Shown here: positions 1 through 32,761 of the stretch, one piece after another
Position numbering within the stretch: position 1 is the first letter of the stretch
Layout: each line of letters opens with the position of its first letter
Source: a virus
Taxonomy: Duplodnaviria; Caudoviricetes
DNA length: 32,761 nt
Reading direction: 5' to 3' (one strand)
IMG/VR virus record: IMGVR_UViG_3300049781_000104
Location: 1 to 32,761 of that record
Notes under the pieces: model-generated
What the model was told of the DNA's origin: nothing
The model's database searches: none
Seen by the model: only the letters and a program-made list of their open reading frames with translations
Translations under genes and position numbers: made by a program

Positions 1-255
1 ATTTTCTAATCTCTACATATTCTCTTAGTATTTTTATTAATGCTGTATTTAACGATGCCTCATCAGCTCTGATCATTTCTGCCATCCCTGAGGGGAAAGT
101 TATAACAGTTGTATACTGATTCTTATCCCGCGCACCATCAAATTTGATTAAAAACACGTCGCCATTTTCTCTAACAATTTCAGCACAAAAAATTAAATTC
201 TCAACAGAAATTTCTTTATTGTTTTTTCCCAAATGGCAGCAATTGACCGTTCCAT
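1..255 (-). pseudogene. Frameshifted small immunity-like protein; 3' end at or just past the window edge
   Basis: ATG at 255 reads MERSIAAIWEK. One extra A in the 6-nt run at 222-227 would continue it as NNKEISVENLIFCAEIVRENGDVFLIKFDGARDKNQYTTVITFPSG...EIRK. It lies within a toxin/immunity array. Confidence 0.5.
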
Positions 256-336
256 AATTTTTTATTTATTTTGAAAGCATTTTGAGATTTCAACAACATC
301 GTCTATTATTTAAGTATGTTAGATTAACTGTAAGTG

Positions 337-688
337 TTAGATGTTATAAATATCATGCAAAAACTCAGAGTCGGGACTATTCAGTATTAAACATTCACTA
401 GTTGACTCTTTCTTATACCATAATTCCAAACGCCCTTTTCCAGGGCCTTTTTCTATAGCCCTAACTCCATCTATAACACAGAAAAAACCAAACCGCACTC
501 TGAACAGACTCTATCATAATTTGTTTAACCATGTCTTTGCCTGACTCATCCAAGCTATTATAGAATGCCGACATTTTTTTTAACCCCTCACTAGGAAGTT
601 TTCCTTCCTCAAATTCCTTTATTAAACTATTAATAGTAGACTGCTCTACTGCAGTCCTAATTGCATTTACAAATTCCTCATTATTCAT
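337..688 (-). pseudogene. Frameshifted putative immunity protein
   Basis: ORF 461..688 continues in another frame near 490 as GFFCVIDGVRAIEKGPGKGRLELWYKKE...EFLHDIYNI, stop at 337-339. It has an ATGA overlap with the upstream ORF. Confidence 0.6.
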
Positions 689-960
689 CGAATGCCTTTT
701 TTAAATGACTCGGGATATTTTGTTTTATTAAGTTCAATTATTTTAAGTAACACCGTTGACGGAATAGGCGTACAACTTCGCAAATATAAGATTTCACTTG
801 CCAGCAATCCTCGTGCACTGTTTATGTCTCTAAATCTTACAGCTCGAATGTTTTTATGAACCGTCAAAGGCAATGCTATGGACACTCCTGTGTTAATATC
901 AAACTTCTTTATCACTCTTACTGCATCCCTAGCATTAGGTATATGATGTAAATCCAGCAT
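685..960 (-). CDS. Stand-alone HNH-like (LDLHH..H) domain, paralog of the upstream toxin tip
   Basis: The likely start is ATG at 960 (MLDLHHIP), 1 nt after the toxin stop at 962-964. It aligns colinearly with the toxin tip. Confidence 0.65.
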   Translation of the reverse strand: MLDLHHIPNARDAVRVIKKFDINTGVSIALPLTVHKNIRAVRFRDINSARGLLASEILYLRSCTPIPSTVLLKIIELNKTKYPESFKKGIR

Positions 961-961
961 A

Positions 962-2010
962 TTATTGTGTTTTAGGTAGTTTGGGCGCTCTCGGCGGCCT
1001 CTCATATGAGGTCGGGAACTGAGCTTTGGCCATATTTAGCAATCGTTCTATGTAGGTATTTGCTACACCAGCTTGTCTCAAGTTTCATGCGTCATTTCCC
1101 AAAAGCTGCCTTGGCGTACCAGTATAAGTTCCTTTAGTCCTTGGTATCTCCCTATGAGTAACTTCATTCAAAGCAATTGCTGTACCTGTTTCTGGCCTAT
1201 AGCCAGGTATAACTTGTCCCGCAGGGTGTTTTTGTGGCACATGATGCAGATCCAAATGATCTCCAACATCTGATCGATCCTGCAAGTCTTTATACTCACC
1301 TATATCATATTCCTGAACTGGCTGTCTGTTCTGACTATTAGCTGCATTCGCCAATACTATAGGAGCTTGATTTATTTCGGCATTCACAGCTGGTTTCAAA
1401 ACAACAGCTCACTACCAGAGACAGCAAACCCTGTTGATAAATTCCCTCCACCTCCTTCTGGTAGAGGTAAAGAAGAAACTACTAACGCTCCTCCATTAAA
1501 ACAACCCGCTTCTGCCCCATAAAAACCAAGGCTCTCAGGAGTCTTACGCATAAGACCAAAAGAGAGTAATCTATTACCTCCTTCCACCATCCCTGCTGTC
1601 GACGCACGAAGGTTGCGTAAACCCTGGCGAGTATCTCCCTTGATTTAATCCCAACTCTTAGGTTGTATATTGGCTACTTTATCAAAATTCTCTCCTGTTT
1701 TAGCGGCATCTCCCCCCATTCCATACATTAATAGCATATAGGTGGTTCTCGCACTTGTATACCAACCTGGAGGATCTGAGTAATTCCCTAATACATCACT
1801 GTATAATATCGGACTATTATTGAGCGTCGCATATTCACTGATTCCTGTTATAGGTTCCGGATCAAGATTCCACCTCCTTCCTATCCTTGAATCATACTCC
1901 CAGAACTGCGCAGTATAATTATTATCTCCTACCTCACTCGATTTTTCTTGCCCATTAAACCCATAACGATAACAGTCCATAACCAACATTTCTACAGCTC
2001 TGCAGTTCAA
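962..2010 (-). pseudogene. Orphan Rhs C-terminal toxin 1 with HNH-type nuclease tip, disrupted
   Basis: Rhs core YRYGFNGQEK...YDSRIGRRWNLDP...SPILYSDVLG. In-frame TAA at 1645, frameshift near 1400, in-frame TGA at 1085, natural stop at 962. The tip reads DHLDLHHVPQKHP...AIAL...H. Confidence 0.8.
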
Positions 2011-2208
2011 CTAGCCCCACAAAGCGAAATAGTAAGTCTCTTCTGCATCATTGAACTTTCCTCATAATCTCCAAAATGACCAATTATCTCAAGAACTTTT
2101 GACCTCATATAACTAAAACAGCTGGCGGATTATTACCACCAGCCGTATATTTTATTCACATATCTTTCTAGATAGTTTCAATCAAAAACCACTATAAAAG
2201 TGACAATA

Positions 2209-2626
2209 TCAAATTACCACTACTAACGCTTTTGAAAACAAGCCCCTTATTTTATAAACATCCGTAAAGAATTGTCGAGCTTCTTTAATCTTTTCTCTCC
2301 CAACCTCAGGAACAATAAATTTAGCTTTAAAAACATCGTTTATAAACTCCTCTGGTAATAATGACCAATATCCCCGCTTCAAATAAAAAGGCAAATAACT
2401 TGGCCATATCCATTTCCCGTCTGTATAAAACACAAGTGGTGCAATAAATGTATTCCTATCAAAAACCTCCTCCAAAAACGCAAATACTCTAACACCGTGC
2501 TCCAAAAAAAACAACATTATCAATATAATCCTCTTTTTCAGTCGGAGCTGCTAGATCTTTAATATAGCTTCCAATTTTCAATCTGAAATTTTCATGATCT
2601 TTTATTACCCCAACAAATTTTATCAT
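2209..2626 (-). pseudogene. Putative immunity protein (YTDGxWxWP type), frameshifted in an 8-nt homopolymer
   Basis: ATG at 2626 (MIKFVGVIKD...) joins ORF 2209..2523 through a frameshift at the A8 run 2504-2511. It starts 8 nt after the toxin-fragment stop. Confidence 0.65.
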
Positions 2627-2634
2627 AAACTAAA

Positions 2635-3139
2635 TTATCGTTTAGATAATAACATTTTACCAGTTTCATGGGCGTCATTACTAAATACATGAAACTACAT
2701 ACCAAAATTAATGGCCGCATCAGGGTCACCTACCCTCCATATCCAAAGACTTCCGCTTGGTGCTATAACTAGAGCCCTGCCAATTTACTCAATTGAGCTG
2801 CAGTTCCAATATTCAGCTTCCCTGCATAACAAAACATTAATCTGATTTTGTCTCTGCTGATACCCGCCGCTAACATATCCTCATATAACTGCCGAACTGT
2901 AACAAAACTACCTGCGCCTCTAGTAAATGCCAAACCACTCTTATCTCCATGAATCACCACATTATACCAGCCCCTTTTTGAAACAAGATTTTCAGCGGCC
3001 TCCAATGTAAGAGCATCTGATCCAAAATACTTAATGTTTTTGCTAAATTCATTGCCCTGCTCCATGCCCAGATTACACCACTTTGAACAAAAATAGGCAT
3101 AAGCCCTTCCATAGCCTCTATACTCGACGCATTCGACAT
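2635..3139 (-). pseudogene. Degenerate toxin tip, caspase/C80-like cysteine peptidase fold
   Basis: VVIHG...IRLMFCYAG...AAQLSKL, then after a frameshift VIAPSGSLW. The His-Gly/Cys dyad spacing is typical of caspase-like toxin domains. No Rhs core is retained. Confidence 0.55.
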
Positions 3140-3166
3140 CCAGTCCGCGGTCTCAGGGGATTACGA

Positions 3167-3403
3167 CTAAAGCATCTCCTTCCTAAATCCAGCATTAGCA
3201 TACATCAACTTACCTATAGACGTCCAATCATAATTGCTTCGCTCAGTTGTTACCAATCCGTCAAAATACAGATTTAACCCAGAAGTCATTCCATTAGCAC
3301 TCTCAGGATCTTCTGGATGCAAAACAATATGTGTCGTTGTAGTTCTTTCCCCTCTATCGATTACTGTATTTGTCTGTATTTCAATCAAAACAAAAATCAA
3401 CAA
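3167..3403 (-). CDS. Hypothetical protein or fragment (possible orphan immunity remnant)
   Basis: 78-aa ORF co-oriented with the array; weak TTG start; no recognised motif. Confidence 0.3.
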   Translation of the reverse strand: MLIFVLIEIQTNTVIDRGERTTTTHIVLHPEDPESANGMTSGLNLYFDGLVTTERSNYDWTSIGKLMYANAGFRKEML

Positions 3404-3419
3404 CTCCTAAAAGGTATAG

Positions 3420-3437
3420 CTGACGATCTATCGTCAG
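3420..3437. terminator. Intergenic hairpin, possible terminator after the FGE gene
   Basis: ctgacgat-ct-atcgtcag inverted repeat. Confidence 0.35.
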
Positions 3438-3515
3438 TTATCAAAAAATACAACACAATATTATAGCATATTAAATCTATCACAACCAATTACACTTTAT
3501 TATTAATCAGATTGA

Positions 3516-4268
3516 TCAATAAGTACCGGAATACTGAAACACCAATCTAAACCCATATGGCTCTATATATTCGTTTACACAACCAACACTTTGATTAATA
3601 GGTGAAATACACTCCTCCATACTTTGATTATAGTCACCCCCAACAGCATCCATAAAGCCATTATTGGACATTGTACTTATAGGGTCTACAAAAATCGACT
3701 GTCCCGAATCTGCACTTACATCTGCCGACATCTCAAGAATATTTCCGAACATATCATATAACCCCCAAGGGGACGGCTTCTTCAGTCCGACTTCATGAAT
3801 CTTACCGTTACTATTTTCTTTATACCACGCAAAATCGGAGAATGTAGCATTTCCCAACACATCCCAGAAAAAGGGATCATCACTCAGAATTCTAGAAAAA
3901 CATCCATATCTCATTTGCATGAAGTTGGGTAATGAAAATAGTACTTGATCCTGTTTATCACCGCTTTTCAGCTCTAAAGTATTTAATCTATCAATAAAAG
4001 ACAAAACCATCTGAAGGTCCACGGCATATACCGGAGTTCTCGCCGAAAATGTACCAAATTCGAAGAAATCCTCTCCCATAACGCCTTTCCACTGACCATT
4101 CGTGACCGATGTATTTGACATCCAGAAGCCTTTTTCAAAAATAACCTCGACTGTATCTCTTCCTGTTTTCTGCCACAAAGAAGTTCCCCTTGTAATCTGC
4201 GTATAACGTCCAGGAGGGCACCAAACAAATGTTAGTTCTTCATCAAAGCCGATTTTAAAAGATATCAT
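3516..4268 (-). CDS. Formylglycine-generating enzyme (FGE-sulfatase/SUMF1) domain protein, candidate immunity protein
   Basis: Motifs FWMSNTSVTNGQW, FAWY, HEVGLKKPSPWGLYDMFGNILE and GFRL. It lies directly downstream of Rhs-CT 2. Confidence 0.85.
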   Translation of the reverse strand: MISFKIGFDEELTFVWCPPGRYTQITRGTSLWQKTGRDTVEVIFEKGFWMSNTSVTNGQWKGVMGEDFFEFGTFSARTPVYAVDLQMVLSFIDRLNTLELKSGDKQDQVLFSLPNFMQMRYGCFSRILSDDPFFWDVLGNATFSDFAWYKENSNGKIHEVGLKKPSPWGLYDMFGNILEMSADVSADSGQSIFVDPISTMSNNGFMDAVGGDYNQSMEECISPINQSVGCVNEYIEPYGFRLVFQYSGTY

Positions 4269-4339
4269 AGCGTTAATATTTGACCAAAATTAAACTGGTA
4301 AATCTATATATAGAGTATACCTTGATATATTACATACTT

Positions 4340-5437
4340 CTAATTACTTGACGGTCGGGTAAATTCTATATTCACTTTGTCCCATGTTATACCATCAGCA
4401 TTCAGTTTGCCTCCAATACGTTTCACTTGAGTAAAACCTCTGTCCTTCACCTGCATTCCTGTAAAAGTTTGCAACGCCGCTTCTTCGAGTGGTATATTTC
4501 TGCGCAACAACTCATTTAATTTTGCCAAATTTGATCCATATGACCAATTGCCAATAATTGCTTTTATTTTTCCTCCCTTATCAAGGACCTCGTTATATGG
4601 CATGCCAAACACTTCCCTTCCCGTAGGAGTACCTTTATGAGTATAACGTTCTCCTGTAAGCGGATTCATTAGATCTAACGCAGTCGCAAAGTATCCATTT
4701 GATTTTGTAAACGTTGCTAAGCCTCCTATAAAAGACTTTCCGCTTTTAGCATGCTCAGCTGGCACGTCATATCTAGCATTGATCTCATCTGAGCTTTCAT
4801 TGTCGCTTGTTTTATCACTCGTACTAGATAGTATGAAAAAACTTGTTCGGACGGATGAAGTAAATACATTAAGAGTAGATTTTGTTAGTACTGACAAACC
4901 ATTAGAAGAATATGCTAATCCTGGTGACATCCCTGAGCCACTACCTCCACCTGGTATTGGTTTAGGACTTATTCCTACCACAAAACTAACTTGATCATAT
5001 GGTTTCTTATATTGCTCATTTAATCCAATATCTTCAGCAGATCTGTTTAAAAGACCAAAACTTAAATCACCGAGGTAACCGTTCATCGTTGCCAATGTTG
5101 GAGCCATAACCGCTGCTTTCAACACTTTCCAATTTTCTTTACCAACATCAGTGTAGAAGGGAAAATCTATGACGGCGGTATATATATATTCCTTCCATCC
5201 TTTACGCTCCGGATCACCTGGGCCCATACGAAATACATCAATAAACTTAATTGGATTATTTGCTGCAAAAACATAAACACCAAGATCCGGATATTTGTCA
5301 GCTAACGGGTCGATAGACAAAAACTTACATGTTCTAGAATCATATATTCTAGCTCCAAAATCAATCTGATTCCCCGCTCCCTTCACCTCATTGTCATTCT
5401 CCTTCCCATTAAACCCATAACGATAACCGCGTAAACC
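4340..5437 (-). CDS. Orphan Rhs C-terminal toxin 2 (open frame, no proper start; tip of unknown activity)
   Basis: The frame extends 5' of the called ORF to GLRGYRYGFNGKENDNEVKG, followed by DFGARIYDSR...FLSIDPL...NNPIKFID. Confidence 0.85.
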   Translation of the reverse strand, partial: GLRGYRYGFNGKENDNEVKGAGNQIDFGARIYDSRTCKFLSIDPLADKYPDLGVYVFAANNPIKFIDVFRMGPGDPERKGWKEYIYTAVIDFPFYTDVGKENWKVLKAAVMAPTLATMNGYLGDLSFGLLNRSAEDIGLNEQYKKPYDQVSFVVGISPKPIPGGGSGSGMSPGLAYSSNGLSVLTKSTLNVFTSSVRTSFFILSSTSDKTSDNESSDEINARYDVPAEHAKSGKSFIGGLATFTKSNGYFATALDLMNPLTGERYTHKGTPTGREVFGMPYNEVLDKGGKIKAIIGNWSYGSNLAKLNELLRRNIPLEEAALQTFTGMQVKDRGFTQVKRIGGKLNADGITWDKVNIEFTRPSSN

Positions 5438-5469
5438 CTACGCCTACTAAGTGTAGTAGTCATATAGAA

Positions 5470-5495
5470 AAGCGCCTTCGACATAGTAGGCGCTT
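5470..5495 (-). terminator. Intrinsic terminator-like hairpin between cassettes
   Basis: aagcgcct/aggcgctt 8-bp stem running into a short T tract on the minus strand. Confidence 0.5.
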
Positions 5496-5653
5496 CAAGA
5501 ACCGATATCTTTCAATGAATATATTACCTTGAAAAAGAATAACTGGACGCGCCAATTTCACGAAACCCACTTTACATATCCAGTAAATAGCTCAACGTCT
5601 AGCATTAAGGAGCTGACAAGCTCTGTTCATATACAGCACTACGATAAAATGAC

Positions 5654-6124
5654 CTATTGTTTTCCACTGTTAGCTGTTCTCACTTTACGCAAACGTCTTC
5701 CATTGGAGGATTTTCCATTCTTATAGGTATCCAAAAAAACCGGAGTGGTATCTACTTGAAACTCATCTATAAATATGTCATCATTGCCTGAATTTCCAAA
5801 GAATACCTTTTCCTTCATATCCTCAACTATCCACATGCCCTCACGAAGCAAGTACAACCTGTTCGAAACACGGTACAAACCTAATTGTCCACACTCGATT
5901 GGTAGGCTGTCCTTATCTGACCTTTTCAAGAAAAAAAATTTCCGTGAACCTAAAAATATAATTGTATCACTAGATTTACTATCGTTAGGAATCCACCGTA
6001 CGCTATCATACTTATTGAATAATACAATGCTTTTGTTCTTAAAAAAAACACTCGCAGTATCCTGTGAAAATGTCCTCTGAACAAGAAACAACAACATGCT
6101 TGAAATTAAAACACCTTTTATCAT
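5654..6124 (-). CDS. Putative cognate immunity protein with Sec signal peptide (C-terminus possibly truncated)
   Basis: ATGA overlap with Rhs-CT 3; hydrophobic N-terminus MIKGVLISSMLLFLVQRTFS-Q. Confidence 0.65.
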   Translation of the reverse strand: MIKGVLISSMLLFLVQRTFSQDTASVFFKNKSIVLFNKYDSVRWIPNDSKSSDTIIFLGSRKFFFLKRSDKDSLPIECGQLGLYRVSNRLYLLREGMWIVEDMKEKVFFGNSGNDDIFIDEFQVDTTPVFLDTYKNGKSSNGRRLRKVRTANSGKQ

Positions 6125-6990
6125 TTTTTTATGGCAATTGAAACATTAGTATTAGCTTCGGATGGAGTTTTTTTAGTTCTCGTGAACCACTCCAATTTAA
6201 TTTCAGAACCATATTTATTCTTCAATAGCTCTTCGTAAGACGAGATTACCTGTTTGTCCAACGGATACGGCGTCCCTATTTGGATATACACCTTTGGATT
6301 TTCAATTCCGGAAATATGCTTCAACTCACCTAATTGAATTCCAATTTGTTGATCAACAGACTTTATTCCATTCCAGTTAAAAGAAATACCACTTACATAT
6401 CCAACACTCTCTCCCATCACATATCCATCACGTGAAAATTCTTTTCCTTTTCCTACAACACTACCATTATCTTCTACAGTCGCTTGCACTGCTTCATTTC
6501 TTTTGGCAGTCGTATTACCTGCCACTACAAACTTCTCAAATGCGTTAAGTTCCTTATCATTTTCTTGAATGTCCGGTTTCTTTCTGTTAAACTCGAACCC
6601 ATTTTGAATACGTAATACAGCTTGGTTTTGATCATTTAGGGTCCCATCTGAAAATTGGATTTCCAAATTCTGTACTTTATTATCCCTACTCGCCACCCTA
6701 GTGATAGTCAACTTGCCAGAGTTAAGCACTTTTTCGTAAATCACCAACATCTTTTCCAGCCCGTCTAAATCAATACTCCTGATCACGTCATTTTCAGCAA
6801 ACGCATAAGTACTATTCCATGGATAATCCGCTCTTAACGGATCCACACTCAAAAACTTTCCTAACCTCGGATCATACACCCTCATCCCATAATCCTGCTG
6901 ATTCCCCTCACCCTTCACCTCATTATCATTCTCCTTCCCATTAAACCCATAACGATAACTCCCTAAACCCCACTGCCTGTCCGGTTGCAA
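6121..6990 (-). CDS. Orphan Rhs C-terminal toxin 3
   Basis: Canonical Rhs-associated core YRYGFNGKENDNEVKGEGNQQDYGMRVYDPRLGKFLSVDPL...IDLDGLE followed by about 210 aa of unique tip. Confidence 0.9.
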   Translation of the reverse strand: MQPDRQWGLGSYRYGFNGKENDNEVKGEGNQQDYGMRVYDPRLGKFLSVDPLRADYPWNSTYAFAENDVIRSIDLDGLEKMLVIYEKVLNSGKLTITRVASRDNKVQNLEIQFSDGTLNDQNQAVLRIQNGFEFNRKKPDIQENDKELNAFEKFVVAGNTTAKRNEAVQATVEDNGSVVGKGKEFSRDGYVMGESVGYVSGISFNWNGIKSVDQQIGIQLGELKHISGIENPKVYIQIGTPYPLDKQVISSYEELLKNKYGSEIKLEWFTRTKKTPSEANTNVSIAIKK

Positions 6991-7083
6991 CAGCCCTGCA
7001 CATTATTTTACTCAAAGAACTGACCCTAAGATATAGTTTTTTCTTTCATCTGTATTTCAACTGAAAGAAAAAAATAACACGCA

Positions 7084-7642
7084 CGTCGGTGGGATAGTGG
7101 ATGCGTTACTAATGCTGAGGATCTTTCCTGCTGATCAGTAGAGTACTGATGAACAGCCCTTGTACTGACGCTCACCGCATCCACTATCCTGCCGACGGAA
7201 GCAAGATAGTACTAACGCTGACCAGGGTACCACCGCTCCCGTTCGCGCAGCATATCATCCGCTGGTGGGTCAGCGATGTAATGCCTGGCAGCTATAACCG
7301 ATGCTTAATAGCGGTCCTCCGCCACCACCGCCATGCCGCCACGGCCGCTGGGGCGGGAGTGCGCAGCGCAGCGTAGCACGAAGCCACAGCTGGCCGCGGC
7401 TAGTCCTTGTTAATAGCCGGGAGCGCAGCGGACGGCAAAGACAAAAAGATAAGGCCGTGGCGGCTAGGCAGGTGGCGGACGAACTACAGGCAGCGTAGGG
7501 ATGGCCGTAGCAGAGCCAACGTGCGGGGCCGCCAGACCGGGAGCTGCCCGAACGTAGGACGAAGGGGCGCAAAAACTGTGACAGGCTGCGCTTGGGAGCC
7601 ATTGCATACAGCACACTTTGCGCAGCCTGGCGCAGCTTTTTG
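7084..7642. other. GC-rich multi-stem non-coding element (structured ssDNA or RNA)
   Basis: Inverted repeats at 7084-7105/7176-7197, 7216-7223/7268-7275, 7318-7346/7453-7479 and 7582-7591/7620-7629, plus several GCGNAGC mini-hairpins. Confidence 0.7.
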
Positions 7643-7740
7643 TTCGACCCGAGGACGGAGTGAGACCGCTTTTCCTGATTCCTCTAACCAGGTACAGACT
7701 TTAATAACTATATTCAGCCTATGTCAATCACCATTTGTTT

Positions 7741-7771
7741 GGACGCGGGTTCGATTCCCGCCGACTCCACA
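7741..7771 (+). ncRNA. ssrA: tmRNA 3'-end fragment (attachment-site core)
   Basis: GGAC-GCGGG-TTCGATT-CCCGC-CGACTCC-A gives a T-arm, the acceptor 3' strand with U70 (Ala identity) and discriminator A. I found no matching GGGGTCG 5' end upstream, so this is only a fragment. Confidence 0.85.
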
Positions 7772-7773
7772 CA

Positions 7774-7798
7774 GAAACGCGCCACCATGGCGCGTTTC
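7774..7798 (+). terminator. Hairpin after the tmRNA 3' end
   Basis: gaaacgcgcca-cca-tggcgcgtttc, a perfect 11-bp stem. Confidence 0.75.
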
Positions 7799-7880
7799 GC
7801 TACTTCTAAAAAGATTCTGTCAAAAAAACGGGCAGAATCGCCTGACGGCCTGAAACTTAAAATCAGGCGTTTAATGGCTC

Positions 7881-9083
7881 GTGAACTTACCGTACGTTCC
7901 CGCGAAAGTCTACCGCGGCCCTAAAGAGTGGTATGTTACCTTTTATTATCAAAATCCAAAATCGGGAAAATTTGTCCGGTTTAGGGAAAGTTATGGTCTT
8001 AACAAGAAACGGAATATTCCCTTCCGGGAACAAATTGCAAAAGATATTGTAACTGCGATCGATGAGGAGCTGAAGGTTTGGCACAAAACAGGATTTAACC
8101 CCTTTCCTGAAGAGGAAATAAAAGGCGGACCCGCAATATTACCTCACCTTGAGGGTATCGTGGAAGCTTGGAAAGTGACCGAGTCGGACCAACTCTACCG
8201 GACCTATAAGCTGATGAATAATAGGTTTCGGAACTATCTTGCCCAATCGGAAAGGTTAAATCTGACGGCGGCGGACGCGGATCTTAAGTTGGTTAAGAGC
8301 TTCCAGCGCTATTTGATGGAAACTAGGAAATTGGCCCCGAAAACTGTCAACACGACCATCTCCCATATGGGAGGACTATTCGATGAACTGATTCGGCAAG
8401 AAAAAGCGACAGCCAATCCTTTTAGAAATGTCGATCACGTTGATAAAAAAAGTTATAAAGGGATTGCGATTGATTTAGATAGTGAGGAGGATGACTTTAT
8501 CCCATTTACCGCCGCTGAGCTTGACCTGATTTTTGAGCGTCTGGTAAAAGTGGATAGAGACCTTCTACGCTTCTACAGTTTTGTGTATTGGGGCTTTATG
8601 CGGCCTATCGAAATTAGTCGGTTGAAGGTTGGTGATATCGACCTACGTTCGAACCTGGTTAGGGTAGCTAAACCTAATGCTAAGAATAAGTCCGCTGCAT
8701 ACGTACAGATCCTGCAACCCATGCGAGAGCTACTCCTGGAGTTGGACTTGTCCAAGTACCCTAAAACACATTTTCTTTTTGGTTCTACAACACTACTTCC
8801 TGCAGTCGAGCGATCTTGCCAAAAGACTATTTCCAGACGATGGAATAGGCAGGTAACTGTTCCGCTGGAAATTGATAAAAAGCCTTACGGCCTGAAGCAT
8901 TCAGGAAATATTCAATTCATCATAAATAACAAGGGAAAGGTGGACAGGGAATGGATGAAAATGCAGAATCGACATAAAACAAGAGCACAGACCGACAAAT
9001 ACATTGAACGATTGAACGTTTACACAATAGACGAATCGCAATATTACTTTACCCAGCTGCCAAAAAGCGTGACGGTGGAATAA
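7881..9083 (+). CDS. int: Tyrosine recombinase / phage integrase
   Basis: SAM-like core-binding region, FMRPIEI (Arg), KNK, YGLKHSG (variant HxxR box), NRH and TDKY (Tyr). It is adjacent to the att site. Confidence 0.93.
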   Translation: MNLPYVPAKVYRGPKEWYVTFYYQNPKSGKFVRFRESYGLNKKRNIPFREQIAKDIVTAIDEELKVWHKTGFNPFPEEEIKGGPAILPHLEGIVEAWKVTESDQLYRTYKLMNNRFRNYLAQSERLNLTAADADLKLVKSFQRYLMETRKLAPKTVNTTISHMGGLFDELIRQEKATANPFRNVDHVDKKSYKGIAIDLDSEEDDFIPFTAAELDLIFERLVKVDRDLLRFYSFVYWGFMRPIEISRLKVGDIDLRSNLVRVAKPNAKNKSAAYVQILQPMRELLLELDLSKYPKTHFLFGSTTLLPAVERSCQKTISRRWNRQVTVPLEIDKKPYGLKHSGNIQFIINNKGKVDREWMKMQNRHKTRAQTDKYIERLNVYTIDESQYYFTQLPKSVTVE

Positions 9084-9324
9084 CGGTGTTTTTATCCGCT
9101 TTTCTTGTACACGCGCTTCTATACAGAGTTATAACAATATCGTTCACATCTCAACTGCCGACAGAAAAAGCATACAAAAACTTCATAGTTGGGAAGGGGG
9201 GCGGACTTGCTTGGCGCGCCGTAAAAAAAAGCCTGCTTTTACCGACCGACCCTGCCGCTGCCCCTATTCGCCGACTCGGCGGATGATGCCCCCCCATTGA
9301 TATATGAGGGGGGCAAAACGGCCA

Positions 9325-9352
9325 AAAATCGATCAAAATCGATCAAAATCGA
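9325..9352. repeat. Tandem 10-bp repeat (aaaatcgatc, 2.8 copies)
   Basis: Read directly from the sequence. Confidence 0.85.
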
Positions 9353-9417
9353 CAAAAAGTGGCCCAAAATGGGGCAAAAATTGCATTTTCGTCTTTTCGA
9401 GGGAATGAACTTATGCG

Positions 9418-10218
9418 TTACGGAGTTGGGTAGTTCCAAGTTAACACTTCCCACTTTTTCTTCTGATAGCCTGACTTCGTATTGACTGAAACGCCCTGTT
9501 CGAAGACTTTTGACTGCCATCCATTAGCCTGTGTATAAGCAGTCAGTACTTCAGAGGGATAAGAAGACAGTAAAAACCGACCTTGTACTGTAGATAATGT
9601 TTTAAGCAGTGCCTCAAAGTCATCCATACTATATCCATCATAGTGTCCGCAATCTGAATTTGGGTATGGAGGATCACAGTAGAAGAATGTTTGCGCATCG
9701 TCTCTACTATTAATGATATACAATGCATCAGCCGCTTCCAACTGGACGTTTTGGAGTCGGATTGCTAAATCTTCTGTAAAAGCAGCTTTCTTGTTTGTGA
9801 GCTTCCTGGTTACGGTATTCTTGTTGTCCCGCCCCCAAGTGGCTGTCAGCTGTCCACTGAAGCCCTGGCTGCTTAACACCCACACGGCCCAGGCCCTTTT
9901 AATTTGGGAGAACATATCCGGGTTATTGTATATCACCCAAGCCTTCCGGTGAAGATCTCTGCTGTATAGCGTAATCCGTACCTCTTTCTCCAATGAGGTG
10001 AAGTCGTTTTGTACTACCCGATAGAAGTTTATTAATTCCCGGTTGGTATCATTCAATACTTCGTTTACAGACGGGGGCTTGGAAAAGAAGACAGCTCCTC
10101 CTCCAGTGAATGGCTCACAATAGATCGTGTGCGCCGGAATGAGAGGCAGGATTTTTGGCACCAATTTCTGTTTGCCGCCATAATAGGTAATGGGCGTGTT
10201 TAATCGAAAAGCTGACAT
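9418..10218 (-). CDS. DNA adenine methyltransferase, D12/Dam class (orphan)
   Basis: YYGGKQKL, EPFTGGGAVFF, LND and DPPY motifs. Confidence 0.95.
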   Translation of the reverse strand: MSAFRLNTPITYYGGKQKLVPKILPLIPAHTIYCEPFTGGGAVFFSKPPSVNEVLNDTNRELINFYRVVQNDFTSLEKEVRITLYSRDLHRKAWVIYNNPDMFSQIKRAWAVWVLSSQGFSGQLTATWGRDNKNTVTRKLTNKKAAFTEDLAIRLQNVQLEAADALYIINSRDDAQTFFYCDPPYPNSDCGHYDGYSMDDFEALLKTLSTVQGRFLLSSYPSEVLTAYTQANGWQSKVFEQGVSVNTKSGYQKKKWEVLTWNYPTP

Positions 10219-10250
10219 GTATAGAGGTTTAAGTTAACAATACAAATGAT

Positions 10251-11909
10251 TTAACGGGTACCGATTCCTCCCGTACCGGTTGTTTGCATTTTTACCACGC
10301 GCAACACTTTAACTGCCCATAATAGCTGGTCATAGGTGTCGGAAAAGTGGGTGGTGGTGCGCTGATCCATATTGGCATCAGATTCGGGATTCTTGTCTTT
10401 GAACGTCTTGCCTTCTTTGATCTTAGCTGCAGCTTCCTTAATAGAACCAGCAAGGTAGATACATCTCTGCTTATTGATGCCCACAGGCATGGGTTTACCT
10501 TCTTTCGTTGATTTAAGGATATTCTTTATTTCCTCATACTTTATATAGTGTGATGGCGTATCTCCTGTGTAAATACTTTTAACGGCCCATCCATTTTTGC
10601 GTAATGTTTTTTCTACAATCTTATAGTATTCATCTGCCTCGACGCGCTTGCCGGTAGCAGTATGATCGTATGGATAATAGACAAGCTTTTTACCGTGATG
10701 TTTATACCTGTCGCAGAATTTTTGTACCGCATCACTTAACCCTTCTGGTGCCAGCGTATATACTTCGTCATTGGTCCACAAGCCCTTCGGTGCTTTACCG
10801 TTTCTGGTACTTATCTGGCTAACCGGAATAGGAGCAATGCTGTGTTGATAGTCGGCTGTAATGATAAACGGGGTATTGTGCTCTATATCCTGCATATCAG
10901 AGTATTCATGGACCTGATCATCCCAGTCTGGATAAAATACAACTTCCGGCCTTTCGGGGTCATCATTCAAATAGGTAATCCTGAAGTCATAATCACTTTT
11001 GCTGTTGCGGAGCTTGTCTCTTAGCCACTTTTCTCCTCCCAGGTTGTTTATATTCTCCAATGACGAAAATTCACAGTAGAATACCATATCTTTTCGTAGT
11101 TCGTTCAGAATGTTTTTCTTCTGCCTGATGACTTTTCTTAGCTCTGCTTGCTTTTTCTCGCCGGATTTATAATAAAGCTCGATGTCACTATTTAATGATA
11201 TCTGTATTGTAATAACAGTGTTTATCAACTGCCAATCGTTAAGCTTTCGTTTATCCAAGATGTGTTTAATGTGGCTGTAAGGCGCTCCCTTGCCGGGTTT
11301 CTTGTCTGAAGCGAAGAACTTAGAGAGGTATTCAGATTGATGTTTGAAATGTTGTTCGTTACCACGGAATATTGGGAAAATTTCATCTTCCAGCTGCCTG
11401 ACATCCATAAACTTGAATTCATCGAATACCCCCCATTGTATTGATAACGCGTTGGATGATGCCTTGCGCGCCAAACTGACCATCTGAACAGCGGTTCCGT
11501 CTTTCCAGATCATGCAGTGTTCATAGTCCAATACAGGAATGAATGGTTTGGGCCAGTTAGCTGGTGGCCGTTTTGAATATACATAATCAATCCCCTCCTG
11601 GTAGCCCATGTCTGCCAATGCTTTCAGCAGTGGGGGCATTGTATTTGCTTCCAGATGTTCATAAGAGAGACCTATAATTGCCCCTGATGATTGTGGCATT
11701 GAATTGACCATGTCAATTACATACGGTGCGATCCCACCTGATGTTTTTCCAGCACCGCGACCTGCAATGGCATATGTCTCGTTAGCCCGCACCAACCGCA
11801 TAAGCATTTGCGGCCTATTCATTTTATACGCCTTTACGTTTTCAAAGACCTGCTCAGGTGTAGGAAGATTAGAGCTCTTCATCAGACAACGCATTTTCAA
11901 GGTCTTCAA
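10251..11909 (-). CDS. terL: Terminase large subunit (true start possibly 11882)
   Basis: Walker A AGRGAGKT, Walker B WGVFDE, and a C-terminal nuclease region (ADYQ, YDHT, HFSDTYD). Confidence 0.9.
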   Translation of the reverse strand: MKTLKMRCLMKSSNLPTPEQVFENVKAYKMNRPQMLMRLVRANETYAIAGRGAGKTSGGIAPYVIDMVNSMPQSSGAIIGLSYEHLEANTMPPLLKALADMGYQEGIDYVYSKRPPANWPKPFIPVLDYEHCMIWKDGTAVQMVSLARKASSNALSIQWGVFDEFKFMDVRQLEDEIFPIFRGNEQHFKHQSEYLSKFFASDKKPGKGAPYSHIKHILDKRKLNDWQLINTVITIQISLNSDIELYYKSGEKKQAELRKVIRQKKNILNELRKDMVFYCEFSSLENINNLGGEKWLRDKLRNSKSDYDFRITYLNDDPERPEVVFYPDWDDQVHEYSDMQDIEHNTPFIITADYQHSIAPIPVSQISTRNGKAPKGLWTNDEVYTLAPEGLSDAVQKFCDRYKHHGKKLVYYPYDHTATGKRVEADEYYKIVEKTLRKNGWAVKSIYTGDTPSHYIKYEEIKNILKSTKEGKPMPVGINKQRCIYLAGSIKEAAAKIKEGKTFKDKNPESDANMDQRTTTHFSDTYDQLLWAVKVLRVVKMQTTGTGGIGTR

Positions 11910-12447
11910 ACGGGATTTCCTCTGCGTATGCTTTTCGCTTCATGTACCTTTGGGCTAAAACAAGCGCTTGATCAGCGGTCATGCCTGTTTCAATCTGCCC
12001 TCCCTGTAGTACAAATTGTAACAAAGTCGGGGTAGAGCCATTATCCGTGATATCTTCCGGCATTGCAAGTACAGCCTTGGTATATTCGCCGATAAACTTT
12101 GGTAGAAAGGGCGCCAACAGTGGGTTGGTTTTGGCCTCTTGTATTAGCAGTGCGATTTGTTCAATGTGGTGACCTAACAGATACTTTTTGCTTATATGCC
12201 TGGTGCTGCCAAATATTTTATGGGTCGCGGTAATGTCTCGTTCAGCTGTATATTTAGATACTGCAAACCTCGTAGAAATCATTGAGATGACATCCTGATT
12301 TGTGTACTTACGAGAACGTATTAATCCGTCTGCAAATGTGCATCGTTCCAGTATCTTTTCTTCGTCAGCATGCAGCGTAATATCGCCCTTCAGCAGAAAC
12401 TGAATTATTCTTGCGTGTGCACTGCCTTTATTCCCTTTTTCAGCCAT
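11869..12447 (-). CDS. Putative terminase small subunit
   Basis: Overlaps terL; HTH-like segment VISMISTRFAVSKYTAERDI; appropriate size and position. Confidence 0.6.
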   Translation of the reverse strand: MAEKGNKGSAHARIIQFLLKGDITLHADEEKILERCTFADGLIRSRKYTNQDVISMISTRFAVSKYTAERDITATHKIFGSTRHISKKYLLGHHIEQIALLIQEAKTNPLLAPFLPKFIGEYTKAVLAMPEDITDNGSTPTLLQFVLQGGQIETGMTADQALVLAQRYMKRKAYAEEIPFEDLENALSDEEL

Positions 12448-13109
12448 TATTCTTCGATATCTATTTTAAGCAATGATTTATAGCGCTTGACCTCTTCCTC
12501 ATATTGTTTGAGTTTTGCCGCGAACCTGGGGTTGTCCGGATATTTTGCGCACTTTATCCGATAATCTCTGACATATCGTTGTGCATTAGCAAGCTTTTGA
12601 GGCCACTTTAAAGGATCGGTGACACTCTCAGTATGCCGGGTGTCCGGAAGCCTGTTGTAGGCAAGGTAAAAGTCCCTTTCTGCATATATTTCGTCACATT
12701 GATCATCGAGGTCTAAGATCCGATGGGCGGCTTCTCCCCTTTCCGAGACCGTTGTCATATCCCAAAGGCGTTGGCTGAGACTCATCATTTCGGCAAACTT
12801 AGGTCGCCATCTTGCTTTAAGTGCGCTTATAACTTTGTCCGAAATTGGCTCTTGGGGCCATGAATTCAGGTCAGTTTTGGGAGGGGGTTCCTGGGTACGG
12901 GAGCTGTTTGATTGGATGGGTTCTACAGCGTCCTTTTTCGTATTAATCAGCTCCTGCAGCGCCGCCAACAGCCTTTTTCGCTTATATTCCGTCTCATGTT
13001 CCTGTGTGAACAGCTTCTTCAATGTGTCATCGTCTCCAAAGGTCAGGTAGAGTGTTACCCCTACCTGATAATTCCGGCCTCCGTTGATCCACTTTCTGAT
13101 AACATCCAT
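12447..13109 (-). CDS. Phage hypothetical protein, first gene of the packaging operon
   Basis: Likely start MDVIRKW at 13109, which fits the late-promoter spacing; TAATG coupling to the next gene. Confidence 0.7.
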   Translation of the reverse strand: MDVIRKWINGGRNYQVGVTLYLTFGDDDTLKKLFTQEHETEYKRKRLLAALQELINTKKDAVEPIQSNSSRTQEPPPKTDLNSWPQEPISDKVISALKARWRPKFAEMMSLSQRLWDMTTVSERGEAAHRILDLDDQCDEIYAERDFYLAYNRLPDTRHTESVTDPLKWPQKLANAQRYVRDYRIKCAKYPDNPRFAAKLKQYEEEVKRYKSLLKIDIEE

Positions 13110-13150
13110 CCTGCCAATTTCGGCGGATGTTTTAACAATTCGAAGGACAG
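13110..13150 (-). promoter_or_regulatory. Putative late promoter A (CTGTCCTT motif)
   Basis: CTGTCCTT starts 41 nt before ATG 13109. Confidence 0.7.
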
Positions 13151-13347
13151 ACTTTACATAGGCGTTGAGCAACGACGACGCGGGAGAATTGTATTATCTC
13201 TTGCATAGACGGTTTACGTTTCTTGAACGCGCGGAGCGCAATTGCTGATGCTGACAAAATCATTGCTAGTTCATCCAGATCTATATCGGATTCAGGATAG
13301 TCCTTGCGGAACTTTAATTTTTCAGTAATGTTTTCCATAATTTTCAT
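13132..13347 (-). CDS. Small hypothetical protein (68-71 aa) with its own putative promoter; candidate antisense target
   Basis: ORF preceded by CTTG-N21-TGAATTTG (Bacteroidota -33/-7-like) and by the 18-bp repeat at 13368-13385. Confidence 0.55.
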   Translation of the reverse strand: MKIMENITEKLKFRKDYPESDIDLDELAMILSASAIALRAFKKRKPSMQEIIQFSRVVVAQRLCKVCPSNC

Positions 13348-13367
13348 CGGTGATGGGTTGAGACGTT

Positions 13368-13385
13368 AACTCCAGTATTAAGTGC
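13368..13385. repeat. 18-bp exact repeat aactccagtattaagtgc, copy 1 (copy 2 at 31252-31269)
   Basis: Direct sequence comparison. Confidence 0.95.
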
Positions 13386-13468
13386 AATGGATTTTTCGCA
13401 AATTCAAAATGGTTAGTTGGGAACGAACAAGGTTTAATGCATGCTGAACATTTTTGGTCTTGACTAAT

Positions 13469-13726
13469 TTATTCAATTAGTCTGATATTAAGAACACTTA
13501 TTTTCTTAATCATCCATTCAAAAAGGAACGGCCTGGTCATGTGAAGCCGGAATCCGGCTGCTGTCATGGCGCTGTTAATGTCATGGATATTGAACTCCAT
13601 CCCCAATGACTCGACAATCTTAATTGAGATGTCCTTCGAGCTTAGGAAAAGTTCCGCGTCCGTGATATCAATAGCAGGGACATAGAACTGTTTAAATATT
13701 GTAACAAGTTTGGATATATCGTCCAT
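13469..13726 (-). CDS. Phage hypothetical protein
   Basis: 85-aa ORF starting 1 nt after the upstream stop. Confidence 0.7.
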   Translation of the reverse strand: MDDISKLVTIFKQFYVPAIDITDAELFLSSKDISIKIVESLGMEFNIHDINSAMTAAGFRLHMTRPFLFEWMIKKISVLNIRLIE

Positions 13727-13727
13727 G

Positions 13728-15587
13728 TTAAATAATTCTTAAAGCTTCACAATTAATAGCACTACAATCCCTACTATCTGGATTAAATGGACTATCAATC
13801 TGGATCCGTGTCAGAATATAGGGAACGTTGCGCAATAGCAGTATTTCTTCCCACTGTAACTGCAAATACTCGTGTAGCTTCAACAGTAAGGTGAAACTGG
13901 CGGCCTCCTGTGAGGTGAGAACCTTTAGCCAATTGTACCAAAATGCTGATAGCAGGCCAGCCTCCTGGTTGATGCCACTGTAACCACTATAGGCAGCACT
14001 ATAATTTCCAACTTTTATTCCGAGTGTGTCGAAGATATGTGGACTGGCGAAGGGATATAATACCTGTGTTCCCCCTTCTGAAACCTCATATGTATCAAAT
14101 CTCATCCCATGATAATAAAGCAGGCGCATACCAAATTTTGTATATCCGGTTTCAGACGGCTTCCCGAATGATACAGAAGGGATCTCTGGTACTTGAACTT
14201 CTATTTGAGACGTCGCTACACCTGCGTTCCCCGGTCTTTTTACACAAGGGAACAGTGCCTTACTATTGGGCCTCCATCCAACATATAGGATCTGGTTGAT
14301 AGTAGTAATTTCCGTCTCGATACTATCGGTTTGATTTTTGGGCTCATAGTCATATATGTTATCTCCAACGTTTGCCCAGTAAAATACAGGGTCAGATGGT
14401 TGGTCATACTTGCATACATAGTATTGGTTTGTCGATATCACCAGCCTGGCCTCGTTGTCATTGTCTTCAGTAGGCTCCGGAAGATCGGTGACGTACATCA
14501 CGGGATCTGACAATTTAAACTCGGTCAAATCAGGAGGGCTCATCATCTCATCTTCTTCGTCAGCCTTTTGTATTAGGCCATATATTTTCTGGGCGGTCTG
14601 AAACGAAAGCTTTATGTTAGCGCGTAACTTTTGCGTCATATCCCGTCGTGCTGCTTTGTAAGGAACCTCGTTTAACCTTACTATTCTACAGGTGCTATTA
14701 TTGAAGTCGAATTGATAACTGAATGCATATCTTTTGGCCAGGTTGAGTAAGAACCGGGCGACATTCCAGTCCTGCGGAACGTGCCTATTGAGATTGATCT
14801 TAACTTCTTTGTTAAATGCTGTTGAGTACCAGTCCAACGCCTGATAGTTGTCAATAAACAGCTTTCTAAAGTCGGGATCCTGTAGTATATCTCCTGTGAC
14901 AGTTAGCCCAAATTGCCTAAAAACCCGCCTTAACAGATACGTTAGATAGATAAAAGGCACCATTGTGTTAATATTCGGTAACACGGCAAGACGGGTCTCG
15001 CCCATAAAATATTCAATTTTGTTCATGAAATTTGGCTGTACGTCCTCGGGAACATCATCACCATTTGTATATTTTGTGGTATCGAAACGCAAAAATCCTG
15101 GATTATAAATAGGTGCGAATACATAGTCTGACTCGTCAGACGTTTTCGTCCACGTACTTTGCGCGTGCTGGAGGAACGTCAGTCCTGGTATGAGCCGTTC
15201 TCCGCCTAAATCAATATCCTTCAACAGAACATTTTTTGCCTGCTGATAAAAACTGCTGATTCCCGCCAGAAAATAGACGCTAATTTCACCTTCTTCCGGC
15301 CTGTTGAGATTTGTGGCCGCGTATTCAGCGACTAATGTTCCCTTGTAGGCGAAAAAGCGGTTCTCATAATATGAGGCGGCTATTTTAATGATCCCTGACT
15401 TATTTACCCCCAATTCATTTATAAACCCGCACAATCTCATGTTGTGAGGACTAGCCTTAAATGTAAAAGGGAAAGAATATTCGCCTATAATTTCATCCCC
15501 CAATGCCAATGGCGTATTGCGGTCAACTTGCGTTGTAGTTCCAACTGGCAGTTCCAGAAACTCACCTTTTATTTCAATGCCTATCAT
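13728..15587 (-). CDS. Putative tail tip / hub protein
   Basis: 619 aa. The N-terminus (LELP...GEYSFPFT...N) resembles Bacteroidota siphovirus minor tail proteins; ATGA-coupled. Confidence 0.65.
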   Translation of the reverse strand: MIGIEIKGEFLELPVGTTTQVDRNTPLALGDEIIGEYSFPFTFKASPHNMRLCGFINELGVNKSGIIKIAASYYENRFFAYKGTLVAEYAATNLNRPEEGEISVYFLAGISSFYQQAKNVLLKDIDLGGERLIPGLTFLQHAQSTWTKTSDESDYVFAPIYNPGFLRFDTTKYTNGDDVPEDVQPNFMNKIEYFMGETRLAVLPNINTMVPFIYLTYLLRRVFRQFGLTVTGDILQDPDFRKLFIDNYQALDWYSTAFNKEVKINLNRHVPQDWNVARFLLNLAKRYAFSYQFDFNNSTCRIVRLNEVPYKAARRDMTQKLRANIKLSFQTAQKIYGLIQKADEEDEMMSPPDLTEFKLSDPVMYVTDLPEPTEDNDNEARLVISTNQYYVCKYDQPSDPVFYWANVGDNIYDYEPKNQTDSIETEITTINQILYVGWRPNSKALFPCVKRPGNAGVATSQIEVQVPEIPSVSFGKPSETGYTKFGMRLLYYHGMRFDTYEVSEGGTQVLYPFASPHIFDTLGIKVGNYSAAYSGYSGINQEAGLLSAFWYNWLKVLTSQEAASFTLLLKLHEYLQLQWEEILLLRNVPYILTRIQIDSPFNPDSRDCSAINCEALRII

Positions 15588-17377
15588 GTCTTGATATAAA
15601 TTGTTGGAGAGGTAACTGAGCTTTCAAGGCCGATTCCTAAGCATCTGATCTTTATACTCAATTTGGTATATGTAAGCGTATTTAGCGTTGCTGTAGGATC
15701 GTTTAAGTAGAGGCCATACCAGACGATAGGAGGCGCTGTTGGATTCTCTCCTACGTATTCCGTCAACGACACCATTACCTCATAGGATGAATGTGCTGGA
15801 TTCCCCTCCCAGGTTATTATTGCAATATTGTCCACCCAGCTTGTCAACGTGATTCCGCTGGCAGGTGGACACGCCGCGTTATTGAGCAGAGGGAATGTTA
15901 ATAGCGCGCTGGCTCCAGAAATAAACCCGCTACCATAAGCCACAATTTTCAGTCTCGCGTGCCTGTATTTTTTTAAATCCAGTAAAACCATTTTGTTTTG
16001 CGATGACCTTTTGAATGGAATTGGCGTGCTATTCACGAGATTGCCCTCGACGTTGTCATAGAAGTCACCTTCAATCGAAAATGCTAAAGCGTCGTCTGCA
16101 TCCCATTCTATTGTGTGTTTGTTTTGGCTGACGGCTGTTATTCTTAGATTGTGTGGTATATTACTGGCATCACTTATCGGTGACAATTGTACATATGAGG
16201 GGGTGAAGTTGACGTTGTCATAACTGAATGCCCACTCAATCGGGAAATCCGGCAACTGTTGACCTTTGCTATAAAGTTTCGTTGTTTTATTGAGAATACG
16301 GGCGTTTACCCACCGCTTATTGATAGCAACCATTCGTTTTCTACTTAACAAAAGTTCCCTGTAACTATCTTGTAAGGCTCGGGTCATATAGCCTGCATTC
16401 CCCTTCCAGGTGATTCTTTCTTTGAAAATAGCATCGTCTATCATGGCCGGTAACTCATTACTGTTATAGTAATATGAGTCCGCGAGCCGTTCTACCTCAG
16501 CAGTTTCGCGTACGTGCTCTGTTTCCCATTTCCCTCGAATCCGGATACTGTCTATTCCCCCTAACGAATTGTAGAAATTAAAGTTGACCTCATCATTGTC
16601 ATACCGGTAGTCCATAGTATATCTGTACGGACCTGCCAGGATCGTACTACCGGATACCACCGAGACTTCCCATGACCTTATTGCCTTCACCGATAGACTG
16701 TCGATCCCCAACTGTATGGCACCCGATGGTATAATGAATAATTGAAATTTGGATATACCTGCAGATGGTCCAACGGCAAGCGATACGGTATTGTCTTCTG
16801 TGCCATCTGCATACATTATTTTTACCGTTGCCCTCACCTGAACCGTTTCATCTGTATATGAGAGGAAATGAAGGAATAGGGATTCATTTATCTTTGCGAG
16901 GTAACCTGTTTTTATCCAGGTCATAAAAGCCTTATTGGCTGGCAAATATTCGATAAAAAAGTTTCCTCCCTGCCAAGCTTCAAAAGAGAGCCCACCTTTG
17001 AGTACAATCCTTTTTTTGTCAACGGTAGAAAGCCATTCGGTGTCAGTGCTGGTACTGGTAAGTTCCCGGAACTCAATGAAAAATTCGCCGCGCTGTATTA
17101 CCACCTGTTGTATGCCAGGAGCAGTCAAGTTCGGCAAGTCAAACGACAACAGGCTATCCAAAATAAACGATATGTCCAAAAATACATTTCCGTTGGGATC
17201 TGGGCTCAAAGATTGTGTAACGATGTCTTTGAACAGATCTTCCCCTGATCGGAACCTAACCTTAACTTCTAGGACCAGTCCAGGAGTATCAATTGCTGTA
17301 TCAGTATGGATTGCATATCTAACCGGATTTCGGCTCCAGCTGATTGCATACGGTTCATCTATGATAAATATTGCCAT
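15584..17377 (-). CDS. Putative distal-tail/structural protein with C-terminal Fn3-like domains
   Basis: FNFYNSLGGID motif; PHNLRITAVSQNKHTIEWD and CPPASGITL...ITWEG are Fn3-like repeats. Confidence 0.65.
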   Translation of the reverse strand: MAIFIIDEPYAISWSRNPVRYAIHTDTAIDTPGLVLEVKVRFRSGEDLFKDIVTQSLSPDPNGNVFLDISFILDSLLSFDLPNLTAPGIQQVVIQRGEFFIEFRELTSTSTDTEWLSTVDKKRIVLKGGLSFEAWQGGNFFIEYLPANKAFMTWIKTGYLAKINESLFLHFLSYTDETVQVRATVKIMYADGTEDNTVSLAVGPSAGISKFQLFIIPSGAIQLGIDSLSVKAIRSWEVSVVSGSTILAGPYRYTMDYRYDNDEVNFNFYNSLGGIDSIRIRGKWETEHVRETAEVERLADSYYYNSNELPAMIDDAIFKERITWKGNAGYMTRALQDSYRELLLSRKRMVAINKRWVNARILNKTTKLYSKGQQLPDFPIEWAFSYDNVNFTPSYVQLSPISDASNIPHNLRITAVSQNKHTIEWDADDALAFSIEGDFYDNVEGNLVNSTPIPFKRSSQNKMVLLDLKKYRHARLKIVAYGSGFISGASALLTFPLLNNAACPPASGITLTSWVDNIAIITWEGNPAHSSYEVMVSLTEYVGENPTAPPIVWYGLYLNDPTATLNTLTYTKLSIKIRCLGIGLESSVTSPTIYIKT

Positions 17378-17378
17378 G

Positions 17379-17885
17379 TCAGTCTATCCATTTTGAAGCA
17401 TCGTACTTAGGCACATTTGTGCTGAAAGTCATGCGAAGTAGCCATCCATATTCGTTTTGTCCTTCCGGTCCAAGCGGCGCAAATTCCGGATGTCTGATAT
17501 TCATTGTTTTTATCCCGTCGCAGATGTCTCCGTTTTCGTAGTCCTCCATCATACGCAGGTAAAAATCTATCAGAATATCAAGAGTTACTTGCCGGGCTGA
17601 TTCGATATTGTCAGAAAGGTTGCCTACGGTTGGATCAACACGGTGAAGGGACTGTAATACCACGCTCCATTCAAAGGCGTCCTGACCACCTTTTCCCGTG
17701 AAGTAGCCCACGGCGTCATCTACTTTGACATAAGGTGATTGAGCAATGGAGCTCTGTGCATAAGCCTGTTCCACCTCGTCCATTCTGAAGAAGGTTTGCC
17801 TCACGTTTTCTTGGTGATCGACAACTTTATGTTTGATGCATAGTTGCTTTATATATTCTTGAAACGATTGAAAAGTAAACGTCAT
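17379..17885 (-). CDS. Phage hypothetical protein (possible tail terminator/neck)
   Basis: 168 aa, coupled within the operon; function inferred from position only. Confidence 0.55.
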   Translation of the reverse strand: MTFTFQSFQEYIKQLCIKHKVVDHQENVRQTFFRMDEVEQAYAQSSIAQSPYVKVDDAVGYFTGKGGQDAFEWSVVLQSLHRVDPTVGNLSDNIESARQVTLDILIDFYLRMMEDYENGDICDGIKTMNIRHPEFAPLGPEGQNEYGWLLRMTFSTNVPKYDASKWID

Positions 17886-18664
17886 GTCTTGCTCTTTAAA
17901 AGTTTTTCGTACTCCTGTGTTTTGATAATTACTGTATGAAGCTCCATTAGTAGGGTGTCGACGTATTGTTCTTCAACCTTATCCATGTCACCGTAAACGC
18001 CCTTCTCGGCAACGTCTCTCATTATATTCCACATTCCATAGGGAGGGATTTCCCCGCCTTTACCATCTTGCTCAAAAACTTCGCGATATTGGTCGAAAAA
18101 GTTATTCCTACAGCCCTCATAATACAATGCAATAGCACACTTGATGTGTCGCGGCCATTTGGATATTGTCTTTTTGTAGTAGGGGGTTAGATGCGGATTA
18201 TACTCCATGCGAATATCACCGTCGGGATTCTTGCGGCGATCATATTTTTTTTTTGCCGGTCTATATAGAATTGCGACTAACTCATTTAGAGACTCCATGT
18301 CATCACTGTTCCTGTAGGCAAGAAAGTGTGCTTCAGTGAGTGCAAACTCTTTAGATTTCAGATTTTCCAAGTCTTTAGCAGGCCCGTAATAACCTCGAAA
18401 CCTCGGAATCAATTGTGAACTGAGCGTTACCTTCTGATAAACCCATTCAATTACATCCAAGCAATTTATTGTTAGTTCAGGAGGCATAGTAAAAAATGTA
18501 TGCGCCTTCATGCCACTCAGCAATCTAAATATGGACAAGAGGACGTGGTCAGTTGAGAGACTACTCGCAAGAACTTTGGCACAGCCGATAAACTGGGCTG
18601 GTGTCAATTCGTTCCAGCCTTGCGGAATAGCATACGTCCGTTTTTTATAGTGAAGCGCAATCAT
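17882..18664 (-). CDS. Phage hypothetical protein (IPxxWNEL N-terminus; possible tail chaperone)
   Basis: 260 aa, coupled within the operon. Confidence 0.6.
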   Translation of the reverse strand: MIALHYKKRTYAIPQGWNELTPAQFIGCAKVLASSLSTDHVLLSIFRLLSGMKAHTFFTMPPELTINCLDVIEWVYQKVTLSSQLIPRFRGYYGPAKDLENLKSKEFALTEAHFLAYRNSDDMESLNELVAILYRPAKKKYDRRKNPDGDIRMEYNPHLTPYYKKTISKWPRHIKCAIALYYEGCRNNFFDQYREVFEQDGKGGEIPPYGMWNIMRDVAEKGVYGDMDKVEEQYVDTLLMELHTVIIKTQEYEKLLKSKT

Positions 18665-18669
18665 ATCAT

Positions 18670-19653
18670 TTAGAATCTAAAAATTCTTCTTTGACCATTA
18701 CCACGATCTCGTTGTGAATTGCCGGGCGCCGAGTAGTAGGAGCTGGAATAGTATATAGGAAAAATGGCAGCACTTGCGTTGTTGTTGAGATAAGTAGTTG
18801 ACTTTTGCAAGTACATGTTGCCATCTCTGTCTGCTGCCGCTTTTTTGACATCCAGCAGCCCGTTGGGCGCATTATTGTGTCCTGGAAGCTCGGTATCGTT
18901 ACTACCTGCCGATTGTAATACAGTTAAGCCTTGTTCGCTTACCATTACTGGTAGCCGTTCAATCGCGTGTTTAATGGTATAATGGCTGAGTGCTTTTTTC
19001 AAAAGTCGCAGGATCTCAATTTCATGTGTTGTTGGTGTAATGAGGTTTAACAATGAATTCAAAAAGTCTCTTCCAATTGTGGGTGCCAGGTAATTATCCT
19101 GTACTTCAATAATAATCGGCAACAACGCAAGGAATGTGCGTAGTGGGTGAAGCAATGCGTAGTTTTGGCTGAACTCAGTTCCAGACCTAATAAGAGCACT
19201 ATTACGTGTGCTGCGCTGCTTCGAGTTCTGCCATTTCGGCCAGGCTGTGGCATGTTCTTCGAGGTAAGTCAACAATGTTTCCATGCCGCTCATTGCCTTT
19301 TGCGCCAGTGCCTTTGTTATTTCTCTGTACTCCCAGGCAAATACACCCGGCATGTTATCCGCCGTGAAGCGCCTGATACCCGCGTCTGTGATGGTTGCCT
19401 GGAAAAATGCAATGTTGTCAAGGAATGCGTATGCAGCCAGCGGTTTTTGTACCAGCGAAATCAATTTTTGGGTGTCTTCATCGGTGGTATTTTCCTTGTA
19501 CGCTGTAAGCAACTGCTCATATAACTCATTTCCTATTGCAGGAATAATGTGGCGAATCGTAGCTTCTTCCATGTCTGGCAGCGAAGCGTCTTTGCTGAGG
19601 GACGAGATGCGAAGTGACTGCCGGACCTCGTCCATTTTTGTAATTATTGGCAT
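18670..19653 (-). CDS. DUF6712-like protein (probable head-tail adaptor)
   Basis: Internally duplicated IPAIGNELY / LAPTIGRDFL halves; directly after the portal. Confidence 0.7.
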   Translation of the reverse strand: MPIITKMDEVRQSLRISSLSKDASLPDMEEATIRHIIPAIGNELYEQLLTAYKENTTDEDTQKLISLVQKPLAAYAFLDNIAFFQATITDAGIRRFTADNMPGVFAWEYREITKALAQKAMSGMETLLTYLEEHATAWPKWQNSKQRSTRNSALIRSGTEFSQNYALLHPLRTFLALLPIIIEVQDNYLAPTIGRDFLNSLLNLITPTTHEIEILRLLKKALSHYTIKHAIERLPVMVSEQGLTVLQSAGSNDTELPGHNNAPNGLLDVKKAAADRDGNMYLQKSTTYLNNNASAAIFPIYYSSSYYSAPGNSQRDRGNGQRRIFRF

Positions 19654-19658
19654 GTTGC

Positions 19659-21053
19659 TTACTTTTTAGCGCCTTTATCCGTGTTTTCGCCGGGGGCGGG
19701 AGATCCGACCACGGACTTAGTTTCGCCGCCTGTATCAAGGGTAGTGAGTACCAGACTTGGAAAAACAAATTTTATTTTAGGATCCCAGCCATTGTATTTT
19801 TTAACAATATTAAATACCCTGGACATGTACCGACGCTCGAATTCCAACTTAATGATCTCATAAAGCCCAGCTTCTCGAATATCTGATCCCGATCCTGCGC
19901 CACCGCCATATCCTTTGGATGTGACACCGTGGCTTCCTATGAGGGCAGGATTAATACTCAGAGCGAATAAGATTTCAAAGTTTGCGGCTGATGCATCTGG
20001 AAGTAACTCCCCCTGCTTAGTGTCGTCTTTTATCGGAATGATGTCGACATTTTGGAACTTGTTCCCATTACCATCTGTATACCCGTCGATATATATGGAT
20101 TTGTACGCATTCTCCGCGCCTACCAGGAACTGGTCAATCTCGTCATAGAGGGCTTGCCGCTTTTCCTCCTTTTCTTCGGGAGTATAAGATTCCCATACCT
20201 CAACTCCAAATGAAGTTTCCCAGTATTTTTCGTAAATGACCACCATATATTTCAACCGCATATTGTTTTCAAACAAAGCAGCTTTCATTTCTGGTACTCC
20301 CTTGGCGATCTGCACCCATTTATACGCCGCCAGCCATGCTGGTAATGTGTAATACCTACGGCGCCATGTAGGTGATACCAACCGCATCGCAAATTCCTGT
20401 CCGGTAGTTCTGGATTTCAAATCATTGTATGTGCCGTTAAATGGAAGGAGCGGTACCTTTATGACCTTGTCGCTTGGAAAGCCGGAAACATTCTCCCAGT
20501 CTGCAGACATATATACATGCTTCATGGTTCCGTACTCGTCCATTTTTTCGTAACGGCACTCTGTGATATCATCACGTTGTACGAAGGCGATCTTTTTTCT
20601 GTCTCGGGTTAAGACGTACCGTGCTTGCCCCTGCCCAAACCCAATAATGTCACGGAACCAGGCGAAGCAGTTATGGAAGTCATTACTTTCTTCAAGCCAG
20701 TCAACAATTTCAGCGTTGTCGACAATGTCTGTTATGACCTCGCTGCCGTCGCTTCGGCGCTCCGTGTATACGGGCCAAATTCCTTTTCCCATTCCGAACC
20801 GGGCTTTCACGTCTATACCAGAGATTAAAACCCCGCAGGCCTCAATGTCAGCGGCCATTGTCTGTGGTAATAAATTATCATTCCCCCAATTCGCCCAAGG
20901 GCGGCCATTGGAGGTGATCTCCGTTGAATCAGCGGGAACAACCGACTTGATGCCTTCTGTCTGTTTTTGGCTACCGTACACTGCGGACATATCTATGTAC
21001 CTGGTTCCTGTGACGGAACTAACGCCTATGCCGTTTTTTACTGTTACGCTCAT
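19659..21053 (-). CDS. Portal protein
   Basis: 464 aa with WANWGNDNLLP, YYTLPAW, NPALIG and SGSDIREA, motifs seen in Bacteroidota phage portals. Confidence 0.8.
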   Translation of the reverse strand: MSVTVKNGIGVSSVTGTRYIDMSAVYGSQKQTEGIKSVVPADSTEITSNGRPWANWGNDNLLPQTMAADIEACGVLISGIDVKARFGMGKGIWPVYTERRSDGSEVITDIVDNAEIVDWLEESNDFHNCFAWFRDIIGFGQGQARYVLTRDRKKIAFVQRDDITECRYEKMDEYGTMKHVYMSADWENVSGFPSDKVIKVPLLPFNGTYNDLKSRTTGQEFAMRLVSPTWRRRYYTLPAWLAAYKWVQIAKGVPEMKAALFENNMRLKYMVVIYEKYWETSFGVEVWESYTPEEKEEKRQALYDEIDQFLVGAENAYKSIYIDGYTDGNGNKFQNVDIIPIKDDTKQGELLPDASAANFEILFALSINPALIGSHGVTSKGYGGGAGSGSDIREAGLYEIIKLEFERRYMSRVFNIVKKYNGWDPKIKFVFPSLVLTTLDTGGETKSVVGSPAPGENTDKGAKK

Positions 21054-21058
21054 ATTAG

Positions 21059-21436
21059 TTATTGAACTACTCTTTTTCCCTGATAAAACCCTATTAATCT
21101 GACGTGGACTTTGCGAACCCTATTTGGATTCCTGGAGTCCCGGATGTTAATGGTTTTGTTGCTGTAGTGATTGGGGTTCTTAGCCAACTTGTTAATGGTC
21201 TTGTGCCGTATTTTCCCGTCTGTTACTATTTGTTCGCCACTGACCTTCATCCAGGCTTTCACTTCGATAATTTCTCCGCCTGTACCTTTTCTCCGGTCAG
21301 CTGTACAAAAAACCATATCGAATATTTCTCCTGCGTTAATCTCCCTCAACATATCTGCCCTTAAAACAACAGGTAGCAACCGCTCAGGACCTTCGTCCTT
21401 AACAGTGCTACCTGTATTTTGATTGATATGCCTCAT
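21059..21436 (-). CDS. Phage hypothetical protein, first gene of the portal operon
   Basis: Likely ATG at 21436; FDMVFCTADRRKGTGG motif. Confidence 0.7.
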   Translation of the reverse strand: MRHINQNTGSTVKDEGPERLLPVVLRADMLREINAGEIFDMVFCTADRRKGTGGEIIEVKAWMKVSGEQIVTDGKIRHKTINKLAKNPNHYSNKTINIRDSRNPNRVRKVHVRLIGFYQGKRVVQ

Positions 21437-21478
21437 ACCCACGAAGGTATCAGGATGTCACGTTCTGTAAAAGGACAG
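21437..21478 (-). promoter_or_regulatory. Putative late promoter B (CTGTCCTT motif)
   Basis: CTGTCCTT starts 42 nt before ATG 21436, with a TACCTTCG -7-like element. Confidence 0.7.
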
Positions 21479-21480
21479 AA

Positions 21481-22020
21481 CTACCAGTTATCTTGATTGG
21501 CCGGGGCCTTCATGCTTGCATATAATTCTTGTATAAGCTGCTGCAGTTGATTGTCGGCATCCTCTTTTATTTTATGCCAGTTCCTTTTGGTCATAAAAAG
21601 GCCACCGCATGCAGGTTTTTCGTTAGATAAACTACCACCGGAATAGTCCCCATTGTGGTGGACGTCTGAATGATAGAGGTCGGTGATTTCGTACTTATAT
21701 TTTCCTTCTTTCGTTGCGATTTTTAGCGTGAAATTAACAGCCCCTCCCAGCGATTTATTGAATGGGTTCACGTAGAATCGATTCAACCTACCCTTTACGA
21801 CAATCGTGTGCGCAGCCTCATCAGAGAGTTTTGTGACATCGGGAGCGGAGTTAAACCTAGTCGCAACAAAGAGCTTTGCCCGACTAAACAGTTGGTTCTG
21901 GGATAATGAGTCAACCTGCACAATGTCTGTATAAAGACTGTCAGGCGTAGGGGTTTGTGTTTGTTGACCGAAAGATGGGAGACTAAATACCATCAAAATA
22001 AATACTAATATTTTTTTCAT
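21481..22020 (-). CDS. DUF4468-like exported protein (moron)
   Basis: Signal peptide MKKILVFILMVFSLPSFG-Q; YTDIVQVDSLSQNQLFSRAK...IVVKG pattern; its own TAAATTCG -7-like element upstream. Confidence 0.75.
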   Translation of the reverse strand: MKKILVFILMVFSLPSFGQQTQTPTPDSLYTDIVQVDSLSQNQLFSRAKLFVATRFNSAPDVTKLSDEAAHTIVVKGRLNRFYVNPFNKSLGGAVNFTLKIATKEGKYKYEITDLYHSDVHHNGDYSGGSLSNEKPACGGLFMTKRNWHKIKEDADNQLQQLIQELYASMKAPANQDNW

Positions 22021-22050
22021 ATAAGCAGGGGTTTGATCGAATTTAAATAA

Positions 22051-22380
22051 TTATTTTAAACTGTGCTCCCATTTCTCAAGCACATAAACAACATCTTTTT
22101 GGGCTGTTTTCCCCTGCCTCATTACAAAGGTGGCGAAGTTGATCATATCTGCACGGGAATATAGCTGCTCAGGGGATGTGACTTTAGCTCGCTGAAGTAG
22201 CAATAACTTTGTATCAATGGTGATTCTGCCGCCTGATTTTAAGGTATTGCGGTAATGTCTGATTCTGGACGACATGCGACGGCGCTCAGCAATACTTGCA
22301 GTAGGCGATAGAATGATATTATGAATAGCCCTCTTTTGAATAAGTTTTCGGAACAGAGTGTCTATGGTTTCTATAGTCAT
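22051..22380 (-). CDS. Basic hypothetical protein
   Basis: 109-aa ORF following the tape measure gene. Confidence 0.6.
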   Translation of the reverse strand: MTIETIDTLFRKLIQKRAIHNIILSPTASIAERRRMSSRIRHYRNTLKSGGRITIDTKLLLLQRAKVTSPEQLYSRADMINFATFVMRQGKTAQKDVVYVLEKWEHSLK

Positions 22381-22392
22381 TGTTCGACATAT

Positions 22393-25300
22393 TTATTGTT
22401 TAAATGTAGCCTCGCTCCGAATGTCGTCAAGTCTGGCCTGTTGTGCTTCTTGCTCGGTCAGGAAGGTCTTCGCCATAATGCCCCTGGCTAAACGATTATT
22501 TAAATCGTTAATGGCTTGCGTGTTTCTTTCGATCATTATCATTAGCGCTTCGTTGTTACTTTCAGCAGGAGAATTTGCGCTTGTAGTGGTCGGACGGCGA
22601 TCCGAATTAAATAGTCCTCCGAGCTCCATCATCTTTGCCTTGTCCATGCTACGCCTTACACGGGCTAAGTTTATGGGACGGGCTTGCGTCTGCCAAAATG
22701 GTTTTATTTCTGCGGCTGCATCCCATCTAACCCCACCACCTAAGCCGTTGAGAGTACTGGTGATCTCACTGGGCGTGCCAGATACGGTATATCTTCTTCC
22801 GTCCGACATTGTCCGGGCGTTGACAATGGCTTCTCCTTGCTCCAGATAGGCGGATGGCCTACCAGTATATGGATTTACAACCGGAAGGCCGCGATGCCTG
22901 CTGTTGTGCTTCGGACCATCCTTCAAAAATCCCCCATCACCGAATTCTGGAGGCTCTTGATTTTTGATATTAAGAAGTTGAATGCCACCCGCCGCCGCAA
23001 CAAGCCCAGCTAAAATAAAATTGTAAGGAGGGGGTGCGGATGACAACGCCTGTAGAACAGCTTGTGCAATCTGAATATTGGCCCTTACTATACTGGCCGT
23101 TTTTTCCCTTTCAAATTGATCCAATCTTGCCTTTTTCTCCTTTTCCTCCAGCTGTTTATCCAGCTTTGAAACACGGATGTCGTATTGTGCGCGGGTAATA
23201 ACCTTAGCGTCCAGTTGGCGTTGAAAGGCTTGCTTCTGCTTATCATTAGCTGTCCTGTCTCTGGCAATTTCATTGTCTTGTTGTTGTTTTCTGCTTGCGG
23301 ACATTGCGTCGTAAACGCTTAGAAGGGCTTCGGCCCATGTTGTAACAGCAGAAAGAATTTTTTGTGCGAATTCCAGCTCAGTCTTGAGCTCCTCTTCGTG
23401 ATACTTTTGAACAATTAAGATCCTTTCCTCTTTGGTAAGGTTGATGTTATTGAGTTCTTGGCGCTTTTGTTCAGCCAGGAATTCTTTTTGGGCTTTAAGT
23501 TGCTCGAAAAAGCCCGCTTTTCTTACGGCCAATTCCCGTTTAGCCACCTGATCTCTATTGATCAGACTAATGGCTGCTTCCGTGCGCGCAGTCAGCGCCT
23601 TAGCAGCTACGGTTGCGTTTAGAAGTAATTGTTCCCTCAGCTCCTGTTGTTCCTTTTTATATGATTGACGTTGATCATATGCGGCGCGTTGCAATTGTTT
23701 GTTTGCGTCCTCATAGTATCTTTGGTTAAGCTGTCTCATTTCCTGGGACTTCAACTCCTCAATCATAGCCATTGCTTTGGCGTTTCCCTTTGCCCTCGCT
23801 TCTAACTTTTCGTATTTATTATATATGTCCTTTACGTCTTTTTCATATTGGGTGGCATTGAAGAACGCCAGGTCACGCGCAATGGCCTTCAGCTCATCGG
23901 ATAGCTTTTCAGCATGTTCGGCGGATATGTCTTTGCTACCACTTAACCCTTTAAGTTCTTTTTGTATTTGTTTTTGCCGGGCCATGTTTGCCGCTTGGGC
24001 CTTTTTGTCTTCAGCTGCAATTTTACTATAAGCCTCTTTCAAACTCGCAAGCTCAAACTCCAAGGCAGCTTTCTTATCCGCCACTGTTTGTTCTGCAGGA
24101 CTTTTAGGGGGAGGTGCCTGACTGGGAGCGGACGCAGTGAATTCTTTTTTCAGAATGGTATCAAGTGCGTCCATTTCCTGTTTCAATTTCTGGCGGGCAC
24201 CCCTTATGCCGTCCAGTGCGCGGTCCGCCGAATTGGACCACGTAATAACATTCATTATGGCGCCAGAGTTGCGGGAAAACCAGTTGTTACCAAGGAACTC
24301 ACGTTCATCGTCGGAGAGGTCCGATAAAGCGCTTTTATTATTCGCTTTTTTCCCTTCAACACTTCCTTCCAATAGTGCAAGACGCATATCCTCTTGAAGT
24401 TTTTGGCTTCTGATTGCAGCAGCGGCTTCTTCTTTGGCCTTGGCGCGAATAGACGTTATATAATCATCAATGAGTTTTTTTCCTTCTGCAGTTGCTGCAT
24501 TTTCCAGGGTAAGTCCATTTAAGTATGTAGGGTTAATTGCTATAAGTTCTTCCAGGGCCTTTTTTCTGGTTTCCTGCGAGAGCGTGTTGTCATTGATGAT
24601 ATTAGTCAGGTACTGAATTTTACTGCTCTGTTCAGCAGTTGCGTCAGCAACCTGGTTATTGACCTCTTTATGTACCCTTGCTGCAGCTGTTAGCCTTTCA
24701 GTGCTACGAGTCAAGCTTGAAAAAAGAGCGATGGCTGCACCAACAACCACCAGTAGCACACCAAGCGCATTTGATGAAATAGCTATATTCCATAGGCGCT
24801 GTGCCGCGGCGGCGGCGGTGATTCTTCCTGTTAGCAGGTTGGTCACTGTAATATATGCCGCTTGTAAGGATATGCTGGCGCTTAGCAGGGTGTTACCAAT
24901 AGCGAATCCAGTATTGTAAGCGATCTGCGCTGTTCTTGCCCTCAACGTAGCTACAGACGCTGCTATCAACTGACCATTCATAAGGATCAGGCCAGCCACC
25001 AAGGTTAATATTGCCACCTTGTTTTCCATTACGATTTCAGGAAGGCTGCGAAGAAGGTTGAATAATCCGGTTAAAACTCTAATTCCAGATGTAACTGCGT
25101 CGCGAATAGTTTCTCCGGTGAATAAACCAGAGAAGGCTTTTTTAAGCTTTGCTAATTCTCCAGCGGCATTATTATTTTTAACATTATATTCTTGTATTAC
25201 AGAAGTTCCCGCTTTAAATGATTCGTTCGCAACTTCTTGCTGTTTTCGGACAAGTTCGAGATTGTTCGCTAATGTAAGGAAGACGTTTGCTGCACCACCG

Positions 25301-26562
25301 CCTTCTATACCAAGCGGTTTTAATTTTTGGATCATTTGCTCGCTGGTAGGTGCTACCACTCTTAACCGTTCCAAAAACGCCAAAAATGCGGAGTTGGTCC
25401 CTTTTTCAGACATGATCCCTTCTAATTCACCGGCAGCAAAACCAGCAGCGGCTGCGAATTTTTTTGTATCCCCCACGAAGTCGAGAAAAAATTTGGTCAT
25501 AGCGGTTCCTGAAACTTCTGCAGTCTGACCATTTATTTCCAGTGCAGCGGCATAGGCTAGGAGATCCGGGGCTCCCAGTGCAGCGGTGTTGGCAACGCCA
25601 GCCACTCGTGAGAGAAAGTCCACCTGAAAGGATTCAGACGCCTCAGAGGCGGCGCCTATACTGTTAATAGACGATGCAATATTTATCATCTCAGTATCAA
25701 ATATCTTACTCATCTTACTGATCTGGATAATAGCATCCTCTCCAAGATCTTCTCCCAGCGCAACGTCGATGATATTCGCTTGCTCGACGAATTTTTTGAC
25801 ATCCTCAACACTGCTATTTCCCAGTTTTCCCGCTTCTGCTGCCAGTTGTCTCAGTTTTTCGGATGATGTTCGGGTATCCATTTTGTCCAATTCCCGGTTC
25901 ACCTTATTTACCTGTTCGCTTGTTAAACCGGTCGTTTTCTGAATGTCACTGAGTTCGTCCGAAATTTTGGCCGTGTCCTCAACAATATTACCTGCAAGCT
26001 CTTTTATTTTTTCAACGACACCGGTTATTGCATTTCCTGCCGCAGTACCAATGGCTGTACTTACAATAGATGAAATTGAAAGCTTTTTTAGAGAGTCCAT
26101 AGACTCCCCGACACCGTCGATCTTGCTTTTTAGTTGATCAAATGTAGCCACTGCACCTTCGTAGGCCTTTAGTTTCTCTGCATACCCTGGGGCATTATCA
26201 GAAAGGTGTTTTAATTCATTACGAAGTTTTAGCACTAATGCCTGTTGTTGAGCGAAGGTGGAGTTTAAACCTGAAGCAATCTGATCTTTTAGTTTCTGTT
26301 GTGCAGTGGCGTTTTTGTCTAGTTGCGCTGTGGTTGCCTTTATTGACTCGCTTACTTTGTCATATTGTTTTTGCAAACCGTGAATACTTTCTCCTGCGGC
26401 TGCGGCTTTTGCAATTCTTACTTGTAAGTCCGCCTGTTTTGTGCGACACTCATCGATACGTTTATTGAACTGTGCCTGTTTCTTTTCTAACTGGCCCAAT
26501 GCTGCTTCCGCTGCTTGGTGACCAATATAAATATCTACCCGCCTATTTACCACTTCTGCCAT
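22393..26562 (-). CDS. Tail tape measure protein (TP901/PhageMin_Tail type)
   Basis: 1389 aa, Ala-rich coiled coil, DELSDIQKTTGLT...DTRTS motif, hydrophobic central segments. Confidence 0.93.
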   Translation of the reverse strand: MAEVVNRRVDIYIGHQAAEAALGQLEKKQAQFNKRIDECRTKQADLQVRIAKAAAAGESIHGLQKQYDKVSESIKATTAQLDKNATAQQKLKDQIASGLNSTFAQQQALVLKLRNELKHLSDNAPGYAEKLKAYEGAVATFDQLKSKIDGVGESMDSLKKLSISSIVSTAIGTAAGNAITGVVEKIKELAGNIVEDTAKISDELSDIQKTTGLTSEQVNKVNRELDKMDTRTSSEKLRQLAAEAGKLGNSSVEDVKKFVEQANIIDVALGEDLGEDAIIQISKMSKIFDTEMINIASSINSIGAASEASESFQVDFLSRVAGVANTAALGAPDLLAYAAALEINGQTAEVSGTAMTKFFLDFVGDTKKFAAAAGFAAGELEGIMSEKGTNSAFLAFLERLRVVAPTSEQMIQKLKPLGIEGGGAANVFLTLANNLELVRKQQEVANESFKAGTSVIQEYNVKNNNAAGELAKLKKAFSGLFTGETIRDAVTSGIRVLTGLFNLLRSLPEIVMENKVAILTLVAGLILMNGQLIAASVATLRARTAQIAYNTGFAIGNTLLSASISLQAAYITVTNLLTGRITAAAAAQRLWNIAISSNALGVLLVVVGAAIALFSSLTRSTERLTAAARVHKEVNNQVADATAEQSSKIQYLTNIINDNTLSQETRKKALEELIAINPTYLNGLTLENAATAEGKKLIDDYITSIRAKAKEEAAAAIRSQKLQEDMRLALLEGSVEGKKANNKSALSDLSDDEREFLGNNWFSRNSGAIMNVITWSNSADRALDGIRGARQKLKQEMDALDTILKKEFTASAPSQAPPPKSPAEQTVADKKAALEFELASLKEAYSKIAAEDKKAQAANMARQKQIQKELKGLSGSKDISAEHAEKLSDELKAIARDLAFFNATQYEKDVKDIYNKYEKLEARAKGNAKAMAMIEELKSQEMRQLNQRYYEDANKQLQRAAYDQRQSYKKEQQELREQLLLNATVAAKALTARTEAAISLINRDQVAKRELAVRKAGFFEQLKAQKEFLAEQKRQELNNINLTKEERILIVQKYHEEELKTELEFAQKILSAVTTWAEALLSVYDAMSASRKQQQDNEIARDRTANDKQKQAFQRQLDAKVITRAQYDIRVSKLDKQLEEKEKKARLDQFEREKTASIVRANIQIAQAVLQALSSAPPPYNFILAGLVAAAGGIQLLNIKNQEPPEFGDGGFLKDGPKHNSRHRGLPVVNPYTGRPSAYLEQGEAIVNARTMSDGRRYTVSGTPSEITSTLNGLGGGVRWDAAAEIKPFWQTQARPINLARVRRSMDKAKMMELGGLFNSDRRPTTTSANSPAESNNEALMIMIERNTQAINDLNNRLARGIMAKTFLTEQEAQQARLDDIRSEATFKQ

Positions 26563-26918
26563 TATCTGATATTTAGGTTATTGATGATGAAGTCCGCCTG
26601 TCCGTTTGCGACCCGGTCTGCAAGTGCTGGGAGATTTCTTTCTATTATGGGGTTAAACCACTCTTTAGCACCTTTAGGATTAGACGCGGGGCGACCACGA
26701 CCAACGCCTTTGTGCAGGAAAATTGAATGTTGTGGCATTTTGAACGAAATCCGGGAGGCAAGGCCGTTTTGATTACGAACAGCAGTTCTTAAAAGCTTGC
26801 TCATACTATATTGTGTGCCGCTAAATTTCACATTCAGTCGAACCAATTCTTTTTTCAAATCACGAAGAGATAAACTGGTCCATTCGCGGACCTCACTGTT
26901 ATAAGTCTGAAAATCCAT
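26562..26918 (-). CDS. Putative neck/tail-completion protein
   Basis: 118 aa, IFLHKGVGRG...WFNP motif; TAATG-coupled to the tape measure gene. Confidence 0.55.
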   Translation of the reverse strand: MDFQTYNSEVREWTSLSLRDLKKELVRLNVKFSGTQYSMSKLLRTAVRNQNGLASRISFKMPQHSIFLHKGVGRGRPASNPKGAKEWFNPIIERNLPALADRVANGQADFIINNLNIR

Positions 26919-26938
26919 TGTAGATAATTATTAAAATG

Positions 26939-26967
26939 AAATCCCCGCCGGATGGCGGCGAGGATTT
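26939..26967 (-). terminator. Terminator-like hairpin after the tail tube genes
   Basis: aaatcc-ccgcc...ggcgg-cga-ggattt imperfect stem with flanking T runs. Confidence 0.5.
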
Positions 26968-26974
26968 TTGATCT

Positions 26975-27232
26975 TTAATCTCTATCACTTGGGGTTTTAT
27001 CTGGAGGTATGGTAGGCGGGGAAATCTCTATCAGAGGCACTTCCAAGTTCGGGTCGTCACGATCGGACCGTAACTCGATAAGGGGACTCTTACGAGAGAA
27101 TAGTCGTTCTGCCGCGCATTCATGCACATTGGTCAGCAACCCGCTATAACATGCGGTATGTATAACCCTGTCTTTATCAACGGCTGGTTTGTATACTAAT
27201 GCTACCAGCGGATTGGTGAATTCTAGTGGCAT
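26975..27232 (-). CDS. Phage hypothetical protein
   Basis: 85 aa, TAATG-coupled to the tail tube gene. Confidence 0.55.
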   Translation of the reverse strand: MPLEFTNPLVALVYKPAVDKDRVIHTACYSGLLTNVHECAAERLFSRKSPLIELRSDRDDPNLEVPLIEISPPTIPPDKTPSDRD

Positions 27233-27789
27233 TATGCGGTTGGTTTTTCCACCACGTCACCGGTGTAGAAGTATTTGGCCTCCTTAATGGTGACGCTGAT
27301 GTCATAAATTTTGGATCCCTCCTTGGTATTTCCGGAGTTGAAGGCGTATTTGAATGACCCCTGGACGCAGGCATCCCCTAGTTGGATATATTCATTTCTC
27401 GCACAGGTACTATCCTTTGCAAGGAAGATGAGGCCTACAGGATCATTTTTCATACTATCCAGCTGCTCCTGGATCGTGGCACTGTCTCCTTTAATCTGGG
27501 CCTTCATAACCCAGTTATTTTGCACAGAACCGTCATCTCCCTCTGATTCAGCAGATTCGAGGGTTACCGAGTGAATCTTCGTCAATAATCCGATGAATCC
27601 ATCAGCAGCGCCGAAGGCATGGTCTGTGGCAATTTTCTTTTTATCGCCCAGCGCTACTGGAACAGCGATAGGTGCAGCCAGTGTTGTGAAGGTATCGAGT
27701 GGAGCAAAGAAGATAAGGCGAGCATATCCACCATCAGACGCAGCGGCCTCCAGCTCGGTACGTTTAATTGCTTTATAATTATTTGCCAT
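27232..27789 (-). CDS. Putative major tail tube protein
   Basis: 185 aa, acidic and beta-rich, GG...IFFAP / LG / YFYTG pattern; located between capsid and tape measure. Confidence 0.75.
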   Translation of the reverse strand: MANNYKAIKRTELEAAASDGGYARLIFFAPLDTFTTLAAPIAVPVALGDKKKIATDHAFGAADGFIGLLTKIHSVTLESAESEGDDGSVQNNWVMKAQIKGDSATIQEQLDSMKNDPVGLIFLAKDSTCARNEYIQLGDACVQGSFKYAFNSGNTKEGSKIYDISVTIKEAKYFYTGDVVEKPTA

Positions 27790-27833
27790 TTGGTAAAAGT
27801 ATTACGGCTTGGTTTGCTGGTTAAAGATGAGGT

Positions 27834-28172
27834 TTACTCGATGATTTGAATTACGCCTGATTCGCTTTCCACCAACTTCTGCATGATACCTGCATCAGTG
27901 GAAGCTTCCATGGCCGTTACTTCGATGCCATCAGCAAGACGGAATTTTGGAACCAGAAACTTCACCTTCCTGGTTTCCTTGCCCACCTTTACCGTTACCG
28001 GTTCAGTGGGAATTTTTGGTTGTTCTGTTTTTGCCGGCTGATCTGCAGATGCTTGGGATGTAAATTCATTGAACATGGCTTTAAGTTCTGCCATCCCAGC
28101 TTTGAGTTCCTGATTCTCCTGGAGAAGCTTCTCATTATCAGACAGCACTTTTTGCATTTGGTCTTGTGACAT
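27834..28172 (-). CDS. Phage hypothetical protein (N-terminal coiled coil)
   Basis: 112-aa ORF in the operon. Confidence 0.7.
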   Translation of the reverse strand: MSQDQMQKVLSDNEKLLQENQELKAGMAELKAMFNEFTSQASADQPAKTEQPKIPTEPVTVKVGKETRKVKFLVPKFRLADGIEVTAMEASTDAGIMQKLVESESGVIQIIE

Positions 28173-28219
28173 TTTTAAGCGTTTATGCCAACGTTACGGC
28201 GTTGACGATTACGGATTTA

Positions 28220-29182
28220 TTACGGGGTAGGGAGCGCCTGGTCGTTGACAAATACGAATTCCGGAATTGTGAACCCGATGCCTTCGTACCAATCTGTAAA
28301 AAACTTTACCTGCCTGTCCACGGACTCAACTTTAACGCCATTAGCGCCTGCAGCTTTTTTCATTGGCCGCTTCCTGACTCCTGAAGGAGACGCCCATATA
28401 CGATTACTGCCATTATGTGAAGGTAATCCTACCACCGTAGCGTTGGGGTAGTCTGCAAGTGTCTCCAGGTTAGGCTCTTGGGCGTAATTAGTGTTATATT
28501 TCACGCGCTTACCCCTGCGATATCTTACTTCCATAGTCTCCGAGACGAAAACATGGTCAATCAGTTTGCGATACTGAGTTGGGATGCCATCCACAAACCT
28601 TTCTATATAATCAACCGCTTGGGCATCGGTTGTAGGCACTGAACCACTGACAATCGGGGTAATTCTACCAGCCGTGATTAGACCATTTTGGATCTTTAGG
28701 ATGCCATCCATGGCTGTTCCCGCAGCACCAGGGGTACCCGGTGTGGGCGCAACATGAGAACCGCCAAAGACTTCATAAAGCTCGTAATCTTCCTGGATCT
28801 TAGGCAAAATGTGCTCTTCAATCATCCAACGAACAAAGGGCCATGACTTGCGGTCTACATCCTCGCCTTCCAGAAATCCTAACCAGGACTCCGCAATCGT
28901 ATCTGGATATTCTGCCTTGTCAACTTTCATTTTGAAGAGATCGATGGGATTAGGCGTAAACTTCAAGTTGCCCATCGGCGTGAATTGTTGCTGAAACGGT
29001 TGGAGAACCCTGTCCAATTCGGCAGAAGCTAACTGCCAACGGGTGTTCTGTGTCGGGACCGGGCTGAAGTAGCTGGCCGTAACGCTTGGCCTATACAGCT
29101 TCTTGAATAAGCTTTGTAGGTTCTGTCCAGACGCCAGGTAATATGCACCATATTCGGCAATTACATCTGCTACGTTGATCAT
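28220..29182 (-). CDS. Major capsid protein
   Basis: 320 aa following the protease/scaffold; QPFQ..FTP, WPFVRW and MDG motifs. Confidence 0.8.
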   Translation of the reverse strand: MINVADVIAEYGAYYLASGQNLQSLFKKLYRPSVTASYFSPVPTQNTRWQLASAELDRVLQPFQQQFTPMGNLKFTPNPIDLFKMKVDKAEYPDTIAESWLGFLEGEDVDRKSWPFVRWMIEEHILPKIQEDYELYEVFGGSHVAPTPGTPGAAGTAMDGILKIQNGLITAGRITPIVSGSVPTTDAQAVDYIERFVDGIPTQYRKLIDHVFVSETMEVRYRRGKRVKYNTNYAQEPNLETLADYPNATVVGLPSHNGSNRIWASPSGVRKRPMKKAAGANGVKVESVDRQVKFFTDWYEGIGFTIPEFVFVNDQALPTP

Positions 29183-29226
29183 GGTCTGTTAAAGGTTTAT
29201 GTGATTAAATGTTGATTTGACTTCTA

Positions 29227-29535
29227 TTAGCGACCTAACATCTGATCCGCCCATTCGTTATGGGCGAAATTTTGTGACTTGGCGCCATTATCGAACGTGT
29301 CTTCCTCTTTTACCGTTTCGGTAGTCATTCCCGCAGATCCTTCCAGATCGTTCACCTTTGCTTGTAAAGAGGTAACTGAGCCTGTCAGTCTTTCATTTTC
29401 CGCTTTCAACTGCGCTATTTCGGATTCTTTGGATGTGATCAGCTGCTGGGACGCCGCTGCGCTTTCTTCAGAACCGGCGAGTGTCTGTTCAAGGTTATCA
29501 AGATTCTCATGAGACATCCAAATGCCTTCATTCAT
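29227..29535 (-). CDS. Scaffold (coiled-coil) segment, in frame with the upstream protease
   Basis: Acidic coiled coil in the same frame as 29548..30507, separated by a single TAG. Confidence 0.7.
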   Translation of the reverse strand: MNEGIWMSHENLDNLEQTLAGSEESAAASQQLITSKESEIAQLKAENERLTGSVTSLQAKVNDLEGSAGMTTETVKEEDTFDNGAKSQNFAHNEWADQMLGR

Positions 29536-29547
29536 TTGTTCAAAGCC

Positions 29548-30507
29548 CTAGTCAGCTTTTGCTGCAGCAGCGGTTTTAGGGAACTTCATGCTATATGAGT
29601 TTTGAGTTTGTTTTTGCTGGATCTGAACCTGTGCTGCTAGACGCAAGGCGTGCTTTACCGCCAGTTGGAAATCGCCGATGGTGTCTATTAAACCATATTT
29701 CAAAGAGTCGGATGCGTTGTATGTCTTGCCGGTTAACACGTCTTCTTTATCGCTTAATTTATTGCCCCTGGCGGAGTTAATTGCGGCCAAAAATGAGTCA
29801 TTAATGCCGTTTAACTCCATCTTTAGCTGATTGTAGGCATCATCGTCCCCTGAGTTTCGCTTGAAAAAATCTGCCCACTTATCTTTGCTTTTGTCAGCAA
29901 AGACATAATGAACCCTTATTCCTTCTTTTTCATATTTCCCTGACAAGTCTTCCCAAGAGGCCATCGTACCAATACTTCCTACCACTGCGTTCCAACCATT
30001 ATTAGCACCATGAACAATTATCTCACTAGTATTGGCAGCAAGCCAATATCCACCACTGCAGATCATACGATCGCTATAGGTGACGATTGGTTTTTCAGCG
30101 TTCGCTTTTTTTATTACATCCGCCAGAGCCTCTGTGCCATCGACCTGGCCACCCGGACAATCCATCCAGAGAACTGTGCATCGGATCGAAGGGTCGGCAG
30201 TCACCGACTTAATTATTTGCTGTAGGGATTGGGAACCGGGATCTCCACAGAGATCATACTTAGCAATAGGATAATTGACTCTGATTACCTGAACCTCTCC
30301 CTTGCGATCCGTTACGCCATCTTTGTTGACGCGAAACAGAACATTTCTGTCATCATTAAACCCTTCTCCATATTGGATTCTGCGGTCGGATAACGGAACA
30401 CTATTTCCACGGAAAAGATTAGCGGCATATTCAGCGTAATGCTGAGCGGACCTTGGTTCGATAAACCAGGGACGATTAATAATTCCTATGAGTAGTTTTA
30501 TATCCAC
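29548..30507 (-). CDS. S49 (SppA/ClpP-class) prohead protease
   Basis: DCPGG, KPIV, CSGGYWLA, VGSIG, KS..K and GLID motifs. Confidence 0.92.
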   Translation of the reverse strand: MDIKLLIGIINRPWFIEPRSAQHYAEYAANLFRGNSVPLSDRRIQYGEGFNDDRNVLFRVNKDGVTDRKGEVQVIRVNYPIAKYDLCGDPGSQSLQQIIKSVTADPSIRCTVLWMDCPGGQVDGTEALADVIKKANAEKPIVTYSDRMICSGGYWLAANTSEIIVHGANNGWNAVVGSIGTMASWEDLSGKYEKEGIRVHYVFADKSKDKWADFFKRNSGDDDAYNQLKMELNGINDSFLAAINSARGNKLSDKEDVLTGKTYNASDSLKYGLIDTIGDFQLAVKHALRLAAQVQIQQKQTQNSYSMKFPKTAAAAKAD

Positions 30508-30548
30508 GATACAAACATCGCGGTAATCTCATGTTAAATAAAGGACAG
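30508..30548 (-). promoter_or_regulatory. Putative late promoter C (CTGTCCTT motif)
   Basis: CTGTCCTT starts 41 nt before GTG 30507, with a GATGTTTG -7-like element. Confidence 0.7.
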
Positions 30549-30673
30549 ACAAACAGAAGAAATCTGCCACCAGAAGGCGTTCACTGTGGGTTATATTATG
30601 GCAAAGGAAAGTATAATTTGTAAAAGTGCCAGCTTTGCGGAGAGAAAGACGGGAAAAGCACTAAGGACAGTAT

Positions 30674-30898
30674 TCATTGAACTTTACTGGCCTCATGCTG
30701 CTCAACAATCCAGACCAATGCGTCAAAATCTTCCAAAGTCAGAAATATGCTTCGACGTACCCATTGTCCCTGGCTATCTTTTAAAACCGCACCTTTAGAA
30801 ACTCCATCTATCCGAATATTCCACATATACAGATCGTAAAGTGGTTTAACTAGCTCTACATGTCGCCCTTCAGTGTCCATAAAGCTTATACACTCCAT
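30674..30898 (-). CDS. Small hypothetical protein
   Basis: Likely ATG at 30898; downstream of the HTH repressor. Confidence 0.6.
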   Translation of the reverse strand: MECISFMDTEGRHVELVKPLYDLYMWNIRIDGVSKGAVLKDSQGQWVRRSIFLTLEDFDALVWIVEQHEASKVQ

Positions 30899-30932
30899 AC
30901 CGATCAAAATTGGCAGAAAAATACTAATTTTT

Positions 30933-31151
30933 TTAGTATTTCAGTAGTTCGGAGACGGTTATACCGAATGCGGAGGCTATTTTATGCAGATATGTAAGCC
31001 CTGGGTTTATCAGGCCACGCTCTATTTTACCAATATATCCAGGATCGAGATCCGCTTCATGGGAAAGCTGCGCCTGTGACCAACTCCGCTCGTCACGAAG
31101 CTGCTTTATCCTGGCTCCAAATTGTTCCTTTAATTGTTTATCGCTCGGCAT
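30933..31151 (-). CDS. XRE-family HTH regulator, controller (C) protein-like
   Basis: FGARIKQLR...SQAQL...YIGKIERG..NP.L...KIA pattern; 72 aa. Confidence 0.92.
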   Translation of the reverse strand: MPSDKQLKEQFGARIKQLRDERSWSQAQLSHEADLDPGYIGKIERGLINPGLTYLHKIASAFGITVSELLKY

Positions 31152-31176
31152 ACAAATGCGAACATATAAAGACTTA

Positions 31177-31230
31177 TTACAATTATACCTATATGATTAT
31201 ACAGGTATAATTGTACAGGTATGATCATAC
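31177..31230. promoter_or_regulatory. Four tandem 12-bp palindromic operators, 14-bp period, between divergent promoters
   Basis: TTACAATTATAC, ATATGATTATAC, GTATAATTGTAC, GTATGATCATAC. Flanking -7-like elements are TATGTTCG (-, 31159-31166) and TATATTCG (+, 31243-31250). Confidence 0.8.
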
Positions 31231-31251
31231 TTATTTTTTCTGTATATTCGA

Positions 31252-31324
31252 AACTCCAGTATTAAGTGCGGGTAAGCACTTACAATGCATACCGAACCCG
31301 GCTTTTCAAAGCAGGGTTCATTTT
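31252..31324 (+). ncRNA. Putative small RNA or attenuator leader
   Basis: Starts right after a -7-like element. Hairpin taagtgc/gcactta, then terminator-like gaaccc-g-gctt..aagc-a-gggttc-atttt. Its 5' 18 nt are repeated at 13368-13385. Confidence 0.6.
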
Positions 31325-31385
31325 AAAATTCATTGCTAAATCGCTGATAACCGGCACAAACTGTCAACCAGTTAAACAAACAAAT

Positions 31386-31667
31386 ATGAAAATCAATCCC
31401 AGGGCAGAGGCCCTAATAATAGCCGAAATAACCGGATCTATTACCAGCGAAGAAAGCGCTGAATTAGCGGAATTGAGGAACAAGTCTTCTGCGGTAAAAG
31501 CCTTATCAGAGGGCATGCACATGGTACTGGACCCAGACATTGTAGAGATAAGCAAGGTCATGGTTACTGCAGAACAGATCATTGATAAGGGAAATGCGCA
31601 ATTGGCTAAGATGCGCAGGGTTAAAGGTTTTCTGGCCCGAATGCTGAAATTTAATGCCTCAAAATAA
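31386..31667 (+). CDS. 93-aa protein resembling the N-terminal sigma-binding domain of Bacteroidota FecR-type anti-sigma factors
   Basis: Likely ATG at 31386 after an A-rich leader; LII..ITGSITSEESAEL pattern; no TM or periplasmic part. Confidence 0.5.
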   Translation: MKINPRAEALIIAEITGSITSEESAELAELRNKSSAVKALSEGMHMVLDPDIVEISKVMVTAEQIIDKGNAQLAKMRRVKGFLARMLKFNASK

Positions 31668-31742
31668 AACAGGAAAAAGCCCCTGAACGTACAAGTTTCT
31701 TCCCAAACACCCTTGATATAACTTAATCCAAAACAATTCACA

Positions 31743-32189
31743 ATGAAAGACTTACAGGAACTTGAACAGCATGTAAACGAAACAAATATTTCTCTTTCTC
31801 AAAAAAATTGGATACGGATCGTCCCCCCTAATCAGCTTAGTGAAGCACATACCAGGATGGCTGAAGTAAGAAAGGAACTTTTAGACGCTGTTTTTCACGC
31901 TGTTGATGTCATTGACGGTATCCAGTGGATAATAGATTATGCTGCAGAAAAACAGCCAGGAATGCCCGCTAAATCGGTGAATCCCGAAGGGATACCGTAT
32001 TCTACTGAAGACCTACTGAAAATGCGTTTGAAATCACTTTATGCAATAGCACCTGCCATTGTCGTAGATGACGTAATTAAGTACGTTAATATGACCCTCG
32101 ATGAATACAGACAGGAGATTGCAAAATTGATGTACGCTAACAGTGAGTTGAAAAGAGCGAATAAAGCATATGAACGGCAGCTCCGGTAA
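31743..32189 (+). CDS. Hypothetical protein
   Basis: 148-aa ORF, A-rich leader, C-terminal coiled coil. Confidence 0.7.
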   Translation: MKDLQELEQHVNETNISLSQKNWIRIVPPNQLSEAHTRMAEVRKELLDAVFHAVDVIDGIQWIIDYAAEKQPGMPAKSVNPEGIPYSTEDLLKMRLKSLYAIAPAIVVDDVIKYVNMTLDEYRQEIAKLMYANSELKRANKAYERQLR

Positions 32190-32217
32190 GCGCCTAAGAA
32201 CAACTTGAGTCCCCAAC

Positions 32218-32400
32218 TTACTTCAGGAATTCCTTTACCCACTCTGTAACCGCCCCGACGTATTTTTCAGGCAGCGGGCGTTGATCATCGACCCAAGCCT
32301 TAAGCGTGCGTCTTGGGATGTCAATTTCCTTCGCTATACGGTCGATTTTGATGTAATCGCCTCTGGATTTTAACCAGGTCAGAAGTTCTTCTTTTGTCAT
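32218..32400 (-). CDS. Small Cro-like HTH protein
   Basis: IDRIAKEIDIPRRTLKAWVDDQRPLP HTH pattern. Confidence 0.75.
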   Translation of the reverse strand: MTKEELLTWLKSRGDYIKIDRIAKEIDIPRRTLKAWVDDQRPLPEKYVGAVTEWVKEFLK

Positions 32401-32486
32401 AACTCAAAAAAAGGGCCGAAGCCCTATGAATATTATAAATTCCATTGCCCCCTGTGTATCGGGAGCTGGTACAATTAGATACAGAA

Positions 32487-32747
32487 TTACAGCAAAACGT
32501 TTTCGTGACGGGTGAATTCATTATCAAGCGCAACAATATTCCCCGCTTCATCCTGGAATACTCCGTACAGATCACCGTTTTCATGAATGTGTTGAAAATC
32601 CGTATTGAATTCCTCAATAGAAGCGAAACGAATAATCGGCATTGTCTCATCCGTAGTGTCGATGTTATTGATGTCTGCTGTCTTGTGGATTGCGATAGTT
32701 GAAGCGCTCATGTTTGGGAGTTTTGATGTGATGTTTTTCGATAACAA
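32487..32747 (-). CDS. Small acidic hypothetical protein (start may be the internal MSAST)
   Basis: ORF upstream of the Cro-like gene. Confidence 0.5.
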   Translation of the reverse strand: MLSKNITSKLPNMSASTIAIHKTADINNIDTTDETMPIIRFASIEEFNTDFQHIHENGDLYGVFQDEAGNIVALDNEFTRHENVLL

Positions 32748-32761
32748 TTCGAAGATACAAC

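Follow-up and report, generated by a model that had tools for sequence, protein, structure and literature searches.

A putative small RNA encoded at about 31253-31324 on the plus strand of a virus record with a soil Bacteroidota prophage begins with an 18-nt sequence that recurs exactly, and in antisense relation, in the leader of an accessory gene at 13132-13347 on the minus strand of the same record. The whole record of 32,761 bases is referred to here as the window. With a probability of roughly 0.5, the arrangement is predicted to be a terminated antisense RNA against the leader of the accessory gene, similar in action to OrzO and IstR-1 and encoded far from its target. A first-pass annotation had read the site as a repressor-controlled small RNA; the promoter, the fold, the target family and the predicted pairing agree with that reading, but conservation does not.

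The prophage part of the window runs from 7773 onward, where a tyrosine integrase gene comes after a tmRNA 3' fragment. The fragment gives a weak Rfam match and is matched by 70 of 201 family genomes, and a search with the tmRNA-end pattern recovered 0 genomes. On the minus strand, the integrase gene is followed by D12 methylase, packaging, tail, portal-like, capsid and S49 protease genes. ORF 10251-11909, which matched no family, presumably encodes the large terminase, as judged from its position and motifs. We infer a Chitinophaga-like host because the best named relatives of the 93-aa product of ORF 31386-31667 are Chitinophaga proteins and that of the capsid is a Chitinophagaceae protein. 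Among the capsid matches, P0004-P0009 have identities of 58-73%. The host side of the window (1-7000) holds an array of C-terminal fragments, which we take to be Rhs-like from their motifs, and downstream small ORFs, with a common repeat of 23-34 nt.

Both copies of the 18-mer lie exactly where they had been reported, at 13368-13385 (copy B) and 31252-31269 (copy A), on the plus strand and in intergenic DNA, with a gap of 17,884 nt. Even with as many as 3 mismatches allowed, the window yields no further copy, and the 18-mer is the only repeat of at least 15 nt with copies more than 300 nt apart in 7773-32761. The earlier estimate of a 1-2% chance for such a repeat is about right: a non-local repeat of at least 18 nt appeared in 7 of 400 simulated 32.8 kb windows under an order-1 Markov model and in 13 of 400 under an order-3 model. 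This frequency of 2-3% and the very many windows scanned speak for pure chance; against it, only 4.5e-5 pairs of 18-nt repeats are expected among the 1231 intergenic start positions, and one copy occupies the head of the predicted transcript, which leaves coincidence hardly credible.

A uniform null understates the background because DNA-level intergenic repeats of 15-30 nt occur in related elements. Among 10 such elements, non-local intergenic repeats of 15-33 nt are present as late-promoter copies, attachment sites and dispersed repeats, and a pair 17.8 kb apart in G001 is a duplicated late promoter. The copies of promoter repeats in related prophages have the same orientation and the same distance to the gene start, unlike the copies of the 18-mer, which are opposite in orientation relative to their two transcripts. 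The opposite orientation fits the requirement for pairing and would not be shown by a promoter element. One provirus record (G003:C1) carries many copies of a dispersed 20-28 nt intergenic repeat at several sites. The exact 18-mer has 7 matches in genome_contigs, each of them a lone copy in an unrelated taxon with dissimilar flanks, and 0 matches in viral_contigs. With 2 mismatches allowed, 103 genomes gave 13 matches, below the reversed control, so that the 18-mer does not belong to the dispersed repeats of the host.

Two further DNA-level explanations bear on the pair itself, and either is very improbable. A recombination core, which would make the 17.9-kb block excisable, accords with the direct orientation of the copies on the DNA and with the presence of the tyrosine integrase; yet 5 related prophages keep the same gene order across the block without such a repeat, excision would separate structural from packaging genes, and the contigs of the source run show no joint. 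An RNA guide, with which a host Cas9/IscB-like protein would target DNA, has a precedent in the RNA-guided repressors described for prophages (10.1101/2023.11.30.569447), but no guide-protein gene was found among the scanned ORFs of the window, Rfam gave no match, and a stem encloses the 3' half of the putative guide.

Copy A stands just behind a TAnnTT-type -7 box (31243-31250, plus strand) of a rightward promoter. Four operator-like 12-mers (31177-31230; starts at 31177, 31191, 31205 and 31219) with a 14-bp period lie upstream, next to the minus-strand gene 30933-31151, which encodes a 72-aa XRE/HTH_3 protein (best PADLOC match Control_protein, PDLC03665, 1e-15) and has its own -7-like box at 31159-31166. 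Two operator-like sites 14 bp apart are seen in L125 and likewise in L124, which is the same locus as L083; the 12-mer pattern was drawn by eye from the same loci (window, L124, L125). In L083 and L125 the spacing between the last operator and a similar -7 box equals that of the window. The closest XRE modules, with 74% (L083), 52% (L125) and 30% (L094) identity, all keep the XRE gene, the operators and the box, and in 3 of 3 a small ORF stands behind the box in place of the hairpin unit. Since the flanking parts are kept while the filling of the slot differs, the rightward promoter is probably real and the hairpin unit lineage-specific. Homology between the window and L083 stops at the -7 box, which places the 18-mer at the very head of the transcript. 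A search with the XRE alignment over 24 of the 64 parts of metagenome_contigs returned at least 80 loci, with identities of up to 51% among the matches listed.

The proposal of a C-like repressor beside the unit is supported by the conserved divergent promoter, the controller-like XRE protein and the operator-like layout. The rightward promoter and the last 12-mer (31219) overlap in the -33 region, and for this reason the XRE protein probably represses the RNA, as judged from predicted sites. Controller proteins are described as activating as dimers and repressing as tetramers (PMC5333194). In run X1, which may be the source sample, 31018-31376 forms a contig of its own that spans the 5' half of the XRE gene, the operators and the entire candidate RNA, with a depth of 20.5 versus 11.9-13.6 for its neighbours; a second identical copy of this segment may be present in the sample. 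A 15-kb contig bears a paralog of the 93-aa ORF. In L131 (1790-2060), another XRE-divergent promoter is separated from a ligase-like gene by about 250 nt that contain several hairpins but lack a long ORF.

Flavobacterium promoters have the box at -12 to -5 in the description of PMC9723704. By this standard geometry copy A occupies -3 to +15 and the transcript would start at 31255, which leaves three matched bases untranscribed and a toehold of 4 nt, a point against the antisense reading. Calibration of the transcript start from cis-pairing leaders gave few matches (5 from 1909 boxes). The predicted folding energy of the unit is -25.3 kcal/mol (z = -4.62), and 1 of 200 shuffles folded as well. 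Its first hairpin, previously given as 7 bp, comprises 11 bp with a 2-nt bulge (31259-31288) and sequesters the last 11 nt of the 18-mer at its 3' end; the unpaired 5' toehold that had been described is present, but it has 7 bases at most. Hairpin 2, which folding places with its ATTTT tail at 31294-31324, resembles a terminator as had been noted, but the T tract is short, with 4 T only (31321-31324), which likewise counts against the antisense reading. A hairpin directly after the tRNA-Arg gene of L319 is similar to hairpin 2 (83% over 36 nt, in reverse reading), a resemblance at chance level as homology; the type of hairpin fits a two-way terminator. The Rfam scan of both 18-mer sites gave no match at E up to 5, and no homolog of the unit was found in 103 genomes, viral contigs or GenBank phages. 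A match of 21/22 to the 5' part of the RNA in G529 (E 0.01, 1 of 103 genomes) overlaps open frames and was treated as chance.

The first-pass annotation also raised the opposite polarity, in which the leader at 13.4 kb would open hairpin 1 and allow read-through into 31386-32189. Pairing would indeed open hairpin 1, and IsrK is described as an RNA that serves both as sRNA and as leader (PMC4825925). Folding gives no support to this proposal, however: hairpin 2 remains intact in the cofold and with the first 17 nt blocked, blocking of the 18-mer leaves the terminator in place, and no antiterminator is predicted. We consider a reversed polarity most improbable.

On the minus strand, copy B is part of the leader of ORF 13132-13347 (71 aa) and complements copy A. 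It had been placed 20-30 nt upstream of the ORF; an upstream position stands, but the distance is 21-38 nt from the ATG at 13347 or 30-47 nt from the ATG at 13338. By the rule given in PMC7366714, the A-rich context of the latter is the more favourable, and a start there would put copy B, 30-47 nt upstream, outside the initiation region. An imperfect -7-like box, TGAATTTG (13399-13406, minus strand), was recognized by eye upstream of copy B, with a predicted start at 13394; its conserved A is mismatched, which weakens the antisense reading. The duplex of 20 bp that had been claimed was reproduced, with 18 Watson-Crick and two additional G-U pairs, and the next best helix with the target leader has 10 Watson-Crick pairs. 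The predicted pairing is favourable, with net gains of -22.1, -20.6 and -17.0 kcal/mol for RNA starts at 31252, 31253 and 31255; with the start at 31255 the duplex consists of 15 + 2 pairs, and for a start at 31258 the gain drops to -10.6 kcal/mol. The target bases opposite the toehold have a low unpaired probability (0.1-0.6), which also counts against the antisense reading.

With both promoters placed, the 18-mer could instead be a shared DNA operator, bound by a protein that represses the rightward promoter (at -3 to +15) and the target promoter (at +10 to +27). Such positions relative to promoters are usual for operators, and related prophages do carry identical DNA repeats of 15-19 nt at promoters. 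On the other hand, the two sites, which are asymmetric, are identical at 18 of 18 positions, no degenerate third copy exists within 3 mismatches, the XRE sites are different 12-mers with none at the target promoter, the 18-mer is not enriched in the 103 genomes, and a second intergenic copy is likewise lacking for the leader of the homolog in G459. We regard a shared operator as unlikely.

Copy B and the target ORF, together with the imperfect -7-like box, belong to about 320 extra bases that the window has in the late operon, and the 85-aa ORF 13469-13726 (minus strand) marks the upstream edge of this insert. Of five related prophages with the same gene order, four have a 76-98 aa ORF that resembles 13469-13726 by eye and leads directly to the TGTCCT motif, and the fifth has another gene in this slot; none of the 5 has the 71-aa ORF. 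The late-promoter-like motif (TGTCCT, 20 nt and a second box; 13114-13149, minus strand), also seen in L146-L150, precedes ORF 12447-13109 and the packaging genes and overlaps the last codons of the target ORF. The motif is conserved ahead of late operons throughout this phage family and also stands at 21477 and 30547 (minus) of the window and at 129365 and 147168 of G001:C4.

Judged by its homologs, the target ORF is a member of a real gene family. Intact homologs are present in 2 of the 103 genomes of G146's genus, G459 and G491 (E 5.8e-8 and 1.2e-6), and a frameshifted one in G523. The homologs in two chromosomes lie directly behind hipA-type genes (L314, 139-1432, and L266), one of them frameshifted: that of G523 directly follows a HipA-N/HipA-C pair, and that of G491 follows fragments which look similar by eye. 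Viral contig L316 also matches the family and was not counted as independent. The family profile found 0 members in 351 family genomes and none in GenBank phages or plasmids; weak profile matches at 11 translated loci are C-termini of TPR-like proteins and were rejected. Word-index protein searches with the 71-aa and 85-aa ORFs returned only the queries themselves, and single-protein locus scans found nothing. The predicted protein of 68-71 aa is modelled as three helices (mean pLDDT 78.7), and its fold has no match at E <= 0.001 in the viral or PDB libraries. It has no Pfam, PHROG or PADLOC match, hence none to a defence family, and the highest 19-residue hydropathy in three family members (1.21, 0.61 and 0.98) indicates no membrane segment. 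The toxin, abortive-infection and lysis-lysogeny roles that had been suggested for the circuit find no support; the target is not of the membrane type and matches no defence family.

Relatives that keep the genes and lack the complementarity had been named in advance as evidence against the proposed circuit, and part of this pattern is observed. G459 carries a related prophage, bounded by a 26-bp repeat, with most of the structural genes, an integrase of 52% identity and the target homolog in another slot; within this prophage (150,001-192,500) the target leader forms no helix of more than 14 Watson-Crick pairs. Elsewhere in that genome no significant partner was found (best E 0.26), and the genome search with the G491 leader gave a best E of 0.04. 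The XRE slot of G459 holds a different protein with a long self-pairing leader. A folded 140-nt element (L265, 1220-1360; z -4.57) lies between a DUF4468-like gene and the G459 target homolog, and its pairing with the G459 target leader is weak to borderline, with 29 of 500 shuffles as good; the homology between the leaders of the window and G459 is borderline as well (101 of 2000 shuffles) and was given no weight. Judged by G459, the target gene can be present where a long trans partner is absent, an argument against an obligatory toxin-antitoxin pair; with one case compared, at about 45% protein identity, a recent regulator is still compatible with this. No relative examined has both halves, each half occurs alone in relatives, and the absence of a second example of the pair also speaks against the antisense reading.

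In this lineage the two halves seem to have been acquired recently, and copy A was probably copied from the target leader. It is possible, though doubtful, that nothing more than the copying took place: a piece of the target leader would have entered the XRE-divergent slot upon loss of the ancestral ORF, the match would be without function, and the hairpins would merely damp read-through into 31386-32189. The match begins 3 nt before the predicted transcript start, both sites are lineage-specific, and G459 keeps the gene without a partner, all of which suits such a relic. Furthermore, copy B continues beyond its first 17 bases with five bases that are found again at 31283-31287, behind an inverted insert of 14 nt. 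A duplex that uses these bases, in a three-way junction, is less stable than the simple duplex (-41.0 vs -53.2) and was rejected as a pairing mode; copying with template switching fits the recurrence better than pairing does. A relic, however, needs a lucky landing at the head of a transcript, in antisense and ahead of a terminator, and the remainder of the two regions aligns only patchily.

Under the antisense reading, the unit at about 31253-31324 would be transcribed as a small RNA terminated at hairpin 2. Its 5' toehold of 4-7 nt would invade the target leader and unzip hairpin 1, and pairing over 15-20 bases with the leader of 13132-13347 would lower expression of the target. Since the site lies outside the start-codon region, silencing would need RNase III-type duplex cleavage, which is the probable route, or blocking of a standby site. 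OrzO uses its first 18 nt, of which 15 nt suffice, needs RNase III, and acts on a site 73-91 nt upstream of the start, as described in PMC3919570; Bacteroides GibS also pairs through a 5' seed (PMC7366714). The RNA would be made when the XRE protein is low, as when the phage has just entered a new host or has been derepressed, and would then keep the accessory gene off even under late transcription running through it, with the gene on in the settled lysogen. We tentatively extend this to a three-part timer of recent origin within one prophage, in which a controller of the restriction-modification (RM) type would switch off an antisense RNA captured from the target leader; the gene, silent during entry and lytic growth and on in the lysogen, would encode a factor for defence or growth arrest, of a kind that otherwise follows hipA-type loci.

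Comparison with known systems is made on the features given in the cited sources. The candidate shares with OrzO/zorO, IstR-1/tisB and OhsC/shoB a short, structured form and 18 nt at the 5' end that perfectly complement a leader; the pairing site lies well ahead of the start codon, and the encoded protein is small (PMC3919570, PMC4041452). The perfect complement of 18-21 nt to an mRNA leader, typical of such type I toxin-antitoxin systems, is thus present; an adjacent divergent RNA gene and a small hydrophobic membrane toxin are not. OrzO, IstR-1 and OhsC are described as divergent from and adjacent to their toxin genes, whereas the gap here is 17.9 kb; their toxins are small and hydrophobic, whereas the candidate target has no membrane segment; and here it is the RNA that is under putative repressor control. 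The candidate RNA, if functional, is predicted to work like OrzO but falls outside that class, because it is not adjacent to its target and no membrane toxin is involved. RalA/RalR of the rac prophage is similar in that a prophage RNA has a short repeat match (16 nt) to the mRNA of a small non-membrane protein; unlike the candidate, RalA is described as pairing in the coding region, with a tested DNase toxin as its target, and no homology to this system was found (PMC4041452).

C4 of P1/P7 and Sar of P22 are RNAs of about 70 nt from temperate phages and resemble the candidate, which is predicted to silence a gene of the same phage; in contrast to it, they are described as acting at the ribosome-binding region of an antirepressor message from the same locus (PMC12197685). 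The C4/CI/Sar features searched for here, namely an Rfam match, an antirepressor family match and an a/a'/start-codon layout, were not found. C4-like self-pairing leaders were seen in L146, L149 and L150, upstream of accessory ORFs, and in L268 (1440-1640): a segment right after the -7 box is followed about 100 nt downstream by its complement, and at the start codon by a second copy. These leaders match no Rfam family.

The 72-aa XRE protein and the tandem operator-like sites between divergent promoters recall the controller (C) proteins of RM systems as described in PMC5333194, and both the match of a small XRE protein to controller models and the tandem sites upstream of its gene were found. 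Unlike RM controller systems, no restriction enzyme lies beside the XRE gene, and the divergent promoter would drive the candidate RNA and the FecR-N-like ORF; no restriction endonuclease or methylase is linked to the XRE gene among its neighbours, the D12 methylase being 21 kb away. With GibS of Bacteroides thetaiotaomicron the candidate shares its phylum, its action in trans and a long 5' seed, but GibS is described as conserved, with a single-stranded seed that pairs across the start codons of host genes; the same source describes the Bacteroidota as lacking SD sequences and obvious Hfq/ProQ (PMC7366714). Within the literature covered, which included few subscription papers, neither a base-pairing RNA of a Chitinophaga phage nor a controller-driven distant antisense RNA was found.

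If the antisense reading is true, the window holds an OrzO-like perfect-seed antisense RNA whose target is unlinked and which is wired to a controller protein, in a phylum in which few base-pairing RNAs have been characterised. Since each half is found without the other in relatives, it would also offer a snapshot of the birth of an antisense regulator, by copying of a leader piece behind an existing promoter. Its generality is low, as for any single case that is not conserved.

Downstream of the unit, ORF 31386-31667 (plus strand) encodes a stand-alone 93-aa homolog of the FecR N-terminal segment with relatives among Chitinophaga FecR proteins; it was found in 0 of 401 family genomes, and an alignment search of metagenome_contigs found nothing. 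It is probably co-transcribed with the 148-aa ORF 31743-32189 (plus strand), which has no family match. Stand-alone FecR N-terminal segments lie behind XRE-controlled promoters in mobile elements in the window, in L083 and in L094, and could be decoy anti-sigma factors that act on host ECF sigma factors. Further on, a 23-bp hairpin-plus-T-tract (32407-32429) stands between a 74-86 aa ORF and a Cro-like gene; it is identical in L083 (9918-9940), similar in L125, and is probably an early attenuator.
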